In this document: positions 1 to 64,000 of the stretch, piece after piece
Layout of the letters: every line of letters begins with the position of its first letter
Position numbering within the stretch: position 1 is the first letter of the stretch
Source of the DNA: a virus
Lineage: Duplodnaviria; Caudoviricetes
Virus record (IMG/VR): IMGVR_UViG_3300024283_000001
Location: 1,554 to 65,553 of that record
Strand: one strand, 5' to 3'
DNA: 64,000 nucleotides
The notes under the pieces: generated by a model
The model's database searches: none
What the model was told of the DNA's origin: nothing
The model's input: only the letters and a program-made list of their open reading frames with translations
Made by a program: the position numbers and the translations under genes

Positions 1-376
1 AATAAAACTGCTGCGGATTGCCGTTGTCATCCATCGCCGGCAGGTTGATCGGATTCATCGTTCGGCTTGCGCCCAGGTGGACGACGTGCGGCTGCGTGAA
101 AGAAGGGTCCGTGTCATATTCGACAAAGTAGTGAAGATTTTTCTGTATCGGATTGTTGTCCGTGATCACCGCGTGGACCAGGCCGGTCCCGTTCGTCTTC
201 ACGTTGAGTTGCTGAATAGTGGGAGGAGTTGCCACCATCCCGGTTGCATCCGCACCGACGCTCGTGGCCAGGTTGTTCACGCCTTCCTGGATTTTTCCGA
301 CCAGGTCGTCGAGATACTGACCGAAATCAGGAATCTGTTTTATCCAGACGCGCTCTCTATCGAGATTCAGAGGCAT
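1..376 (-). CDS. Hypothetical virion protein, truncated by window edge (MPLNLDRERVWIKQIPDFGQ...)
   Basis: Manual translation: ATG at 376 after AGGAG SD, open to position 1; directly follows nozzle gene; not in ORF track. Confidence 0.7.
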   Translation of the reverse strand, partial: MPLNLDRERVWIKQIPDFGQYLDDLVGKIQEGVNNLATSVGADATGMVATPPTIQQLNVKTNGTGLVHAVITDNNPIQKNLHYFVEYDTDPSFTQPHVVHLGASRTMNPINLPAMDDNGNPQQFY

Positions 377-384
377 TTCCGCTC

Positions 385-3300
385 CTACTGATTCACGCCG
401 CGGACAGGGCTCCACGGGTCTTTCGACATGACAACCACCAGGCGCGAAAGGCTAAAGCCGGCGCCGATCGCATTCGAATTGAAGGCGATGAATAGCCTGT
501 TCCCGGTTTCGTTCATCGGAAGTTCGGTGTCGCCATCGGTGCTCGCCGGCAGCGTCAGATTCGGCAGCAGCACGTGGGCATAGGCCGTGTCGAGAGTGTT
601 CGGATATACCGTGATGGCCACAGCGCCGGAACCGTCGATGAGGATCAACATATATTCGAAGACGTACCTGGTCACGCCAAGTTGCCGGCCTTCGCCAGTC
701 TCGCTCGGTACAAATCCGGCCGTGAAATAAAGCTGATTGATCGCGGTGCCGTCATCCTGCAGCAGCCCATCGATGAGTTCGTAAATCTTCCCCGTGTGAT
801 CGGAGTTCCCGAGCATCAAAGGCAGCGTGTTGTCCGCGCGCTGAATGAATGCCGCGCAAGGCGACTTCATGATCCACACGGACCACTTCCGCACGATATC
901 CGAGGCCACCAATTTTCCCGAATAGCTTCTGTGGACCTGGACGCTGCTCGCGAGCTCGTTCGAAGTGTTAATTTGCTTGTAGTTCAGTTCGAGCACGACG
1001 TTCGGCGTCGAAGGATTATTGTCGGTGAGCAGCCCGGCCGGCAACCAGGTGGGAGTTTGGCCCAGGGAATTCAAAGCCTTCAGTGGCACGCCCACGAGAA
1101 TGCGGCGATTCGTGACGTCGTTGCGGACCCAAATCGTCTGCTTGAAGGCCCAGTTGATCTGATTCCAGACCGACTGAATTTCTTCGCTGAGTTTTATCGG
1201 CTGGCCGCCGTTGAAGATAAATAGACCTGGAAGGCCGGCGATCAGTGCCCATTCTTCACCCGAGTTCGGGTCGTCAATTCCCGAGGTCACCGCATACGGG
1301 CCGGCCGCGCCAACAGAGTTCGAAATTACCCGCGGGATCGTCCAGTTCGCCGGCTCTGTCGTGTTGTTATCGGATACGGACACGAAAGATCCGGTTTTCA
1401 CCAGGTAAAGATTGCCAAACAACGTGAACGCGGTGACGACGGGCTGCTGATTCTGCTGGTTCGCCTTCACCACGCCGGTGATCCTGTCGAACTGTTCAAA
1501 GGCATCGGTATAGCTGCCGATCACCTGCGCATTTAGGTTCGGTGTCTCGGTTGGGAACGGTTCGATGCGGTCAATCTGAATCTGGACGCCGTTTGGAATC
1601 GCTGCAGCATAAATTCGGATCAGCAGGTCTGCCGGCACGGGCGCAAGTGCGGAAGTAAGCAGTGTCCCGGTGAAAATCTGCATCGTGCTACCGATCGAGT
1701 TCAGTGCCAGTTGGAATTTACCGACCGAAAGCTGGCTCGAGGGGCTGAAAAGGTCGATCACCAGGTTCCCGGAGGCCGCACCGGTAGGACACGAGCAAGT
1801 TACGCGCACGCTGTAGGTCGTCGAGGCTTCGAATATCGGGGTGAGGAACTCATCCTCGAACGCCGGCTGCGTAATCATCCCGTAAAGCGCTTGAAGGATT
1901 CCCGACTGATTGAAAATCTGGAATGCATTTCCGAATTGTGGCGAAGCTACGACGGTGCTGCCGGCGCCGTTCGTCGGATCCGTCGTCCAGCCGGCCGGTA
2001 CAAGCGCTGTGCTTCCAGAACCACCCGAAATGCCGCCATCGAAAGAGCAGTTCAGTAGGTTGAACACTTTATTCTGTTCGCCGACTGCAAAAATCCGCTG
2101 GCTGTATGGAATCAGGGCCACAGAACTACCGAGTTCGAAGTTTTCGAAGAGGTTATTTCCCTCAATGTCGATCTGATCGGCGGCCAAGAGCACGCCATCC
2201 GAGAAACTAAGCGTCACGCTGGCGGTTGTGTTGTCATTCACCCAGGTAGAAGAGTTCGTGACGTCGGTCCCGTTATTGTTCACGACCACGGGTTGCGGAA
2301 TGTTGTAGAAATTCCCGCCGTTTGCGGCCGTCAGATGGATCACTCGAGCGATCACGTTCGATGGCCCGGCCAGTAAACCGGAAATCGTGATGGTGGAGGC
2401 CCCGGCCGTTACATCGAAGGTCGCAATCGGCGAAGGCTGTGTCAGGAACCCGTTCCTTGTGAGGAAGGAATAGCAGACCTTCCGCACGCCGGCGCCGATG
2501 ATCCCTGAAGTGACGAGATTGCCCGTGAACACGTTCCCTACGATTACGAGCGGGTCAAATTTGAAGATGGTGCCGAAGATAACGCCCGAGCCATTTTCGG
2601 CCGCGGAACTCACGTCGCTCCCGAACAAGCTGATCGAGAACGACCCTGGGGATGCCGAATCGATCGCCACGTTCGATTGATTGAAAATTCCGTTCCCATT
2701 GAGCGTGCCCGTGATGGTCACAAGCTGGCCAGCGACAGGAGCGGTTCCGCTGATCAGTGTGAATCCGTAGGTGGCCACATTTCCGTTCAGCACTGTGCTA
2801 GTGATCTGAAGCTGTGAAGCGTTGGGCGTTGCGTTCACCGTCCAGCTTCCATCGTAGCCGGCCGTTGGCGCCCCTCCGGTCCCGGAAATTTGAAGCGCCC
2901 CGCCAACCTGTAAATTTGGAACCTGCGCGGCCGTGGTAAGAGTCGCCGTTGTCACCTGATAAGTGCCCGATGGCGCATGGGCTTCGATGTGGTTCGCCTG
3001 GTTGATCGACTGCGACGTCGGCATGATCACAGTGAAATACCAGCGGCTCTGCGCGGCTCCAGGAGGCACGCCCTGGCCAGTACCGGTGATGACATAGTCG
3101 CCATTCACCGTCTGCCCTGCGAACTGTGACGGGTCGATCGCTGCAAGTTCGACGCCGGCGCCGATCACCAGGTCTGGATCTGCAAGAGCCTGGTTATTCG
3201 TGCCAACGTAATAGACCGTCAGGACGTTGCCGGCAACGGTGCTGCCAGGCCCTGCGGACCACAAGATCCCCGAAAGGTGCCCAGGATTCGCCACGTCGCT

Positions 3301-4971
3301 CTTTACGGTGGGCTGCGTAATCGAAACGATCGTGCTGGCCCCCGAAGAAGAAGAAGCGCTCGGTGGCGCGCCAGGCCCGACCTGCGAAAGCCTGTCGAAG
3401 TTCGGGGGTGTATAGGTCCGCGGCATGTCTGTGCCGTTCAGCAGATTCGAAAGGGCGATGAATTCGCGGTCATCGACGGTGGCCGATTGCGCGAAAGTAT
3501 CCGGCTCGATCGCGGTATATACACCATTCAGCACGCCAGGGCTGTTGATTGCATCTTCCTGGTAGAACACGCCATCGCTGCCCAGGGCCAGCGTGAGCAC
3601 CTCGCCCCCGGTTTCAGCGAACGTTTTCAGGTAATTGAAACTCGGCGGTGGATTTGGTGTTACGAACACTTTCAATTTCACGGCATAAATGTTGAAGGTC
3701 GCATTCGCGGCACTTGCACTGGCCACGATATTCACGGTGAGATTCGGGTTGTTCACCACCGCAGGCGTCAGAGTAAATCCGAAGTTCGATAGCGGCGTGC
3801 CGAGCACGATCGTTCCATCGGCCGCAGGAAGCTGGCCAGAAAGGGAGGCCGCTGAAACCCCTCCACTCACCAGCGTTGCGGTCACAATCGAGTTCGGGTC
3901 CGCGGACGACTGGTTCCCGCTAATTTCAATCTCCATCCCTAGAACGACCTGCGTCGACGGGATATTCAGGGAAAAATTAAGAGACTGCAGTATCTGACTG
4001 ACGCCCGGTGTCGGCGGGGGAGAAGAGAAATTGACGATTTCCTGTACTTCGCACTGGGCGCTGGCGAAACCACCAGCCTTTGAGATCGTGAGTTGATTGA
4101 TTCCCGCAGGGATGTTCGCAAGGCCCAACAGGAACATATCCCGGCCAGCGATGCCGTTCTGTTGCTTTCCGATCAGCGTGTAATTGTTCCCGAGGTTGTC
4201 GACAGCGGTCACATTGTTCAGGTTGACGGCGCCGAGGTCGTAACAGGTCACGAGAATCGTATGCCCTTGAACCGTGGAGTGTGGAAGATTGACCACCATC
4301 GACGATACTGGGAAAGAGGCAGAATTATTTCCGTGATTGGTGTTAAAGACCGCTGGCGTGGATCCGTTTGTGAAAAATGAAGCGAGAACGCCAGCCCACG
4401 TCTGATTCGGTCCACCAAAAGTTCCAGTGGCAGTAAGTGGGTTCACGCCAGTGAACAGGGCGCTGGCTTGGACACTCACGGAATCGAACATGGCGAAAGG
4501 CGGGGTGTAAACATTGCCAGCCGAATGAAGGGCAAGGAAAGCCCACTCTCCAGCAAGAGTTGGATTCATCGGACCGATGGAAAACCCGGCTTGGGCGACG
4601 CCAGATCCGGCATTCAGTACCTTGTCGACAGGACCAATCGGCCCAGTTCCACCACCAAAGTTCAGCAGCACCGAGGCATAGGTCCCTGGGATGTTCTTCG
4701 TGGCGTTTGTCGGATTCGACCACGCAGCTTCGTTCGGTGCGTTGGGTCCTGCAACGCTCGCAGCGAAGTTCGCCACTTTCTCTATGAAGCTGTTTCCGAA
4801 ATAGAAAATGCTTTGCTTCCCCGGCCGCATGAAGACCTGGCCAAGAATGAAATCGCAATTGATGACGAGGGGGCTCGCGCCCAGGGGAAGAGTCTCAGGC
4901 GATGCTTCGGTGTACAGACCCCCGAGAAGTTCTAGCGGTACGGGGGCTAGAGGTGTGTCTGCATTGTTCAA
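385..4971 (-). CDS. Tail nozzle / head-closure-like protein (P22 gp10 or T7 gp12 type) with large beta-rich insertions, 1528 aa
   Basis: Position after adaptor and fibre genes; C-terminal propeller-like segment (LFIFNGGQPIKLSEEI, GKIYELIDG...DDG) typical of podovirus nozzles; G/S/T/A-rich middle. Confidence 0.6.
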   Translation of the reverse strand: MNNADTPLAPVPLELLGGLYTEASPETLPLGASPLVINCDFILGQVFMRPGKQSIFYFGNSFIEKVANFAASVAGPNAPNEAAWSNPTNATKNIPGTYASVLLNFGGGTGPIGPVDKVLNAGSGVAQAGFSIGPMNPTLAGEWAFLALHSAGNVYTPPFAMFDSVSVQASALFTGVNPLTATGTFGGPNQTWAGVLASFFTNGSTPAVFNTNHGNNSASFPVSSMVVNLPHSTVQGHTILVTCYDLGAVNLNNVTAVDNLGNNYTLIGKQQNGIAGRDMFLLGLANIPAGINQLTISKAGGFASAQCEVQEIVNFSSPPPTPGVSQILQSLNFSLNIPSTQVVLGMEIEISGNQSSADPNSIVTATLVSGGVSAASLSGQLPAADGTIVLGTPLSNFGFTLTPAVVNNPNLTVNIVASASAANATFNIYAVKLKVFVTPNPPPSFNYLKTFAETGGEVLTLALGSDGVFYQEDAINSPGVLNGVYTAIEPDTFAQSATVDDREFIALSNLLNGTDMPRTYTPPNFDRLSQVGPGAPPSASSSSGASTIVSITQPTVKSDVANPGHLSGILWSAGPGSTVAGNVLTVYYVGTNNQALADPDLVIGAGVELAAIDPSQFAGQTVNGDYVITGTGQGVPPGAAQSRWYFTVIMPTSQSINQANHIEAHAPSGTYQVTTATLTTAAQVPNLQVGGALQISGTGGAPTAGYDGSWTVNATPNASQLQITSTVLNGNVATYGFTLISGTAPVAGQLVTITGTLNGNGIFNQSNVAIDSASPGSFSISLFGSDVSSAAENGSGVIFGTIFKFDPLVIVGNVFTGNLVTSGIIGAGVRKVCYSFLTRNGFLTQPSPIATFDVTAGASTITISGLLAGPSNVIARVIHLTAANGGNFYNIPQPVVVNNNGTDVTNSSTWVNDNTTASVTLSFSDGVLLAADQIDIEGNNLFENFELGSSVALIPYSQRIFAVGEQNKVFNLLNCSFDGGISGGSGSTALVPAGWTTDPTNGAGSTVVASPQFGNAFQIFNQSGILQALYGMITQPAFEDEFLTPIFEASTTYSVRVTCSCPTGAASGNLVIDLFSPSSQLSVGKFQLALNSIGSTMQIFTGTLLTSALAPVPADLLIRIYAAAIPNGVQIQIDRIEPFPTETPNLNAQVIGSYTDAFEQFDRITGVVKANQQNQQPVVTAFTLFGNLYLVKTGSFVSVSDNNTTEPANWTIPRVISNSVGAAGPYAVTSGIDDPNSGEEWALIAGLPGLFIFNGGQPIKLSEEIQSVWNQINWAFKQTIWVRNDVTNRRILVGVPLKALNSLGQTPTWLPAGLLTDNNPSTPNVVLELNYKQINTSNELASSVQVHRSYSGKLVASDIVRKWSVWIMKSPCAAFIQRADNTLPLMLGNSDHTGKIYELIDGLLQDDGTAINQLYFTAGFVPSETGEGRQLGVTRYVFEYMLILIDGSGAVAITVYPNTLDTAYAHVLLPNLTLPASTDGDTELPMNETGNRLFIAFNSNAIGAGFSLSRLVVVMSKDPWSPVRGVNQ

Positions 4972-4993
4972 GACGCGGTCCTAAACCCGGAAA

Positions 4994-5023
4994 GGCCAGC
5001 GAGTCCCACCGGACAAGCTGGCC
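4994..5023 (-). terminator. Stem-loop, possible terminator or attenuator
   Basis: GGCCAGC/GCTGGCC arms with inner GTCC/GGAC, followed by TTT on minus strand. Confidence 0.35.
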
Positions 5024-5044
5024 CCTCACGAACTCTGCAGCGCT

Positions 5045-5428
5045 TTAGGCGTTGCGGAGGTAGACAGCTTCGAAGCTGATATTGTCAGCCCACACGCCCG
5101 TGAGCGAGTTGGCGCTCGAAGGCAGTTGCTGCAAGGGAGCCGCGGTCGTGAGCGATCCGTTCGGAGGAATCTGCAAGACCATCAGTCTTCCGGTTGACGG
5201 GATGCGCTGGTAAATGTAGCCAGCCCCCGCACCGGAGCACTGGAATCCGATGAGACCCGTGTTCGAAGTCGGCTGCAAAGCCGCCAAGAGCACGCTATCA
5301 AGTGGGAAACCACCAACCGGGTAAGTGTCCGTTGGCGCGGAAACTTGCAAGCCTCCCCAAAAACTTTGTGTGCGTTGATCGTTCGACTGGGTAAATCCAG
5401 CCTTTACCGAGAGCGTTCCTAGTGCCAT
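5045..5428 (-). CDS. Small putative virion structural protein, 127 aa
   Basis: AGGAG SD, co-oriented in structural operon. Confidence 0.65.
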   Translation of the reverse strand: MALGTLSVKAGFTQSNDQRTQSFWGGLQVSAPTDTYPVGGFPLDSVLLAALQPTSNTGLIGFQCSGAGAGYIYQRIPSTGRLMVLQIPPNGSLTTAAPLQQLPSSANSLTGVWADNISFEAVYLRNA

Positions 5429-5512
5429 GAGATTCTCCTTCTGTTGTCTGCAACCTGCGAAGGACTGCAGTGGCTTTCTTTTTCCTCGTCGATCGACGCA
5501 CGAGTGAAACTT

Positions 5513-6532
5513 TTAAGCGGCCATCGTTAGACCGGGGCCTGTGGCGCGCAATTTCGCGCCATCATAAACAAAACTCTGAACGCTGACGAGATTCGCATCC
5601 GGGGCGATCGGCGAAGCCCCTCTGGAATTTGCAGGGAATGCGAAGGTCCGTCCACCCACACCGTCCTGCGTAAGAATGAAAGTGATTATCTGCCCCGCAG
5701 TCAGATTTGTCACGCTGCATGACGTCACGTTGCCCGTAAGCGTCATCGTGAAGGTAGGCATCGCTGCCAGGCCGGCGTTGAACGTCGGCGTCGCGGAGAA
5801 AGCCACAGCCACCGCCAGAGCGATATCCGCGGCCACCAACGTCCTCGCCGTTACGGCGCCGGCAGCACCACTCGCGGGGCCAGCCAGCACGGTGTTCGGA
5901 TTCTGATTCGCAAAATTGATGTTCAGCGTGAACGTACCGGTGGTCGTGATCGGATTCGTTCCAGTGACCGAGGCCGTGAAGAGGGCGCCAGCACTGACGC
6001 CGAGCGTCACGCTGGTTACTGTTCCAATTCCTGCGGGAAGGTCGGCAGAAACCAACGCTCGGAAACCAGGAGCAGCCGCGCCACCCGATCCTGGGCCTGC
6101 ATACACCAAGTTAGCGTTCTGATTTACCTTCGTGACCGCCAATGTACCGCTGCTCGAAACAGGCGAGCCGGCGACGCTGAACTCGGCTGGCATCGTGAGG
6201 CCCACGCTCGTGACCGACCCACCGCCAGGCGATACGCACTGCTGGTCCACGAAAATAGTCGTGGGGATCCGCGCGATCGGGTCAAACAATACGATGGTGT
6301 AGGTTCCCGTCGCTGCGTAGCAGAACCAGTTTCCGAGGCCATCGGTCTGGACTGGATTCGTCGTCTGATTGATGGGATTCGCGCCGGCGTTGTCCGAATA
6401 GATTGTGGCGAGAGGCGACGGTGGAATCGCCGACGTGTTCGCCGGCTGCGTGCAAATATAAACCGTCACTCCGTCGAGGGCTGGCCCTTGGGCAGAGTTG
6501 ACCGATCCTTGCAGCCTGAAGAATGTTGGCAT
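5513..6532 (-). CDS. Tail fibre-like protein with internal repeat, 339 aa
   Basis: N-terminal attachment-like domain (ATIYSD...NPVQTDGLG) and two VTSV...NQN.N.V.AGP.SG...R.LV.AD repeats typical of fibres. Confidence 0.6.
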   Translation of the reverse strand: MPTFFRLQGSVNSAQGPALDGVTVYICTQPANTSAIPPSPLATIYSDNAGANPINQTTNPVQTDGLGNWFCYAATGTYTIVLFDPIARIPTTIFVDQQCVSPGGGSVTSVGLTMPAEFSVAGSPVSSSGTLAVTKVNQNANLVYAGPGSGGAAAPGFRALVSADLPAGIGTVTSVTLGVSAGALFTASVTGTNPITTTGTFTLNINFANQNPNTVLAGPASGAAGAVTARTLVAADIALAVAVAFSATPTFNAGLAAMPTFTMTLTGNVTSCSVTNLTAGQIITFILTQDGVGGRTFAFPANSRGASPIAPDANLVSVQSFVYDGAKLRATGPGLTMAA

Positions 6533-7353
6533 TAGGTTTGTGTCCCTGTGGACCCGAGACCGGTGTCACCCACAACGTTCGAACCACCGCCCTGGTATGA
6601 AAGTCGCTGATAGTTCTGCGTCTGCGATCGCCGGATGTATTCGTTTGCCATCTCGTCGATCGCCTGGTCGGCCATTGCCGAAACAGAAGCGATGACCTGG
6701 GGATTTGCTCCGCGCGCCCGGCCGTACATCTCGGCCATCAAACAGGCGAGAGCATCCGCAGAATCCAGAATGAAAATTGGCGTGGTAGCAAAGGCCGAAG
6801 CCGGCGTGTTGAGCGGCGGCTGCCCGGAGAGATACCGAATCATGATGTCCTGGGCCTGGAGGGAGCCATTCATCCAGATGGCGAACTGCCGCCATTCCCA
6901 CTGCCCAAGCCACTGGTTCTGATATCCCGACTGCAGCCCACCTGCGGCTTCGGGCATCACGACGAAAGGAAGATTTGAGCCCGTGACCCGCTGCCGCACC
7001 AGGTAGACCTGCATGCAATCGCCCGGCAAGAAAGGAGTCGATGAAGTCGTGGTGCCGTTATTCGTACCGTTGAAGCCGATGTTGATGAAGACTGCGGGGC
7101 TCGCGGCCACAACCGGAGGAATGTTCCCGAGCACGACGCCGTCTTTAATCGGAAAGGTCACGCCTTCGTTGCGAAGCCGGCGCGACAGATTTCTGATTGC
7201 GGAGTTCAGAAATGGAAGAGTGAAGGGGGCGCTATCAGTGGCGATGCGCCCTTGCGTTCCAGAAATCCCAGGGAACGTGTCGTTCACGATTGAACGCCAC
7301 AGGGTGGTGACGTCCTCGATCGTCGGAAACGCACTTGGCTGAACGTTTGTCAC
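6532..7353 (-). CDS. Putative head-tail adaptor (gp4 / tail tubular A-like), 273 aa
   Basis: Size and position between capsid block and nozzle; helical N-terminus (PFLNSAIRNLSRRL). Confidence 0.55.
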   Translation of the reverse strand: MTNVQPSAFPTIEDVTTLWRSIVNDTFPGISGTQGRIATDSAPFTLPFLNSAIRNLSRRLRNEGVTFPIKDGVVLGNIPPVVAASPAVFINIGFNGTNNGTTTSSTPFLPGDCMQVYLVRQRVTGSNLPFVVMPEAAGGLQSGYQNQWLGQWEWRQFAIWMNGSLQAQDIMIRYLSGQPPLNTPASAFATTPIFILDSADALACLMAEMYGRARGANPQVIASVSAMADQAIDEMANEYIRRSQTQNYQRLSYQGGGSNVVGDTGLGSTGTQT

Positions 7354-7373
7354 GATACCCTCACAACTTTCGA

Positions 7374-7435
7374 CTAGGAGGAGGGACGCGCCCCACGAAT
7401 CGGGGGTACGTTGGGATACGGGACCCCCCTCCTAG
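7374..7435. other. Intergenic stem-loop
   Basis: CTAGGAGG/CCTCCTAG arms enclosing further C/G-run pairings. Confidence 0.4.
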
Positions 7436-7441
7436 AAGCTT

Positions 7442-8314
7442 TTAGGACGCCTTTCGGGCCTTTTTCTTCGGCCCTGCGTCAACCAATTCCTCTTCGTCGT
7501 CCTTTGGCGCATCGAGTTCACGCTGCCGCGCAACCATCGCCCTGTACTTCGCCTCGTCCACGATGCAACGCTCGCCAAACGAATTCCGGTGGTACGCGAT
7601 CCCTTCCTTCACCGGTTCGCCGCAGTTCGGGCAGGTGATCATGTGGAAGGACGCCATGTGCCACGGCGCCTGCTTGCCCAGGTAGTCCATCGCAAAATGC
7701 ATGATCGGGCTAATGTTCTTGAGGTCGCCACCGGCCGCAAGCTGCTCGGCCGCTTTGACGTGACCGTTCATCGTCGCTGTTACGCGAGCCCTGAAAATAC
7801 CGATCTCTTTGTCCAGCTTCTCGGTTTCGTCGGGTTTCGTGAGCGACCACCACACGCCGTAGAGATTCAAATTGTTTGCAGAGCCCACGATCGCCGTTTC
7901 GTCGGAATCCCAGTTCTGAACCTGGCTATCCCAGTTCGTGCCCGGGAACGCTCCCGGATTCAGGAGACTCGTTGCCGCTTTCCGGCCATCGACGTTTTTG
8001 TAGTAATACTCCGTCGAGCCCGGCTTTAGATAAGGCTCCTTCACGAACGGCGGCAAAATCGTGTGTGAAAACTTCTGGCCCGGCTTGCATGCGGGGATTA
8101 CAAAGCCTGGGAACAGCGGGGGCTGCGTGACGACATATTCGCGGTCCAGGATGTTGTAAACGTAAATCACATAGCCTGGCTCGCGCCCCTGGTCCTGGGC
8201 TTCGATGATGTTCTCCCCGTGATTTTGGCGCTCCTGCATTGAGAGGGCGTTCTTCTTCGCCGTTCGCTGGTCTTGCGCCAATCTGTGCGTCAGTGGAATT
8301 GCTCCGGTAGCCAT
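7442..8314 (-). CDS. Hypothetical protein with C-terminal CxxC motif, 290 aa
   Basis: Strong GGAGG SD; CPNC...H...C putative Zn site. Confidence 0.75.
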   Translation of the reverse strand: MATGAIPLTHRLAQDQRTAKKNALSMQERQNHGENIIEAQDQGREPGYVIYVYNILDREYVVTQPPLFPGFVIPACKPGQKFSHTILPPFVKEPYLKPGSTEYYYKNVDGRKAATSLLNPGAFPGTNWDSQVQNWDSDETAIVGSANNLNLYGVWWSLTKPDETEKLDKEIGIFRARVTATMNGHVKAAEQLAAGGDLKNISPIMHFAMDYLGKQAPWHMASFHMITCPNCGEPVKEGIAYHRNSFGERCIVDEAKYRAMVARQRELDAPKDDEEELVDAGPKKKARKAS

Positions 8315-8332
8315 TCTTTCCTCCCGATATTT

Positions 8333-9103
8333 TTAGTGTCTCGCGACCGGTCGGTCGCCTTGAGCCATGCCCCGATTGAATGCAGGTTTGCGGCCGCCAC
8401 GGCTCATGCGGTCCCACACCTTTTGGATCTGCTGCATCTTGCGGTCGAGCAAGGACGTTCGAATCCCCTGCCGGCTGTAAGACACTGGACCCCAATACCG
8501 CGGCATGTTCTGTTCGAGCACGTCCGCGATAAAATCCGTTTGCTGTTTCTCTTCGATTGCCCTGTTGGCCGCGCGAAGGTCCGCTTTCTGTTGCTGAGAA
8601 AGATTGGCGTACTGCACCATGAGCGGAATCAGCTTGTCGATCAGAAAATGCGAAAGCGGGAAATGCGTAACGACCAGTTTCCCGCGCACGAACTCCTTCG
8701 AAATCAGCGGTTGAACTACCTCATAGCGGCCGCGGTACGGATACTCGCCCGTGACATAGAAGCCTTTCGGTGCTTCGATGCGCTCGCCGGTGTCCGGGTC
8801 AACTTTCGTTTCAGTAGAAACGTAGCTGTTGAGGTAGTAGGCGCGCGGAGAGCCATACTCGAGCGGTGAATGCCAGCGCATGATGACCCAACAGGGCTGC
8901 CCGTGGCACTGGTAACGATTCCGATAGCCGAGGCGTTCGTTGCCCTTTTTGTCGCGCCAGGTATTTCCCAAACGGATGAATTGCGATTGGCCCCAAACGA
9001 TCTTGAAGTGCGGATCGCCGAACTGATTTCTGCCAAACATCCGCGTGAGCCTCGCCTGAAACTCTACCGGGCATCGCCGCGTTTCTGGGCCTCTTATGTG
9101 CAT
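8333..9103 (-). CDS. Hypothetical phage protein, 256 aa
   Basis: Long co-oriented ORF overlapping groES stop. Confidence 0.75.
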   Translation of the reverse strand: MHIRGPETRRCPVEFQARLTRMFGRNQFGDPHFKIVWGQSQFIRLGNTWRDKKGNERLGYRNRYQCHGQPCWVIMRWHSPLEYGSPRAYYLNSYVSTETKVDPDTGERIEAPKGFYVTGEYPYRGRYEVVQPLISKEFVRGKLVVTHFPLSHFLIDKLIPLMVQYANLSQQQKADLRAANRAIEEKQQTDFIADVLEQNMPRYWGPVSYSRQGIRTSLLDRKMQQIQKVWDRMSRGGRKPAFNRGMAQGDRPVARH

Positions 9104-9468
9104 CGTTTCACGCTGGCGTACACTTCCTCGTCACGGACCAGCTTCAGTTCTGCGTCACCCGTCAATTCCTCGATATCCTCGAGGTCGATCGGGAAGTTCG
9201 TGAAGATCACGAAATCCCCAGGAGAGAGGTCGGTAATTTTCTCGGATACTGCCACCACGATCCCGCGCTGTGATTTCGGCTTTCCCTTGTCCATCAAGAA
9301 GAAGTCTTCGCCAGGGGTGATCACGCCGCCCTCGGTTTTCTTCTCCTCTTCCCGGTACTGCCGAATCAAAACCCACTCGTGCCGCGGAGAGATCGCCCAC
9401 TTTTCCTTGCGTTCGCCGTTGTCTTCGAAACGCCGGCGATCCACCGTCGTTACAGATTGATTTTCCAC
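9094..9468 (-). CDS. groES: GroES/Cpn10-like co-chaperonin, 124 aa
   Basis: ISPRHEWVLI...EEEKKTEGGVITPG...KPKSQRGIVVAV...PGDFVIF matches Cpn10 pattern; immediately downstream of capsid gene. Confidence 0.8.
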   Translation of the reverse strand: MENQSVTTVDRRRFEDNGERKEKWAISPRHEWVLIRQYREEEKKTEGGVITPGEDFFLMDKGKPKSQRGIVVAVSEKITDLSPGDFVIFTNFPIDLEDIEELTGDAELKLVRDEEVYASVKRCT

Positions 9469-9491
9469 AATTTCCCCCGATTAGAAATGGT

Positions 9492-9513
9492 GGGGAGGGC
9501 GTTACTCCTCCCC
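9492..9513 (-). terminator. Hairpin after major capsid gene
   Basis: GGGGAGG/CCTCCCC 7-bp stem about 25 nt after the capsid stop; weak U tail. Confidence 0.45.
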
Positions 9514-9537
9514 CGTTCGCACGCAGGTAGGAACTGG

Positions 9538-10878
9538 TTAGCTCGTCACGGAAGGCACGGCCGCGTTCGAAATGAACACGCCAGCCTTCATGTTCGAGTT
9601 GAAGAGGTTCAAAAACGCGTTGTAGAAGAAAATCGAAGAGGTCAGGTAGCTGCCCTGGCCGACGTAGTCCGGGATCGGCATCGTGGTGACACCGTCTCCG
9701 AAATCGTACAGCGAAGGCTCGACCGTCTCGATGATCCCCCACGTCTCCGGGCAAATTGCATCCAGGCGTCCCGCCTTCGCGGTGTAGCTCACGTTCAGTG
9801 GGCGTCCACCGTAGGTCGGGGCCATGTGCTTTTTCACCATGTCCAGCGCTTTGTCGCCAGGCGGCACGTAGTTCTGCGTGAGGACGTTCGTGTAAAGCTG
9901 CGTCACGGCCAGTTCCTGGTCGGGTCCGCAAATCCACTCGAAGTCCGCGACAGCTTCGTTGTCCGCACCGAGGCCGCGGCCGATCAGAATCTCGGCCTTG
10001 TAAGCATCGGTCATGTTGATCGCCGCCGTGGCTTTGTTGATGTTCGGCGTCGAGAGTTGGCCCGGATAGGTGGACCGGGAAAGGTTCAGGATGGTGCCGG
10101 TATTCGAAGACACCTGGTAGGTGTAAACGCCGGCGAGCCCGGAGTTCAGTGCGCCGGTGCTGCCCTGAATCATGACGAAATCGCCGGTGGAAGTGCTCGT
10201 CGGCAGAGCCGTCGAGAAATACACCGTGTCGTTCGCGCCATCGACGTAGGACACCGTCGCGGTGGAAGGCGTGATGCGAGCCGAACCACCCTCGGTTGGG
10301 AAGAACTGAACAACTTGCTGTTCCTGGAACTGGTTTGCCTGGCCACCGAGGCCCACGATCGAGGACGGGTTGGCGCCGCCGAGCGTGTTGTTATTGATTG
10401 TCGCGGTGGAAGGGATCTGGAGGATGGCGCCGGAACCGTCACTCAGGAACTGAGCATCCAGCCCCTGCATGAATTGGTTGAAAGAATTCTTCAACTCTTC
10501 GGCACGCAGACTGATCAAGCTGCGCTTCGGGCCTTGCGTTGCAATCCGGGCGAGATACGTGATCTCGCATCCGGCAAACAAACCGATCGGCGAAAGATCT
10601 CCCGCAACCCACAAGGAGCCAGTCCCGCGTCCCAGGGCGTCACCGTTGCCGGTCGCCTGGAAAATGGCCGAACCAGACTGCATTCGGACAGGAATACGGA
10701 ACGACGGACGCGACACGCCACCAGCTTGTGTGGTGACGGAGGTCGGATACGTCTTGCTCTTTTTCTTAATGAAGTTGTAGACCGTGTGGCCTTTGTAGAC
10801 CAGGTCCGGGATTCCCTTCGCAAAATTCTCTAGCTCAACGGCCTCAACAGCCGCTTCTGCCAGTGGATTCGCTGCCAT
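9538..10878 (-). CDS. Major capsid protein, 446 aa
   Basis: Follows portal and scaffold; own promoter and downstream hairpin; size and composition typical of HK97-fold capsids. Confidence 0.8.
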   Translation of the reverse strand: MAANPLAEAAVEAVELENFAKGIPDLVYKGHTVYNFIKKKSKTYPTSVTTQAGGVSRPSFRIPVRMQSGSAIFQATGNGDALGRGTGSLWVAGDLSPIGLFAGCEITYLARIATQGPKRSLISLRAEELKNSFNQFMQGLDAQFLSDGSGAILQIPSTATINNNTLGGANPSSIVGLGGQANQFQEQQVVQFFPTEGGSARITPSTATVSYVDGANDTVYFSTALPTSTSTGDFVMIQGSTGALNSGLAGVYTYQVSSNTGTILNLSRSTYPGQLSTPNINKATAAINMTDAYKAEILIGRGLGADNEAVADFEWICGPDQELAVTQLYTNVLTQNYVPPGDKALDMVKKHMAPTYGGRPLNVSYTAKAGRLDAICPETWGIIETVEPSLYDFGDGVTTMPIPDYVGQGSYLTSSIFFYNAFLNLFNSNMKAGVFISNAAVPSVTS

Positions 10879-10885
10879 ATTGGGA

Positions 10886-10998
10886 ACCTCTGCATTAGCT
10901 CAACGATGGCCGCTCCCCGCGCGAGCATGTTGGCAACCTACGCGCATTCAAGCACGCAGATGTGTCGATCCCCCGATGTGCTTTGGAACAATGCAGAG
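10886..10998 (-). promoter_or_regulatory. Structured 5' leader of capsid mRNA occluding the SD
   Basis: CTCTGCATT (10998-10990) pairs with AATGCAGAG (10896-10888), which overlaps the GAGG SD; internal AAGCAC/GTGCTT and GCGCG/CGCGC stems. Confidence 0.55.
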
Positions 10999-11047
10999 TC
11001 GGCGTCTATTATTTTCCGGCTTGCGCGGAGCGTCTCTGTGTGTGGAG

Positions 11048-11077
11048 AAAGTACACCCGCAGCTTTACCGATGTCAA
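11048..11077 (-). promoter_or_regulatory. Sigma70-type promoter for capsid gene
   Basis: TTGACA-N18-TACTTT with upstream A7 tract. Confidence 0.6.
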
Positions 11078-11093
11078 AGTGTTTTTTTGGAAC

Positions 11094-11266
11094 TGGAGCT
11101 CCGGGTGGGATTTGAACCTCGCCAATTCTTGCGAATCGGCGCGCGGTAGCGACCCGCCCACGACCCCTCGGTTATTACCGAGTGCTCTCGCGGGGCCTGG
11201 TCTCCGTTGCAATCAACCGCAATTGACCGCATGTGATCAGACCCCGCGCCACTGAGCTACCGGAGC
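11094..11266 (-). ncRNA. tRNA-like RNA with 60-nt D-loop and 40-nt T-arm insertions and a 6-nt anticodon loop
   Basis: Acceptor GCTCCGG/CCGGAGC+T+CCA, D stem GCTC/GAGC, AC stem CTCGG/CCGAG, T stem GTGGG/CCCAC with TTCAAAT all intact. Confidence 0.8.
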
Positions 11267-11275
11267 AAACCCGTT

Positions 11276-11734
11276 TTAGCCAGCGGTCTGCACGAAGTCG
11301 ATTGCCGTCAGCGGAGGAGGAGCCGGCTCGGTCACTGTGATCGAGTGGCTGTTGCTGACAGTTCCGACCGCGGGGTCAGAAGACTGTGCACTGATAGAAA
11401 GCGTGAAACCCGTAACGGTGCTGCCGACAGGAGCAGTTACATCGCAAGAAAGTCCATCGGCGCTCGGCGAAAGAACGATGCTCGAGTCGTTCGCGGACCA
11501 CTGCGGTACTGTTCCGGGCGCCTGGGCGCCGTTCGGGGGAGTGAGTTGCGCGGTGAAAGTTCCTGCCGCGCCACGAACGATTGAGAAATCCATACAGCCT
11601 CCAGCTTGAATGAAATCGATCTTTTTGAGAGCAATCCACCGAAGAAGACGCTTCACGTCGTCATGAACGCATTCTAGTTCGCGCTCAATTCGCTTCAGCC
11701 GTTCTTTTTCTTCGTGGTCGAAATGACAGAACAC
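11276..11734 (-). CDS. Ig-like beta protein, possible capsid decoration; second start likely at 11593 (MDFSIV)
   Basis: Beta-rich C-terminal 105 aa; GGAGG SD before ATG at 11593. Confidence 0.6.
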   Translation of the reverse strand: MFCHFDHEEKERLKRIERELECVHDDVKRLLRWIALKKIDFIQAGGCMDFSIVRGAAGTFTAQLTPPNGAQAPGTVPQWSANDSSIVLSPSADGLSCDVTAPVGSTVTGFTLSISAQSSDPAVGTVSNSHSITVTEPAPPPLTAIDFVQTAG

Positions 11735-11762
11735 GCGGAAATCCTACAGGACAACATCGAAG

Positions 11763-11889
11763 GGCACAACAGAAAAAATGGAGCACGCGTGTTCTGACTC
11801 GATGGTCGAACCACCTAAGGAATCAAAGGGGCCACGTGCTCCATCCCGTATTCTCGGAGAGCCTGCCAGGGCCTCTCCTTTGTTGCGCC
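11763..11889 (-). ncRNA. Three-way-junction structured RNA between scaffold and decoration gene
   Basis: Closing helix GGCGCAACA/TGTTGTGCC, hairpin GGAGAG/CTCTCC, 10-bp helix ATGGAGCACG/CGTGCTCCAT with further inner stems. Confidence 0.55.
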
Positions 11890-11894
11890 GTACT

Positions 11895-13364
11895 CTACCT
11901 TTCCACCTTTGCCCAGTCAAACTTAATCCGCTTGCCGTTCTTCAGGATCGCCTCGCCCGTTCCGCGGCCGATGTGATACATGGCCTCGGTCGTTTTGGTC
12001 CAGTCGATCTCATCAGGTCTCGGCAGCTTTGATACCAGGGTGACGCCAGCGGCTCCTTTACCTGCCCCTGCCGCCGCCCCAGTCCCGTTTGCCGCACCGT
12101 TGGCCCCCGCGGCCGCACCGTTGGCCTTACCTGCGCCGGCAGCCACCTTTGTGCCACCCCGGGTGTAATTGGGATACATAGCGTCCCGCAAGGCCCGGAA
12201 GTGCTGCGGCAAGAGTTCGGCGAATTTGGCGCTCACAAACCGTGCGGTGCGGCCAGCATCGCCTTTCGCCTTCAGGGCGTTGCCGGCACGTTGGAAGGCT
12301 TTGTCATCGCGCATCGTTTTCCAGATCCGCGAGTTTAGGGCGTTGATGAATTCACGTCGGCCTTCCGGCTTCAACTTGAGATCTTTGAAGAAAGGCTCGG
12401 CCAGGCGCGCGGTCGCCGTGTTGTTCAGTTTATTTACGTCGGCCGAAATCTGACCTTCGTAGATTTTCTGTTTCTCGGTCGCCACTTCCGCGCGGTCCCG
12501 GTTGAGTGCTTCGCGCTCTGGATCCACGGTCTTTCGCGTCGAGGCCTGTTTCTCTGCGAGTGACTTCGCATTGTTCAGCCACTTCCGAATGTCCTGGGTG
12601 AGATCCCAGGCTTCCTGGCCCTTGCCTTCTTTTATCAGCGCATCCAGCTTGTCCAGCGAAGAATACATGCCGGCTTTCTCGAGCCGCGGCACCATCGCCG
12701 GCAGCAGGACGTTGTCGAGCATCGCCGGCGACTTCTCCATGATTAGCGCCAGGCCGTTGGTGATGGAAGTGGCGAAGGCTTCGGGATTGGAAGTGTGGAG
12801 CTCCTGGAGCAAGGCAGGGTCGCCGTTTGCGAACTGTGTGGTCTCGCGACGGTAATCCTCGACCTCATTCTGGATTTCGGTGAGTCCTTCTTCACCACCG
12901 ACCGCTTCAAGCGTCGCAGTCATCTGCCGCACTCTGTTTACGGCATCGCTGAGATTTGTTGCGCCGACTTCCTTGACGATCGCCTGGCCACGGCCGTGGT
13001 CGGCAAAGAGCCGCTTTGCAGCTTCGGGGTTTACTTTCTTAAATGCGGCCAGCGCCTCGCGCGTTTTCGCGTCGATCTTTCGGCCATCCGCAGTATCAAA
13101 CTCGTCGGCTTCTGGTTCGGGCTCGCCTTCACCCGCACCGGCGCCTTCGTCGCCAATCTCCCCTGCACCTTCACCTTCGCCCTCGCCCTCGCCGGCGCCG
13201 GCAGCATCCCCGCCTTCGCCAGCACCCCCATCTTCTCCAGGCGCTCCAGCTCCTTCACCAGCGCCCTCACCTGCTCCAGCGCCCGGGTCATTTCCTGCTC
13301 CAGCATCGCCACCAGGTGTGCCATCTGCGACCGCCGTTCCTACTCCTGCCAATACGTCGTCCAT
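11895..13364 (-). CDS. Putative scaffolding protein, 489 aa
   Basis: Between portal and capsid; acidic GEGAG-repeat N-terminus, helical core, short basic C-terminal motif. Confidence 0.65.
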   Translation of the reverse strand: MDDVLAGVGTAVADGTPGGDAGAGNDPGAGAGEGAGEGAGAPGEDGGAGEGGDAAGAGEGEGEGEGAGEIGDEGAGAGEGEPEPEADEFDTADGRKIDAKTREALAAFKKVNPEAAKRLFADHGRGQAIVKEVGATNLSDAVNRVRQMTATLEAVGGEEGLTEIQNEVEDYRRETTQFANGDPALLQELHTSNPEAFATSITNGLALIMEKSPAMLDNVLLPAMVPRLEKAGMYSSLDKLDALIKEGKGQEAWDLTQDIRKWLNNAKSLAEKQASTRKTVDPEREALNRDRAEVATEKQKIYEGQISADVNKLNNTATARLAEPFFKDLKLKPEGRREFINALNSRIWKTMRDDKAFQRAGNALKAKGDAGRTARFVSAKFAELLPQHFRALRDAMYPNYTRGGTKVAAGAGKANGAAAGANGAANGTGAAAGAGKGAAGVTLVSKLPRPDEIDWTKTTEAMYHIGRGTGEAILKNGKRIKFDWAKVER

Positions 13365-13385
13365 CTCTTCCTCCCGATATTTGTC

Positions 13386-16007
13386 TTAGTGCTTTGGTGG
13401 ACCGCCAGCGCCTTCCGGCACACTGCCCGGGATCGGTGCTGCGGGTGGTTTTGCAGCTTCACCGGCCGGAACAGGAGGCGGTGCTGCTGCCCCTGGGGAG
13501 GGAGAAATCCCGGCCTTCTGCAAAATCTGATCAGACGCGCCCTTGTCGAGCATGGCGACATCCTTGTATCCGATGCTGACGCTCGGCGGCTTGCCGGGCT
13601 GTCCAGCGGCCGCGGCCTTCGCCTGGGCTGCTGCGACGTGTGCATCGTAGTGGAGGCAGACGTTTTCGAATCCATCGGGATTCGATCGCTTCGCGCGCCG
13701 GCCTTCATCCGAATTGATGAACTGCCAGCAAGTCAACGCCTCGGTGTCGTTATCCTCACGCTGCGCGTCGATCGGCAGCGAAGTAGTTTCCTGGGGCATC
13801 GCCTGGATTTGCTGCTCGGCTTGCTGCAGTTCGGCCGGATCCACGCCGGCCGCCTTCATCTGCTCAACCTTCTGCGTGAGCATCTCTACCTGGGGATTCG
13901 GAACGGGCGTCGTTTTCAACATAACTTCGATTTCGCCAAGCTGCTTATTCCGTGAGGCCACCTGCGGGATGTAGAAATCAGACATCCCAAACATGTTCTG
14001 CAGAACTTCCAGGTTCGAAGCGTTGAAGAAGACCTCAAGCAGTTGTGGATTCTTCGAGGCGTCGTTGAAAATCTGCATCAGCGCGTTCTTCCGCTGAGTG
14101 TAGGTCTCCGGGAAGTTCTCGTCGCTCTCGGCAAAGACCATGATGTTGCTTTTCAGGTCGTTGATTTCGAGCGTGATTATTTCCCCACCAGGCACGCGTT
14201 CGTTGATCGACTTGTCGCGGCACTTGGCTGCCCATCGCACAAGCTGCTTCATCGATGTGGCTTCGGCGTTCTTCATCTGGTGCCAGGTCGGTGCTAGACG
14301 GCCGAGGGCGCTATCCCGTTGCGTAGCGATAGCGACCCCTGAATCGGCCGTTCCCACGTCTCCACCAGCGAGAGCAGGGTACGCACCACTGAGCAGTTCC
14401 GCCAAAGGCCCTGAATACTCTTTGATGAACTCGGCTAGATTGGCCGGTGGATTCACGGCCGGCTCGACGAAGATCAACTCGTTCACTGGCGTGCCGGGCT
14501 GCCGTTTGAAAGATCCGATATCGCCAGGCACGTTCGTCTGCTGCCGAATGGCGTCGACGGCGAAAACCTTCGAGTCCATCCACTTCTTCGGGATCGTGCG
14601 CACGAAGATATCGTTGATCAAATCGAGCCAGTTGTTCAGCCGCTTCTGGACCGGCAGCGTCGAAGTGCCCATCGCATTCCGGTTTTGTCCATCGCCAGAG
14701 TACGCCTGGCCCACTGCCCAGGAGTCGTCCATCGATTCGTTCCGCGCAAAGCAGAATGTCTCGCCGGCATAGCAGACAAAGCAGCCATTCGGAAACATCT
14801 CGATCAATTCGTCGCGCTTCGTTTCATCCGCGATTCCCATCAGCGCGCTCGGCCGTAGCCAAGCCCTCTTGACGGTGACGTCCGCAGCGATGGAATCGCT
14901 CGTCACATACGTCGACTGCATCCCGAGTTTTACGTTTTGCCGGGCAAGCCGCGCGATCTCTCCAGAAGCCGTCGCAGAGTTTGTCGCCGCTTTGATATCG
15001 TTCGCCACCCACGGGAACATGCCGCGCGCCCTGGATTCGTCGACCTCACACTCGTAAATCAGGACGTCGACTTCGTTCAGGTCATTTGCCATCATCGGCG
15101 ATAGTTTCACTTCCAACTTGCCGTGCGCGGTCCGTATTTCCTGGCCGCGAGGCGTGCGCTTCACTGGTGTTTCTTCTTCTTCCTCTTCGACTCCTTCCTG
15201 CTCTCCTTCCCCTTCTGAGGGGCCAAAATCGGAAGTCTCTAGCGGTGGCTCGCCCGGGCGCTCCTGGCCTGGTGTCTCTTCCTGAGCAGTCTCAGCAGAT
15301 TCCGGCGTCGCAGCAGCAGCAGCGCCTTCAATCGGCGTTGGCGAAGGACCTGGCTCATTTTCCGGGACCAAATCATCAGGCTCGTCGTCCTCTTCCCAAC
15401 CAAATCTCTGACCGTCTTTCACGAAACGCGACCAGTACAGGAACCTTCCATCTGTCCAGAGATACCGCGAGGCGTCGGTTTGGATCTGAATCAGGTCGTT
15501 GTTCCTGGCGATCACCTTCACGAACTTCTCAGCGGATTCGGCCGCGGTGATCTGTGCATCGGAATCGGCGCGTTGTGGGGCGAATCGCACGTTGGGCACA
15601 GTCCGCGTTAAGGCCGCGATAATCATCTGTGCGCGTGCGGAGTAAATATTCGTTGGCAGTAGGGCGAGGTCCATCTGCATCGACGGTCCGTAGCCGCTCG
15701 ACTCGCCAGGGATCACCCATCCACCGCCACGCTGCGGAATCAGGAACTGGAAGCCGCGGTAGAAGAGTGCCGCTTCCCAAGTCTGAATCACTTCAATCAG
15801 GCGCGCAGGATAGTCCCGCTTCTCGTGTTTCTTCACGAGTTCTTTCAGCAAGTTTTTCTGTTGGTCGTCGAGCTCTGCGTTCGGGACGGGCGACCACTCG
15901 AGGCCGGCGAGGACACCTATGCCGTACTTGGGCTCATCGTGATCGGTTGGGTCTCGGCCGTCTTTCTCTTCGGGCTCGGCCACAGCCGCTTCGGTTTTGA
16001 ATGCCAC
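13386..16007 (-). CDS. Portal protein, 873 aa
   Basis: Large helical protein between terminase block and scaffold; Q/A/P-rich C-terminal barrel-like tail; acidic insert near aa 205-285. Confidence 0.75.
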   Translation of the reverse strand: MAFKTEAAVAEPEEKDGRDPTDHDEPKYGIGVLAGLEWSPVPNAELDDQQKNLLKELVKKHEKRDYPARLIEVIQTWEAALFYRGFQFLIPQRGGGWVIPGESSGYGPSMQMDLALLPTNIYSARAQMIIAALTRTVPNVRFAPQRADSDAQITAAESAEKFVKVIARNNDLIQIQTDASRYLWTDGRFLYWSRFVKDGQRFGWEEDDEPDDLVPENEPGPSPTPIEGAAAAATPESAETAQEETPGQERPGEPPLETSDFGPSEGEGEQEGVEEEEEETPVKRTPRGQEIRTAHGKLEVKLSPMMANDLNEVDVLIYECEVDESRARGMFPWVANDIKAATNSATASGEIARLARQNVKLGMQSTYVTSDSIAADVTVKRAWLRPSALMGIADETKRDELIEMFPNGCFVCYAGETFCFARNESMDDSWAVGQAYSGDGQNRNAMGTSTLPVQKRLNNWLDLINDIFVRTIPKKWMDSKVFAVDAIRQQTNVPGDIGSFKRQPGTPVNELIFVEPAVNPPANLAEFIKEYSGPLAELLSGAYPALAGGDVGTADSGVAIATQRDSALGRLAPTWHQMKNAEATSMKQLVRWAAKCRDKSINERVPGGEIITLEINDLKSNIMVFAESDENFPETYTQRKNALMQIFNDASKNPQLLEVFFNASNLEVLQNMFGMSDFYIPQVASRNKQLGEIEVMLKTTPVPNPQVEMLTQKVEQMKAAGVDPAELQQAEQQIQAMPQETTSLPIDAQREDNDTEALTCWQFINSDEGRRAKRSNPDGFENVCLHYDAHVAAAQAKAAAAGQPGKPPSVSIGYKDVAMLDKGASDQILQKAGISPSPGAAAPPPVPAGEAAKPPAAPIPGSVPEGAGGPPKH

Positions 16008-16019
16008 AGAACCCCTCGA

Positions 16020-16220
16020 CTAGGAAGCGTGATGGTGCCGTGCGCTTGCAAACGCCAGCGCCAGGCGTGCGCGCTTTCCTACCTTGCCACTCGAGTGCTT
16101 GTGCTCTTCGGCGAACTCGTGCGTACTCTTGCCGGCGCGCTTTGCCGCTGAACTAAACACGCCTTCGGTGCCGCGGTGCTTGATTCCGCTAGAAACTTTC
16201 TGCATCCATCGCCCTGCCAT
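16020..16220 (-). CDS. Small basic phage protein, 66 aa
   Basis: W.QK...GKVGKRARLALAF pattern recalled from small basic genes near portals. Confidence 0.6.
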   Translation of the reverse strand: MAGRWMQKVSSGIKHRGTEGVFSSAAKRAGKSTHEFAEEHKHSSGKVGKRARLALAFASARHHHAS

Positions 16221-16229
16221 GATCGCCTC

Positions 16230-16454
16230 CTACTTCTTTCGATCGACATACTCGCAGCAGCCGCCTGGTTCGACGAGAACATCGCCGCTCGGTAGCCGCT
16301 CGCGTTCGGATTTCTCTTTCATGTCTTCCTGGCTGCAGCCATCGGTCGATGGGTTGAAGTACTCGCAGTTCGAACAGCGAAAGGCGCCACCTTCCGGGCC
16401 TTCATAACCCGTGCCCTTCTCGCCTTTGATGGCCGATTCGTTGAGTTCCATCAC
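16230..16454 (-). CDS. HiPIP-like four-Cys protein, 74 aa
   Basis: GYEG...CSNCEYF...C...VEPGGCCEY; Cys spacing resembles high-potential iron-sulfur proteins. Confidence 0.5.
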   Translation of the reverse strand: MMELNESAIKGEKGTGYEGPEGGAFRCSNCEYFNPSTDGCSQEDMKEKSERERLPSGDVLVEPGGCCEYVDRKK

Positions 16455-16774
16455 TCATCCAATCCGACGATTTTCGCCACCACTCGATTATCGGCCGCGC
16501 GCAAATGGATCTCGCCCTTCGGAATAAACCTATCGACGCGAACCGGCATTCCAGAGAGAAGCTGCTGGTGCTTGTTGATGGTCACGTCTTTCCTCGGAGG
16601 ATCCGCCTTCGCGTAGAGCGTCTCGATTTTGCGGAGCATCTTTTCGCTGCAAGCAATATACGCGACGCCGTCCTTGGGATTTTTCTCGTTCCACTTCGTT
16701 GCGGCAAAGCTGGCCATCTGCGGAGAAATAAATGCACCGTTGGCGTTGACCTCGACGGCTTCGTTCTCGTTCAT
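16451..16774 (-). CDS. Hypothetical protein, 107 aa
   Basis: Coupled by 4-nt overlap to the next gene. Confidence 0.65.
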   Translation of the reverse strand: MNENEAVEVNANGAFISPQMASFAATKWNEKNPKDGVAYIACSEKMLRKIETLYAKADPPRKDVTINKHQQLLSGMPVRVDRFIPKGEIHLRAADNRVVAKIVGLDE

Positions 16775-16942
16775 CGTCTTGCCTTTCGGAACGCTTGGGC
16801 CATCCGCGAGGAGCCCTTGCGTTGGTGAATCATCGAAGGATCGGCGTGGGCCTCCGCTTTATCTTTCTCCTTTTGAGCAGCGGTGAGCGGAGACGAACTG
16901 CTCATAAGGTAGCGGAACTGCCGATTGGTCCACGGCATGGAG

Positions 16943-17419
16943 TTAGGCGAGGCCGGGGATGCGGCCGCTGGCGCGCGATTCTTCCGCGGCTTCGGTTTCC
17001 GGGGTCTCGTAATCTTCGTGATCGGGCGATTCCTGGCCAGCAGCCATCGCCGCGCCCATGTGATCGTGCGCGGCGCCGGCGCTTTCGTGCTCGGAGTGGT
17101 GCATGTTCTGCCCCATGCCGCCGTGGTGCGAAGTCACGTGGTGTTTGCCCTCGTGTTCGGCGTGGAAAACATGCGTTGCCGGCCCGTGCTGTTCGACGTG
17201 TTCGGCGACTGGTGTTTCCGTGGGAGTTTGATGCGGACCCGGCATGTGCGGATGACTCTGCGGGATTGCTCCACCCTTCGTGGCGGCTGCCGGATCGCCA
17301 CTCTCGGGCTTCTTCATCGGTGTTACCGTCGCTTTGCCCTTCCCTTCGGAAAGCTGGTCATGAAGGCTTGCGCGGCTCGCCGAGTGGTGCCTCGTCCCGT
17401 CCTTCGCGTGAACTGCCAT
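16943..17419 (-). CDS. His-rich low-complexity protein, about 158 aa (start MAVHAKDG)
   Basis: GAGGGAG SD before ATG 17419; dense H/E segment. Confidence 0.65.
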   Translation of the reverse strand: MAVHAKDGTRHHSASRASLHDQLSEGKGKATVTPMKKPESGDPAAATKGGAIPQSHPHMPGPHQTPTETPVAEHVEQHGPATHVFHAEHEGKHHVTSHHGGMGQNMHHSEHESAGAAHDHMGAAMAAGQESPDHEDYETPETEAAEESRASGRIPGLA

Positions 17420-17867
17420 CGGTTGCTCCCTCAGCAGGCATAGGCCGCGTGAATTTGTCACGCGCTGCCTTCTCCTGCGCTGCGATTTCTCTTGCAAGTA
17501 CCCGCTGCCAGGGAGTGCCGGCGAAGACTGCTTCGGACGGCGATGGGGGCGGGGTCTTATCGGGCTCGAGTTCGATATTTTTCAGTGCTGGAATCACGAG
17601 AAGCTGCAACCGCTTGGCGTCTTCCCGCAATCTCTGGTTCTCTTCTATAACACGGAACAACTCTGCGGCGTGAGTCTTTTTCGTTTCAGCGAGTTCCCGC
17701 ATAGCCTCGTACTGAATGGTTTGGTTCAGGGATTCGAGGCGCGCGAGTTCCTTCTCGTGTTTTTCCTGCGTCTCCAAACGGATGGCTTCGTGGCGTACCT
17801 CGCTCGCAAGATGCTCGCGCTCGAGCCAGTCGACGTGCCGATTACGAAAGAAATCTCTCAAGGACAC
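17358..17867 (-). CDS. Coiled-coil hypothetical protein (start GTG 17867)
   Basis: AGGAAGG SD; E/K/L/A heptads. Confidence 0.6.
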   Translation of the reverse strand: MSLRDFFRNRHVDWLEREHLASEVRHEAIRLETQEKHEKELARLESLNQTIQYEAMRELAETKKTHAAELFRVIEENQRLREDAKRLQLLVIPALKNIELEPDKTPPPSPSEAVFAGTPWQRVLAREIAAQEKAARDKFTRPMPAEGATDGSSREGRDEAPLGEPRKPS

Positions 17868-18141
17868 GATTGACCTTCCTTTCGGTTTCCCTTTGATGCG
17901 CGAACACGGAAGCTGCAGTGCGACTGTTGAAATCCCCATATAGTTCAGGATAAAAATGGCCTGTCGTGTAGTGAAGGTATGTCAACCCATCCAAATTGGG
18001 AAAAAATGGAATTTCGACGAGCGTTCCGGCCCAATACCGTTTTGGCGGCAGAAAGATTTTGCGGAAGGGCCACACCTCGGACGGTAGAGCCGTGGCAGCG
18101 GCGACGCCCAACATCGCGCGTAGAAAACTACGTCTTTCCAT
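17842..18141 (-). CDS. Protein with twin-arginine-like signal peptide, 99 aa
   Basis: MERRSFLRAMLGVAAATALP. Confidence 0.55.
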   Translation of the reverse strand: MERRSFLRAMLGVAAATALPSEVWPFRKIFLPPKRYWAGTLVEIPFFPNLDGLTYLHYTTGHFYPELYGDFNSRTAASVFAHQRETERKVNRVLERFLS

Positions 18142-18340
18142 TCGTTAACTCCTTCGGCTCACGAACGATCGTGAAATCCGCGGGGAGGTCTTTGTCGGTC
18201 GGCTTCACCCAGGTGTTGTGCTCCAGGCTCCACTCGAGGGCGTCGGCCACAATCGAGCAATCCATTTTGTCGGCGAGAGCGATCGCTTCGGCTACGACTT
18301 GCCGGTCGGGTCCGATCCGGGTTGGTTTCTGCTGGGCCAT
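18128..18340 (-). CDS. Hypothetical protein, 70 aa (start MAQQKP)
   Basis: TGATG overlap with terminase stop. Confidence 0.55.
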   Translation of the reverse strand: MAQQKPTRIGPDRQVVAEAIALADKMDCSIVADALEWSLEHNTWVKPTDKDLPADFTIVREPKELTNGKT

Positions 18341-19944
18341 CAGTGCTTCACTCGATGCATCCACGAGGGCTGAATCACCTGCTTGGGGCCTCGGCGCCCG
18401 GCAGCCTGTTCGATGTTCCACTCTTTGTACGCGACAACCGAGCGGGTGAAATCATCTTTGATGCCGGCCAGTTTCTCGCGGAGCAGAACTTCCTTCGGCT
18501 TGTCGGTCGCGTCCAGTAGAACGCCGGCGACAGCATAGCGCATCGAGTCTCCGCAGTCATCGGTTAAACTCACGCCTTTCGGCTTTACCACGTCTTCCAA
18601 GGAGCAGGTTATCCCGTCGCCGCGGACAAGCAGCGGGATCGACTCGGCCAGGTTCTGGCACGTGCCCTCGAGCAGGAACCAGTCGTCCATCTCAAGCATC
18701 GAGTACATCTTGGTCCAGCCGGCAACGCGGTCTGTGTTCGATCGCGTGGGCCTGGGCAAGCCGGCCGCGGCCAGAATATCGCCGACCATATCGGAAACGC
18801 TGATTACGTTCCCGCTCTTGTCCTTCGTCGTCTTGTTGAAACGCTCCCAGGAGAAATGAATCGAATCGATGTCCCAGGCGTAGCCGGTCTCTTCGCGCGT
18901 CTCCGGGTCGTAAGTTCGCGGAATCGACAGAATCAACGCCTCGGTCTGTTCTTCCGGGGTCTTCTGCTCGAGGATGAGCTCCTGTAGCGTCACGTTTACC
19001 CACCGCGGTTTCTCGCCTTCAAACCGTGGCTTCAGGATCGCCTTTGTCCAGAAGCTGATCACTGCGAAGTGGCCGAAGCCATAGTCCCATCCAACCCACA
19101 CGGGCTGCCAGGATTCAAACTTGAACGCCGACGCCGGCAAGACGTGGCGCCGTTCCTCGAAGTTGCCGAAATACTGGCCGCTGACCGTCTCGATATTTCC
19201 CCACCTGATTTTGTCGCGTAGAGGAGACTTCTCGAGCGAGGAAATGTACGCCTCATCGTTCTTAAGGATTTCGTTCTGATCGACGGTCGAATGAATGAAC
19301 TGGTAGTCGTTCGGGTTGTACTTCTCCGGGTCCATCCCGTGAATCGGTTTCTTGTCGATCCACAGCTTCTTGATCCAGCCCCAACCGATACCCATCGGAT
19401 TGGTGACGCCAGCCATGCACGGTCGCGCGCCAGGTATCGTGCAGCGGTTGCGTCCTTCCATCGCGTCATAAATCAAATAGGGGAACTCGCCCAACTCTTC
19501 GAAGCCGATGAACACGAACTCCGTCGACAGGTACTTGCCCACGTCTTCGATGCGTTCGCACGCACCGAAGTAGAGTTTGCTTTGCCGGCGTGTCACCGGG
19601 TCCGGTGGAAAATAGACGATGTGATCGCTCTTGTTAAAGGTGCCGCGAAGTTGGCTGCCACCCTCGTAAACATACTTCGGAATGTCCGCTTCGAACTTGT
19701 CGATTACTGTGCGCTTCAGATCGGGCATCGTCTTGCGAAGGATGATCGAGTTCGAGCCCGGGTACTCCATGCAGTGGAGCACGGCCTCCATCAAGAGTGG
19801 CCGCGACTTGCCGGATCCAAAGCCGCCGACGTGAAGGCGGTGCTTCGCCGGCATCGAGTGAAAGAGTCTTTGGTGTTCCCAGGGCTGATAAAAATCGGAG
19901 ATTCGAATCGGTCTACCGGGAATGTATTGAGCGGCTGTGGCCAC
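18340..19944 (-). CDS. terL: Terminase large subunit, 534 aa
   Basis: Walker A GGFGSGKS, Walker B FIGFEE, coupling motif GVTNP, nuclease motifs VGWDYG and DDCGDSMRY. Confidence 0.92.
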   Translation of the reverse strand: MATAAQYIPGRPIRISDFYQPWEHQRLFHSMPAKHRLHVGGFGSGKSRPLLMEAVLHCMEYPGSNSIILRKTMPDLKRTVIDKFEADIPKYVYEGGSQLRGTFNKSDHIVYFPPDPVTRRQSKLYFGACERIEDVGKYLSTEFVFIGFEELGEFPYLIYDAMEGRNRCTIPGARPCMAGVTNPMGIGWGWIKKLWIDKKPIHGMDPEKYNPNDYQFIHSTVDQNEILKNDEAYISSLEKSPLRDKIRWGNIETVSGQYFGNFEERRHVLPASAFKFESWQPVWVGWDYGFGHFAVISFWTKAILKPRFEGEKPRWVNVTLQELILEQKTPEEQTEALILSIPRTYDPETREETGYAWDIDSIHFSWERFNKTTKDKSGNVISVSDMVGDILAAAGLPRPTRSNTDRVAGWTKMYSMLEMDDWFLLEGTCQNLAESIPLLVRGDGITCSLEDVVKPKGVSLTDDCGDSMRYAVAGVLLDATDKPKEVLLREKLAGIKDDFTRSVVAYKEWNIEQAAGRRGPKQVIQPSWMHRVKH

Positions 19945-20176
19945 GGAGGAAGGTTAACACGTTCGGTACTCAGGGGAGCCGCAGCGTTTCGGGTGTGGAC
20001 TCAGCGTGTTACTCGGCTCATCGCCGCCTCGCCTTTTCTCTCGCCCTTGTCGCTACGCTGGCCAGATGCTCCCCCTTTCCCATTGGCGTTTAGGGTAAGT
20101 CGAAGATCTTTGTGCGCCAGAAGCTGCCCTCCCTCCCAGGAAAGCAGCCCCCGGTCCATCCAGCACTCTAGGGAAT

Positions 20177-20587
20177 CTACTTGGCGCCGCGAATCTCGTC
20201 AAGAGTCATGCCGCAGGCCAAGCACAAGATTTCTTGTTTTAGCTTCGTCGTGTGGTGAAACGCTTTCGATGGATCCGGGAGTTCCGTGTTCGGAATCTGC
20301 CTCTCGAGCACGCTGATTCGATGGCCAGCACTTCGGCAGACCTGCCTTTCGACATTCGCCATCGAGAGTGGCTCCTGCGTCGCCGTCGTGAGGATTAGAT
20401 TGCTGACCACGCGCTCGTTCTCTGGTTGAAGTGCTGGCGTCGCCCTATCCGGTGGATATCGCAGATCATGGATCTGATCGCTGTGGTCGTTCACTTTCCG
20501 CGATAGGTCTAGGAGATTGTCCTTCTGCTTCTCCAACAGAATGAAGACCTGTTTGAGTCCCGCTATCTCCTTCGATTTGGTGGCCAT
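20177..20587 (-). CDS. Hypothetical protein (start MATKSKE)
   Basis: SD-like upstream; coiled coil plus C...C/CxxC. Confidence 0.5.
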   Translation of the reverse strand: MATKSKEIAGLKQVFILLEKQKDNLLDLSRKVNDHSDQIHDLRYPPDRATPALQPENERVVSNLILTTATQEPLSMANVERQVCRSAGHRISVLERQIPNTELPDPSKAFHHTTKLKQEILCLACGMTLDEIRGAK

Positions 20588-20873
20588 CTTTCTCTTCTTT
20601 CTGCTCGACCGCAATGTAGTTAAACGCGTTCGGAGCGACCTGCACTTCACGGAACTCGACGCCTGGAAATCCTTTTTCGAGGGCCTCAATCATCGTATCG
20701 CACGCCTCGCGGATGTTTTCGAGCGTGTATCCCTTGCCCGGTGCCGCACGGTGACGCTTCGTTTTGACGTCGGCTCCGATGATCAGCTTTATGTCGATGT
20801 GCCGATAGAGCAGCCCTTCCGTATTTGCAAAGCGAAGTCGTGGCTTCCAGTTGCGTTTCCTGCCGTGCATCAC
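20466..20873 (-). CDS. Hypothetical protein, 135 aa
   Basis: GGAG SD, 4-nt overlap with upstream gene. Confidence 0.5.
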   Translation of the reverse strand: MMHGRKRNWKPRLRFANTEGLLYRHIDIKLIIGADVKTKRHRAAPGKGYTLENIREACDTMIEALEKGFPGVEFREVQVAPNAFNYIAVEQKEEKDGHQIEGDSGTQTGLHSVGEAEGQSPRPIAESERPQRSDP

Positions 20874-21121
20874 TCCTCCCGACGAATCGGCCGCTTCAAT
20901 CCGAGGCGCAGGAGTTCATCCAGCTTGGCCGTCTCAATTGTTCGGTTGTTTGTGTTGAACACGTGAATAAGCTGATCCCGGAACCAGGCGATGTCGTGGG
21001 TGTAGCAGATGAGGACCTTCGAATCCTGGCTGGCCAGCGGCTGGCCCTTCCGGATCCGGTCGAGGTTATCGATGCTCAGGATCAGGACGTGCTTCTCGTC
21101 TGGAGTAGTGAAGTAGATCAC
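20870..21121 (-). CDS. Hypothetical protein (start GTG 21121)
   Basis: GTGA overlap with upstream stop. Confidence 0.5.
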   Translation of the reverse strand: MIYFTTPDEKHVLILSIDNLDRIRKGQPLASQDSKVLICYTHDIAWFRDQLIHVFNTNNRTIETAKLDELLRLGLKRPIRREE

Positions 21122-21531
21122 GACTGGATAACCTCCACGTCCACGCGCTCGTAGGTCTTGGCGAAGATATCCGGCTTGCACGGGTATATTTCGCCGGCAA
21201 CACCCGTGATCACCCAGTCGCCTGGGCAAACTATGTGGCCGCCTTCTTTCGTGTCGATCCATCCGTGATCGTGCATCCTTTGATCGCAATGTTTGCAGCG
21301 AACTTCACCAGAGACATCAGGCCGACGGAAATAGCGGACCACGTCGCCTTCCCAGTTGAGCGCCTTGCGGTACTCCGCCGTGATCTCTTGGTCGGAAATG
21401 GCGTCCCTGCGAGGACGGACGTAGTCGAGCGGGTGATCGCCATTCTTGAACCACTGCGCGGCTTCAATGACAACGGGAAGCTTGCGGTACTTCCTGAGCA
21501 GCTTAACTGTTGGGTGATTCTCTGGATTCAC
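21118..21531 (-). CDS. Conserved phage protein (YRKxPVVIEA...PGDW...YPCKPDIFxxTYE family) with CxxC-H-H insert
   Basis: Recognisable family motifs; function unknown. Confidence 0.75.
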   Translation of the reverse strand: MNPENHPTVKLLRKYRKLPVVIEAAQWFKNGDHPLDYVRPRRDAISDQEITAEYRKALNWEGDVVRYFRRPDVSGEVRCKHCDQRMHDHGWIDTKEGGHIVCPGDWVITGVAGEIYPCKPDIFAKTYERVDVEVIQS

Positions 21532-21616
21532 TTGCGTACCTCCATCAGGATCGCGATGATCGTAATGATCAAGGAGATCACCAGAAAGAGCATCAGAAGT
21601 GCGTTCTGCTTCTTAC

Positions 21617-22051
21617 TCATCGCTGGATCTCTAATCCGAGATTCCCAACGATGCCCTGTGTGCGCGTCAGGAATTCGTGGAAAGTTTGCTTCCCTTTCAT
21701 CGAATTGCAGATCTTACAGCAAGCAATTGTGTTGTGCGCGTCGTAGCGAGGTTCGTTGTTCATGCGATCAACTCCTCCACGCGCTGGCTCACCGCAGAAA
21801 AAACACGGCGCGCCCCACAACCACACAACGAAATCCTCAAAAGAAAGATTCCACGCGATGTTGCGTTTAAGGGCATTGCCTTTCAGCTCGGAGTAGCGAC
21901 GGTATGGAGATTCCCTGCGAAGCTTTTTCTGTTGCTCTGAATGGCAAGACCTACACCATCGATGCCGACCCCGAGGACGTCCATTGTCCACAAAGAACAT
22001 TTCAGGATCGAGATCGGCCTTGCACAAGCTACAGATCATTCTCCACCGCAC
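21617..22051 (-). CDS. HNH-like endonuclease with Zn fingers, 144 aa
   Basis: CxxC pairs, GVDRMNN...NTIACCKICNSMKG. Confidence 0.7.
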   Translation of the reverse strand: MRWRMICSLCKADLDPEMFFVDNGRPRGRHRWCRSCHSEQQKKLRRESPYRRYSELKGNALKRNIAWNLSFEDFVVWLWGAPCFFCGEPARGGVDRMNNEPRYDAHNTIACCKICNSMKGKQTFHEFLTRTQGIVGNLGLEIQR

Positions 22052-22251
22052 GCTATCGATGCATTAGCCGTGAATGTCGCTTCACGGATCTTCCGCACGG
22101 CGGCCGTCTGATCAGCGCTCGGTGGTGTGTTCTCGACGACGACCTCGGCGAAATGCTTCGCTGCCTCGCGGATCGCCTGGTACTTCGGCAGCTGCTCCGG
22201 CGTCGGGCTGTGGTAAGAAAACCAGTTCTCCAGATTTGCTTTCGTGATCAT
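22036..22251 (-). CDS. Helical-hairpin protein resembling the Acb2/Tad1 nucleotide-sponge family, 71 aa
   Basis: FSYHSPTPEQ..KY..IR..A..FA......P.SADQ..A..KI.EA.F.ANA.IA pattern, recalled from memory. Confidence 0.5.
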   Translation of the reverse strand: MITKANLENWFSYHSPTPEQLPKYQAIREAAKHFAEVVVENTPPSADQTAAVRKIREATFTANASIACGGE

Positions 22252-22360
22252 GCTTTTCTCCTTTTATCCCAGCCCCGTGTTTCATCCCGTACCACCTTCG
22301 GTTTCACTTGCAGAATTGGGGTTTTCTCTCCCCACCGAATCGGACACGGGGCCGAGATCT

Positions 22361-22990
22361 CTATGCCGCCAGCTTCGTTTCGTTCGCGGTGCGAATGAAA
22401 GCTTCCTCGTCCGTCTCGAGCCACATCTTCTGGCTCACCGCGATGTCATCAGCTGGCAGCGATTCGTTTGGATGGATACAGAAGAGCGACGTGGCTTTCT
22501 TCGTCGCCGGATCCAGGCGCTCAACCTTGCGCCCGGGCTTAATGCGGTAAAGTCTTCCGCTCGAGGTCTCGAGATCGAAGAAGTGTTCTCGCTTGAGCTG
22601 CTCGCGCTGTTCGTCGTTCAGTGTCGCCTCGAGGAGCTCACGGGCGCGTGCCGAGATCTTCTTCTGTTGTTCGTCCCACTCAGCCTGTCTCTTGAGTCGC
22701 GCCACCATCTCTTCTTCGGTTTCTGGAGTCTGCGGCCAGTCACCGTAGTAGACCACGTTCCCTGTGGTATACGTTTGCGTGATGGGAACTGCGTACACAG
22801 TCGCAGTGTTCAGTGTCCCGTAGACCTGCTGGTAGCTGACATAGCTGTTTACGGTGGCGCTCGTGATCGGCGTTTGAGCGTAGCCGTAGAGAGCGTTGAC
22901 GTTGGGGTTGTACCAGACGTTCGGAGTGTAATTACTGGCGACGGCTGAAGTTCCGTACGGATTATAGATTCCCGCTGGGCTGTAGGGCAT
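22361..22990 (-). CDS. Hypothetical protein with Y/N/T-rich N-terminus and GRLYRI...CIHPN...QKMWLETDE..F...AN domain, 209 aa
   Basis: Translation; co-oriented with diGly protein. Confidence 0.75.
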   Translation of the reverse strand: MPYSPAGIYNPYGTSAVASNYTPNVWYNPNVNALYGYAQTPITSATVNSYVSYQQVYGTLNTATVYAVPITQTYTTGNVVYYGDWPQTPETEEEMVARLKRQAEWDEQQKKISARARELLEATLNDEQREQLKREHFFDLETSSGRLYRIKPGRKVERLDPATKKATSLFCIHPNESLPADDIAVSQKMWLETDEEAFIRTANETKLAA

Positions 22991-22993
22991 CGT

Positions 22994-23362
22994 TCACTTT
23001 CTGAGTGGCGGCCACGCGTCTGGATCTGTGGGGACATACATCCAGCGCGCAACGATCACAGTCTTGCCGTCCTGAGTTCCGATTGTCTCGACGCCCCGGT
23101 AGTACACACGGCGAGCGCTTGGCAGCGATTCCATCTCGACTTCATCGGAATAGATGTGAAAGCCGGACTGATACTTCGAGCGCCAGTCGCCGATCTTTTT
23201 GCTCTCGGCTTTGATCCACTGATCCATGGGCACGTCCAGCTTGCCGTCAATGCCGACATTCTGGAAATGCAACTCGCCACCCCAGCCGTTGAACTGTTTC
23301 CAACCACACATGATCAGCTCTTCGCAGTCGGGATCTTTGTTAGTGATTTTATCGAGACGCAT
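22994..23362 (-). CDS. Hypothetical protein, 122 aa
   Basis: Tightly packed in operon. Confidence 0.65.
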   Translation of the reverse strand: MRLDKITNKDPDCEELIMCGWKQFNGWGGELHFQNVGIDGKLDVPMDQWIKAESKKIGDWRSKYQSGFHIYSDEVEMESLPSARRVYYRGVETIGTQDGKTVIVARWMYVPTDPDAWPPLRK

Positions 23363-23370
23363 CGGCGGGG

Positions 23371-23595
23371 CTATCCTCCGACCATCGGCGGCACGAAGAT
23401 GATCCGCTCTTCCATGGGATCGAACTCCGCGAGACTTTGCCCTTTCGAGTTCCGCTTGTCAACGGCAAAAGCGGCGTAGCCTTTCTTCTGCATCTCGCGA
23501 AACTTCGCGCGAGCTTCTTCGACCTGACGTGGATTTTCCGGATCCCACTGGATGCGCGTGTCACCCGTGTGATCGAGTGTGCTGAGTGTGCCCAT
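23371..23595 (-). CDS. Small protein ending in diglycine (PPMVGG), 74 aa
   Basis: GGAGG SD; TAG directly after GG. Confidence 0.8.
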   Translation of the reverse strand: MGTLSTLDHTGDTRIQWDPENPRQVEEARAKFREMQKKGYAAFAVDKRNSKGQSLAEFDPMEERIIFVPPMVGG

Positions 23596-23609
23596 CTTTC
23601 CTCCCCGAT

Positions 23610-23894
23610 TTAGTTGCGTTGCTCTGACGTCTGATCAGCCTCACCGCTCTGCAGCCGCTGGAGCAATTCTGTCAACGTCTTGATCATGTCCTGTCGATCA
23701 GAGTTCGAGATGTATGTGAACTCCGGGCCCTCGAACGAGAACAGACATAACATGAATCCGTTTGCCTTGAGCTCGCGGCCTTTGTTGATCACGCTGCCGA
23801 TGACATTTCCGATTGATCGTGCCTGGTGCTCGAGGTCACGCATCTTGTCTGGATCTATCGGTCTCACTTCGCCCACCTCAAGAAGCTCTTCCAT
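23610..23894 (-). CDS. Hypothetical protein, paralog of 36809..37063
   Basis: Shared FSFEGPEFT.ISN.DR.DM.KT and DQTSEQRN. Confidence 0.75.
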   Translation of the reverse strand: MEELLEVGEVRPIDPDKMRDLEHQARSIGNVIGSVINKGRELKANGFMLCLFSFEGPEFTYISNSDRQDMIKTLTELLQRLQSGEADQTSEQRN

Positions 23895-23991
23895 TGCCGC
23901 AGGATCGCTTCAAAGTCGTTCGCCATCCACTCACCGATCCCCGGCACCTCGAGATACCACGACAGATGCCACTTATAGATCCGAGCCTTCT

Positions 23992-24729
23992 TCACTTCTT
24001 GCCTTTCAGCTCTCGACGAAACTTGCAGATCTGGCAGTCGGGTCTGTCACAGGAATGGACTTCATTCCCCAGTGCTCGAGCGAGAGATAATCCACTCGCG
24101 AGTTGGGCCCGGGAAGATTCTGGAGCCACGCGAGGAATATCGCCTGAAGCTGTGGCTTTGTCAGGAACGGATGCAGAGGCCGCTCTTCGAGGCACAGCAT
24201 TTCCTCTGCGCGGCCGACTACGCCGTTCACGACGAGCAGGGTCTCCCATCCGTACGGAGTGCGCCGCACGATTGTCTGCACGCTTACCATTTCTCACCTT
24301 CGCTTCCCGGGCCGGGGAAGATATTTGTCTCTGGCACTGAGAGCGGATCCACTCAGCAAGCTTCATGTCATCTTGATCAGCCGCTCGTTTCCATTTTTCG
24401 TAAACATCGTCGTCCAGCTTCAAGAGATAGGTTTTCAAGTGATCAATCCTGAACTTTCTCCTCGGGGTCATCTGACCTGCGGTGTACTTAATTTTATTCG
24501 CCCTCGGCTTGTATTCCCTGATCAACCGCTTCTCGAGATCAATTGCCTCCTGTCGATTTGTGCACCAGTTCAGTTCAAGGACTTCGATATTTTTCTGATT
24601 TTCTTCAAACGTCTCATGCTTCCTGAATCGCTGCATTCCGATAAACGATCTGCCGACGTAGATGCAAGTACCTCTCTTGGACCACGCAACATAAACCAAG
24701 CAACTGTCAGCGGTGGCCGGATCTCGCAT
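23992..24729 (-). CDS. GIY-YIG-like nuclease fused to ribbon-helix-helix-like domain
   Basis: VYVAW...CIYVGRS...R...H...E...LE..LI...P..N; TYLLKLDDDVYEKWKRAA...LAEWIR; leaderless start at 24729 suggested by promoter. Confidence 0.6.
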   Translation of the reverse strand: MRDPATADSCLVYVAWSKRGTCIYVGRSFIGMQRFRKHETFEENQKNIEVLELNWCTNRQEAIDLEKRLIREYKPRANKIKYTAGQMTPRRKFRIDHLKTYLLKLDDDVYEKWKRAADQDDMKLAEWIRSQCQRQISSPAREAKVRNGKRADNRAAHSVRMGDPARRERRSRPRRGNAVPRRAASASVPDKATASGDIPRVAPESSRAQLASGLSLARALGNEVHSCDRPDCQICKFRRELKGKK

Positions 24730-24736
24730 CGGGCTC

Positions 24737-24766
24737 ATCTTAAAGGACAGTATATATAGTGGTCAA
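24737..24766 (-). promoter_or_regulatory. Sigma70-type promoter with AGTATATA repeats
   Basis: TTGACC-N18-TAAGAT; ATG 7 nt after the -10. Confidence 0.5.
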
Positions 24767-24776
24767 GAGTATATAT

Positions 24777-25007
24777 TCACGAATGGCGTGGACAGAGATC
24801 TTTGTTCTCACCAATCGGCTTCGCGCAGCTGGCGCAGATCGGCGCGTCGCAGGTGATCACACGGCCGTCGAGCGTGCGGCCCAGCTCGTAATCGCATTCT
24901 CGCGTAGCTTGCAGATGGCAGAACGCACACTTCTTCCCACGGCGTTTCGCAAAACGCACGATGGCCACGCTGCCATCCGGGAACTTGATGTGCTCGCAGG
25001 GACTCAT
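24777..25007 (-). CDS. Cys-rich Zn-finger-like protein, 76 aa
   Basis: CxxC...CD...CD..IC..C...C..H. Confidence 0.6.
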   Translation of the reverse strand: MSPCEHIKFPDGSVAIVRFAKRRGKKCAFCHLQATRECDYELGRTLDGRVITCDAPICASCAKPIGENKDLCPRHS

Positions 25008-25351
25008 CGGTGCTCGAAACTATCTTCTTCTCCGCACATCGAGTGCAGGACATCGACATCAAAGTGTGGCCCGAAGATCGCGCGGCCTCGATACGTGAAC
25101 CACTCACGCGTGCGGTGCTCCATGCTGGTGATCGCGCACTTGAAAGCGGTGCGGACGACTTCGCTCTTTGTCATCATCGGAGAAAGCAGCCAGCGCCTGG
25201 TAAACTGCGCTTCCGGCTTCAACGTCCTCGTATCCGCTTCGATGTAGACCGCGTGCAGGTACATCTCTCCGCGTCCATCGACTTCAGCGGTGAACTTGTA
25301 CTCGTGGAAGCTGCACTCCTTCACGATGGCGCGGATCTGTTCGATGTTCAC
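25004..25351 (-). CDS. Conserved phage hypothetical protein, 115 aa
   Basis: RRWLLS..MTKSEVV.TAFK...EH..RE.F.Y.G..IFGPH.DV pattern. Confidence 0.7.
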   Translation of the reverse strand: MNIEQIRAIVKECSFHEYKFTAEVDGRGEMYLHAVYIEADTRTLKPEAQFTRRWLLSPMMTKSEVVRTAFKCAITSMEHRTREWFTYRGRAIFGPHFDVDVLHSMCGEEDSFEHR

Positions 25352-25686
25352 GGCTTCTCCTCCCCCTGTGCTCGGGCCGCGTCAACTCCGCGATTGTAGG
25401 CGCGTAGCAGACCATTCACGATTGCGTTGTGCCAATCAACGGGCGCATGCGCCCGGGCAAAGCGAATCACATCCAACGCTGCGGGTGTCCACCAATTCTC
25501 ACCCGCTGGTGGCTCCCCGCTCCCCTGCACGCTGGCTGGCCGCTCGGCCGGCTTCTCCGCGAGTGCGGCTTCAATCCGGTCAGCGATATGATTAAACCCA
25601 TCCCGCACTGGGCCAGTAATATCGGCTCGCCCCCATATCTTCATTTCACGCAGGTCCTTCACAATTTCCCGCAGTTCCTTTTCCAT
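25348..25686 (-). CDS. Hypothetical protein, 112 aa
   Basis: GGAGGGG SD; 4-nt overlap. Confidence 0.6.
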   Translation of the reverse strand: MEKELREIVKDLREMKIWGRADITGPVRDGFNHIADRIEAALAEKPAERPASVQGSGEPPAGENWWTPAALDVIRFARAHAPVDWHNAIVNGLLRAYNRGVDAARAQGEEKP

Positions 25687-25757
25687 ATACGCCCCCTCCG
25701 CCGCTCAGTCCGCATCAATCGCGTGCTCGCACACCCACTAACTCCCCGGCTCATCTG

Positions 25758-25967
25758 TCACCACCTGCCAGTAATATTTGCTCTGGCAGCCTTCGACCTC
25801 CGCTGGCACTTCGGTGACAGGCGGTAGGTAGACCTCGATTTCCTTGCCGCCCCGCAGCGTATACAGAATCCAACTTCAAACTTGTGCTCTGGCCAGCGCA
25901 GATATTTGCCAACTCGCTCCGCGCCTTCCGTTACTTGGGATTCGTACAAATAAACTACCCGGCACAC
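25758..25967 (-). CDS. Small Zn-ribbon-like hypothetical protein
   Basis: H.F...CIRC; short ORF. Confidence 0.4.
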   Translation of the reverse strand: MCRVVYLYESQVTEGAERVGKYLRWPEHKFEVGFCIRCGAARKSRSTYRLSPKCQRRSKAARANITGRW

Positions 25968-25992
25968 CGCGTCACCCTTTCCGCGCCTCGGC

Positions 25993-26217
25993 CTACGCTC
26001 CCGCCAGATACGTTAGAAACAGATCGTAGTCCTCAGGCGTGCCGAAGCTGCTGGCGACAGTGATTGGCCATGAGGGATACGCCACCTTCACCCTCGGATC
26101 AGCTTCCAGCTTCCCGACCAGTAGCCGCTTGCACGCGGGATTCTCGCAGCGGTATACGTCCTTCTCCCATGTTCCGTGATTCACTTGCTTGACTACGTGG
26201 ATGTGATTGCATTCCAT
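25993..26217 (-). CDS. Small Zn-ribbon-like protein, 74 aa
   Basis: CNH...YRCENPAC. Confidence 0.55.
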   Translation of the reverse strand: MECNHIHVVKQVNHGTWEKDVYRCENPACKRLLVGKLEADPRVKVAYPSWPITVASSFGTPEDYDLFLTYLAGA

Positions 26218-26359
26218 CGCTCACGCTCCTGTCACGCTATCTAACTTTAAGATGATCCACGCCACGCCTGCGACGACAGCCAGAATCCCCGCTCCCCACA
26301 GGCCGTAGTAAAAAACATCCCACCATTCCCACCAGCCCATCACGCGCCTCCTGCCTTGC

Positions 26360-26557
26360 TCAAATTTTGTCCCATATCTTTGCGAGAGATTTCTTCTGGT
26401 CCTCTGAAAGGTAACGCTTCCGCGTCCATTGCTCTGAAATACTCGGGATGAAGTTCTTCTCCCACGGAGTTAGGCGCCGATCATCTATTTCGACGAGCGA
26501 CTCCAGTTCGGGGAGCATATAGTCGATTGCTTTGTCGGTGAGCTCGTGGAGTTCCAT
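26360..26557 (-). CDS. Hypothetical protein, 65 aa (LTPWEKNFI.SI.EQ...LS..Q...L..IW)
   Basis: GAGGTG SD; common small phage motif. Confidence 0.6.
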   Translation of the reverse strand: MELHELTDKAIDYMLPELESLVEIDDRRLTPWEKNFIPSISEQWTRKRYLSEDQKKSLAKIWDKI

Positions 26558-26559
26558 GA

Positions 26560-26685
26560 TCACCTCATCACTACAGCCATGAACAGAACGCCGGTGGCGA
26601 ATCCAATGCAGGCGCCGAGCACGAGGCCGATGGCGAGTCTGTCCCACTTGCCCGTTCTCATTTTGAATGCGGTCACGGTATACAT
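26560..26685 (-). CDS. Small membrane peptide, 41 aa
   Basis: AGGAGAGG SD; one hydrophobic segment. Confidence 0.5.
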   Translation of the reverse strand: MYTVTAFKMRTGKWDRLAIGLVLGACIGFATGVLFMAVVMR

Positions 26686-26716
26686 CCTCTCCTGTGGGGG
26701 CACAGTATATACTCTT

Positions 26717-27271
26717 CTAATCCTTCGGGCGAGGATCAATCGGAGGCGCCGTACCGTTCCCACCAGCCACAACGGCACGCGCCGGCGTCACGTTTATCAC
26801 GCTGCGGTCGGGCCGCGGCACATCGATCAGGATCACCTTCATCCCGCTCGCGGCCTTCTCTTCCTCGACCTGGTTCACTTTGCCTTCCACGCGGTTGAAG
26901 ATTTCCTGCACCAGTGTGTCGCTCTTCGTGATCGCGCGCTTCACGGCAGCCTCAATCAAAACCTTCAAATAGGTGCGCTTTTCCGGGTCATTCGGTACTT
27001 TGCCGTTCAGGAATTCTTCGAGCGGGTCGCTAATCTTGCGCGGTCGCCCGGTCGGATTTCCGCTTTGACCCGGCTTCCACTGGTTCGCCAGGAACTCCGG
27101 GTGGAACTTCCCCGTGGGGCCTGTTTTCTCGCTTGTTACCACGGGCGGCGCTGTTTTTGGCCCTGTCGTAGCTTGAGCGGGGCTTTCCGGGGCGCCCTTG
27201 GGGTGTGGGACCAGGGGTTTCGGGGTTCGAGGCTTGCGCGGCTTGCGCGGCTTGGAGCGTTTCTTGGGCAT
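26717..27271 (-). CDS. Terminase small subunit-like (DUF5681), 184 aa
   Basis: QWKPGQSGNPTGRP motif. Confidence 0.7.
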   Translation of the reverse strand: MPKKRSKPRKPRKPRTPKPLVPHPKGAPESPAQATTGPKTAPPVVTSEKTGPTGKFHPEFLANQWKPGQSGNPTGRPRKISDPLEEFLNGKVPNDPEKRTYLKVLIEAAVKRAITKSDTLVQEIFNRVEGKVNQVEEEKAASGMKVILIDVPRPDRSVINVTPARAVVAGGNGTAPPIDPRPKD

Positions 27272-28478
27272 GTTTCACCAGTTTAGGGCTGAGGCCCATT
27301 TCCGAAAGTCTTTCGAGAGTTACGGCGACATACTTCGGCTCGATCTCTAGGCCGAAGCAGGTGCGCTGCAGAGAATGGGCTGCGACCATCGTAGTGCCGG
27401 CACCGAGAAAGGGATCGCAAACGAGATCACCAGGCGCCGAAGAGTTCTTTAGCGCGCGAGCGACGAGTTCCAGGGGTTTGATTGTGGGATGTTGCTCCGA
27501 TACGCGCGGCCGCGGGATCTCCCAAACATCGTCGAGGTTGCGGAGTCCGCAAAACGTGCTCTTCCCCTGCTTGTGCCACCCGTACCACAGCGGCTCGTAC
27601 CGTCTGTGATATTTGCTGCGGCCGAGCACGAAAATATCTTTCACCCAAATTACCGTGGCCGACCAGTGGTATCCGTTCGAGCGAAGGCCGCTGTCGAGCG
27701 TGGGCCATTCGCTGGCGCCGAGCACGCAGTACACATCGCCCTTGTTGAACTTCGCCATGTTCTGAGCGAAGGCATCGATGAAGTTCCGAAAATCCTCTGG
27801 CGACATCGAATCGTTCTGCAGCCCTGGGCGTTGCCGGTGCCGCGGGTTGCTATCGAGCCCGATGCCCACGTTCCAGGGAGGGTCCGTGAAGCACATCTCG
27901 GATTTCCGCTCGCCGAAGACTAGCTTCCAATCATCGTACTTCGTGGAATCACCACAGAAAATCGTGTGCCCTGGTGGGATACACCAAAGCTGGCCCGGCG
28001 CCGTTTTCCATTTGACCTTTAGCGCGTCAGCCTCGTCCATCCGCGCGTCGGGTCCCTCGAGCGGTTTCTCTTCGCCAATTAACTTCCGCAGTTCCGCTTC
28101 GCTCCAGAACGCCGGCAGGTTCACGTCGAGAGATTTCAGTATGTCGATATCCCAGTCGAGGCCGACTTCCGCGGAGCGATTGTCTGCGATCGCCAACTCG
28201 CGTGCTTCCTTCGAATTGATATCGAGGTCGGTGCGCTGAACGACGACGAGTTTCGTTCCATCGCTTTGTACGACCTGGATTTCGCGCTCGCCGGCCGCAG
28301 TCACGGTCTTGTTGCCGGCGATGATGTGGCCGTTCCGGTCCGCAAGCACCGACCGGCCGGCGCCATACTTGGCCAGGGATTCGGCCACCATCTTTCGGCC
28401 TCGGTCTGTTCCGCGGTTTGCGTTTGTTCGGTCTGGTTTTAAATCGGAGATCTTCTCAAGCGATTTCTGCTTCTTCAT
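27030..28478 (-). CDS. ParB-like domain plus N6/N4 DNA methyltransferase (beta class), 482 aa
   Basis: IIAGNKT (ParB-like), TDPPW motif IV, HPTIKP, DPFLGAGTT motif I. Confidence 0.85.
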   Translation of the reverse strand: MKKQKSLEKISDLKPDRTNANRGTDRGRKMVAESLAKYGAGRSVLADRNGHIIAGNKTVTAAGEREIQVVQSDGTKLVVVQRTDLDINSKEARELAIADNRSAEVGLDWDIDILKSLDVNLPAFWSEAELRKLIGEEKPLEGPDARMDEADALKVKWKTAPGQLWCIPPGHTIFCGDSTKYDDWKLVFGERKSEMCFTDPPWNVGIGLDSNPRHRQRPGLQNDSMSPEDFRNFIDAFAQNMAKFNKGDVYCVLGASEWPTLDSGLRSNGYHWSATVIWVKDIFVLGRSKYHRRYEPLWYGWHKQGKSTFCGLRNLDDVWEIPRPRVSEQHPTIKPLELVARALKNSSAPGDLVCDPFLGAGTTMVAAHSLQRTCFGLEIEPKYVAVTLERLSEMGLSPKLVKHAQETLQAAQAAQASNPETPGPTPQGRPGKPRSSYDRAKNSAARGNKRENRPHGEVPPGVPGEPVEAGSKRKSDRATAQD

Positions 28479-28669
28479 ATTCCCCCGATGTTGCGCTGGC
28501 TAACTTACCACGGATCAGAAGATCCTCGTTGAAAACAACGAGTAGAGCGTACCCCAAAGTTTCTCGACGCGCTCAACCGTTTTCTTTTGCAGTTCCCGAC
28601 AGTGGTAGCAAAGGAAACAATCCAGTTTGCCGCAACCGATGCAGCGCTGCTGCGTGGCGAAGCTTCCCT

Positions 28670-29200
28670 TCATGCGAACTCCAATCCTTTTTGCTTCAGG
28701 CGGCGGAGGGCCATCTTGATGTATTCCTCGTTAAGTTCGATCCCGATAGCTTTACAGGCATTTGCTTCAGCGACCATCGCCGTTGTTCCAGAGCCGAGGA
28801 AAGGATCGAGCACCGTCCCTCCTGCAGGGCAGCCGGCAAGGATGCACGTCTTAATAAGTTCTCCTGGGAACGTGGCGAAGTGCCACACCGGCCGGAAGGA
28901 TAGCGTCTCTGTCCGCGCGAACACGAGCAGCAGACCGTTATCGTGCAGCGCCAGGCGTCGCGCCCACTTCTCGACCTCTGGCCCATAAGGTGGATTGCAG
29001 AACACGCAGCCTTCCCAGGGCAGCAGAAGGCCGTTCTGTTCCGGCAGCTTGTACATCGTGAAGGCCGTGGACCAGGGCTGTTTCTCATAGGCGCATGGGT
29101 CCAAATCAAAAGGGCCGGCTGCTTGGATTAGTTCGGGTGGAGTAAGCCAGTGATCGGTGAGATTTTCGCCAGAAACTTCGTAGGCAAAGGCTTCAGCCAT
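28670..29200 (-). CDS. Chimeric DNA adenine methyltransferase (phage Dam N-half plus beta-class C-half), 176 aa
   Basis: W.TP, FDLDPCA, NPPY, FARTET, then HFATFP...DPFLGSGTT...GIELN. Confidence 0.8.
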   Translation of the reverse strand: MAEAFAYEVSGENLTDHWLTPPELIQAAGPFDLDPCAYEKQPWSTAFTMYKLPEQNGLLLPWEGCVFCNPPYGPEVEKWARRLALHDNGLLLVFARTETLSFRPVWHFATFPGELIKTCILAGCPAGGTVLDPFLGSGTTAMVAEANACKAIGIELNEEYIKMALRRLKQKGLEFA

Positions 29201-29396
29201 TTCGTTTTGCTTTCCGTTTCCGCGATCGTTTGATAATCACGATGCGCTCGAGCCCCAGGTATTTCAGAAATTCTTTCGAAGGCGTGCGTTCATCATTCAG
29301 GTAGTTATAGATGGTCTGCCGCGCAACGTTCAGGGCTGAAGCCACAGCCCGGGCTCCACCGCGTTTGTTAACTTCCCTTGCAATAGTAACCGGCAT
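29193..29396 (-). CDS. Cro-like HTH protein, 67 aa
   Basis: AVASALNVARQTIYNYLNDER.PS; divergent from early operon. Confidence 0.75.
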   Translation of the reverse strand: MPVTIAREVNKRGGARAVASALNVARQTIYNYLNDERTPSKEFLKYLGLERIVIIKRSRKRKAKRNG

Positions 29397-29403
29397 GTCC
29401 CGA

Positions 29404-29470
29404 AGGGTACTACTGAGGGCACAAGCCTGTCAACACTATGGTTGACAACGTTCGCCTTTGGAGCGAAAGT
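29404..29470. promoter_or_regulatory. Divergent promoter region with palindromic back-to-back -35 boxes
   Basis: TGTCAAC-ACTATG-GTTGACA (29428-29447); leftward TTGACA-N18-TACCCT; rightward -10 weak (GAAAGT at N17). Confidence 0.6.
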
Positions 29471-29529
29471 AGGGATAGTAGGACGGGCACGGTGGCCAGC
29501 CAAGGCACAGTAGCCCACGGAGCATACCG

Positions 29530-30621
29530 ATGGAAATCTTCAAAGCAAACCAGCAGTGGGCATCACGGCCAGCCGACGAACGCTTCCCTTCCCTAGACGC
29601 ACTTTACAAAGCGACGAAAGCCTACGCATCCACCGCCGTCGAGGCGCACGTAGACTTTTCCACGCTGCGCGCCGAAGCCAAGGATGGCGAAGTGGTCCTG
29701 GTAGGGAAGGAAAACCAACCGGCGAAGCTAACGAACTGGTCTTTCGGCCAGCTTGCGGCTCGCGCCGGCGCCCCCGCAAACTACCTTTCCACGCTGCCGG
29801 CAACCCTGGCCGTACAGAATCTCAATCACGGGCTGAAGGCGCGCGCCACGGAAGGCCAAGGGGCAGACGGCGCGAACCTGCTTCTTCATCGCAACGGCGG
29901 GATGCTTTGCCGGGCGATCACCACGCAGCAGTACGAACGGATCTGGAACTGGGAAGTCGCCGAGCGGCTCTTGGAACTAGAATCCCAGGGATGGGAGCCG
30001 GCGCGGCCCGATTTCAATCTGCGCGGCGATGACTTCCCTTCCTTGTACGCCAGCGACCACGACATGTTCGCATTCATCCGCCTGGGCAACCAGACGGTCC
30101 AGCAACCCACCGACGCCGGCCGCGGCCTTCCCCCGATGTACAAGGGCCTGATTTACTGGAATGGCGAAGTTGGCGAGCGGAAAATCGGCGCGATGAAGTT
30201 TCTTTACAACAGCATGTGCGGCAACCACATCATTTGGGGCGCCAGCGAGGTGGTTGAGTTTTCCGCGCGGCACGTCGGGAACGTAGCGAACAAACTCCGC
30301 GACTTCGAAATCGAAATCAAGAAGTACGCGAATGAATCCACCAGCGACGTCGAGGCGATGATCACCAAGGCCCACCGCCAGGTGATCGCCTCCACGAAGG
30401 AAGAAGTTCTCGACTTCCTTTTCGGGAAGCGCACGGTTGGCCTCACGCGCAAGACCCTCGAGGCTGCCTACGACGCGGTTATCCCCGAACAGGACGGCGA
30501 TCCCAAGACGGTGTGGGGCATGGTCCAGGGCCTCACGCGCCATAGCCAAACGGTGCCTTACGCGGACAAACGCCAGGACCTCGACAAGGCCAGCGCGCGA
30601 ATCATGCGAATCGCCTTCTAG
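29530..30621 (+). CDS. DUF932-family protein, 363 aa
   Basis: W.SRP.DERF.SL...; LTNWSFGQLA; LYASDHDMF; C.NH; WG.VQGLT...Q. Confidence 0.75.
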   Translation: MEIFKANQQWASRPADERFPSLDALYKATKAYASTAVEAHVDFSTLRAEAKDGEVVLVGKENQPAKLTNWSFGQLAARAGAPANYLSTLPATLAVQNLNHGLKARATEGQGADGANLLLHRNGGMLCRAITTQQYERIWNWEVAERLLELESQGWEPARPDFNLRGDDFPSLYASDHDMFAFIRLGNQTVQQPTDAGRGLPPMYKGLIYWNGEVGERKIGAMKFLYNSMCGNHIIWGASEVVEFSARHVGNVANKLRDFEIEIKKYANESTSDVEAMITKAHRQVIASTKEEVLDFLFGKRTVGLTRKTLEAAYDAVIPEQDGDPKTVWGMVQGLTRHSQTVPYADKRQDLDKASARIMRIAF

Positions 30622-30627
30622 CCCGAA

Positions 30628-30667
30628 ACCCGGGGAGTTCCCCCGGGTCGCACCGTTACGCGGTGCC
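30628..30667 (+). terminator. Tandem hairpins after DUF932 gene
   Basis: ACCCGGGG/CCCCGGGT stem and GCACCG/CGGTGC stem. Confidence 0.4.
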
Positions 30668-30819
30668 TGACGATGGGCGTCAGATCCAACAGAAAGGAAA
30701 TTTGTGAGCCACGAAACGCAAATCGAGCTCTCTTGTGTCGAGCAGTACCTGCGCGAAGAAGCAGCACGGCGCGCGGAGCTATTCGCCTGGATGGCCGAAA
30801 TCTTCGAGGAGGCATTCGA

Positions 30820-31023
30820 ATGTACCGCAGGAAATTGCTGTCCGAGAACGACCTGGTGGACCGCGCCGAGGCCCGGAAGTGGCGCAACAGCTATTGGACG
30901 GACGCCTATCGAGCGAAGCGTCGAATCGAAGGCATCTGGATCTCCGTATTCCTTTTGCTCTTCGCTCTTTTCGGTGGCGTGCTCATCGGCGTTTTGATGA
31001 TCGCCAAGTACGGGCGCCCATGA
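30820..31023 (+). CDS. Small membrane protein, 67 aa
   Basis: GAGGAGG SD; C-terminal TM segment. Confidence 0.55.
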   Translation: MYRRKLLSENDLVDRAEARKWRNSYWTDAYRAKRRIEGIWISVFLLLFALFGGVLIGVLMIAKYGRP

Positions 31024-31505
31024 GAAAAAATCCACTAGCCGAAGCAGCCGTTGAGGCTATCGAGCTAAGGAAGTTCGACGAAGACCGCACTTTCGATTTG
31101 CCGGATTTGCCGGTGAAGAAAAAGAAGAAAAACAAGTCGAAGCCAGTCCAGCGATCGCTTGGGCTGCTGCGGGATAACGGTTGGACGGTCACGATCGTTG
31201 AAAAGTACATGAAACACCCCGGCATGCCGTTCGGGAAACGCATTGACGTTTTCGGATTTGGAGACCTGCTTGCCATCCGGCGCCGGATGAAGGGTCGTGA
31301 CGGAAAAACGATTCACCCGGCTGCGATCGCTCTCGTCCAGTGCTGCGCGGACGGGGATTTCGCAAAACACAAAGACAAAATCCTGGCGATTCCAGAGTTC
31401 TACGAATGGAAGGCTTGCGGGGGAACGGTGTTCCTGCAGGGCTGGTCGCTCAAAGGCCCCCGGGGCCAAAAGAAAGACTGGACTATGCGCGAGGAGGAAT
31501 TGTAG
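31020..31505 (+). CDS. PD-(D/E)XK nuclease (resolvase/VRR-NUC-like) with capsid-like N-terminal peptide, 161 aa
   Basis: GWTVTIVEK...DVFGFGDLLAI...LVQC...GW; ATGA overlap with upstream gene. Confidence 0.65.
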   Translation: MRKNPLAEAAVEAIELRKFDEDRTFDLPDLPVKKKKKNKSKPVQRSLGLLRDNGWTVTIVEKYMKHPGMPFGKRIDVFGFGDLLAIRRRMKGRDGKTIHPAAIALVQCCADGDFAKHKDKILAIPEFYEWKACGGTVFLQGWSLKGPRGQKKDWTMREEEL

Positions 31506-31627
31506 TCATGCGCGAACTCAACCTGCGCGGTAGGCAAGTTTTGGCTGCGATGGTCATGGGACCAGTGATCGCAGTGCTGCTGATTAAGTTGATGGTTTGG
31601 TGGTTCAAACTCTAAAGGAGAAAGCGA

Positions 31628-32467
31628 ATGGCGAACGGTGAAATTATCAAAGTGAAAGATGGCACCACGGTCGAGATCATCCAGGCGAAGCCTTTCAACC
31701 TGGCCCTCGCAAAACTTGAGGACCAGGAGGATGCCCTCGAAGCGTTGAAGGCGAAGGCGCAAGCCCTAAAAGTCTTCGACAAGGCCAGCTTCGAAAAAGC
31801 CGATGAATTGCTGAAGCAGACAAAGCGCGAAACGAATGATGCCGAAGAGACGATGGACCCCTTTCGCACGATGCTCAACCGGGCAAAAGATTTCGTTCTA
31901 GTGCGGCAGCGTCGCGTAACGAACGCCGCCGAAATAGTCCGCGGAATACTGAACGCCAAGATGGTGGAGTATTCCCAAAAGGTTGAACGCGAACGCAAGG
32001 CCGAAGAAGAACGCCAGCAAAAACTGAAGCAGGCCCAACTCGAACGCGAGGCCGAAGAGAAACGGCGCGCGGACGCCGAAGCCGCAAAGGCCCTGAAAGA
32101 ACGGCGCGTGAGCGAGATCCGCGAGGACCTCCGCAACGGCAAGATCACCAAGCGACAAGCCGAGAAGTTGCTGCGCGAAGCCGGCGCCGAAGAAGAAGCC
32201 GCAAAGGCTAAGGCAGCCGCCGATGCCGACGACCTGAAGAACAAGGCCCCCGAGATCGCGCAAAAGACCACCGTCAAATCCGAAGTGCCCCGCGGTGGCC
32301 GCACGAATCGGACGTTCAAAGTCGTGCGCCCCCAGGAAGTAAAGCTGAAGTACCTCAAGCCCGACGACGTCGCCATCGGTGAAGTTGTCCGCAATCGCGA
32401 CCTCACGATCGAGCAGGTGATCGCCGAAGTCGGTGGCATCGAAGTTTCCGAAGACAAAAAGTTCTAA
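31628..32467 (+). CDS. Coiled-coil phage protein of recombination module, 279 aa
   Basis: AAGGAG SD; long E/K/A/R helix. Confidence 0.75.
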   Translation: MANGEIIKVKDGTTVEIIQAKPFNLALAKLEDQEDALEALKAKAQALKVFDKASFEKADELLKQTKRETNDAEETMDPFRTMLNRAKDFVLVRQRRVTNAAEIVRGILNAKMVEYSQKVERERKAEEERQQKLKQAQLEREAEEKRRADAEAAKALKERRVSEIREDLRNGKITKRQAEKLLREAGAEEEAAKAKAAADADDLKNKAPEIAQKTTVKSEVPRGGRTNRTFKVVRPQEVKLKYLKPDDVAIGEVVRNRDLTIEQVIAEVGGIEVSEDKKF

Positions 32468-32555
32468 GAGTTTTCGCAGCTTGCGAGTCGCTGCGGAAAA
32501 GCCCGGGAGGACTAGGCGGGGACCAGGACCTCCCGGGAGTCTAAAAGGAGGGTTG

Positions 32556-32798
32556 ATGGAAAGACACGCGAATTTCGATGTGGTGATCGACAGTCCATAC
32601 CGCCTAGTGATTCGGGACCTCGGTCCGTGGCACAAATATCCGACCGTTACGAACGACGCAGAGTGGGTGGTAGAACAACTGGCCGCACGCCTGGATGGTC
32701 GCGTGCTTCTCTATTTTGATTCCGATGGCGACCTGGGCCGGCTCATCGTGAAGGATGGCAAGTTTGCCGCTTTCGCGCCCTGGACAGCCGACCTATGA
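32556..32798 (+). CDS. Conserved phage hypothetical protein, 80 aa
   Basis: AGGAGG SD; IRDLG...TVTNDAE.VV...Y.DSDG. Confidence 0.65.
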   Translation: MERHANFDVVIDSPYRLVIRDLGPWHKYPTVTNDAEWVVEQLAARLDGRVLLYFDSDGDLGRLIVKDGKFAAFAPWTADL

Positions 32799-33109
32799 GG
32801 TTAATAGACCGGCTCCGCAAGGAAGGATTTGAGGTCGTCGCGTTCGATGCGTATCACCACCGGGTGAACGGCGAATTCGATTTCTGGCTGAACGACCACG
32901 GCAACCCATACCAGTGGCACCACCGGCCTTCCGGTCGCCGTGGCGCCGTTCGCCGCGACTGCCTGGTGAAACAAATCAACACTTTCCTAAAAGAAGAATT
33001 GCCCCAGGTTTCGAAGGAAGAATTTGTTCGACGGTTGGTGGAAATCGGATGGTCGGCAAAGGAGGCCGATAAAGAATGGAACGACAGAAACTCAACAGCA
33101 AAATCCTAG
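32795..33109 (+). CDS. Hypothetical protein, 104 aa
   Basis: ATGA overlap. Confidence 0.6.
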   Translation: MRLIDRLRKEGFEVVAFDAYHHRVNGEFDFWLNDHGNPYQWHHRPSGRRGAVRRDCLVKQINTFLKEELPQVSKEEFVRRLVEIGWSAKEADKEWNDRNSTAKS

Positions 33110-33357
33110 CGTCGGTCGGGTACGACCCGATCACGCGAGATCTCGAGGTGGAGTTCCGCGCCCGGAAAGATGAGGACAAAAGGCGGGTGTATAGGTATCA
33201 TGCCGTTCCCGCAGAAAGATACGCAGAAATGATGGCCGCCGAATCCTTCGGTAGCTTCTTTCTGGACCGGATCAAACCCAACTATGACTGCACACGAATC
33301 GAGGAGAAAGATGCAAAAAAAGAAGAAGGCTCACCGACCCCACCGACCGCAGCGTAG
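33076..33357 (+). CDS. KTSC domain protein, 93 aa
   Basis: S..LASVGYD....LEVEF...Y.Y..VP...Y..MMAAES.GSFF...IK. Confidence 0.9.
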   Translation: MERQKLNSKILASVGYDPITRDLEVEFRARKDEDKRRVYRYHAVPAERYAEMMAAESFGSFFLDRIKPNYDCTRIEEKDAKKEEGSPTPPTAA

Positions 33358-34564
33358 GCCGGCACCGAGGCACAGGCCACGGCCGAAGCCGTCGCCGGCA
33401 CCAGTTACCACGGCGATCGTGCGGCATCCCACCCAGGAACGCACGCTTCGGCCGGCAGAGATCGACCTCCTCAAAAAGACGGTGGCTAAGAATTGCACCG
33501 ACGAGGAGTTTTCGCTCTTCATGCTCGTTTGCAAAAAGAAGAAACTCGACCCCTTCACCAAGCAGGTGTACTGCATCAAGTGGCCGCGGCGAGGCCAGCC
33601 CGACGAAATGGTGATCATCGTCGGAATCGGTGGCTATCGTTCGATGGCCGCACGCAGCCACAAGAAAGACTTCGGCGGCACCAGCGAGCCCAAGTGGACC
33701 TTCAACGATAAGGAGCTCGGCGAGAATGGCAAGACGCCGGCGAAGCGGAAGATCCCGGACACAGCGACGGTGGAGGCATTTCGCCGAAGCGGGTCCAAAG
33801 GAGCGGCAACTGTTTTTTGGGAAGAGTTCGCTCCCGTCGATTTGAAGGCTACCCGCTCAGACTTCTGGAATCGAATGCCGAAACACATGCTGGCGAAATG
33901 CGCCGAAGCCCATGCCATCCGCAAAGTCTTTCCAGACCTCTCGGATATTTACAGCGAAGAAGAAATGAGCCAGCGGCTCTCCGATCTCACGCCCGGTGGC
34001 CGGCAGATATCCCACGATGGCGTGGCCCCTTCCGGGAAGGTACTGGATACCGGCTACGGGGCTGCCAAAGCCGCCCAACAGGCCGTCCTGGACGAGAAAC
34101 TGGGCAAAGCAGCCCTAGACCACGGGCATCCCCCGGGCTCCAGGGGCGCCCAACACGCCGAAGCAGCCATACAACGCGCCGAAGAGGCCGATGAGCGCCT
34201 AGCGGCCGCCAGGAACATAACCCCGGGCAAACGTGGGGTCTCCCCGGCCGCGGAACGGCCGAAACCCAAGCCCCCGGAGGCCGGCGCCACCGTCCACATC
34301 GGCACAATTCACCGGGTGGTTCAGGGGATGACCAAAGACCGCCACGTTCCCTACGTTTCAATTCGCCTGAACGGCGTGTGGCACAACTGCTGGTCTAAGA
34401 CGCTGCAGAAGTTCTTCCCGAACGAGGTGGACTTGGTATCCACGGTCGCCGAGCTCTGGATTGACGGGCAGCAAAACATCGTGGGCATCAAGCGCCTGGG
34501 CAACCTGCACTTCGAGGAAGACGGCCGCACGCCGCGCCGGCGCGAGCCAGGCGAGGATGAGTGA
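33311..34564 (+). CDS. RecT/Bet-type single-strand annealing protein with C-terminal extension
   Basis: LF...C...LDPFTKQVY...VGIGGYR..A...FW.RMP..MLAKCAEA.A.RK.FP. Confidence 0.85.
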   Translation: MQKKKKAHRPHRPQRRPAPRHRPRPKPSPAPVTTAIVRHPTQERTLRPAEIDLLKKTVAKNCTDEEFSLFMLVCKKKKLDPFTKQVYCIKWPRRGQPDEMVIIVGIGGYRSMAARSHKKDFGGTSEPKWTFNDKELGENGKTPAKRKIPDTATVEAFRRSGSKGAATVFWEEFAPVDLKATRSDFWNRMPKHMLAKCAEAHAIRKVFPDLSDIYSEEEMSQRLSDLTPGGRQISHDGVAPSGKVLDTGYGAAKAAQQAVLDEKLGKAALDHGHPPGSRGAQHAEAAIQRAEEADERLAAARNITPGKRGVSPAAERPKPKPPEAGATVHIGTIHRVVQGMTKDRHVPYVSIRLNGVWHNCWSKTLQKFFPNEVDLVSTVAELWIDGQQNIVGIKRLGNLHFEEDGRTPRRREPGEDE

Positions 34565-34833
34565 ACGATCTCACCAAAGAGCAGAAGGAATTCTTCAAAA
34601 GCCTCGCCGAACGTCGCAAAGCCAGAGGCATGGTCCGCGGAGTTTTGTCGGTGAAAATGGACAGCACGGCGATCGAGGGATTCCTAGTCCTATGGGATAG
34701 TTGGGTGGCCGCTTTCGGCCTGGAAGATGCCACCGACTATCTCATGGAGGCCATGTGCGAAGAGCACCACCTGCTTCGCCGGCGCCTCGAGTACAAAGTA
34801 GAAGCCAACCGAAGAGGGGAACGTGGACGGTGA
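34561..34833 (+). CDS. Hypothetical protein, 90 aa
   Basis: GAGG SD, overlap coupling. Confidence 0.6.
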   Translation: MNDLTKEQKEFFKSLAERRKARGMVRGVLSVKMDSTAIEGFLVLWDSWVAAFGLEDATDYLMEAMCEEHHLLRRRLEYKVEANRRGERGR

Positions 34834-35219
34834 TCGAGAATCACAAAGACAAAGTGGCCACCAAACTCGCGCGAAAGGCCGGCGAGATTCGTGCCCCAAG
34901 TTGGATTTCCATCGCCGGCCACGTGTATCTCGTAGGCGAGGACCGCGGTGAGCTACGCGAGAAGGTCTATCTGGCCGCGCGGTACATCTGCGCCCTCTGT
35001 AAAAAGTTCTGCCCGGCCTGGGATGGCGATCTAGAGCACATCCGCAGCGGTCGGCCACTCGTGCGCTGCGATTGTTTCGGCCGGCGCCTGGCCGATGGCA
35101 CGATTTGCACGAACGTCCAGTGGGCGCACGGGATGCGTTCGATTCACCCGTGCCACCGGAACAAGCACAACCGCGAGATTGGAGGCCGCCGTGGAACTCA
35201 CGATCGAGAAGCTATCTGA
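34830..35219 (+). CDS. HNH-like endonuclease
   Basis: CALC...LEHIR...NVQW.H...CH..KH. Confidence 0.6.
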   Translation: MIENHKDKVATKLARKAGEIRAPSWISIAGHVYLVGEDRGELREKVYLAARYICALCKKFCPAWDGDLEHIRSGRPLVRCDCFGRRLADGTICTNVQWAHGMRSIHPCHRNKHNREIGGRRGTHDREAI

Positions 35220-35507
35220 CCCCACCGCACGTTTCTTACGCTGGCGCGTGGGCCTGTGGATCCACGTCATCGATCGGCAAACCCGCGACGGCTGGTGGGA
35301 GTGGATCGCGCCGATTCGTGTCCACGATTACCCGCAACTTTTCCCGGATTCGCGGCCTGAGCATTTTCCACAGGAGCGATAGCTCCTTGTGATGATGATT
35401 GTTTTTCTGAGCGGTTTCTTGCTTTCGGAATTATAGATACGGTACCACCATGACTGGTTAACATAGCCTGTTTTCTGTGGATATCCTGTGCGGGGAGTGG
35501 AAAACAA

Positions 35508-35798
35508 ATGAAAAAGGCCAAAAAGCCTACGAATATCGAGGGGGTCAGTGTGCAAATAGTTGTGCAAAGAGAAAAAGACGTTCTTGACGCCATGAAGCGG
35601 GGTCCGCGCCCAAAGTTCCCCCGCCAGGGTGGGCAGGCCGTGGGCCAACGGAAGCCCTGTAAGCGCCAGGTATATACCGGGAAGCTGGAGGCCGAGAACA
35701 CAGCCCGGATGCTTGCCGACAAGCACATAGCGGCCGCCGAAGTCGAGCGGTGCCCGATCTGTGGAATGCTGCATTTGATTGAGCTCCGGGCAACATAG
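35508..35798 (+). CDS. Hypothetical basic protein with C-terminal Zn-ribbon, 96 aa
   Basis: GGAG SD; C.R..Y...A......CPICG..HL. Confidence 0.55.
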   Translation: MKKAKKPTNIEGVSVQIVVQREKDVLDAMKRGPRPKFPRQGGQAVGQRKPCKRQVYTGKLEAENTARMLADKHIAAAEVERCPICGMLHLIELRAT

Positions 35799-35801
35799 CC
35801 G

Positions 35802-35829
35802 TTGACTCCAGAGAGCAGCGGCGCATAAT
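35802..35829 (+). promoter_or_regulatory. Possible sigma70 promoter
   Basis: TTGACT-N16-CATAAT. Confidence 0.4.
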
Positions 35830-35882
35830 CGGTGCGCTGTATTCCCCCGCAGTTCAAATCAACAAATCGAAAGGAACGTTGA

Positions 35883-36548
35883 ATGGCCAAAAAGCCCGAA
35901 AGAAGTCACCTGCCTGATAAAAAGAATGCTCCCAAAAAGACCGGTCGCCGCGGTCCGGTGCCGCTCGATCCAGTAGCTGATTTCGAGACGCCCACCCGTA
36001 CACCTGAAAGCCAACTCGAGGAACTCGATAAGCCGGCCGCGAAGAAAGGGTCCCTCCTGGCCGAGCAACCTCCGAAGCCGAAAGTCGTCGGCGATCGCAT
36101 GGAGGTCTTCTACCTGAAACCGATCTTCGGCAAAACTCCGAAGGGCGATATTACCGTGGCGATGGCGATCACCGTGCCACTCGAGGACGGGCATCTCGGC
36201 CTGGTTCCCAAGATCATCGCCGATGGGTACAAGGACGTCACAAAGAAGGGCCGCAAGAGCATGAACTTCCGTGAACTGCCAGGACAGCGCGCCGAGTTCT
36301 TTCTCTCGCACGATAGCAAGGAAGCGGCTCTCGAACTGCCGGCAGCCAAGATGATCAACGCCGGTCTCGCGATCGTGGAACGGAAAGGCGAGGGGTCTGC
36401 GCGCCAAGTAATCCGACTCTCGTTTCGGCTGCAGGTGAAGCTGGCCCGGGATGTTACGAACTTCGCGGAACACAATCTGCAGAATTCTTTCTGGCTCAAA
36501 CTCGAAGAGACGCAAGAAGACCTTTTCGACGAGGAAGACGAGGACTAG
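35883..36548 (+). CDS. Hypothetical protein, 221 aa
   Basis: AAGGA SD; acidic C-terminus. Confidence 0.7.
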   Translation: MAKKPERSHLPDKKNAPKKTGRRGPVPLDPVADFETPTRTPESQLEELDKPAAKKGSLLAEQPPKPKVVGDRMEVFYLKPIFGKTPKGDITVAMAITVPLEDGHLGLVPKIIADGYKDVTKKGRKSMNFRELPGQRAEFFLSHDSKEAALELPAAKMINAGLAIVERKGEGSARQVIRLSFRLQVKLARDVTNFAEHNLQNSFWLKLEETQEDLFDEEDED

Positions 36549-36549
36549 C

Positions 36550-36816
36550 ATGGGCGCACTTCCGCAAACCCGCGACGGTTTGGAATCCATCGGCTATCGG
36601 TACGACGGTGAATCCCACTGTCGCGGCTGCGGAGTGTTGATGCTGTGGTTCGCTACACCCAACATTGACCCGAAGACCGGGCGCAACAAGAAGATGCCGA
36701 TGACGGTGATCCCGGGCACGGAGGACCAGGACCCACAACTCCTTGAGTGCCATTTTGGAAAATGTCCGAACGCTGCCCAGTTTAGAAAGCCGAAGGAGAA
36801 GAAGAAAAATGCGTGA
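36550..36816 (+). CDS. Zn-ribbon phage protein, 88 aa
   Basis: CRGCG...W..T...KKMP...HF..CP.A..FR. Confidence 0.7.
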   Translation: MGALPQTRDGLESIGYRYDGESHCRGCGVLMLWFATPNIDPKTGRNKKMPMTVIPGTEDQDPQLLECHFGKCPNAAQFRKPKEKKKNA

Positions 36817-37063
36817 GATTGATCCAGAAAAAATGCGCCAGATGGAACACGCCGCAAGGGGGATTGCCGAGGTCCTCGAACGTGCTCTGAAGTCGTACCA
36901 GGGGAAAAGTGGAGAACGGTGGGCATTCGGTCTGTTTATTTTCTCATTCGAAGGCCCGGAGTTCACTTGGATCAGCAACGCCGATCGCGCAGACATGGTC
37001 AAGACGATGCAAGAATTCATCGCTCGGAATCCACCTGATCAAACCTCTGAACAGAGAAACTAA
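36809..37063 (+). CDS. Hypothetical protein, paralog of 23610..23894
   Basis: Shared motifs including terminal DQTSEQRN. Confidence 0.75.
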   Translation: MREIDPEKMRQMEHAARGIAEVLERALKSYQGKSGERWAFGLFIFSFEGPEFTWISNADRADMVKTMQEFIARNPPDQTSEQRN

Positions 37064-37332
37064 TGGATATCGACGCCAGTAAGATCCTTCGCTGGTCTCA
37101 CGGCTCATGCGGTGAGCCAGGATGCGCGGACCCGGAGTGCTGCTGTGCCGTCTGTGCGCTCCCCATCGGCACTTCCGACGAAGTACTCGAACAGAACGGC
37201 CATGACCCCGAATGCTTCGGCTGCGAAATGTGCAAAGACCAGGTTCCTCTTATTTTGTTCCGCGGCGAAGGCAAGGACATGGTTCAGGCGTCTTTCCACA
37301 ACGCATGTTTCGAGAGCATCCTCCTGAAATGA
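37063..37332 (+). CDS. Cys-rich hypothetical protein, 89 aa
   Basis: TAATG overlap; multiple CxxC. Confidence 0.6.
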   Translation: MDIDASKILRWSHGSCGEPGCADPECCCAVCALPIGTSDEVLEQNGHDPECFGCEMCKDQVPLILFRGEGKDMVQASFHNACFESILLK

Positions 37333-37643
37333 AAGACAAGCCCGTAAACATCGACGATTTCAAGCCGCTCGCGAAACTGGTCGCCGGCTACGAACTAGAT
37401 CCCTCCAAAGTCTACCTGATCGTTTGCGATGGTAAGGATTTCAGCCGCGGCCTCGCCGAGCGGCTCATGCAGGATATCCGACAGATGCACCCGACCGTAA
37501 ACATCGCCATCGTGGCAACGCTGAAACCGAAAAGCATCGAAGTACGGGAGAAAAAAGATGGTCCAGCAGAACCTGTTCCAGGAAACCCCGAAGCCGGGCC
37601 GGGCTCGCCGGCAGGATCCTCCGACAGCGAAAGCAGCCGCTAA
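37329..37643 (+). CDS. Hypothetical protein, 104 aa
   Basis: ATGA overlap. Confidence 0.55.
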   Translation: MKDKPVNIDDFKPLAKLVAGYELDPSKVYLIVCDGKDFSRGLAERLMQDIRQMHPTVNIAIVATLKPKSIEVREKKDGPAEPVPGNPEAGPGSPAGSSDSESSR

Positions 37644-37876
37644 ATCGGTGAACGCAACCGAGCTCGAGGCTGTGGTCCTCGATATCCTGCGCGAGCCGGC
37701 GACCACACACGAAATCGCTGACCGCACAGGTATCGCCCTAGTATCGGTATCGCCCAGGATGGCCCCCCCTTGTAAAGAAGGGCCTAGTAGAAGACTCGGG
37801 CCTTCGGCGGGAAGGCCCCAGTGGTCGAAAGTCTATCGTTTGGCGCCTTGTGGGCCGCCCTATTGCGTCAACGTAG
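37558..37876 (+). pseudogene. Winged-helix DNA-binding protein gene frameshifted at a C7 tract (37763-37769)
   Basis: Frame 0 gives ARRQDPPTAKAAA...T.HEIA..TG...SVSPRMAP; the +1 frame continues LVKKGLVEDSGLRREGPSGRKSIVW to TAG at 37876. Confidence 0.7.
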
Positions 37877-38030
37877 CAATGGAACCAAGCGTTCGACGCT
37901 CAGAAGGAACGCGAGCAGGCCAGCGAAGAAAGCGATTCTTCCGATTTCCACCAACTTGCCATTCGCGCTCAGTGCATACATCAGAACGCCCACGAGGCAA
38001 ACCAGCAAACTTAAGTAGATGACCATAGGA

Positions 38031-38080
38031 CCCTCCGAGTGCAGTGTCTTACAAACACCCGGAGGGCGCTATATTTTTTT
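38031..38080 (+). terminator. Intrinsic terminator at the convergence of early and late arms
   Basis: CCCTCCG/CGGAGGG stem followed by T7. Confidence 0.6.
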
Positions 38081-38087
38081 GTACAGG

Positions 38088-38396
38088 TCAGGGCTTCGGT
38101 GGCGTTGGAAGCGGAGCAGCTCCTTGACGCTCCAGTTCCGCGTTGATCGCCTGCAGGTCCGCAATGCTCGATGCGTCGATGGCCACGAGCGTAGCCTGGT
38201 CTTCGGTGAGCAGCAATTGATAGCTGATCGTTTCGACCCCAGTGGTTGCATCTTTGATCTTCGAAACCAGCGCTTTCCCGACAGGAATCAGAGCCGTTCC
38301 CAACTGCAACGCCAGGTTCACGTATCCATTCGCCTCGGCCAGTGCCCCGAGAATATTTGCCGCCGTCTGCTTCGGTGTTACCGGATTCGTTCCCAT
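38088..38396 (-). CDS. Amphipathic hypothetical protein in lysis cassette
   Basis: AAGGAAAG SD before ATG 38396. Confidence 0.6.
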   Translation of the reverse strand: MGTNPVTPKQTAANILGALAEANGYVNLALQLGTALIPVGKALVSKIKDATTGVETISYQLLLTEDQATLVAIDASSIADLQAINAELERQGAAPLPTPPKP

Positions 38397-38426
38397 CTCT
38401 TTCCTTCCTTTCAAATGTAAATATAT

Positions 38427-38957
38427 TTACAGCGCCAGGATGAGTGCGACGAGCGAAGTGATGTTGGCGATCAGATCCCCGATCTGCTGTTGCGAGTTCG
38501 GATTCTTGATGCCCGTCACGCCGGATTGGTTGAGCGTCTGGATCTGCGCGACGATTTGGTTCATGTACGCCTGTACCTGGCTTTTCGTCGTTTGGCTGAA
38601 ATTGCTAGGCGACTGTTTGAGGACCGCACTGGCGGCAAGCTGGAGCTCGTCGATCTTGCCCACGACCGTAAGCGCAGTGACATACGCAGGCCCATCCTTC
38701 AAAAGGCCGGCCGTGTGTAGTTCGATGACCGTGGTGCGTGCCGCGGAAGTGATCGAAGCGATTTTGTTCAAGTCTTGCACGGCCGTGTCCCAGTCCTGCG
38801 CCTGCTTCTGCGTAACGCCTGGCGGGAGATCTGTGACGTTCTTCACCCGGGCTGCGCATCCGGCAATACAGAAAACGACCGCTCCAAAAACGATGAGCCG
38901 GAACAGACCGATGTAGGCTCGACCGATGATTTTGAATCCCCTCCCGATTGTTCGCAT
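38427..38957 (-). CDS. Predicted lipoprotein (spanin-like or accessory lysis protein), 176 aa
   Basis: Hydrophobic signal ending in lipobox IAG-C. Confidence 0.6.
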   Translation of the reverse strand: MRTIGRGFKIIGRAYIGLFRLIVFGAVVFCIAGCAARVKNVTDLPPGVTQKQAQDWDTAVQDLNKIASITSAARTTVIELHTAGLLKDGPAYVTALTVVGKIDELQLAASAVLKQSPSNFSQTTKSQVQAYMNQIVAQIQTLNQSGVTGIKNPNSQQQIGDLIANITSLVALILAL

Positions 38958-38965
38958 GTTCGCTC

Positions 38966-39169
38966 CTATTCCATTTTCCTGACGTTGGCCGCCTGGGGTC
39001 CTTTCGGACCCTGCACGACCTCAAACTCCACCTTGTCACCTTCGGCGAGGCTTTTGTATCCGTTCCCGGTAATCCCGGTGTAGTGAACGAACACATCTGG
39101 CGCCCGATCGCGGCCGATGAATCCGAAGCCCTTCGATGCGTTAAACCACTTCACAGTTCCCTCTTCCAT
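38966..39169 (-). CDS. cspA: Cold-shock domain protein, 67 aa
   Basis: [15 protein letters not shown] (RNP1), DVFVHY (RNP2), [10 protein letters not shown]. Confidence 0.93.
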
Positions 39170-39657
39170 TATGCGTTCTCCTGTTGCCCGGTCTGCGGAA
39201 TAAACGTGGCGACTTCCCACGAAGTGTATGGCGACGCGTTATGGGTGGCGCCTTCGAGGGCCTGGCGAACGCCGACCTTATCGAGGTTGTACGAAATGTG
39301 AATGATGCTCACGCCGATGGAATTGTGCTCGAGGATAAGCTGGTGGAAGGGGATAGACGTACTTTCACGGATCCGGTCAAACGCCCCACGAATGGTCAAT
39401 CCAGGAACAGGGCCAAAAGAAAAATCAGCAGCGCACCACCGAGGCGACCAGATGTGCTCACTGTTGTTAACGCCGTGCGCCGCAGCATTCGCCTCCGGTG
39501 GCCGATAGCCACTTGTGATCCTGATAGGTGCACCAACGATAGTCCGAACCGGCTCAAGGACCTGCTCACAGAACTCTTTGGCAATAGGCAGAAGTTCATC
39601 GGGGATCGGTGCGTCGATCTCAAATTCCCGGGTGTCGAAATGAACTGAAAGTTGCAC
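39169..39657 (-). CDS. Endolysin, peptidase M15A family, 162 aa
   Basis: ITSGYR..N...G...SEH...AADF...LEH...IHIS. Confidence 0.85.
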
Positions 39658-39662
39658 GGCGG

Positions 39663-39971
39663 CTAGTATTGTCCCTCTCTCGGCTTTCTTTTAGCCTCGT
39701 TGTCGCGGCGTCTCTCTTTTACCAGATATTCCAAGAGTCCGGTAGCGGTATCGAGTCTCTTTAAAAGAGCGTCTCTCGCATCTGAGTCGATCATGTGCTC
39801 CTTGCGCCATGTTTCAAGATTTGCAATTCGCCATTCGAGGTCTTTTTTGGCCGCGGCCTGCGCGCTTCGCGCTGCGTCTTGTGCCCTCCAAAAATTGACG
39901 AGTGCCAGTCCGAAGAGGAAAAAAGTAAGCACGTTTCCGAGCGTGATCGTGCCGTCCCAGTGGATCCCCAT
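39663..39971 (-). CDS. Holin/antiholin-like single-TM protein, 102 aa
   Basis: N-terminal TM (ITLGNVLTFFLFGL) plus charged coiled coil next to endolysin. Confidence 0.5.
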   Translation of the reverse strand: MGIHWDGTITLGNVLTFFLFGLALVNFWRAQDAARSAQAAAKKDLEWRIANLETWRKEHMIDSDARDALLKRLDTATGLLEYLVKERRRDNEAKRKPREGQY

Positions 39972-39988
39972 TAAGTGGCCCCTTGTTT

Positions 39989-40384
39989 TTACGGATGTGC
40001 ATCAGTTCTGGAAGTCGGTGCCGGCGTCGGGTTTGGCGCTGGTACAGGTGCAGGTGTTACTGGACTCTTCCCACTTCCATCTTCGTTGGTGTTACGTGCA
40101 CCAATCGCACCAAGGAAGGCGCCGTTCACCGCAGAAAGAATTCCCACGATGGTGGTCTGGAGTTGGGCATCAAATAGTTTCCAGAAATGGATGAGCAGCA
40201 GGAGGACTAAACCGTCCGACACCCACAGCAGTAGGAGTTGGCCACCCTTGCTTTCAAAGCTATCGAGAAAAGCTTGCCATCCCGTGATGCCTGGTAATTT
40301 ATTGAACGCGATGACGTAGAACGCGAAAAGCACACCGAAAATAAGAAGTGTATTTTGCATGAACCATTCCCAGAGAGTCATCAT
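39989..40384 (-). CDS. Holin-like multi-TM protein, 131 aa
   Basis: Three hydrophobic segments; lysis cassette position. Confidence 0.5.
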   Translation of the reverse strand: MMTLWEWFMQNTLLIFGVLFAFYVIAFNKLPGITGWQAFLDSFESKGGQLLLLWVSDGLVLLLLIHFWKLFDAQLQTTIVGILSAVNGAFLGAIGARNTNEDGSGKSPVTPAPVPAPNPTPAPTSRTDAHP

Positions 40385-40704
40385 TGCCGTTCTCCGCTTG
40401 CATTCGCGTATATGCCGTAAAGATCGATGCGCGATCCGACCTTGTGCTTCGCCAGTAAGCTGGATACATGAAACTTCACGGTTCTCTCAGAGAGATTCAG
40501 ATCAGCCCCAATTTCCTTGTTGGCCTTATTCTGCATCAGGCACTTCAAGACCTGCTCTTCACGTTTTGTTAGAGAAGTTAAGTTCACCCTACGTTCATTT
40601 GGGTCTGGAGAGATTTCTTCAAAGACAGCCCGGAATGGAACGTGAACCAAGAGCTCGTTCCGCCCCAAGGTCAGATAGATCCCCTTTGACTTTTTGATCT
40701 TCAT
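40381..40704 (-). CDS. LuxR/GerE-type HTH protein, 107 aa
   Basis: LTKREEQVL...G/N.ANKEIG..L.LSERTVKFHVSSLL.K. Confidence 0.85.
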   Translation of the reverse strand: MKIKKSKGIYLTLGRNELLVHVPFRAVFEEISPDPNERRVNLTSLTKREEQVLKCLMQNKANKEIGADLNLSERTVKFHVSSLLAKHKVGSRIDLYGIYANASGERQ

Positions 40705-41612
40705 TAGGGAATGACCGCCGTACTCTGATTTGAAAACGCACTCTCCGCACCGCTCGAGTCCACGGCTGTGGCTACATAGAAGTAAGTGGTTCCACTTTGC
40801 ACATTTCCGTCCGTGTAGTTCACGGAGCTGATGAGCGAAGTGTTGATTTTGGCGTAGCCACTACCGCTCGTCGTACTGCGGTAGACGTTGTATCCGACCA
40901 CCACGCTCGTAGACGCCGTCCAGGCAACCAGCACGTTGTGCGCTGGTCCGATTGCGTTGCAGGTGAAAGTCAAAGGTCCAAGTGTTACGGACCCTGTGGA
41001 TCCGCAAGTTAGCGTGATGCCGACAGGACCGACAGTCGTGGTGACTGACGTGGGAAATTGTGGACCAGAGACGAACACTATGTCCGCGTAATAATTTGAT
41101 TGCTGAAAACTCGAAGAGGGAAAAGTGCTCGTCGCTCCATAGGCATAGACGCCATTCAGAAGTGTCGTCGTGCTGGCTGGAGCATGAAGCGGTGGAGTGT
41201 CCCAGCTCACCGTGAAATATGGACGCGTGTAACTGAAATTTCCGGTTGGAGAGAAATACGAAGCCACGTAGATCGTGTTGGCTGAAATCGCAATAGGAGT
41301 TGAAAGCGTAACCTGCTGCCAGCCCGTAGCCGTCTCGCTTGTGAAGGTGGCGCTCGCCAGCAGTGTTCCCGTGCTGCTCCAGAGGTGGCCAGTGTGCGTC
41401 CCGGTATTGTGGGCTCCTTTGTAAAAGCGCAGCGCGGTGATTTTTCCAGCGACGTCCGATTTGAACTGCACGCCCAATTCGGCAGGCCGAGTGTCTATGT
41501 TATCTGGAACCGCTGGAACTGTTGTGGATGGCCACAAGCTGACTTGAGCCATTGAAAAGGGAGCGAGACACAGGGCGAGTGTGAACAACAAGGCTGGGTA
41601 GATTTTCTTCAC
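40704..41612 (-). CDS. Secreted DUF4082 plus fibronectin type III protein
   Basis: AAGGAG SD, Sec signal MKKIYPALLFTLALCLAPFSMA, ELGVQFKSDVAG.IT.LRFYK...W, FN3-like VVGYNVYRS...YFYVATAVD. Confidence 0.8.
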   Translation of the reverse strand: MKKIYPALLFTLALCLAPFSMAQVSLWPSTTVPAVPDNIDTRPAELGVQFKSDVAGKITALRFYKGAHNTGTHTGHLWSSTGTLLASATFTSETATGWQQVTLSTPIAISANTIYVASYFSPTGNFSYTRPYFTVSWDTPPLHAPASTTTLLNGVYAYGATSTFPSSSFQQSNYYADIVFVSGPQFPTSVTTTVGPVGITLTCGSTGSVTLGPLTFTCNAIGPAHNVLVAWTASTSVVVGYNVYRSTTSGSGYAKINTSLISSVNYTDGNVQSGTTYFYVATAVDSSGAESAFSNQSTAVIP

Positions 41613-41631
41613 GACTTTCTCCTTCGACTTT

Positions 41632-42261
41632 CTAAAACTTAAAGCGGAAACCAAAGTCTAACTCAGAACTACCGCTACTCGGAACAATTGTTCCAGCGGA
41701 AAAATGTGACACCGTCGCGTTGGTCACCACATCCGCTGTGCCCACGAACATCCCCGGAGGCCCGGAATCAGAATTGTGAGAAGAGAGCCCACCAATCGAT
41801 TCGATGGTCACGCCGTTATATTTCATCGTGACCACACCGTTGATGAACTCGACCCTCAAGATCGCATCGACAACGAATGTCACGTTGAACGTAGGACCGA
41901 TCTGCAATTCTGACGTATTGTCAAACAGACTGATACCGATGGTTCCATTGCCATTTGATACGGCTTCTGCGAAAAAACCTCCCAGAACAGACGGCTCGGA
42001 GGTAAGTATGAAAATATCGACGAAGTTCGCCGTGTTTCCACCCAATTGATGGAGAGCAGCTTCGCACCATTGGTTTCCGACCAACGGAAAAGAATCTGCA
42101 CTCCAAAACGCTGCACAAGGCGTGTTGTTAACCGAAGCCTCTGCAAGGTGGCTGGCGACAGCCATCGCACTTGTTCCCGGCAGGGTTGTCCATTGAGCCG
42201 GATTGAGTGGGCCATCCGCTTGCGGGAAGTTTGTGTTTACGATGGTGATATAGTTTGTCAT
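41632..42261 (-). CDS. Lectin-like beta-sandwich protein, 209 aa
   Basis: NF..AD.P...WTT...W.A.SFP..NQW module shared with the 890-aa neighbour. Confidence 0.6.
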   Translation of the reverse strand: MTNYITIVNTNFPQADGPLNPAQWTTLPGTSAMAVASHLAEASVNNTPCAAFWSADSFPLVGNQWCEAALHQLGGNTANFVDIFILTSEPSVLGGFFAEAVSNGNGTIGISLFDNTSELQIGPTFNVTFVVDAILRVEFINGVVTMKYNGVTIESIGGLSSHNSDSGPPGMFVGTADVVTNATVSHFSAGTIVPSSGSSELDFGFRFKF

Positions 42262-42266
42262 TTTCT

Positions 42267-44939
42267 TCAGAATCGAAACGTGAAGTCGAATTTCTCTCCC
42301 GTACCGCCACCGGATGCTGCGGCCGTAAAGTTCACTCCAGTCGTGTCCGCATTCAAAACGATTACCGATTTGTTCGCTGGCGTGAACGCGTGCCCCGCCA
42401 AAGTGGGCGTGACCGTATACACTCCGTTCGGAAGGATCTCTCCAGTGTTGAAGTTACCCGAGCCGTCTGCGGTTGTGGAGCCCGATGTAGGTCCCACCCA
42501 ACTGACTGTTGCTCCCGCAATCCCGGCATTTCCTCGAATGCCAAAAACGATGCTTGGAGAAGCGGCGATGCTGCCAGCTGACCAGTTGTCGGCGGCCGCG
42601 TTTGCTACCGACGTCACCGGGTCGATCAGAAGGCCAGCGGCGCCGGAAGTGACCAACCCATCGTTTGCGATCCCGAGCAAGTTCCGGCCGTCGTAGACCG
42701 CCAGAACGATTCCCATTACTGTACCTGTTACCGTATCCCCCGGCGCAACGGTGGCGACGTGGCTAAACAGACTCAGGCTCGATCCCGCGTTGAATCTCCC
42801 TATGTTCCCGTTGCCGTTTGAAGCGATGAAGCAGCGATAATCTGTGTACACCCCTGACATGTTCATTCGCAGAGCCACGCCACCAAAAGAAGTCGGAGAA
42901 GCGGAGAAAACGGGGAGCGTTATTTGTGCCCACTGATCATTCGGAAACGCGTTGGCATTCCACCAAGATTCTCCGGTTGTCCCCGCGACAGCGGCAGTTG
43001 CTTGGCTGGACAAAAGCTGAGTGACAGCGGCTCCATTTATAGTTGTCCAGTTTCCTCCGATGGGATTTGAATCAGCGCGGTTAAAGTTGTCGCTGGCGAT
43101 CTGTCCCGATTGACCTGCGCCGATGCCGTTGATCTCGAAGCCGCCTGTACCGGGGATCGGGACGTTGACCACACCTTCGTAACTGCCAACTATTTGTGCG
43201 ATGGTCGCGTTGGCTTTTGCCAGATTGACGACCCCGTTGTTCCCGGTCTGTCCCGCCGACTTTGCGGTGAAGGTCATATAAGTGACGCCGTTCACTTCCA
43301 CCATCGAAGGATCGGCAACCTGACCTGTCGTCAGGCCGATGCCTTCAGAAGCCAGCGTCCTGTAGAACGTCGGAGTTGCAAGCGCTGTCCACGGGCCGGA
43401 TGGGCTGGACGACGAATAACGCATGATGTCCGACGGTAAACCGAGAGAGCCGAAATTCGGAATGCCATTTATGACTACCTGCGACCAGCCGTAGTAGACC
43501 CCGTTCACTTTGTGGAAATCGAAATTGCTCGGGCCAAAACTCGTGATTTCATTGCTGTAATTTTTCGTCCAAGTGATGCCGTCAGGAGAAGTCGCCTGAA
43601 TCATCACGTACGGGCCGTTTGCGACCGCTTGTCCCGCGTAGTACGCAAACCAAGTTCCGCCCACGATATCGACGACCGCGAGCTGTCCAGCCCAGATGTG
43701 ATCATCCGTTCCCACGCCACCCACAGTGATGGCACTTGCGTTCTGCAAGCTGAACGTGACGCCATCCGTGGATGTGTACACTGCAACCGGACCACCGGGA
43801 ATCGGACCAGTGAACATGTAGTACGTGCTGCCGACTTTTTTCACTTTGGTTTCAAACTGTCCCGGCCCCTGAGCGACCAATGGATTGCTTCCATAGTCAT
43901 GCCAAGTGACGCAGTCTGAAGACTCCGAGTAGCATGGCCCGGCAACTGTGCTGCCCCAAATCTTGAAAACTTTTCCATCCGGGTTAGGAGAGATTATGAC
44001 TGGGTTTGCCTCGTACATGAGGGTGCTGGATTCGAGGTGATTTCCGCTGATCGTGTTGATCACCGTGCCCTGATCCGACCAGACGCCGATCACGGGGGTA
44101 ATGGTCGCAGTGAAATTCACTCCCGTGATGTTGGCACCGCTGATTGTCTGCGAGGAATTCGTCGGCGAGAACGTAACGCCGTTTGCGGATGGCGTGATCG
44201 TGAGGCTCGATCCGTTTCCCAAAGTAGGAATCGTATAGTTTCCAGACGCATCAGCTTGCACGGAACCACTGACGGTTCCCGTGTAAGAAACGAGTCCAAA
44301 GGGAACACCAATGTTTCCAGAGATCGTGAATCCCGGCGTGAACGCTGCCACAACGCCTGCGTTAGCCGCAGAGGCGATGGTCATGGTGGGAGTCAGGCTG
44401 CCGGATCCGCCAGACAGGTTATAGCCGAGGTTTGCTGCTCTCGCGCCACCGTACAAGACTGTGCTGATGCTCGTGCCTGCTGCCCAAGTTGGCGCAGTCA
44501 ACGCCACGCCAGCGAGAATGAACAGCTCACCAGCTGCAGCTGGAGTGATCGCGCCGCCAGTTACGGATGCAGAGGTTGCCGCTGCGCCGTTGGAAGTATC
44601 AAATGCGGAAGTTCGAGCGACGCCGGAATATTCCGCTGTACCCAGTCGAACTGTGATTCCGCCCGTGAAGGCCAGAGACACGGTATTCGCGCCAGCCTTC
44701 GCGTTCATGGCGAAGAACACGCCGATCTTATTGCCACCGCTGTCGGCCTGAAATGCTCCAGCCTGCGACCATGAATTCCCTTGCGAATCGGTCAGGCTCG
44801 TGAACGTGGCTCCGCTGTTTAGCTGGACGAACGCAATGAGGAAATTTCCAAGCGTGTTGTTCGAGCCAAACGCCAGCGTCACAGGGCTGGACGTTCCCGA
44901 TGCCGGGGCCGCAGGCGCTTGGACAAACCCTATTGCCAT
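42267..44939 (-). CDS. Multidomain receptor-binding / glycosidase-like virion protein, 890 aa
   Basis: Two prealbumin-like repeats ending GVNFTA, central propeller-like repeats (ADPSMVEVNG.TYMTF), lectin-like domain. Confidence 0.6.
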   Translation of the reverse strand: MAIGFVQAPAAPASGTSSPVTLAFGSNNTLGNFLIAFVQLNSGATFTSLTDSQGNSWSQAGAFQADSGGNKIGVFFAMNAKAGANTVSLAFTGGITVRLGTAEYSGVARTSAFDTSNGAAATSASVTGGAITPAAAGELFILAGVALTAPTWAAGTSISTVLYGGARAANLGYNLSGGSGSLTPTMTIASAANAGVVAAFTPGFTISGNIGVPFGLVSYTGTVSGSVQADASGNYTIPTLGNGSSLTITPSANGVTFSPTNSSQTISGANITGVNFTATITPVIGVWSDQGTVINTISGNHLESSTLMYEANPVIISPNPDGKVFKIWGSTVAGPCYSESSDCVTWHDYGSNPLVAQGPGQFETKVKKVGSTYYMFTGPIPGGPVAVYTSTDGVTFSLQNASAITVGGVGTDDHIWAGQLAVVDIVGGTWFAYYAGQAVANGPYVMIQATSPDGITWTKNYSNEITSFGPSNFDFHKVNGVYYGWSQVVINGIPNFGSLGLPSDIMRYSSSSPSGPWTALATPTFYRTLASEGIGLTTGQVADPSMVEVNGVTYMTFTAKSAGQTGNNGVVNLAKANATIAQIVGSYEGVVNVPIPGTGGFEINGIGAGQSGQIASDNFNRADSNPIGGNWTTINGAAVTQLLSSQATAAVAGTTGESWWNANAFPNDQWAQITLPVFSASPTSFGGVALRMNMSGVYTDYRCFIASNGNGNIGRFNAGSSLSLFSHVATVAPGDTVTGTVMGIVLAVYDGRNLLGIANDGLVTSGAAGLLIDPVTSVANAAADNWSAGSIAASPSIVFGIRGNAGIAGATVSWVGPTSGSTTADGSGNFNTGEILPNGVYTVTPTLAGHAFTPANKSVIVLNADTTGVNFTAAASGGGTGEKFDFTFRF

Positions 44940-44952
44940 ACTTTAGCGCCTC

Positions 44953-45630
44953 TTAGGCTTGTAGGATCTTCCCGATAACTGTCGGGTTCGTTCCACCACT
45001 CGCGGCGGTGACGTGCAGGCGCACGAAGTTGACGAGCTCCGGAACGGTGGCAAAAACCTCGTTATAACCGGACACCGTTGTGTTCGCGGCTCCGATGATT
45101 GTGTACTCGCTATCGACGTCGTTTATCGCGCCCTCCAGCTGGATGGATCCGGATGCCGGCGCCGATGGATATGTGAAAGCCCAGCTCACTCCATAGCCAC
45201 GCCCAAGAGTGTTCTGGATCGCAAACGCTCGGCTCTTGTTGGTGGTCAGAGCCTCTGCAATTTCCTGTGGCGTCGAGAGCGCGTATCCGGTGTCGACAGT
45301 GTTTCCTTGGTTGCCGACGGTCTTCGGGTAACTGATGGTGCCCTTTCCGGTTGCGGCCGTGATATTCACGGCAGAGATCGCGATTCCTGTCGTTTGGTTG
45401 AGAGCTCCGGCGCTGTTCGCCGTTGCATAAACGTAGATCAGATCACCAACGAGAGGAATGTTTCCATCGACAATGGTGACGGTCAGCGTCACGACGTTCC
45501 CGCTCACCGAGTCGTGATCGACGATCATCCGGCAGGTCGGCCCGGGAGAAAGCGATCCGAAAGCGTAGGAGGGCCTGCCCGGAATTAACATTTCGACTAT
45601 TGCTTGCGGTGTGTTATCGAAAGTGGTCAT
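44953..45630 (-). CDS. Putative virion protein, 225 aa
   Basis: GGAGG SD; beta-rich. Confidence 0.65.
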   Translation of the reverse strand: MTTFDNTPQAIVEMLIPGRPSYAFGSLSPGPTCRMIVDHDSVSGNVVTLTVTIVDGNIPLVGDLIYVYATANSAGALNQTTGIAISAVNITAATGKGTISYPKTVGNQGNTVDTGYALSTPQEIAEALTTNKSRAFAIQNTLGRGYGVSWAFTYPSAPASGSIQLEGAINDVDSEYTIIGAANTTVSGYNEVFATVPELVNFVRLHVTAASGGTNPTVIGKILQA

Positions 45631-45901
45631 CGGGATGCCTCCAAAGCAGATTAGAGGCCAGCCCGATTTCTGGCGGATGTGCGACTAGGAGCGTACCACG
45701 TTTTGACTGTTTTGAAATCTATACTTCTTCGCGCGCTCTCGAAGCCGCTTCTGCGCGGCTCGATTTTTATGATCCCAGGACAAATAAAGCTGGCTGCCGA
45801 TGCGAGGTGTGAATTCGCGCCGGCAGCCGCAGAAGGCTGGCTATGCCGAACGAGAATCTATATGATGCCAACGCACCACCAACACAAAAGGAGACTTAGA
45901 A

Positions 45902-46363
45902 ATGAAAAATTTGAAGTTTATATTCCTGCTCGTACTGACGGCGATGGCACTACCTCTCTTCGCCCAAACTCCAATGTCGAACAGCGCTCGTAACGTGACG
46001 CTGCAAACGCCGACGAACTACCTGTGCTTCCCGGTGGACTCGGACGGGCCAGCAACACCGATTCCGTATACCTGCTCAGGGTCAGCGACCGTGGTTCAGG
46101 CCAACACAACTTGGACTTCGCTGACAGTTTCGCTTGAACGGCGTGTCGTTGGCTCGCAGCAGATTTCTGCGGTCATCGAAAACTTCACGACCGGAAACAA
46201 TCTCGTCAATACTCCCTGCACGATTACCGTTGGCCAAAAGACATGCACGATCACTTTCTCCGCTGGTGCCAGCGCAGGAGACGTATTGGCAATCAAACTC
46301 TTCAACAATCTGACGGGCACGGCAAACTACAACGTCGGGAAAATCAGTTGGGTCCTTCAGTAG
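45902..46363 (+). CDS. Secreted protein encoded against the late operon (moron), 153 aa
   Basis: AAGGAG SD; Sec signal MKNLKFIFLLVLTAMALPLFA. Confidence 0.75.
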   Translation: MKNLKFIFLLVLTAMALPLFAQTPMSNSARNVTLQTPTNYLCFPVDSDGPATPIPYTCSGSATVVQANTTWTSLTVSLERRVVGSQQISAVIENFTTGNNLVNTPCTITVGQKTCTITFSAGASAGDVLAIKLFNNLTGTANYNVGKISWVLQ

Positions 46364-47139
46364 AAAAAGTAGTGCTGTTCGTGGTCGGTGGCAAGTAGCT
46401 GATTCCTGTAGCCGGAGCCAGCCATGAAATCGAAAAGCATCCCCGGTGTGTGCTCGAAACCCTTCATCATTTCTGGATGGATAGAGAGCCAAATCAGGGG
46501 GTGCTTTTCTTTTAGAGTCCGTTCCGCTCCGCGCAGCACGAGGAGTTCCGCGCCTTCCACGTCGATGTTCAGAGCATCGGGAAATCCAATCTCCATCGCA
46601 AGCGAGTCGAGTGTTCGGCACGGCGTCTCTTCGCTTAAGTAGGAGAACATCCGGCCTTTCACGAACTGCGCGTATTCCGGTCCCTTCGGCCACTCCGAAA
46701 ATTTGACAGTTCCGAGTTTCGTATCCCACTCTCCGCAGAAACCCATATACGTTGCGCGGGGCACAGAGAGATTGTTTTGCTCCCAAATCGTTTTGATGTT
46801 CGGCCAGAGTTCGGGAGTCGGCTCAATCAAGACCATGTTCGACGCTCCTCCGACCATCGAAGCGTAAAAAGCGGCTTGCCACCCGTCAGCCGCACCGACT
46901 TCGTAGAAAAGCATCCCTGCTTTCAGGTGCTCGAACATCGACTCGTGCCGTTCTTTTTCCCAGGTATCCCACCATCCGTGGTACTCCGCGAGGAAACGGG
47001 GAATGCGGACAAACCACCGTCCGCTGATTTGCTGGTCAACGAATTCGATGCTTTCGACAGGCCTGAATTTCTGCCCGGCTTCGTATCGGCCAATGGTGTC
47101 ACCAACGATCTGGCCGTCCACCATGCGATTCACCGGCAC
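46357..47139 (-). CDS. FkbM-family methyltransferase, 260 aa
   Basis: YEVGAADG...IEP...IDVEGAELLVLRGA..TL. Confidence 0.85.
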   Translation of the reverse strand: MPVNRMVDGQIVGDTIGRYEAGQKFRPVESIEFVDQQISGRWFVRIPRFLAEYHGWWDTWEKERHESMFEHLKAGMLFYEVGAADGWQAAFYASMVGGASNMVLIEPTPELWPNIKTIWEQNNLSVPRATYMGFCGEWDTKLGTVKFSEWPKGPEYAQFVKGRMFSYLSEETPCRTLDSLAMEIGFPDALNIDVEGAELLVLRGAERTLKEKHPLIWLSIHPEMMKGFEHTPGMLFDFMAGSGYRNQLLATDHEQHYFFY

Positions 47140-47654
47140 AAAAGGACTCGCCTATTTGTGCTCTGTTCTCTCCGCGTAGCCCATCGACAATTCCCGGGCT
47201 CGTAATTTCCGTAAGGATTGGGAAAACGGTCAATGCTCTTCCCCTGTGGTCGAGATCCCATGTCCGCGAGGAAATTCCGAAAATCAAGCCAGCGTTCACA
47301 GACCTTGATTCCTAGTCCACCATATCTTTCGTAAGCATGTGCGTTGGGATTCGTGCAGCGATGAATCATCGACGACCAAGATCGGTATGCGGCACTGCGT
47401 CGATTCCCCTGCCGCGAATTTCCGTGTTTCAAATTGTGCTGGTTCCCGGCCTCGCGAATCGACGAAAGTTCTCTCGACAGGCATCCACAGCTTTGTACTT
47501 TTCCAGAGGTCAACCCATCTTTTCGAACGATTTTTAGTGCTCCGCAAACACATGAACAGAGCCAGTACTGTTGCTCGCGCTTCATTCCAACGGGCCAGAA
47601 GGCAGTGATTCGATTGAATGTGATTCCTGCGATATCTCGTGAAGGAAGTGCCAT
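47130..47654 (-). CDS. HNH homing endonuclease, 174 aa
   Basis: WLCSCVCG...SCGC; W.SM..RC.NPN...YGG.GI.VC.RW..F.NF..DM...SIDR...GNYEPGNCRWAT. Confidence 0.85.
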   Translation of the reverse strand: MALPSRDIAGITFNRITAFWPVGMKREQQYWLCSCVCGALKIVRKDGLTSGKVQSCGCLSRELSSIREAGNQHNLKHGNSRQGNRRSAAYRSWSSMIHRCTNPNAHAYERYGGLGIKVCERWLDFRNFLADMGSRPQGKSIDRFPNPYGNYEPGNCRWATRREQSTNRRVLLCR

Positions 47655-48616
47655 CAGATCTTGGTTATTATCGCATTTTGTGGCAAGGAAACTGAATTAA
47701 TTCGACGTGGCAATCTGTCTTTGCTGAGTTCGGAAATCGTCTCTGTTTCCCATCCTCCGGGCAGAGTGATCCTATACCTGAAGCTCCGCTTCGGAAGTTC
47801 GCGGCCGATTTCACGTTCGACGATTTCGCGGCCGAACACTTCCGCACGCCAGTACGGATCGGCGATGAAGGACTCGAGGCGCTTCACGCGATCGTCGAAA
47901 TCTCCGCAGTTCGTAAAAAAATCGTCGCGGTAATCCCACCCGCGGTTGTAGCCGAAAGACCCGAGGTGCGAGCACTTCGTGATCCCGGGCGATATCGTCT
48001 GCGTCTTGTCGACGTCGAGCACGCGCTGGATCAATCCGTCCTGTTCGTAGTGCTGGATCCCGAACGGCGTGTTGAGTTGGCTTCCGGGAAAAGTTTTCTC
48101 GACGTAGCCCGGCATGTCCGCGTAATACTTCGGCGTCGCGTGCTGGACTATCAATCCGAGTTTGTTCCTTGCGATGCAGGTGCCGACAGCATAAAACCAA
48201 GGCTGGAAAAGGACATCGTCGACGATTGGGGCATGGCGATTAAAGATCCAGGCCATCGTCGCAAAAATTCTTGGCCACATGTCGTGCTGCGCGCGGTGCC
48301 AAGCGAAAAAATCTTCGTGGACCATGACATCATCTTCGATGTAGAACACCCGGTCCCACCTTTCGTTGTAGGCCCACCGCAGCGCTTCCATCACGTTCAT
48401 CGTATTCCCGTGGTAATCATGGTCCGGTACCACATGGACCTGAGTGTCTTTTCCACGGAAATATCGCAGAGCCACCGTCAAACTTTGATCATTCCAAGTG
48501 CAACGATCAGGGAAAATCGCCACTGGAATCGTCGGCTCAATCGCACGAATTCTTTTGAGGCAGCAAAACAGGTGCTCTTCTCGTCGGTATGTTGGGATCA
48601 CGCAGACTTCTCGCAC
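47654..48616 (-). CDS. GT-A fold glycosyltransferase, 320 aa
   Basis: VIPTYRR...FYIEDD. Confidence 0.7.
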   Translation of the reverse strand: MREVCVIPTYRREEHLFCCLKRIRAIEPTIPVAIFPDRCTWNDQSLTVALRYFRGKDTQVHVVPDHDYHGNTMNVMEALRWAYNERWDRVFYIEDDVMVHEDFFAWHRAQHDMWPRIFATMAWIFNRHAPIVDDVLFQPWFYAVGTCIARNKLGLIVQHATPKYYADMPGYVEKTFPGSQLNTPFGIQHYEQDGLIQRVLDVDKTQTISPGITKCSHLGSFGYNRGWDYRDDFFTNCGDFDDRVKRLESFIADPYWRAEVFGREIVEREIGRELPKRSFRYRITLPGGWETETISELSKDRLPRRINSVSLPQNAIITKI

Positions 48617-49077
48617 TCAGCCCTCCTCACAGCTTCTGCTGCTTCATTGATGGTATTGAATGTCCCCAAATGCTTCGTTTTCCCGTGAGTTCGAAACAGG
48701 ACCACGCGAGCAGTGAATTTTCCCTTCACCTTCTTCACGCCCTTCGGGTATTTTCCTTTTTTATTTGTTCGGCATGGAGTCCGCAACCGCTGATTCGATT
48801 GCTGCTGACTCTTTGTGGCCCAACGCACGTTGCCAGGCTCATAGTTGCCGTCGTTGTTCGGGAAGCGGTCAAGAGAATGCTTCGGACTCGGTTTTCGCCC
48901 AACGTCAGCGAGGAAGTTCACAAAATCTAGCCATCTGGAACAGACTTTAATTCCTCTTCCACCGTAGTTTTTCCATCCTGGATTTTTTGGGTTTGTGCAC
49001 CGTTGAATCATTGAATGCCACGCTTCGTATTCAGCAGTGCGTCCGTCGTCTGTAGCGTGGCCGTGCCGGAAAAGCAT
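48598..49077 (-). CDS. HNH homing endonuclease with AP2-like C-terminus, 159 aa
   Basis: Same HNH motifs as 47130..47654 plus GVKK...F.AR...HLGTF.T..EAA. Confidence 0.85.
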   Translation of the reverse strand: MLFRHGHATDDGRTAEYEAWHSMIQRCTNPKNPGWKNYGGRGIKVCSRWLDFVNFLADVGRKPSPKHSLDRFPNNDGNYEPGNVRWATKSQQQSNQRLRTPCRTNKKGKYPKGVKKVKGKFTARVVLFRTHGKTKHLGTFNTINEAAEAVRRAECEKSA

Positions 49078-49086
49078 CGTGTTATC

Positions 49087-50202
49087 TTACGCTCCGTTTG
49101 GCGTTTTCGCGCATTCTGCTATCAGCTTTCTGGCCTTCGCAAGGGACCGCGAGGCCCATGTTCGTTGAATCATTCCGCATCGCGCAGCACGGGCACCCCA
49201 CGCCGGCAGACTCGTTCCCTGCGCCACTTTGAAGGCTTCTTCCGACCGTTTGATCGCCCACGCGCACTCAAGGACCATTTCTCCGAGGAGAGAGATATCC
49301 CCTCTGCCTTCGTTGGCGATCGTGCGTTGCGACACGAAGGTCAGATCGACGTTTTGAGCACCGCGGAGCCAGCAGTGATCGACCCAGTTCTTATAAGTCT
49401 CACCCATCGGGAACTTCAGTGTTTGATAGATCACATCGTTCAATTCTTCATAGTTGGCCCAGGGATTGAACTGAAGTTCCTGGCGGTTAGCGAGGGGCCG
49501 GCGTTCGCCGTCCTCGATCTCCATCGTTAGAATCCGAATCAGCGCCCGGTTGGCGTACCCGGTCGTGTCCTCGAACTTGATCCGTTCGTGCCACTGGTGG
49601 GCGCAGATGGAATCCTCGACATACTTGATCTCCCACCCGTTCCGGCGCAGCAAATAGAAGAGATAGTCGTCCTCGTGGCCGTAGCCGTAAAACAATTCTT
49701 CGTAGCCACCGATTTCGAGCATCTCTTGCCGACGAAACGCGTGCGGCCCGGCGCCGGATACCCATCCCGGACGCGACCCTTCCCTCGGGTGGTTGTACCA
49801 GCCCTGGAAGGCCCCGTCCTGTCCCAAGTCTTTGATCAGCGGAACTGCGAGTGTTTTCTCGCGGGTTTCCACCATCCGAACCAGGCACTCGATCACCGAC
49901 TCCGATTCGTGCAAAACCTCGGCCGTTTGAAGGATGGCAATCTCCCCGGTGCATGCGTGGAGGCAGAGGTTCCAGAGTTCCGTGATGGATTGAAAAACCG
50001 GATAGGGCTCGAGCCGCGGGTTGTGGATGTAGTGCGCGCCGAAGGAATCTGCGACTTGTTTGGTGTATCCGTCGTCCTCTTCCTCGACCACGATCAGATC
50101 AAGTTTGCCCGGATACTTCTGCCGGCGAATTGAGCAGAGTGTTTTTTCGAGAAGTGCGCCACGGCGCCAACACGGGAAAGCGATTGAAACGGAAGGCCAC
50201 AT
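49087..50202 (-). CDS. Family 2-type glycosyltransferase, 371 aa
   Basis: SIAFPCW.R...IVVEE.DDG...GGYEE.F.GYGHEDD. Confidence 0.8.
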   Translation of the reverse strand: MWPSVSIAFPCWRRGALLEKTLCSIRRQKYPGKLDLIVVEEEDDGYTKQVADSFGAHYIHNPRLEPYPVFQSITELWNLCLHACTGEIAILQTAEVLHESESVIECLVRMVETREKTLAVPLIKDLGQDGAFQGWYNHPREGSRPGWVSGAGPHAFRRQEMLEIGGYEELFYGYGHEDDYLFYLLRRNGWEIKYVEDSICAHQWHERIKFEDTTGYANRALIRILTMEIEDGERRPLANRQELQFNPWANYEELNDVIYQTLKFPMGETYKNWVDHCWLRGAQNVDLTFVSQRTIANEGRGDISLLGEMVLECAWAIKRSEEAFKVAQGTSLPAWGARAARCGMIQRTWASRSLAKARKLIAECAKTPNGA

Positions 50203-50213
50203 AGGAATATTAT
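50184..50213 (+). promoter_or_regulatory. Possible promoter for the tRNA
   Basis: TTGAAA-N18-TATTAT ending 7 nt before G50221. Confidence 0.45.
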
Positions 50214-50219
50214 TCCTCC

Positions 50220-50294
50220 TGCGGGGTGGGAAACCGGTAATCCGCTGGTCTCATAATCCAGAGAAGCGAGTTCGATTCTTCGCCCCCGCAACCA
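50220..50294 (+). tRNA. tRNA-Met(CAT), initiator-like, antisense to surrounding operon
   Basis: GCGGGG/CCCCGC acceptor, CTCATAA anticodon loop, GTTCGATT T loop, encoded ACCA; U31.U39 mismatch and T-stem bulge. Confidence 0.85.
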
Positions 50295-50304
50295 AACTTT
50301 CCTC

Positions 50305-50859
50305 TTACAGCCACTTATACCAAATCGAAGAACCACCGGCCGCCTGGTTCGGCACCGGATCAATCAGTTCGTGGACCGCGTGGACTACTCCGGGCCATCC
50401 CCAATCGTAATCATGGCCACAAAGCAGCCCACCAGGTCGGACGAGCGGCCGCCACGCGAGGATGTCGTTCTTCACGTTTTCGTAATCGTGCGAGGCGTCG
50501 ATAAAGACCATGTCGAAGCGTTCCGGTCGGCGCACTAGAGACGCGGCCGCTGCGCGGGAATCCGATCGCATCGGGACCACGGAGCCCCGCTTGATGTGGT
50601 CAGCAAGGTTCGTGTTGAACTCGGCGAAGAGATAGTCGGCAGGCTTATCTTTGAGCTCGGCCTCGTTCTCGGCGCTGCCTTCCCAGGTGTCGATCGCCAC
50701 AACGACTCCGTCCGTAGCGTCAGCCATCGCCCTGGTGGACCGTCCCATCCAACAGCCGACCTCGGCAATCAGCTTCGCTTTGCTTGCCTGTTCCGCGAGC
50801 CACTCGAGTTCAGGCGCACTCATCCAACCGGTAACACGCAGTGCTTTTTCGATATTCAT
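50305..50859 (-). CDS. Class I SAM-dependent methyltransferase (Methyltransf_24-like), 184 aa
   Basis: EVGCW.GRST...IDTW...DMVFIDASHDY...D...W..L..GG..CGHDY. Confidence 0.85.
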   Translation of the reverse strand: MNIEKALRVTGWMSAPELEWLAEQASKAKLIAEVGCWMGRSTRAMADATDGVVVAIDTWEGSAENEAELKDKPADYLFAEFNTNLADHIKRGSVVPMRSDSRAAAASLVRRPERFDMVFIDASHDYENVKNDILAWRPLVRPGGLLCGHDYDWGWPGVVHAVHELIDPVPNQAAGGSSIWYKWL

Positions 50860-51638
50860 CGGAATATGAAGTCCCTTTTCGGATCGTCTTTATCGTGGCC
50901 GCGGCCGCCAAGGTGAACGCTGCGACGCATCGAAGGTTCGGAGGGAGCATACACCATCAGCTTATAGTCCTCCCACGGGGAATCGCAGACGTGGCCATAG
51001 AGAGCCGGCTCGATTTCGGTGTAACTCTGATCGCTGAACTTCGCCGGGTTCTCCATCTGTTCCCTGTACCACGCGGTCCTCGTGATGTGCGGACAGCCCC
51101 AAAACTGAACGGTGCGAATCATCGGCACGCCGCACACGAGCGGAGGGTCACAAATCTTCGTGCCGCCGTGATGCCCATCGGCGCCTTCAAAGCAGTCGAG
51201 CATCAAATGCTGGTGAAGCGGGTGAATCTCCTCGAGATTATGGAAGCGCACGCAGTTCGCCCGTTCCTGCTGCAGCACGTTCACGATTCCTTCCCAATCT
51301 ATCGGATCGAGCGTGAGAGCGTAGTCGTGCTCGATGTAGAGCATGAGTGGCGTTGTAACGGTCGGCAGCGCCTGGCGGAACATGTAAGCCTGTTGAACGC
51401 TGCGCGGCCACTCAGCCATTCGAACGCACGGACGGTAGCGGAGCCGCTTTTTGTATTCCTCGTAAGACGGCCGCCGATCCTCGTGCTCTGGCTCGCGGAC
51501 GCCGTCGCAAAGAAGGAGAACATCGACGCCTCCAAGATGGTGTTGGATGCTGTCGAGCACCTGGTCTACGACTTTCGTGCTTGGGTGGCTCGGAATCGGC
51601 GACGTGGTCATCACCGCAGTGATCAGTCCCTTATACAT
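50856..51638 (-). CDS. Putative GT-A glycosyltransferase, 260 aa
   Basis: TTSPIPSHPST...CDG...YIEHD. Confidence 0.55.
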   Translation of the reverse strand: MYKGLITAVMTTSPIPSHPSTKVVDQVLDSIQHHLGGVDVLLLCDGVREPEHEDRRPSYEEYKKRLRYRPCVRMAEWPRSVQQAYMFRQALPTVTTPLMLYIEHDYALTLDPIDWEGIVNVLQQERANCVRFHNLEEIHPLHQHLMLDCFEGADGHHGGTKICDPPLVCGVPMIRTVQFWGCPHITRTAWYREQMENPAKFSDQSYTEIEPALYGHVCDSPWEDYKLMVYAPSEPSMRRSVHLGGRGHDKDDPKRDFIFR

Positions 51639-52521
51639 TGTTGCCCCTTTCCTGAACTTTCATAAGGTCCTTGGCGAACCAAATCTTAAAATCTGCTTTG
51701 TACCGCTCCCACCACTGCATGCACATCGGCTGCAGGTGCTCGTAGTTGGCCTTTATCTCTTTGATGTAAATCGGCAGGAGCGACCAGTCTCGAATCACTG
51801 GAAGTGGATGCGATCCCAACAAGTACGTCCAAAATCCTGGCTCCGGGCGAGTAGGACTAAGGTCGTCGAGAATTGGAATCGCTCCACACTCCAGTGCATC
51901 CCACGGTCGCGCTGCGTCCGGTGAGAAAGGCCCGGAAGGGCAAGGCACAATCTTCGCCCTGCACAGCGTCCGGTAATATTCGCTGAATGAAACTCCTTGG
52001 AAGTAGCCGCGGGTTTCGATGACGATCCCGCCCCAGTCGATCGTTCGGAGAGCGTTGACGCAGGCGAGCCGGCGCTCGTGCGTTATCTGTCCACCGAAGA
52101 ACCAGTCGAGGTCTTTATCGCATTCGACGATGTGCCGCGAATGGTCGTGGGCATAGCCATCGACGATGAAGCGATCGGCAAAATCGTGCCGGCCAGGCAT
52201 CGGCTCCTGGACCCACACGATTTTGTTCGGATGCTCGATCTTCTCGATCGGGAAGCTGCACTCTTCATCGCCCAGGCAGATAATCAGGACCCACTTCGGG
52301 AACTTCTTAAGGTCGAGGTTTAGTTTGTCCAACCCGCCGAGTTCTCGGCCCCCGTGGACCACGACGACGGCGCCGTCAAGATTCGCCGGCATTCGACCCC
52401 GGCCAGGAAAGTGCGGCCCACAACCGTAGTGGTCAAACAGGTCGTTCACCATCGAAGTAGACCCGTAGTAGCCGCGGCTTTCTTCCTGGGCGTGCCAAAT
52501 CACGGGGATGCTAGGCGTCAT
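51631..52521 (-). CDS. Exostosin (GT47)-like glycosyltransferase
   Basis: WFFGGQ...R...Y...L..AKIVPCPSG...R.WDALECGAIPI; ATGA overlap gives start 52521. Confidence 0.75.
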   Translation of the reverse strand: MTPSIPVIWHAQEESRGYYGSTSMVNDLFDHYGCGPHFPGRGRMPANLDGAVVVVHGGRELGGLDKLNLDLKKFPKWVLIICLGDEECSFPIEKIEHPNKIVWVQEPMPGRHDFADRFIVDGYAHDHSRHIVECDKDLDWFFGGQITHERRLACVNALRTIDWGGIVIETRGYFQGVSFSEYYRTLCRAKIVPCPSGPFSPDAARPWDALECGAIPILDDLSPTRPEPGFWTYLLGSHPLPVIRDWSLLPIYIKEIKANYEHLQPMCMQWWERYKADFKIWFAKDLMKVQERGNNV

Positions 52522-53504
52522 GGAATTCCCAACCAGTGCTTGTTTTCCGGCCGAAGTAACCACTCGACCGTGTGAGGAATCGTGTCGCTGAGTTCCATCG
52601 GCGGTATCCAACCCAACTTGAATATTTTGGACCCGTTCAGTCCGTAACGAACGTAGAAACCTGGGCGCACTTGCTCCGGGTCAACGAGGTCATAGTCGAT
52701 CCCCACGCGCATCGTTTTTTCGACTTCGATGAGGACCTCGAGATTTGAGTGTGACCAAGCCCTGGCGATATTGTATTTCTCACCAGGCTGGCCTTTCTCG
52801 ATCAGGAACATCACCGCCGAAACGGCGTCTTTGGCGTGAAGGTAATCGCCGTAACTCGTGCACGAATTTTTGAGGTCTGCATAAATCTGGATTTTCTTCC
52901 TCGTCACGCCGGCCCGGACAAGGCTCGGAACATATTTCTCTGGCGATTGCCACTCCCCGAAGAGGCTCATACAAATCGGGATGACCACCGGCACCTGGTA
53001 GGTCTTCCACCAGGCGAGGCACGCTTCGGTGGCCGCGATCTTCGACGCCCCGTAAGGCGTTGTCGGCCGATAGGGGCTCTCTTCGGAGAACGGCGCCGGC
53101 GCGATCGGTTTTCCGTAGACCTCGTCCGTAGAAAAATAAATGAACTTCACCAGGTGTTTTTGCTCCCGGGCAAACTCGAGCATCTGACAGGTGCCCATGA
53201 CATTCGTTTCCATGAATCCCCAGGGATCCGCGATCGACTTACCGATCCGCGTTCTTCCTCCGAGGTGGATGATGTAGTCGACCTGGCCGGCTGCAGCCAG
53301 AACTCGAGGATTGGGGCCTTCGTCGAGCGATACGGAAAGCGGCCTTACCCTTTCGGAATCAAAGAAGCCACTTTCTCCGTGGCGAGACGCTGGACCGAGA
53401 TACCGGTCGAGCAGCAGAATCTCCCAATCCGTCGTCCTTACGATGTAATCAACGAAGTGGGAAGCTAGGAAGCCGGCACCGCCCGTGATCAGTACTCGTC
53501 TCAT
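52518..53504 (-). CDS. rfbB: NDP-sugar dehydratase/epimerase (dTDP-glucose 4,6-dehydratase-like), 328 aa
   Basis: ITGGAGF, STDEVYG, PYGASK, YGPxQ-like FGEWQSPEK. Confidence 0.75.
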   Translation of the reverse strand: MRRVLITGGAGFLASHFVDYIVRTTDWEILLLDRYLGPASRHGESGFFDSERVRPLSVSLDEGPNPRVLAAAGQVDYIIHLGGRTRIGKSIADPWGFMETNVMGTCQMLEFAREQKHLVKFIYFSTDEVYGKPIAPAPFSEESPYRPTTPYGASKIAATEACLAWWKTYQVPVVIPICMSLFGEWQSPEKYVPSLVRAGVTRKKIQIYADLKNSCTSYGDYLHAKDAVSAVMFLIEKGQPGEKYNIARAWSHSNLEVLIEVEKTMRVGIDYDLVDPEQVRPGFYVRYGLNGSKIFKLGWIPPMELSDTIPHTVEWLLRPENKHWLGIP

Positions 53505-53818
53505 TGTTTCCTAAAGGTGGTGCGCGGAGCGTTCATCCCCGCGCGCCAGAACTCTTCGGCCTCCTCGAGTGGCGCCCATTCGAACTTTGTGAGCGATCGG
53601 TCCGGGCGCATCTTTCCGACTTGCTCAAACCCGAGGCAAAGCATCTCCCAGTTGATCCGCACGAACTCGACGACTTCCTCATCGGTCAGATTGTGTTCGT
53701 CGCAGACCGGTAGGTTGATGAAGGCTGTCGCCGGCGTCGTGTTGGGCAGAGCGTAGAATTCCAGTTTCAGGGCGCGCGTCCCTGGCTTCTCGCAATCAAC
53801 TTTTGTGCACTTTGGCAT
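53501..53818 (-). CDS. Hypothetical Cys/His protein, 105 aa
   Basis: C...C...C..H; overlap coupling. Confidence 0.6.
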   Translation of the reverse strand: MPKCTKVDCEKPGTRALKLEFYALPNTTPATAFINLPVCDEHNLTDEEVVEFVRINWEMLCLGFEQVGKMRPDRSLTKFEWAPLEEAEEFWRAGMNAPRTTFRKQ

Positions 53819-55700
53819 TTGTTCCCCTAACGATATCCAGAATCTCCCGCATCCGCACGGTCCAGGTGTCGTTCCCGTGGATGATTCTCGCAGCGTTTAT
53901 GGCGAAGGTTTTCCTATCAGAATCGCTGTACTGAAGTGCTTTCTCGATCGTGCGGTGAAGATCCTCTAGGTCTTGCGGCTCATAGAACATCTGCGTGGCA
54001 ACGCACAGGTCCAGAACAGTCGGATGAACAAGAAATCCGTACCGGCCAACAGTCTCAGGAACGCGATCGCTCCAATATCGCGGGATGCCGGAAAAGATGC
54101 AATCGCCCACCACCACCTTGCAGGAGGCATAGAAATCGTTCAGGGCGTGGCCGCGGACGTCCGTGATGTGCTTAAAGCGGCCGCCATAGGTTTCCTCGAG
54201 CCAATCGACGAGCCGTGGTCGGAAAGGATATTCGGCGTGATATCCCTTAGCTCCCACGAATCCAACGTCGCAGCGGAACTCCTCGCGCGGCACGCCCGGG
54301 TGGCAATATACTTCGCTCATCGCCGGCTTCATCCAATAGTGGGCCACGCCCCTGGCTGTGAAATCTTCCTGGCGCGAGCCATCCGCAGTGAACACGAATT
54401 GTGTTTTCCAGAAAGGATCGACGCCGATACCCTTCTCCCGGTCCGGGATCCCCCAAAACTTGTCGAGGTGCATCGACACGGTGGGCACTTTTCGCTTCCG
54501 CAGGTCGTCGAGGAACATCAGCATCGCGTTGTTCGGGACCTGGAAAAAATTCCGCGTGTGGATCCACAGGAAAATATCGTTCCATTCCATCGCCTCTTCG
54601 AGAGCCCGGAGGTTTACCTTATTCTCCTGCAACGTTTCAACTTCAACGCCGAGCCGCTCTTCGAGAGCCCATTGAACCATGCTTTCGGTGCTATCAGGCG
54701 TCAGGAAGTTTCCAAGGAAGGCGACACGGAGCGGAGTCGCCGCGGCGCGCACGCTCGCTGCCTGGTGTGGACGGACGTCCGCAAGATGCAGTGCCACGGC
54801 ATTTTCAAAGTCAGTCGCTTCCCGCTGAAACATCGCTCTTGAATCCGACTCAATCTGGTTGGGATAAAGCTGCAGGGCGTTCTCGACCGCGTCGTAAATA
54901 TCGAGGGCCGAGGTTTCGTAAAGATCCGCGAGATTGTACCGGCCGGATTTTCGAGCCGGTAGTCGCAGGAGTGCCCCAAACTCGTTCATCGGTGGCGCAT
55001 CTGTAGTGATCACGCACGCATTCACGCTAAAGGCTTCGTGGATGGCGTGCCCGTACCCTTCGGTGGCGCTCGGATAGATGTGGAAGAGGCATTCATTTTG
55101 CAAAATCTTCAGCGCTTCTTCAGCGGCCCGGTCAAAGTAGGTGACCCCAGGTATTTCAGGACGCTCTTGCAGGACGCTACTCACAACGAAAAGGCGCGCG
55201 TCTAACGCCTTCCCATTTTTGTGCCAGCGCCAGGCATCGACGACCGCTTGTGTTCCGCGGATTGAACTGTTCCCACCGATGTGAAGAAACCAGGGAAATC
55301 GCTCGACGTCGGGCAGGTACTGATCCCGGGCAGTGAATCCGGTGTAGTGCGTGCGCTTCGGCCAGAGCGGAGAGAAGAGCCGATAAGCCTCGTGCGTCTT
55401 GGCGAAGACCTTGTCGATGTAGCGGTCAATCAGCCGGATCATTTCTGGCTTCACCCACTCCGGGTTGAGCCAGGCCCATTTGACCGGCGCCAGGTTCAGC
55501 AAGTGCCGCGGCACCACCTCGAGAAATATGGCCAGATCGTACTTAGCCGAAAAATGAGGGTCCTCGTCCATCCATTCTTGCGGGAGGTCGTACTGCAGCC
55601 CCATGACTTTGTGCCCATGTGCCATCAGGCAGCCGGCTATCAATTCAGCATCGCGCTGCAGGCCGATACCGTTCATGTTCGTAATGATGGCGACGTTCAC
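53796..55700 (-). CDS. Two-domain glycosyltransferase (GT4-like plus CgeB/DUF3880-like), 634 aa
   Basis: PS..EGYG..I.EA...TTD.PPMNE; second domain DVGFVG...Y..RP...YWSDRVPE. Confidence 0.75.
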   Translation of the reverse strand: MNVAIITNMNGIGLQRDAELIAGCLMAHGHKVMGLQYDLPQEWMDEDPHFSAKYDLAIFLEVVPRHLLNLAPVKWAWLNPEWVKPEMIRLIDRYIDKVFAKTHEAYRLFSPLWPKRTHYTGFTARDQYLPDVERFPWFLHIGGNSSIRGTQAVVDAWRWHKNGKALDARLFVVSSVLQERPEIPGVTYFDRAAEEALKILQNECLFHIYPSATEGYGHAIHEAFSVNACVITTDAPPMNEFGALLRLPARKSGRYNLADLYETSALDIYDAVENALQLYPNQIESDSRAMFQREATDFENAVALHLADVRPHQAASVRAAATPLRVAFLGNFLTPDSTESMVQWALEERLGVEVETLQENKVNLRALEEAMEWNDIFLWIHTRNFFQVPNNAMLMFLDDLRKRKVPTVSMHLDKFWGIPDREKGIGVDPFWKTQFVFTADGSRQEDFTARGVAHYWMKPAMSEVYCHPGVPREEFRCDVGFVGAKGYHAEYPFRPRLVDWLEETYGGRFKHITDVRGHALNDFYASCKVVVGDCIFSGIPRYWSDRVPETVGRYGFLVHPTVLDLCVATQMFYEPQDLEDLHRTIEKALQYSDSDRKTFAINAARIIHGNDTWTVRMREILDIVRGTNAKVHKS

Positions 55701-56068
55701 TATTTTGCTCCGGTCTGCGGGACGTGCAGGTTGACTGTTCGAAGGAGGGCGTCGATCTCATTCAGGCTCACGTTTGGGAAACGGGTGATCGTGAATTCTT
55801 GTTTTTCCACGTTGTAGGCCAGGATTCCGAGCGGTACGCGACCACACCCCCGCAGCGCCTCCATCACTTTCTTGAACTCGGCCACTTCGTCTAAAGTGGC
55901 CTCCGGGGGTTCCATGTCGGGCGAGAGTATATACCCTTCCAGAAGTACCCACAACCTAGTACTTCGGTAATGTTCCCCAGGTCGGTGCAAAACGCGAACC
56001 TGGTGGCAGGAGGAATCCATGAATACGACAGCAGCAAAGATAGCCTTCCGCGCCGACCTTTGGCGCAA
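55700..56068 (-). CDS. Hypothetical protein
   Basis: ORF abutting GT start; true start uncertain. Confidence 0.4.
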   Translation of the reverse strand: MRQRSARKAIFAAVVFMDSSCHQVRVLHRPGEHYRSTRLWVLLEGYILSPDMEPPEATLDEVAEFKKVMEALRGCGRVPLGILAYNVEKQEFTITRFPNVSLNEIDALLRTVNLHVPQTGAK

Positions 56069-56355
56069 GTTCCTGAGCGGCTACCAGGTGGTGCTCATCA
56101 CGACCCCCGAGCTCTTCGCCGATTACTGTGCCAAGTTCCGGGAACGTTGGATTGCAGGAGAATAACGATGGAATCCCTTTCATTTTGCGCGTTTTTGGCC
56201 TTTTTGATTTATTCGCTGATCGCCGCGACCGATCGCACCACCGACGAGATCCGGGCAAGCCGCGAGGACGCGATCGACGTCAGCCATATTTCCGGTGATA
56301 TTTGGGATCACCACTGCCGGATCGACGGATGCCGCGGCCGGCACCGTTCCCACGC

Positions 56356-59300
56356 CTAGTCTTCCTCTTCGCGCTCGGCCTTCTCGTCCTCGGATAGCAT
56401 TTCGATGCCCGGGTGGCGGTGATCGACAACCCAGGCCGGCGCGTACTCCTGGCCCTGTTCGCCCCACACCTGCACGCGGTGGTTCCCGTCCAGAATGTTC
56501 ACCGACCCGTTTTTGTGAATGTCTACTTTGATGGGCGATCCGGTGCGTGGCCGATAGTCCTGCCTGTCAAAGTTCTCTTCTTCCTCGTCCACAAACTTCG
56601 GCGTCGGCAGGTCTTCCATCGGGATGTAAGCCTGATAGATGGACACCTCTTTTTGCTGCTTCTTCCGAACGTAGTCTTTGCGGATGGTTTCCGCGGTCAC
56701 TCGTTTGCCGGTGTCCTGTAGGTCTGGTTTGTCGAAATCGACGCTGGCGTATTTCGCTCGGTACGGCAGGTCATCGTGGTGTACGCCGATCGGCTCGGGA
56801 GCCGCTTCTTCTTCCTTGAGGTCTTCGATGGGATGCCACTCTTTATCCGCACCGAGAACTTCCAGTTTGCTGGCCGGGAGTGCCTTCTTTGAATACAAAT
56901 CGCCCGTGCTTTCGGTTTTGTGAATCGCCGGATCTAGCTTCGTGCGGACCAATACCGACTTTCCCTCTTCAGGGGCGAACTGCCAGGCCGTGTTTGCTTT
57001 CTTCGTGAAATAGCTGCGCTTCTCGGTTGTCCCATCCGGCCAAGTGTCCTGGTCAGTTCCATAATCCGGCTTGTGAACGTTCAACTTTCCAGCTTCAGCG
57101 ATATCGCCGGCGCGCTCCGCGTTTGTAGCGTGGTAAACGTAGCCTTCCTCAGAAGGGATATCGTGGTCCTCGCCCAGGTCGTGGAGTTGCTTCCAATCGC
57201 CGGCCGGCTTCTCTTTTTTAGTGGCAGCTTCTTCGGTTGCTTCTTCCGGTTCCACCTTCAGCGAGGACCAACTGTATTGCCCGACCTTTTCCGACTTGGT
57301 GATCGCCTTCGGGTCAACGGCAATGTACTGGACCGGATTCAGATCGTCGTGAGCGGTAAAAACGATTCCATCGTGGCCGGATTCTTTCGCGAGAGCAGCT
57401 AGTTCTTTATCAGCTTCACCCCATTTTTCGTAAGGAAGATCCAGCGGCTTGTCTTCATCGCTGTCCCATCCACTCAGGAGACCTTCGTATTTCTTCGCCA
57501 GCGCGTGGTCTCCAAAATCAGCAGCCAGCTTCATGCCATCCTCGGCTACTAAGGGATTCTTGAACTCCAACTTCGCGCGATAGATGTGGTTTCCATGTTC
57601 CGGCGTCGCCTCGGGAGAGAAGAAGGTGCCGCGCTCTTCGTTCGTGCGGAACTCCGGGTGGTCCGAGGCCCTGTAAGCGTGGATGGTGACTGGCTTCCCG
57701 GTTTCAGCATCTTTCACCGGGGGATACTTCAAATCCCGGATATCGACGGGCGCCTGCGGATGCCTGATGTGCGTTCCTGTCCCTGGCCCGGTCCCGAATG
57801 CCTCCTTTGGGTTGTAAAAACTGTGCTTCAGGTCGTCGTACTCTTTCTCGGCATATTTGTCCGCTTGCACGCGCGCAGTCGCTTTCGCGCGCTCTTCAAA
57901 CGAGAGGGCTTTATATTTGGCTTCCGTCAATCCGTAGGCATCGAGGTCAGGATCGTGATAGTCCTGCCAGATTCCCGAAGGCACCGGCGTGTCCTCGCCG
58001 GATTTGAACATCAATTCTCTGCCACCGCTCATGATGGCGACGCGATATTTCCCGTTGTCGTATTCAGCGATCGGCCGCTCGCCCCCCTGGTACGCTTTTA
58101 CTGTGCGGACCTGGTCGTCCCTCATCTCCTGAAGAAAAGGAGCGTAACCTTCGGGCACTTTGAACTTCTCGTCTATAGGGAGCTTCTTCGCGGCCGCTGC
58201 TTTCTCAGCTTGTTCCTGGCGCTTCACGAGCTCGCGGATGATATCGCCAATGACGCGTTTCGGGCTGCCCTCGGAGTCCATGTATTTGTTTGGTTCCACG
58301 GGGTCCGAAGAATCGAACCTGATTTCCATCACCGGCATGTGCTCGATGATTTTAAACGCTCGAGAGGCTACTTCCGGCGTCAGACGGCCGACCTGCAGAA
58401 AGCCGAAAGCATTGTTCCCGCGTCCCTGACCTTCAATTCCGAAACGCACGCCTCCCGTGTCTAGGATTTCGTTCATATCATCGCCGTGCTCTAGGGCGAG
58501 ATCCAGGTGGGTCCAATTTCCAGCGTCGGCAGTTTGGATCTTTCCATCCGCTCTCATGTAGCCCAACGACCCTGAGTCGAGTTGGCTTACTTTTTTCAGT
58601 TCGATGGCAGGATCAATTTCTTCGGCTTGCTTGGGTTGCGCGCCTTCGCGCTTCGCCATCTCCTTGCGTATTTTGCCGGCGACTTCTTTCGGTGAACCAT
58701 CGGCCTGAAAATAGTTCTTATCTCCGTAGGCTTCAAAGGTGAGTTCGTTGACCGGCATCTGCTCGATCACTTTGAGAGCGTTCTCGACGCCCTTCGGAGT
58801 CATCTGGCTAATACTCACGAATCCAGGGTTGTCGTCTTCTTCGAAGAACTGCCCGAAGCGCACGCCGCCATCGTTCATGATCTCGACCATTTTTGGAATG
58901 CCGCCAACCAGGTCTGCGTGCTCGTTCGGCGTCGGCATGTCTGGATTTGACCGGCTGCCGATCACCAGGCTGCCATCCGGCTTCATAATCCCGACGTCGG
59001 TCGGCTCCATCTGGCTGATTCGTTTCGGTGGCTGTGGCGTTGCTTCTTCGGCGCGCGCCTTCACTTCCTCCGGGGTCCAGTGATACCAGCCGTCCTTCCC
59101 GACCTTGCCTCCCATCTTTTCCCAAAACGGTGCCGAGTGCTCCGTCGCATCAAGCGAGATCCCCTGGTTGCGTTCCGCAGCCATCTTGGTAATGCGATTA
59201 AACATCTCGCTGCCGTGCCCCTTACCAAGGAGCTCGGGATTCGTCGCCATGTAGGAGACGTACATTTCTCCGGTGTAGGGGTTTTCGCGCAGGGAAGCAG

Positions 59301-59412
59301 CGCTCACGATCCGACCATCTTTGTCGGTCATGATTAGCGGCTCGACTCCACCGCCTTCGCCGCGTTCGACTTCATCGGGATGCCGGATTTCTTCGGCGAT
59401 GTTCTTCGCCAT
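56356..59412 (-). CDS. Polyvalent effector protein (GNAT, two repeats, two ART-like domains, ParB/Srx-like), 1018 aa; probably C-terminal half of a frameshift fusion
   Basis: GKGHGSEM (GNAT motif A), AYRAS...FFS...GHDGIVF, YVYHAT...SYFT, ILDGNHR; no SD at the ATG. Confidence 0.75.
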   Translation of the reverse strand: MAKNIAEEIRHPDEVERGEGGGVEPLIMTDKDGRIVSAASLRENPYTGEMYVSYMATNPELLGKGHGSEMFNRITKMAAERNQGISLDATEHSAPFWEKMGGKVGKDGWYHWTPEEVKARAEEATPQPPKRISQMEPTDVGIMKPDGSLVIGSRSNPDMPTPNEHADLVGGIPKMVEIMNDGGVRFGQFFEEDDNPGFVSISQMTPKGVENALKVIEQMPVNELTFEAYGDKNYFQADGSPKEVAGKIRKEMAKREGAQPKQAEEIDPAIELKKVSQLDSGSLGYMRADGKIQTADAGNWTHLDLALEHGDDMNEILDTGGVRFGIEGQGRGNNAFGFLQVGRLTPEVASRAFKIIEHMPVMEIRFDSSDPVEPNKYMDSEGSPKRVIGDIIRELVKRQEQAEKAAAAKKLPIDEKFKVPEGYAPFLQEMRDDQVRTVKAYQGGERPIAEYDNGKYRVAIMSGGRELMFKSGEDTPVPSGIWQDYHDPDLDAYGLTEAKYKALSFEERAKATARVQADKYAEKEYDDLKHSFYNPKEAFGTGPGTGTHIRHPQAPVDIRDLKYPPVKDAETGKPVTIHAYRASDHPEFRTNEERGTFFSPEATPEHGNHIYRAKLEFKNPLVAEDGMKLAADFGDHALAKKYEGLLSGWDSDEDKPLDLPYEKWGEADKELAALAKESGHDGIVFTAHDDLNPVQYIAVDPKAITKSEKVGQYSWSSLKVEPEEATEEAATKKEKPAGDWKQLHDLGEDHDIPSEEGYVYHATNAERAGDIAEAGKLNVHKPDYGTDQDTWPDGTTEKRSYFTKKANTAWQFAPEEGKSVLVRTKLDPAIHKTESTGDLYSKKALPASKLEVLGADKEWHPIEDLKEEEAAPEPIGVHHDDLPYRAKYASVDFDKPDLQDTGKRVTAETIRKDYVRKKQQKEVSIYQAYIPMEDLPTPKFVDEEEENFDRQDYRPRTGSPIKVDIHKNGSVNILDGNHRVQVWGEQGQEYAPAWVVDHRHPGIEMLSEDEKAEREEED

Positions 59413-59489
59413 CCGGGCAGATTCTGTGTCTTTGAATTGGCCCCAACTATCGAGGACCTCGGCGTCCTCATTCGTGGGTCGTTGCAGTC

Positions 59490-62204
59490 CTACTTTGGCC
59501 GGGTCTGAAGTTTTTTTTTCTCTTCGGGCTCTTCGCCGGCGCCTTCCGGCTCTTCCTTGGGAATGAACTTCCCGCCCCGCGCAAGCTGCGCCCTGGCCGA
59601 ATTGATTTCACCCAGGTGCTCGACGTCCTTATCGTAGGTTTTCTCTGTGCCGTCTGCGGTGTGAACCTTGCCGTCGTCCGTGATCTCCATCACGCGCCGT
59701 GGTTCCCCTTCACTATCCACGAACGTATCGCCCACTTTCAGATCTTCCATCCCGGTAAACTTCACGGGGCCTAGCTTTTCCTTTTCGAACGCTTCCTTGA
59801 CGTCGTTCGAAAGCCCTTCCCATACCGACCCGGTCTGCCCATGCTCACCGATCGCGCCGAGATTCATCTCCCGCGGCTCGGTTGTCGCCGCGCTCCCGCC
59901 CTTCGCCAGGCGCCGGCGATCGTAAGTCAGCTTCGTGGTTTCCGGGTATTCCTGCTTTAGCGCATCCAGCAGCGGACCGCGGATCGCCTCGGCCCCAAGG
60001 TCGCCCCCGAGCCAGTGAACGTGTAGCACACCTCCGTCGCGAGGTTCAACGGTCACGCTACCAACGCGCTTCCCGTCCTTCGTGATTTCATGCTGCGTAC
60101 CCAGGCCCTCGCCCAGGTCCTCGCCCTTGCCAAGTTCGAAGCCTTTTCCGAGCGGCTGAATCCCGACTTCCCGGGCAGGAGGCACCATCGGTTTAACGGC
60201 AGCAGGTTCGGCCACAGGGGCAGTTTCCGGGGCTTTAGCCGTTTCTGCGGTAGGAGGGGCCTGTTTTTCGTATATCGGCCCACCCTCGGCCGTCCAGCCT
60301 ACAACCCGGGGCTTTCCTTCGCCTTTCCAGCCCTTTGCCATCTGCCCGGCGCCCGGTTGGCCCTTTGGCCGGCGATATATCTGGCTTTGGGCCTCGACCC
60401 CGATCGGCTCCTGGGGGAACATCTCCGGGTGGGCCAGTTCGGCGGCCCCTGGTTCCGGCAGCGGTGTTCCACGTGGAACAAGTTCACCGATTCCCGGCAG
60501 CAGCCCTTTCGGGCCACCTGGCGGCATCACGGATTCTGGCAACAAACCGGCCGGCGTGGTCCATCGCCCACCGCGGACCGGCCCGGAAGGCCCGGCGTTG
60601 TATCCGGCCTCCACTGCCGGCGCCGGCAAGGCAGCACGCACCGGATTTGCCGGCTGCGCGTACTGCGGTGGAACGAAAGGCGCGGGAGGCGTGAACGGCG
60701 TCTCAGCGGGTGGATTCAAGTTTGCGATCCCCCGACGAATCATCACATCCGGCTTGTTGAAGTGCTCGGCTACCTTGCCCAGGCCATAGAGACCTGCGGC
60801 CATAACACCGTGGCCGGCCAGGAGCGAAGCGAGACCAGCACCAGTACCGAGGAAATTGTAGAGGCCGGTCGGAGCCTTCCGTTCGTTCGGATTCACTTTG
60901 CGCTCGAGTTCCTTCTCGAGCGTCGTGAGGTGCCCGTAATCTTTCCGCGATTCGGCCGACTGCGTTTCGCCGGAATTTTCCAAAGTCTTGTTCAGTTCCT
61001 CACGGACCGCGCGCCGAGCAGTTTCCCACCCGAGCGTGTCCGGGTTGGCAGCCAGCGCCGATCGCCTGGCGGTGGGGTACTTGTTGAAGTAGCTCTCAAG
61101 TTGCGCGTTCGCGTATTTCTGCAACCGGCTCGCTTCTTCTACCGTGCGCGATTGATCCAGTTTATTTGCGAGGTCTTCAAGAGCCTTCACGCCGTTCTCA
61201 TCGAACTGCCGCATTTCGGGAGTGATCGCGTCGCGGACCGCTTTTGCGGCCGGCTTCATATCGACGGGGCGAGGACCCTGGCGATCGAGTGCCGGCTGCA
61301 CCCTCTCATCCCAAATCTTCTCCTTCATCTGCGGAACAGCGTCTTTGAAATCTTCGACGTTAGTGATCGGAGTTTGCGCGTGGAATTCTTGAATCGCTCG
61401 CTGAACTCCTGGGCTCTGGATTGCGTCCTGCCATCCAGTCGCACGAGCTCGTGGCCGCACGCCCTTTGTCAGGAGTTCGTGTCCCTCGAGGCCCAGGCCC
61501 AACGGATGCCCGAGAGCGTCGAGAGTTTTTCCACCAACGTCCTTTGCAATTTTCGGAGCACGCGGGATCAATTCACCCGCACCGATCGTGCCAGCCGCTT
61601 GGCCAGTCGCACCACCGATGTCTCCGGTCCCTGCTTGTTCAGCGAGGCTCCCGGCCCACGGACCAACCACCGGAATCGTAGAGAGTGCTTTGTGGCCGAT
61701 ACCAGCAAGGCCGCCTTGTTCGGTTCCCTTGTTCCATTCCGCAACCGCGGGGTCCGTCAGATATTTCTGCGTGAGGGCGTTGACGCGCTCCATCGGCGCG
61801 AACTCGCCTTTATCGTTGAAGCCGGCAATACCACCGATGCCGTGCTTAATATTTCCCTGCTCATCTTTTCCCTGGCCGAAAGCCACGTCATAGAGACCTT
61901 CAGCCCCCGATTTAACGAGGCCCTTCGCTCCTTCATACGCGTTGCGAGCAACGTTGCCGGGAGTGAATCCGTAATTTTCCGGGATCGGTGGCCGCGCTTC
62001 TTCGAATTTTGTCGGGGGAGTCATCGGCGCGACCCCACTCTTCACGGCCGCGCGGATCTTCGGGCTTACGTCTTTCCCATAAGCCTTTTCAACGTCCTCG
62101 TCAGACGGAGCCTCACCACCACCTGCAGCGGTGTCGAGGTTCAATGTCTGCGGCGCTTCTTCATCCAGTTGAAGCGTCTGCGGAGCGTTGCGCTTATCAG
62201 CCAT
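59490..62204 (-). CDS. Internal virion / ejection protein, 904 aa
   Basis: G/A-rich amphipathic helices, Pro-rich linker; position in ejectosome block. Confidence 0.65.
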   Translation of the reverse strand: MADKRNAPQTLQLDEEAPQTLNLDTAAGGGEAPSDEDVEKAYGKDVSPKIRAAVKSGVAPMTPPTKFEEARPPIPENYGFTPGNVARNAYEGAKGLVKSGAEGLYDVAFGQGKDEQGNIKHGIGGIAGFNDKGEFAPMERVNALTQKYLTDPAVAEWNKGTEQGGLAGIGHKALSTIPVVGPWAGSLAEQAGTGDIGGATGQAAGTIGAGELIPRAPKIAKDVGGKTLDALGHPLGLGLEGHELLTKGVRPRARATGWQDAIQSPGVQRAIQEFHAQTPITNVEDFKDAVPQMKEKIWDERVQPALDRQGPRPVDMKPAAKAVRDAITPEMRQFDENGVKALEDLANKLDQSRTVEEASRLQKYANAQLESYFNKYPTARRSALAANPDTLGWETARRAVREELNKTLENSGETQSAESRKDYGHLTTLEKELERKVNPNERKAPTGLYNFLGTGAGLASLLAGHGVMAAGLYGLGKVAEHFNKPDVMIRRGIANLNPPAETPFTPPAPFVPPQYAQPANPVRAALPAPAVEAGYNAGPSGPVRGGRWTTPAGLLPESVMPPGGPKGLLPGIGELVPRGTPLPEPGAAELAHPEMFPQEPIGVEAQSQIYRRPKGQPGAGQMAKGWKGEGKPRVVGWTAEGGPIYEKQAPPTAETAKAPETAPVAEPAAVKPMVPPAREVGIQPLGKGFELGKGEDLGEGLGTQHEITKDGKRVGSVTVEPRDGGVLHVHWLGGDLGAEAIRGPLLDALKQEYPETTKLTYDRRRLAKGGSAATTEPREMNLGAIGEHGQTGSVWEGLSNDVKEAFEKEKLGPVKFTGMEDLKVGDTFVDSEGEPRRVMEITDDGKVHTADGTEKTYDKDVEHLGEINSARAQLARGGKFIPKEEPEGAGEEPEEKKKLQTRPK
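59511..59519 (-). other. A9 slippery tract linking the 904-aa and 1018-aa ORFs
   Basis: GAG AAA AAA AAA C; the -1 frame is stop-free into ATG 59412. Confidence 0.7.
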
Positions 62205-64000
62205 CTATTTCACCAGGGTTGCTTGCTTGCTGCCGGGAGTCGTTTTGTAAGTGTGGCCATTGTAATCAAACGTGCCGTCGTCGTTCACCTGAATTTCTTT
62301 CCCGCCCATCTTTATCGTGCTGCCACCACCGCCCCCACCGGCTGCCTTTTGTTCGAATGCGCGCTCCTGCGGATTGCCCTCAACGTGCGGAACTTTCTTC
62401 CAGAGGCGATCCGTCATCTGGTCGAACTTCTGAAGTTGTTTCACAGCGTACTTGCTGTCCGCGGACGAGCCATCGGCGATCGTCTGCCACAGAGCGTGGG
62501 CCTGGACGTCGTTGATACGCGATCCGCCCGTCATGATCTTCGGCAACGCCAGCACGGCCTCGCGGAGATTCAGCACGTCGGTCACATAGTTCTTCGTTTC
62601 TTCGGACGCGAATTTCAACGCTTGCTCACGCAGAAGAGTATCGCCAGTCGTGTCCGCGGGGTGTGTCAAAGCAAAGGCGATGATTCCACGCTGAACACTG
62701 CCCTGGTCGAGTGCTTTCAAACTTCCCAGGAGATTCCGCGTCTTCACGCCAACTTCGTTCAGGCCCGACGTGTTGTTTTGCGCGTCCTGCCGATCCTTGT
62801 CGCTGGCTTTGATGATGTGCTGTAGGCCGGATTCCTTGGCCTGGGCGCGCGGCATCAGATGCATCGCTCCGTTTTTGTCGTAGCCGATCACCGGCTCTTC
62901 ATCAGATTTCTGTTTCTGAAGAGCCGCCGTTGGCGATGGTTGCTTGTCTTCCTTCGAGCGGCCGAGGTCGTTGACGATTTTTCCCGGGCGTCCCTGGTCA
63001 TCCTTCGCGTTCATGTCGACGATCAGATCGTGCGCATGACCGTCAGCGCCGACGATCTGCTTCGTCTCAAGTTTCTGCCCGGGCTGCCCTTTGTACACCA
63101 CGTTGGACGTCGCCGCGGCACCGTTCTTGCCAGGAATGATCTGTACGATGTCGCCATTCGTGGACTTTTCAAAGTGCGGCTTGTTCTGCGTTGCTTCGGC
63201 GATATCCTTCACGCCCTGCGGCGTTCCTTCTTCGTCGAGTCCGTGGAGTTTGCCCTGGGCGTCCTTCCACCCGGTGACGTTGCCTTCGGTATCGCGCTCG
63301 AGCGACTGCTCGGTTTGCATCTTGGCGAGGCGCGCTCTGCCTTCCGCAGTGGTGACGTCGCGAGCCGCTTCTTCAGACGCGAGATTCTTTGCCTGGCCTT
63401 CCGCGGCCGTGCGCTGCGCGAGTTCAGTCTTTAGTTTGCTTTGCTCGGCCATCCGATTGAGGTCAGTTCCAGGAATGTTCACGCCGATGCCTGGCGCCAA
63501 AACATCCAGAGCGATGTTTCCGATCTTGCCGGCGACGTGCCCGATCTTCCCGAGAGCCCCAGGATGATTCTCCGCAGTTCCCCAAGGATGCTCTTTCTGT
63601 TCCTGTAATCGCTCGAGTTGGTTTTCCGTGAATGCAGCGCTTCCAATCGGCGCGCCAGTGGACGTCTGCGGCAAAGCCATTTTTTCCGCGTGCGACAAAG
63701 CCGGAGGAACCATCGGCTTCACGCCGGCCATTTCTGGCGTCGACGGCGTTCCACCAATTTCCGGTGCGTTCATATCTTCGACGTGGTGCGCCGGCATATT
63801 CGGCTGCACTGTTGCACCGAGGGCCAATTCACGATTGAGGCCAGTGAGTTCTTTCGGGTGGCCGGCTTCTACAGGCACCGGTGGCGTCATCGGTGCAACA
63901 TCAGATCGCGCGCTCATAACTGGAGAAAGCGGACCGATGGTAGCCTGCGGCGTTTCAGGTGGACGCTGCAGCAATCCCAGGCCCTGGAGGTGCTTGTTCA
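62205..64000 (-). CDS. Internal virion / ejection protein, 5' truncated by window edge
   Basis: Frame open to the window end (NKHLQGLGLLQRP...); helical K/A/Q-rich. Confidence 0.7.
   Translation of the reverse strand, partial: NKHLQGLGLLQRPPETPQATIGPLSPVMSARSDVAPMTPPVPVEAGHPKELTGLNRELALGATVQPNMPAHHVEDMNAPEIGGTPSTPEMAGVKPMVPPALSHAEKMALPQTSTGAPIGSAAFTENQLERLQEQKEHPWGTAENHPGALGKIGHVAGKIGNIALDVLAPGIGVNIPGTDLNRMAEQSKLKTELAQRTAAEGQAKNLASEEAARDVTTAEGRARLAKMQTEQSLERDTEGNVTGWKDAQGKLHGLDEEGTPQGVKDIAEATQNKPHFEKSTNGDIVQIIPGKNGAAATSNVVYKGQPGQKLETKQIVGADGHAHDLIVDMNAKDDQGRPGKIVNDLGRSKEDKQPSPTAALQKQKSDEEPVIGYDKNGAMHLMPRAQAKESGLQHIIKASDKDRQDAQNNTSGLNEVGVKTRNLLGSLKALDQGSVQRGIIAFALTHPADTTGDTLLREQALKFASEETKNYVTDVLNLREAVLALPKIMTGGSRINDVQAHALWQTIADGSSADSKYAVKQLQKFDQMTDRLWKKVPHVEGNPQERAFEQKAAGGGGGGSTIKMGGKEIQVNDDGTFDYNGHTYKTTPGSKQATLVK

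What the first reader, a model, noticed from the sequence alone, without database searches (positions are those of the whole stretch)
22361..23595. Possible phage protein-conjugation module: diGly-terminated small protein plus Cys-His-Pro-Asn partner
Seen: a 74-aa beta/alpha protein ends exactly in PPMVGG-stop, the hallmark of ubiquitin-like and ThiS/MoaD proteins. Two genes downstream, a 209-aa protein has FCIHPN (HPN is an E2 motif, although the Cys lies before it here) behind a Y/N/T/S-rich low-complexity N-terminus. No E1 or JAB gene is present. Inference: a minimal conjugation or sulfur-carrier system, or a decoy for host E1/E2-based defences such as CBASS Cap2 or Bil.
Basis: partly seen in the sequence, partly recalled or inferred. 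Interest (0 to 1): 0.7.

Follow-up and report, generated by a model that had tools for sequence, protein, structure and literature searches.

The report
Phage ubiquitin-like tag with E2-like partner
This uncultured phage carries a widespread but undescribed gene pair, a small ubiquitin-shaped protein ending in Gly-Gly and a partner with an E2-like fold and an invariant cysteine, which looks like a stripped-down protein-tagging kit with no activating enzyme of its own.

Summary
The window is a complete 65.5-kb phage genome.

- **Tag protein.** The 74-aa protein (23371-23595, minus strand) ends in PPMVGG-stop. It belongs to a large unnamed family: 1,437 representatives at 50% identity, and 122 of the best 150 end in GG.
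- **Tag fold.** Its predicted fold (pLDDT 87) is beta-beta-alpha-beta-beta-beta. Its structural neighbours are almost all ubiquitin/MoaD-type beta-grasp proteins, though with weak Z scores.
- **Partner.** The 209-aa protein belongs to a second unnamed family. A member of that family lies immediately downstream of the GG gene in 50 of 51 loci examined, usually with overlapping stop and start codons.
- **Partner fold.** Its C-terminal domain (pLDDT 97) has an E2/RWD-like layout. An invariant Cys ends strand 4 in a Cys-x-His-Pro motif.
- **Predicted complex.** A controlled prediction scored 0.80 against 0.00 for the controls. It places the GG tail on the Cys loop.
- **No E1.** No ThiF-type E1 is encoded by this phage. 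Only 1 of 36 other phage records carrying the pair has one.

My best reading is a minimal Ubl/E2-like carrier or conjugation module that depends on a host E1. Covalent chemistry is untested, and decoy or non-covalent roles remain open.

I found no published description. This scan has already flagged the same or a similar pair on other DNA (e1-5804079 confirmed as the same family; e1-5687090 and three more not checked).

The parts
23371..23595 (-). Ubl-GG: 74-aa beta-grasp-like protein ending in PPMVGG-stop (P0001)
   Evidence: ORF with a good SD. Family of 1,437 representatives, 122 of the top 150 ending in GG. AF2 pLDDT 87 with b-b-a-b-b-b order. Structural neighbours are ubiquitin, SUMO, MoaD, TtuB, CysO, RBD and PB1, with Z up to 5.0. 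No Pfam, NCBIfam or PHROG family.
23374..23379 (-). Codons of the terminal Gly73-Gly74 (GGA GGA), followed by TAG
   Evidence: Read directly. Gly74 is invariant and Gly73 is at least 90% conserved in A2. Synonymous codons vary freely among homologues.
22994..23362 (-). Optional 122-aa insert gene between the pair (P0002), function unknown
   Evidence: Homologues sit between the GG gene and the partner gene in only 7 of 51 loci. No family match. The Atlas model is of low confidence.
22739..22990 (-). N-terminal uncharged, Y/N/T/S/V-rich, hypervariable region of the partner (residues 1-84)
   Evidence: No D/E/K/R/H in residues 1-83. It is 30-42% identical to close relatives, against 78-82% for the C-domain and 92-95% for the Ubl. 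Similar T/S/N/W/Y-rich N-termini occur across the family.
22364..22738 (-). E2/RWD-like C-terminal domain of the 209-aa partner (residues 85-209 of P0003)
   Evidence: AF2 pLDDT 96.8 with layout a-a-b4-loop-a-a-b. Best VIA matches are RWD (Z 4.8), Ubc9 (4.7), GCN2 RWD (4.7), UEV, several E2s, a bacterial E2 in 8tyz and Cap2. Present next to the GG gene in 50 of 51 loci.
22469..22480 (-). Cys171-Ile-His173-Pro174: the invariant Cys at the end of strand 4, and the Cys-x-His-Pro motif
   Evidence: Cys is invariant and His and Pro are at least 90% conserved in the 51-sequence alignment A4. Residues 87-95 of the domain (full-length 171-179) are in the predicted interface with tail residues 68-74 of the Ubl.

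Best explanation
The two genes form one translationally coupled phage module.

The 74-aa protein is a ubiquitin-like beta-grasp protein made with a free Gly-Gly end. The 209-aa protein is its carrier. Its C-terminal E2/RWD-like domain binds the Ubl body on the helix that follows the active-site loop. That places the Gly-Gly tail on the loop carrying the invariant Cys171-x-His173-Pro.

The phage encodes no E1. I therefore infer that a host ThiF/MoeB-type adenylating enzyme activates the tail. The Ubl would then pass as a thioester to Cys171, with His173 and invariant Asp182 assisting. From there it would go to a target chosen by the fast-evolving, uncharged N-terminal region of the partner.

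Shown here (computationally): the conserved pairing, the conservation of GG and Cys, the fold resemblances, the predicted complex and the absence of a phage E1.

Inferred: adenylation by a host enzyme, the thioester, the target and the biological role (host takeover or counter-defence).
For: 1. **Pairing.** A partner-family gene follows the GG gene in 50 of 51 loci, mostly at 0-5 nt or with overlapping stop and start. No third gene family is conserved within 5 kb either side. The pairing also holds in two MAG contigs, in tandem-Ubl variants and in Virus Rctr197k.
2. **GG terminus.** It is conserved at the protein level.
3. **Ubl fold.** The model is beta-grasp-like and nearly all top structural neighbours are Ubl/MoaD-type proteins.
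4. **Partner fold.** The model has pLDDT 96.8. About 16 of the top 50 VIA matches are UBC, RWD or UEV proteins, including Ubc9, bacterial 8tyz_C and Cap2. The invariant Cys sits at the end of strand 4, where E2 active-site loops begin.
5. **Predicted complex.** Score 0.80 against a best control of 0.00. That mark was reached by 58 of 80 solved complexes and 2 of 110 mismatched pairs. The runs agree in 100% of contacts and the partner's pLDDT is at least 88. The interface includes the Cys loop 87-95 and tail residues 68-74.
6. **A 'nucleophile-x-His plus Asp' E2 site has precedent.** BubB has Ser333-x-His335 plus an Asp (PMC11601596). In E2-CBASS, Cys101 and His87 are both essential (10.1101/2022.05.25.493364).
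7. **No phage E1, but host ones are available.** ThiF was found in 0 of 1 own genome, 1 of 36 other pair-bearing records and 0 of 15 records at least 90% complete. ThiF-type genes are present in both MAGs that hold the pair and in all control genomes.
8. **A candidate recognition region.** Bil E2s are proposed to pick targets directly (PMC11601596). Here the partner's N-terminal region diverges much faster than the rest of the protein.
Against: No covalent bond has been observed.

The fold matches are weak: Z at most 5.0 for the Ubl and at most 4.8 for the partner. That is below the level at which the aligner's own notes allow more than 'a common arrangement'. KTSC-domain proteins score about as well on the beta-meander part.

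Neither protein matches any Ubl, ThiS/MoaD, UQ_con or Prok-E2 profile by sequence.

The canonical E2 order (HPN, then Cys) is reversed and the Asn is not conserved.

The complex prediction may pass through likeness to solved E2~Ub complexes, and it used my own alignments.

No host is known, so no E1 candidate could be tested.

Close relatives of this phage have lost the module. It is therefore dispensable, which does not help to identify its role.
Confidence: 0.45

Rival explanations
1. Counter-defence decoy or trap. The phage Ubl-GG competes for the E1 of a host Ubl-type immune system (CBASS type II Cap2, Bil or Bub). The E2-like partner draws off or sequesters the activated species, and no productive tagging of its own follows.
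For: The module lies in an accessory region next to an Acb2/Tad1-hairpin gene (PF24729, E 1e-11). It is dispensable in close relatives. It has no E1 of its own. The family is nearly confined to viral sequence: 49 viral loci came from one narrow pattern, against 2 hits in 185,579 species genomes and 1 of 301 genomes of one phylum, which was the seed genome itself. The N-terminus of the partner evolves fast, as expected in an arms race.
Against: Acb2 is present in only 3 of 36 other pair-bearing phages and is not adjacent to the pair in them. A decoy alone would not need an invariant Cys-x-His partner in nearly every genome. The family is very widespread (1,437 clusters), whereas Bil and Bub systems are not known to be common (established knowledge, not tested here).
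Confidence: 0.2
2. Non-covalent heterodimer. The two proteins form a tight complex in which the C-terminal carboxylate and the Cys/His serve only for binding or structure. In this reading the partner acts like the non-catalytic RWD/UEV relatives of E2, with some regulatory role in early infection.
For: The best structural matches are non-catalytic RWD domains (2daw Z 4.8, 2yz0 Z 4.7). The loop between strand 4 and the next helix is only 8 residues, as in RWD domains and much shorter than in E2s. There is no E1. The complex is predicted with high confidence without any covalent link.
Against: A chain that ends exactly at Gly-Gly in 122 of 150 diverse members, together with a single invariant Cys followed by a near-invariant His, is the pattern of acyl-transfer chemistry rather than of a binding surface. 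Family members with GG plus 1-12 extra residues look like precursors that need trimming.
Confidence: 0.2
3. E1-independent protease/transpeptidase, as in E2-only CBASS. The Cys-His site would cut a peptide bond after a Gly, capture the acyl group as a thioester without ATP, and pass it on.
For: In E2-CBASS a stand-alone E2 with an essential Cys and His processes the cGAS C-terminus and links it to Cys and then to Lys, without an E1. Twelve of the 150 family members carry a short extension after GG.
Against: In this window and in 122 of 150 relatives the Ubl already ends in GG. There is then no peptide bond to supply the energy for a thioester.
Confidence: 0.1
4. Sulfur carrier. The Ubl would be thiocarboxylated like ThiS, MoaD or TtuB, with the partner Cys acting as a persulfide relay for a phage-directed thiolation.
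For: MoaD, TtuB, CysO and Mth1743 are among the structural neighbours of the Ubl (Z 3.6-4.2). The mature GG end is typical of sulfur carriers.
Against: No rhodanese, cysteine desulfurase, or MoaE/ThiG/TtuA-type acceptor enzyme is conserved near the pair. There is no sequence match to PF02597. The partner looks like an E2/RWD domain, not a sulfurtransferase.
Confidence: 0.05

Closest known systems
Bil (BilABCD) and Bub bacterial ubiquitination-like operons (PMC10557695, PMC11601596)
   Same: A small beta-grasp Ubl with a C-terminal Gly is encoded next to a minimal E2 that lacks the C-terminal helix pair. There is no E3, and the E2 is thought to pick targets itself. Type I BubB has a nucleophile-x-His motif plus an Asp, which parallels Cys171-x-His173 plus Asp182 here.
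   Different: Those operons always encode an E1 and a peptidase, and they are cellular anti-phage systems. This pair has neither enzyme and is carried by phages. It has no sequence similarity to their Ubl or E2 families. Its nucleophile lies at the very end of strand 4.
E2-only (short type II) CBASS: CdnG plus stand-alone E2 (10.1101/2022.05.25.493364; PMC12948482)
   Same: A two-component, E1-less pair in which a C-terminal Gly tail inserts into an E2 fold, next to a Cys that needs a nearby His.
   Different: The donor there is a 400-aa cyclase whose tail carries a residue after the Gly, which the E2 cleaves. Here the donor is a 74-aa Ubl that already ends in GG. That system is a bacterial defence system. 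This one is a phage gene pair.
ThiS / MoaD / TtuB / Urm1 / SAMP sulfur-carrier and modifier Ubls
   Same: A small beta-grasp protein translated with a mature GG end, which could be activated by a shared ThiF/MoeB-type E1.
   Different: No sequence match to PF02597. No synthase or sulfurtransferase partner. The constant partner is instead an E2/RWD-like Cys protein, which those systems lack.
RWD and UEV domains (non-catalytic members of the UBC superfold)
   Same: These are the best structural matches. They share the alpha-beta4-alpha-alpha layout, with a short Pro-containing turn after strand 4 (RWD has YPxxxP, from memory; here it is H-P-x-x-x-x-P).
   Different: RWD and UEV domains have no catalytic Cys. 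This family has an invariant Cys two residues before the His.

Membership tests
Ubiquitin-like / ThiS-MoaD beta-grasp modifiers | Beta-grasp fold (b-b-a-b-b-b with the helix packed on the sheet) | tested here: met
   AF2 model with pLDDT 87 and element order E-E-H-E-E-E. Nearly all of the top 50 Foldseek and VIA rows are beta-grasp proteins aligned over residues 1-74. The scores are weak: best Z 5.0, rmsd 4.1, 70 residues aligned; Foldseek E at least 0.08.
Ubiquitin-like / ThiS-MoaD beta-grasp modifiers | Flexible C-terminal tail ending in Gly-Gly | tested here: met
   PPMVGG-stop. 122 of 150 relatives end in GG. The last Gly is invariant in A2. The codons vary synonymously.
Ubiquitin-like / ThiS-MoaD beta-grasp modifiers | Sequence match to a curated Ubl family (PF00240, PF02597, Prok_Ub and the like) | tested here: not met
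   No Pfam or NCBIfam hit for P0001 at E up to 1. Among 125 family members no Ubl family appears in the 25 listed families (of 48) that most members match.
Ubiquitin-like / ThiS-MoaD beta-grasp modifiers | C-terminal adenylation by an E1-type enzyme | not testable with these tools
   No ThiF gene in the phage. Host unknown.
E2 / UBC superfold (UBC, RWD, UEV) | N-terminal helix, four-stranded antiparallel meander, then helices | tested here: met
   AF2 model with pLDDT 96.8: H8-38, H42-51, E54-57, E63-66, E72-75, E82-87, H96-109, H111-117.
E2 / UBC superfold (UBC, RWD, UEV) | Significant structural similarity to solved UBC, RWD or UEV domains | tested here: inconclusive
   RWD 2daw Z 4.8 (100 residues aligned), Ubc9 4y1l Z 4.7 (81), GCN2 RWD Z 4.7 (87). 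UEV, E2 E1, E2 J2, E2S, 8tyz_C and Cap2 7to3 score Z 3.1-3.9. All are below Z 5. Foldseek found nothing with E below 0.39. KTSC domains score Z 4.0-4.3 on residues 52-124.
E2 / UBC superfold (UBC, RWD, UEV) | Conserved catalytic Cys in the loop after strand 4 | tested here: met
   Cys171 (domain residue 87) is invariant in 51 sequences and closes strand 4.
E2 / UBC superfold (UBC, RWD, UEV) | HPN motif upstream of the catalytic Cys | tested here: not met
   The order is Cys-x-His-Pro and the following residue is variable.
E2 / UBC superfold (UBC, RWD, UEV) | Sequence match to UQ_con, Prok-E2 or RWD profiles | tested here: not met
   Scans of P0003 and of all 51 members of A4 against Pfam show no E2, RWD or UEV family among the 25 listed families (of 34) that most members match. 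A PDB profile search gave nothing relevant.
Bil / Bub / CBASS type II operons | Co-encoded E1 (ThiF-type adenylation domain) | tested here: not met
   PF00899 was found in 0 of 1 own complete genome. It was found above cut-off in 1 of 36 other pair-bearing phage records, tens of kb from the pair, and in 0 of 15 records at least 90% complete.
Bil / Bub / CBASS type II operons | Co-encoded JAB/JAMM or DUF6527 peptidase | tested here: not met
   No PF14464 match in the own genome. No third conserved gene within 5 kb in 51 loci. DUF6527 and PF01398 were not searched separately.
E2-only CBASS | Donor tail carries at least one residue after the Gly, which the E2 cleaves | tested here: not met
   The Ubl ends in GG-stop here and in 122 of 150 relatives. 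Twelve of 150 have an extension.

The most novel reading that the evidence does not exclude
Phages widely carry their own minimal ubiquitin-like tagging system: a Ubl plus a new, very small E2-type carrier with a Cys-x-His site. It would either hijack a housekeeping host E1 (MoeB/ThiF) or work without any E1, and would tag host or phage proteins during infection. The hypervariable N-terminus of the carrier would act as a built-in substrate selector. This would be the viral counterpart of the Bil, Bub and CBASS defence systems.
Probability: 0.3. Interest if true: 0.9.

Novelty: new variant of a known kind. Interest (0 to 1): 0.75.

Why it matters
Ubiquitin-like conjugation in prokaryotes is currently understood as cellular machinery, used for sulfur transfer and for the Bil, Bub and CBASS anti-phage defences. 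It is thought to depend on an E1 encoded in the same operon.

Here a two-gene, E1-less Ubl/E2-like module recurs in more than a thousand sequence clusters. It is almost confined to phage sequence.

If the pair makes covalent adducts, it would show that viruses of bacteria use protein tagging themselves. It would define a new minimal E2-type fold with a Cys-x-His site. It would also raise the question of which host enzyme is hijacked for activation.

If it is a decoy, it would be a new class of inhibitor of Ubl-based immunity.

Both families currently have no Pfam, NCBIfam or functional PHROG annotation, so defining them would annotate thousands of 'hypothetical' phage genes.

Tried and rejected
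- **Family and sequence searches.** Pfam, NCBIfam and PHROGs gave nothing meaningful for P0001, P0002 or P0003. PDB profile searches with A2 and A4 gave only chance-level hits.
- **Word-indexed search.** The search for P0001 found only two near-identical proteins. The exhaustive search was needed to see the family.
- **Locus search with the full alignment.** The search for related loci with the 125-sequence alignment failed for lack of a conserved stretch. A 12-sequence alignment worked.
- **GG as a by-product of a ribosome-binding site.** I tested whether GG is conserved because GGAGG serves the next gene. This is rejected: only 7 of 46 penultimate codons are GGA and all four Gly codons occur.
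- **Anti-CBASS island.** I tested whether the pair is part of such an island because Acb2 is adjacent here. This is rejected as a general rule (3 of 36, not adjacent).
- **Phage-encoded E1 elsewhere in the genome.** Rejected.
- **Cultured phages.** tblastn with P0001, P0048, P0024 and the E2-like domain found only Virus Rctr197k and one uncultured phage. HMM searches of Agrobacterium phage Atu_ph07 were negative at E 0.01. Profile comparisons of its candidate pair were weak, with probabilities of 18% and 0.2%. That pair remains a lead only.
- **Structure searches of the partner.** Foldseek against PDB gave no hit with E below 0.39. The second-look VIA run on Foldseek's list added KTSC and beta-propeller fragments but no E2.
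- **Function of P0002.** The Atlas search gave nothing usable.
- **Literature.** Four full-text searches found no description of an E1-less phage Ubl/E2-like pair.
Full report
**What the window is.** It is a complete uncultured phage genome of 65,553 bp with direct terminal repeats. It encodes a terminase, a ParB-methyltransferase, a RecT-like protein and glycosyltransferases. It has no close cultured relative.

**Observation.** The minus strand carries three tightly spaced genes.
- P0001 (23371-23595, 74 aa) ends in PPMVGG-stop and is preceded by a strong Shine-Dalgarno sequence.
- P0002 (22994-23362, 122 aa).
- P0003 (22361-22990, 209 aa) contains FCIHPN. Its first 83 residues contain no charged residue.

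The description is accurate.

**The GG protein belongs to a large unnamed family.**
- The word-indexed search saw only two near-identical proteins. An exhaustive HMMER search found 1,437 representatives at 50% identity with E up to 1e-3, and 152 with E up to 1e-10.
- Of the best 150, 122 end in GG, 13 end in a single Gly (often tandem-duplicated forms), and 12 have GG followed by 1-12 residues.
- In a 125-sequence alignment the last Gly is invariant. The preceding Gly, a Gly-Asp turn, a Trp and a Phe of an FDP motif are at least 90% conserved.
- Neither this protein nor 125 relatives match any Pfam, NCBIfam or informative PHROG family.
- AlphaFold2 with this alignment gives pLDDT 87 and the element order strand-strand-helix-strand-strand-strand.
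- Foldseek and VIA-align return almost only beta-grasp proteins: ubiquitin, SUMO, Ufm1, Urm1-like, MoaD, TtuB, CysO, Raf RBD and PB1. The scores are weak, with best Z 5.0 and Foldseek E at least 0.08.
- I read this as a beta-grasp Ubl with no sequence-level membership in any known Ubl family.

**The partner.**
- P0003 has homologues whose C-terminal ~120 residues are well conserved while the N-terminus is not.
- I collected 49 viral loci with a GG-family gene, plus one locus from a protein look-up and the window itself.
- An HMM of the P0003 family finds a member downstream of the GG gene in 50 of the 51 loci. It usually starts 0-5 nt after the GG stop, or overlaps it as TAATG or TGATG.
- All-against-all clustering of ORFs within 5 kb shows that only these two families are shared by all loci. 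The next real family occurs in 12 loci, and P0002-like genes occur in 7.
- The pairing holds in two MAG contigs, in tandem-Ubl variants and in Virus Rctr197k.
- In the 51-sequence alignment A4 the Cys is invariant. The His two residues later, a Pro, an Asp (invariant), a Gln, a Phe and an Asn are at least 90% conserved.

**Fold of the partner.**
- Residues 85-209 fold with pLDDT 96.8 into two helices, a four-stranded meander, an 8-residue loop that starts with Cys-x-His-Pro, two helices and a short strand.
- Foldseek found nothing significant, although its top rows include the RWD-type heads of Mad1 and Ndc80-complex proteins.
- The Foldseek-independent VIA search puts RWD domains (2daw Z 4.8, GCN2 Z 4.7) and Ubc9 (Z 4.7) first.
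- It lists about 16 UBC, RWD or UEV proteins among its 50 rows. These include a bacterial E2 in an E1-E2-Ubl complex (8tyz_C) and Cap2 (7to3).
- All Z values are below 5 and KTSC domains score similarly on the meander. The E2/RWD assignment is therefore likely but not proven. There is no sequence support for it.

**Predicted complex.**
- With both alignments, the controlled prediction scored 0.80 (three runs: 0.78-0.81). The best of three controls scored 0.00.
- That mark was reached by 58 of 80 solved complexes and 2 of 110 mismatched pairs. The runs agree in 100% of contacts and the partner's pLDDT is at least 88.
- On the partner side the interface comprises the Cys loop (domain residues 87-95, full-length 171-179) and the following helix. 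On the Ubl side it comprises the strand 1-2 loop, strands 3 and 5, and tail residues 68-74.
- Topologically this surface corresponds to the Ile44 patch of ubiquitin packing on the E2 crossover helix in 'closed' E2~Ub complexes. That comparison is my inference from the residue list and from established knowledge.
- The pass may owe something to the model's memory of E2~Ub structures. It supports binding and does not show it.

**No activating enzyme.**
- ThiF (PF00899) and Prok-JAB (PF14464) are absent from this complete genome.
- Among 36 other phage records with the pair, one has a ThiF domain, tens of kb from the pair. None of the 15 records that are at least 90% complete has one above cut-off.
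- Cells do have such enzymes. Both MAGs that hold the pair have two ThiF-type genes, and all the control genomes ring.

**Distribution.** The family is nearly confined to viral sequence.
- One narrow peptide pattern gave 49 viral loci, but only 2 hits in one genome for each of 185,579 species.
- The family HMM found it in 1 of 301 genomes of one phylum, and that one was the seed genome itself.

**Evolutionary behaviour.**
- Between this phage and its closest relatives the Ubl is 92-95% identical and the E2-like domain 78-82%. The partner's N-terminal region is only 30-42% identical, with length changes.
- Uncharged N-termini rich in T, S, N, W and Y are general in the family.
- Three mosaic relatives keep only the first 23 codons of the Ubl gene and lack everything up to the middle of the 137-aa gene at 21118-21531. 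The module is therefore accessory.
- The Acb2/Tad1-hairpin gene just downstream is not generally linked to the pair.

**A rival explanation of the GG that I tested.** In this window the Gly-Gly codons read GGAGGA and could serve as the ribosome-binding site of the next gene. Across 46 distinct homologues all four Gly codons are used at both positions and only 7 have GGA first. The conservation is therefore at the protein level.

**Comparison with known systems.**
- Bil and Bub operons pair a Ubl with a minimal E2 and lack an E3, but they always include an E1 and a peptidase (PMC11601596).
- Type I BubB has Ser-x-His plus an Asp at the E2 active site. This is the closest parallel to Cys171-x-His173 plus Asp182.
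- E2-only CBASS shows that an E2 with an essential Cys and His can work without an E1. It does so by cleaving a residue after the Gly. That route is closed to a Ubl that already ends in GG, although 12 of 150 family members do carry an extension.
- Sulfur carriers share the mature GG end but not the partner.

**Conclusion.**
- The pair is a real, conserved, phage-borne Ubl/E2-like module.
- The most likely mechanism is host-E1-dependent charging of the invariant Cys, followed by transfer to a target selected by the variable N-terminus. I give this a confidence of 0.45.
- The rivals are a decoy for Ubl-based immunity, a purely non-covalent complex, an E1-less transpeptidase and a sulfur carrier.
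- I found no published description.
- Notes of this scan report what looks like the same pair on other genomes. I confirmed the identity only for the Rctr197k case.
- A lead to a cultured system came from the BFVD fold search. It hit an uncharacterised 397-aa protein of Agrobacterium phage Atu_ph07 (E 4.5e-3).
- In that genome a 397-aa gene lies 4 nt downstream of a 117-aa gene. The product of the 117-aa gene ends in FAGG and gives a weak Ubl-family hit. Profile comparisons are too weak to confirm it.

Noticed in passing
window 22036-22251 (-): A 71-aa gene directly downstream of the module matches the Acb2/Tad1 hairpin domain (PF24729, E 1.1e-11, above cut-off; phrog_1454 E 6e-17). It is a candidate cyclic-nucleotide sponge against CBASS or Thoeris.
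   Followed up: partly
L002 1651-1742, L003 2468-2559, L004 1401-1492 versus window 23519-23609: Three mosaic relatives (IMG/VR contigs) are 96-98% identical in the GIY-YIG region. They keep only the ribosome-binding site and the first 23 codons of the Ubl gene, then join the C-terminal part of the 137-aa gene in another frame. The Ubl, the 122-aa gene, the E2-like gene, Acb2 and the HNH gene are all missing.
   Followed up: partly
window 23992-24738 (-) and 21617-22051 (-): A GIY-YIG endonuclease (PF01541, E 4e-7) and an HNH/endonuclease VII-like protein (phrog_1035, E 7e-18) flank the accessory block. They may be homing endonucleases that help to move it.
   Followed up: no
N-terminal regions of E2-like partners in L018-L056 (e.g. 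L056 5234-5530, L025 5232-5530): A short W-x-x-W-N motif recurs, often 2-3 times, in the uncharged N-terminal region of 21 of 47 partner proteins. Composition-preserving shuffles give 6.9 +/- 2.1. It is not present in this window's protein.
   Followed up: partly
L015 5316-5750 and 5752-7107: One phage has two E2-like genes after the GG gene. The second has Cys-Gly-Tyr-Pro in place of Cys-x-His-Pro and is fused to a calcineurin-like phosphoesterase domain (PF00149, E 6e-8).
   Followed up: no
L017 2329-2959 and 4995-5727: One 40-kb phage contig carries two copies of the pair. The second Ubl ends in HAG, and its partner keeps the Cys but lacks the His.
   Followed up: no
P0019, P0023, P0024, P0043, P0049, P0053; L060 100-1557; L064 2300-3552: A subfamily has tandem-duplicated Ubl domains ending in a single Gly (..PG, ..KG, ..RG). 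In one contig it is followed by a patatin-like phospholipase, with the E2-like gene four genes further on. Virus Rctr197k belongs to this subfamily.
   Followed up: partly
L072 1238-2789 (Agrobacterium phage Atu_ph07, MF403008 181237-182788, minus strand): The cultured jumbo phage Atu_ph07 has a 117-aa protein ending in FAGG, 4 nt upstream of a 397-aa protein with a Cys-Val-Tyr-Ser-Pro motif. A 397-aa Atu_ph07 protein is a Foldseek match to the E2-like model (E 4.5e-3). It may be a distant version of the pair in a tractable host.
   Followed up: partly
window 21149-21354 (inside the 137-aa gene 21118-21531, -): About 200 nt of this gene (phrog_419, PGDYG-like C-terminus) is 68-80% identical at the DNA level to phages of very different hosts: Shewanella, Salmonella, Rhodococcus, Gordonia, Mycobacterium and Microbacterium. 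In some of them the region is annotated as MazG-like.
   Followed up: no
window 23610-23894 (-): The 94-aa gene just upstream of the Ubl gene matches phrog_35296 (E 8e-6, unknown function). It is absent from the mosaic relatives and is not conserved next to the pair elsewhere.
   Followed up: no

Follow-up and report, generated by a model that had tools for sequence, protein, structure and literature searches.

Mosaic gene fusions formed by illegitimate or homeologous recombination have been described in phages, and recombinases of the single-strand-annealing type promote recombination of sequences that have diverged (PMC2327257). In bacteriophage T4, proteins, among them a foreign nuclease, enter the scaffold core of the prohead by means of the capsid targeting sequence (CTS) of the internal proteins IPI-III (PMC3012670). 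The T4 peptide is common to several internal proteins, is cleaved by the prohead protease and is not a copy of the capsid protein N-terminus. In procapsids of phages 80alpha and SPP1, the C-terminus of the scaffolding protein binds to the N-terminal helix of the capsid protein (PMC5644958, PMC6813328).

Here we describe a tailed virus locus where the N-terminal helix of the major capsid protein recurs, in frame, at the N-terminus of a resolvase-like nuclease. The sequence analysed (the window) comprises 64,000 nt, corresponding to positions 1,554 to 65,553 of the IMG/VR record IMGVR_UViG_3300024283_000001. The full record is 65,553 bp in size, has direct terminal repeats and is rated complete. 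The copy in the nuclease gene is most likely a one-off recombination scar, and the fusion adds a further case to the known process of mosaic fusion by illegitimate recombination. By analogy with the assembly systems mentioned above, a role of the nuclease peptide as a capsid-targeting tag is possible.

The locus resembles the described mosaic fusions (PMC2327257) in having a lineage-specific in-frame insertion, microhomology at the junctions and a RecT-type annealing protein. It differs from them in that the donor would be another gene of the same phage type, the transferred piece is only about 40-105 nt long, and an interaction helix of a structural protein has been placed on an enzyme. With the T4 CTS (PMC3012670) it has in common a short N-terminal peptide preceding an otherwise unrelated protein. 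Unlike in T4, however, the peptide is found on one non-capsid protein only and not on several packaged internal proteins, and no prohead protease was identified among the subset of ORFs scanned. The likeness to 80alpha and SPP1 is twofold: the piece that was copied corresponds to the N-terminal helix of a predicted HK97-fold capsid protein, and the capsid gene follows closely downstream of a scaffold-like gene of its own, a 152-aa ORF lying in between. The nuclease copy differs, however, in lacking the capsid-invariant E17 as well as the conserved residues 20-23, and the scaffold contacts in this phage are proposed by analogy. The features of the locus are collected in Table 1.

Table 1. Positions (within the window) of the genes and segments discussed in the text
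Feature	Position	Strand	Basis or remark
Small membrane-protein gene, TGA overlapping the nuclease ATG (ATGA)	30820..31023	+	C-terminal half and overlap conserved in L001
Nuclease gene P0003 with N-terminal extension, 161 aa	31020..31505	+	ORF, translation, AF2 model, 46 homologs
Capsid-like core peptide N4-L16 of the nuclease	31029..31067	+	12/13 aa and 32/39 nt identical to capsid; inside predicted helix 5-20
Insertion tail R17-P31, acidic, Pro-rich	31068..31112	+	Sequence; pLDDT ~65, predicted disordered
In-frame GTG (V32) followed by Lys run; possible alternative or ancestral start	31113..31130	+	Aligned to L036 ATG
PD-(D/E)xK nuclease core, residues 42-161	31143..31502	+	Alignment A1, VIA-align, Foldseek
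Major capsid protein gene P0004, 446 aa	9538..10878	-	Homologs, Foldseek, gene order
Capsid N-arm core N4-L16, presumed donor type	10831..10869	-	Conserved in >100 capsid homologs
Putative scaffolding protein, 489 aa	11895..13364	-	Presumed role; between portal-sized ORF and capsid gene

Major capsid protein and head genes

The sequence-only reading had named P0004 as the major capsid protein, and both structural matches and genomic position agree with this. Although the AF2 model is poor (mean pLDDT 58), it has 23 Foldseek matches at E <= 0.001, each of them either a phage capsid protein or a shell protein of an encapsulin, the best one being SU10 (7z46, E 8e-6) and others including A-1(L) (7f38) and Mycofy1. 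Judged from these model-based matches, P0004 is an HK97-fold major capsid protein. Matches were found neither in PHROG nor by PDB sequence search, and tblastn of the capsid protein against phage GenBank sequences gave zero matches. There are 379 homologs at E <= 0.001; among the 120 matches listed the identity ranges from 97% to 73%, and they reside mostly on contigs of 65-68 kb.

The head module consists, in this order, of TerL (18340-19944), an 873-aa portal-sized ORF, the 489-aa scaffold-like gene, the 152-aa ORF, the capsid gene and a GroES-like gene, and the order is kept in the relatives. The N-terminal peptide ranks among the most conserved segments of the capsid family, with E8, V11, E15 and E17 invariant in the capsid alignment (A4). 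The 489-aa scaffold-like protein, which has no family match, is presumably the natural partner of this N-arm.

Nuclease

The AF2 model of P0003 has a mean pLDDT of 87.8, and residues 37-161 resemble the PD-(D/E)xK fold as found in tRNA-splicing endonuclease, Hjc and VRR-NUC/FAN1 (VIA-align, Z 7.4-6.0). Nearly all of the 30 best VIA-align rows are nucleases of this fold, with moderate Z values of 7.4-4.9 (under 8), and the Hjc, VRR-NUC and tRNA-splicing-endonuclease structures superimpose with an rmsd of 2.6-5 A over 82-100 residues (for 1gef, Z 7.1 and rmsd 2.9 A over 87 residues). The best Foldseek match is Hjc 2wiw, with a weak E value of 0.02. The restriction-endonuclease-like alpha-beta-beta-beta-alpha-beta core is present in P0003, and E61, D76, D82, Q107 and K120 are invariant across the 47 sequences of the nuclease alignment (A1). 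P0003 shares the fold of residues 37-161, the conserved acidic residues E61 and D82 and the basic N-terminal tail with the branch comprising archaeal Hjc, VRR-NUC and tRNA-splicing endonucleases, but differs from it in having no Pfam match and in a non-canonical third catalytic motif, where Q107-C-C replaces E-x-K. The invariant K120, located on the next helix, could stand in for the absent motif lysine.

At the sequence level the protein is rather isolated. Neither P0003 nor P0004 matched any Pfam family, PDB profile searches gave nothing significant for the nuclease or the capsid family, and a single weak match to P0003 was obtained in PHROGs. Using tblastn with the nuclease core against phage GenBank sequences, four weak matches were found in Xanthomonas and Stenotrophomonas phages, each of which begins at residue 42 or later. 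The gene belongs to a block on the + strand together with a DUF932-like gene and RecT, i.e., to a recombination module. "Resolvase-like nuclease", the name proposed from the DNA alone, is a reasonable one for this predicted activity, being in line with the fold matches and with the neighbourhood of RecT.

In about one third of the homologs, a two-Cys-pair, zinc-ribbon-like insert of 20-30 residues is located between core strands 2 and 3. Its carriers in A1 are P0006-P0010, P0024, P0030, P0036, P0038 and P0042, and P0003 is without it.

Shared peptide

As the sequence-only reading had reported, the translated N-termini of P0003 and P0004 are identical at 14 of 19 residues, in register from Met1. 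The likeness is concentrated in the core N4-L16, where the only replacement from capsid to nuclease is V14 to I. Of the seven nucleotide differences in the core, five are silent and fall in codons with an unchanged residue, while the remaining two are both in codon 14 (GTT/ATC), one causing the V/I replacement and the other being silent. The tally is thus six synonymous changes and one nonsynonymous change over approximately 10.8 synonymous and 28.2 nonsynonymous sites (pS ~0.55, pN ~0.035). According to a rough estimate, two N-termini in a window of about 80 genes would agree in register at 12 of 13 residues by chance with a probability well below 1e-8. The core match is therefore regarded as homology and not coincidence, and the earlier claim of a homologous shared peptide is upheld.

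Beyond residue 16 the similarity falls off sharply. Position 17 is E in all 36 capsid homologs compared and R in the nuclease, and thereafter the two proteins have no more in common than F19, the triplet PDL and a run of Lys residues. The PDL triplet had been pointed out earlier as an additional shared feature; it does occur in both proteins, but it is weak as a sign of likeness, since local alignment past the core gave shuffle p values of about 0.007 for protein, a value leaning partly on the native Lys run, and 0.11 for DNA. A shared nucleotide element, such as a leader or a ribosome-binding site, was also considered and could be ruled out, the upstream regions being unrelated and the core DNA just 82% identical.

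A six-frame scan of the window allowing up to five mismatches (<=5) revealed the peptide in the capsid and nuclease genes only, with no third copy, and a search of the full virus record showed no extra copies either.

Insertion in the nuclease gene

The closest relative at the nuclease locus, L001, has a nuclease with 78% protein identity and flanks with 78-86% DNA identity. The C-terminal half of the gene upstream of the nuclease gene is conserved in L001 (86% nucleotide identity, same end residues), and so is the ATGA overlap. The start at ATG 31020, on which the sequence-only reading depended, is thereby supported as a conserved and translationally coupled one. The L001 nuclease lacks the insertion and starts directly with M-K-N-K-S-K-P. 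Since the L001 product begins at the Lys-rich segment, the window has 35 additional codons, in frame and placed right after the first two codons in the A-rich 5' end of the gene. The remaining homologs start at the Lys-rich segment or a few residues ahead of it, some of them having short unrelated leaders rich in acidic residues, Pro and Lys. In the AF2 model the extension forms a helix at residues 5-20 (pLDDT 70-80), and a low-confidence linker (residues 21-41) precedes the core.

In another nuclease locus, L036, whose product starts M-K-K-K-K-N-K-S-K-P, the ATG occupies the same alignment columns as the in-frame GTG at 31113, so a version of the nuclease gene's start region appears to lie on either side of the insertion. 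The hexamer AATCCA is common to the native 5' end of the nuclease gene, as judged from L001, and to capsid codons 4-5, and at the right junction an A-rich Lys-coding run occurs in both genes. Directly before the GTG there is a perfect 9-nt tandem duplication (31095-31103 and 31104-31112), each unit encoding D-L-P. This three-codon duplication is the only visible indel of the extension and keeps the frame; it is probably a product of recent in-frame slippage inside the extension. In the tail R17-P31 the DNA likeness to the capsid gene is not significant, and a scan for promoters and terminators around the insertion gave nothing exceeding background.

Distribution of the fusion

The fusion is a singleton confined to one phage lineage. 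The capsid-like peptide was found in none of the 46 protein homologs of the nuclease and at none of 75 IMG/VR nuclease loci examined with 1.5-kb flanks, nor was it found in L001. In ten related phage genomes, nine of which are at least 90% complete, the peptide occurs once each, in the capsid gene. In a collection of 5.8 billion proteins, a search with residues 1-40 among those 88-282 aa in length returned the query alone. Back-translated peptide patterns matched 17 IMG/VR and three metagenome contigs, all in capsid genes, and the pattern specific to the nuclease junction had no matches in the same kind of DNA scan. A search of residues 1-37 against 1.84 billion representatives yielded one unrelated 2470-aa repeat protein, with a score summed over 11 weak repeats; this search recovered no capsids either and is hence uninformative. 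Among sequencing runs, the stretch is contained in just one soil metagenome run, probably from the source sample, and no RNA run is listed as containing it. In this run, the site is represented by a single contig at a depth of 42, with no variant or insertion-free allele, which is silent on expression and polymorphism.

The sequence-only reading had raised the possibility that nuclease N-termini of related phages co-vary with their own capsid N-termini. As none of the homologs and loci examined has a capsid-like N-terminus, there is nothing to co-vary, and the peptide is not a conserved accessory domain of the nuclease family.

Origin of the copied peptide

We consider a lineage-specific mosaic fusion the best explanation and assign it a probability of about 0.5. 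According to this reading the fusion arose by microhomology-mediated recombination, is translated from the coupled ATG and is tolerated without a dedicated role. A short 5' piece of the capsid gene encoding the N-arm helix would have entered the Hjc-like nuclease gene, in frame and within the A-rich codons at its start, in a single phage lineage. The donor may have been the phage's own capsid gene or the allele of a related phage. The AATCCA hexamer, the Lys run, the doubled start region and the duplication suggest that illegitimate recombination mediated by microhomology, or a template switch, took place in a stretch rich in A and prone to slippage. The native coupled start being kept, the nuclease most likely carries the 35-residue N-terminal extension, which would consist of an acidic amphipathic helix (residues 5-20) and a flexible acidic and Pro-rich linker in front of the native Lys-rich tail and an unchanged catalytic core. 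The position on a flexible N-terminal tail would explain why the fusion is tolerated. In addition to the restriction to one lineage, the RecT encoded by the phage counts in favour of a mosaic origin.

Several observations count against it. No recent donor was found among approximately 46 capsid alleles, the extension has remained in frame, and the copied helix is not an arbitrary peptide, given that it is the scaffold-binding element in 80alpha and SPP1 (PMC5644958, PMC6813328). The donor comparison covered capsid 5' ends from IMG/VR, JGI, ENA and NCBI contigs but not the alleles of V14 type in the large metagenome collection. Within this set the best match to the nuclease copy is 32/39, and the phage's own capsid gene ties for best.

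The pattern of synonymous differences had been taken by the sequence-only reading as a sign of selection on the peptide rather than of a recent DNA copy. The excess itself, six synonymous changes against one conservative replacement, is real, but the inference of selection does not follow from it. Compared with the window capsid, the alleles of related phages show differences at 3-7 of the 39 core positions, all of them synonymous, and this holds even for a capsid with 97% protein and 93% DNA identity. The capsid side of the peptide is under strong purifying selection. Since the capsid alleles already differ synonymously at the same sites, copying of an unsampled allele would explain the pattern without any selection on the nuclease. 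A pairwise excess cannot show on which branch the changes took place, and as an argument for selection on the nuclease peptide it is not decisive. If, on the other hand, the donor belonged to the phage's own capsid lineage, the copy would be old, and a helix held at 12/13 while the enzyme core drifted to 78% identity to L001 would mean real constraint, i.e., purifying selection on the nuclease helix at least as strict as that on the core. A short patch of recombination accounts slightly better than gradual decay for the abrupt loss of similarity past residue 16, which includes the capsid-invariant E17.

As in the described mosaic phages (PMC2327257), modules differ here in their divergence: the capsid gene has 93% nucleotide identity to L133 and the nuclease region 78-86% identity to L001. 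L133 and L001, which were obtained from one metagenome sample, presumably come from one phage, and the modules appear to have been reshuffled within the related phage group. If the copy is a scar, it is a clean example of phages shuffling very short coding pieces between unrelated genes, and one that includes the insertion-free sister state and visible microhomology at the junctions.

Alternative interpretations

The strongest competitor of the mosaic scar, though a tentative one, is functional mimicry of the capsid N-arm: the peptide would bind the partners of that arm in the procapsid, the most plausible one being the putative 489-aa scaffolding protein with its C-terminal domain. In this way the nuclease could reach procapsids during their assembly, or even get inside them, to remove branches at packaging or to be delivered along with the DNA; a different possibility is that the enzyme is kept inactive until late infection. 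Holding a resolvase at or in procapsids would be biologically sensible. Contacts with scaffold, portal or a chaperone, and a decoy role, had been suggested as hypotheses by the sequence-only reading. T4 endonuclease VII reportedly associates with the portal protein gp20, an observation attributed to Golz and Kemper in 1999 and counted here in favour of mimicry. The core has kept 12 of its 13 residues, the one V/I replacement being accompanied by otherwise synonymous DNA changes, and no closer donor allele is at hand; in contrast to this conserved core, the tail is unrecognisable. A predicted helix followed by a flexible linker of about 20 residues before the core is a tag-like layout, and the peptide is taken from one of the most conserved parts of the capsid family. 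The scaffold is bound by the capsid N-terminal helix in 80alpha and SPP1 (PMC5644958, PMC6813328), and T4 heads are loaded by means of N-terminal targeting peptides, with a nuclease among the cargo (PMC3012670).

Set against mimicry is first of all the absence of the peptide from every homolog and related genome examined; being a singleton, any function would be new and dispensable for the nuclease family. Furthermore, the capsid-invariant E17 and I23 and the near-invariant A20 and K21 are not preserved in the nuclease, the scaffold assignment of the 489-aa protein is itself presumptive, and the peptide is found in no other protein of the phage, unlike the T4 targeting sequence with its several internal proteins. 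A complex prediction with the C-terminal 110 residues of the scaffold-like protein (A5) and nuclease residues 1-45 had a score of 0.00, which bears neither way.

Somewhat less probable still is the more specific proposal that the scaffold-binding N-arm helix of the capsid has become a portable tag docking the resolvase-like nuclease on the procapsid scaffold. If this were true, the enzyme would be concentrated at the packaging site, encapsidated, or freed only when the scaffold leaves, and the peptide would represent a natural cargo-loading signal in a tailed phage, born by copying an assembly interface of the shell protein and caught at birth in a single lineage. If the helix is under selection, it would show how a capsid-targeting signal can arise from a copy of the capsid's own scaffold-binding element, and it would offer a simple, testable tag for loading proteins into capsids of an uncultured soil phage group. 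In choosing between scar and selected helix, the singleton status argues for caution.

It is unlikely that the active nuclease starts at GTG 31113 and that positions 31020-31112 are an untranslated or incidentally translated scar. Such a start would give a native-like N-terminus, M-K-K-K-K-K-N-K-S-K-P, the following residues of which match the usual N-terminus of the family, and it would coincide exactly with the L036 start; a 31-codon open frame is not significant by itself either (estimated chance ~0.2). Nevertheless, ATG 31020 retains the ATGA overlap used by the relatives, the GTG is not preceded by a Shine-Dalgarno-like sequence, and translational coupling to the upstream gene would make ribosomes initiate at 31020 and continue in frame. 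Chance or convergence of two unrelated acidic amphipathic helices is highly improbable, for although Ala/Glu-rich helices are common and the 37-residue query did match one unrelated repetitive protein in the 1.84-billion-representative library, identity reaches 12/13 residues and 32/39 nucleotides with the register kept from Met1, and the peptide, which none of the nuclease homologs has, is part of a clear insertion.

Other features of the head module

Several further observations concern the genes around the capsid gene. The C-terminus of the scaffold-like protein (11898-12030, minus strand) forms a small domain with the pattern I-D-W-x-K-T ... L-K-N-G-K ... W-x-W behind a Gly/Ala-rich linker. 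This domain (alignment A5), which has no family assignment, is conserved in relatives as distant as those with 53% capsid identity. The ORF of 152 aa that separates the scaffold gene from the capsid gene (11276-11734, minus strand) is absent in many relatives, and in those the scaffold ORF stops approximately 410-430 nt ahead of the capsid start. Directly downstream of the capsid gene, a GroES/Cpn10-like gene (9094-9468, minus strand) is found in the same place in the relatives. In two related phages (L025:1501-3503 and L024:1501-3470), an insert of approximately 660 nt splits the capsid gene behind the conserved motif G-L-F-A-G. The insert encodes a 185-aa ORF with a LAGLIDADG-like motif and therefore looks like a group I intron or a homing-endonuclease insertion.
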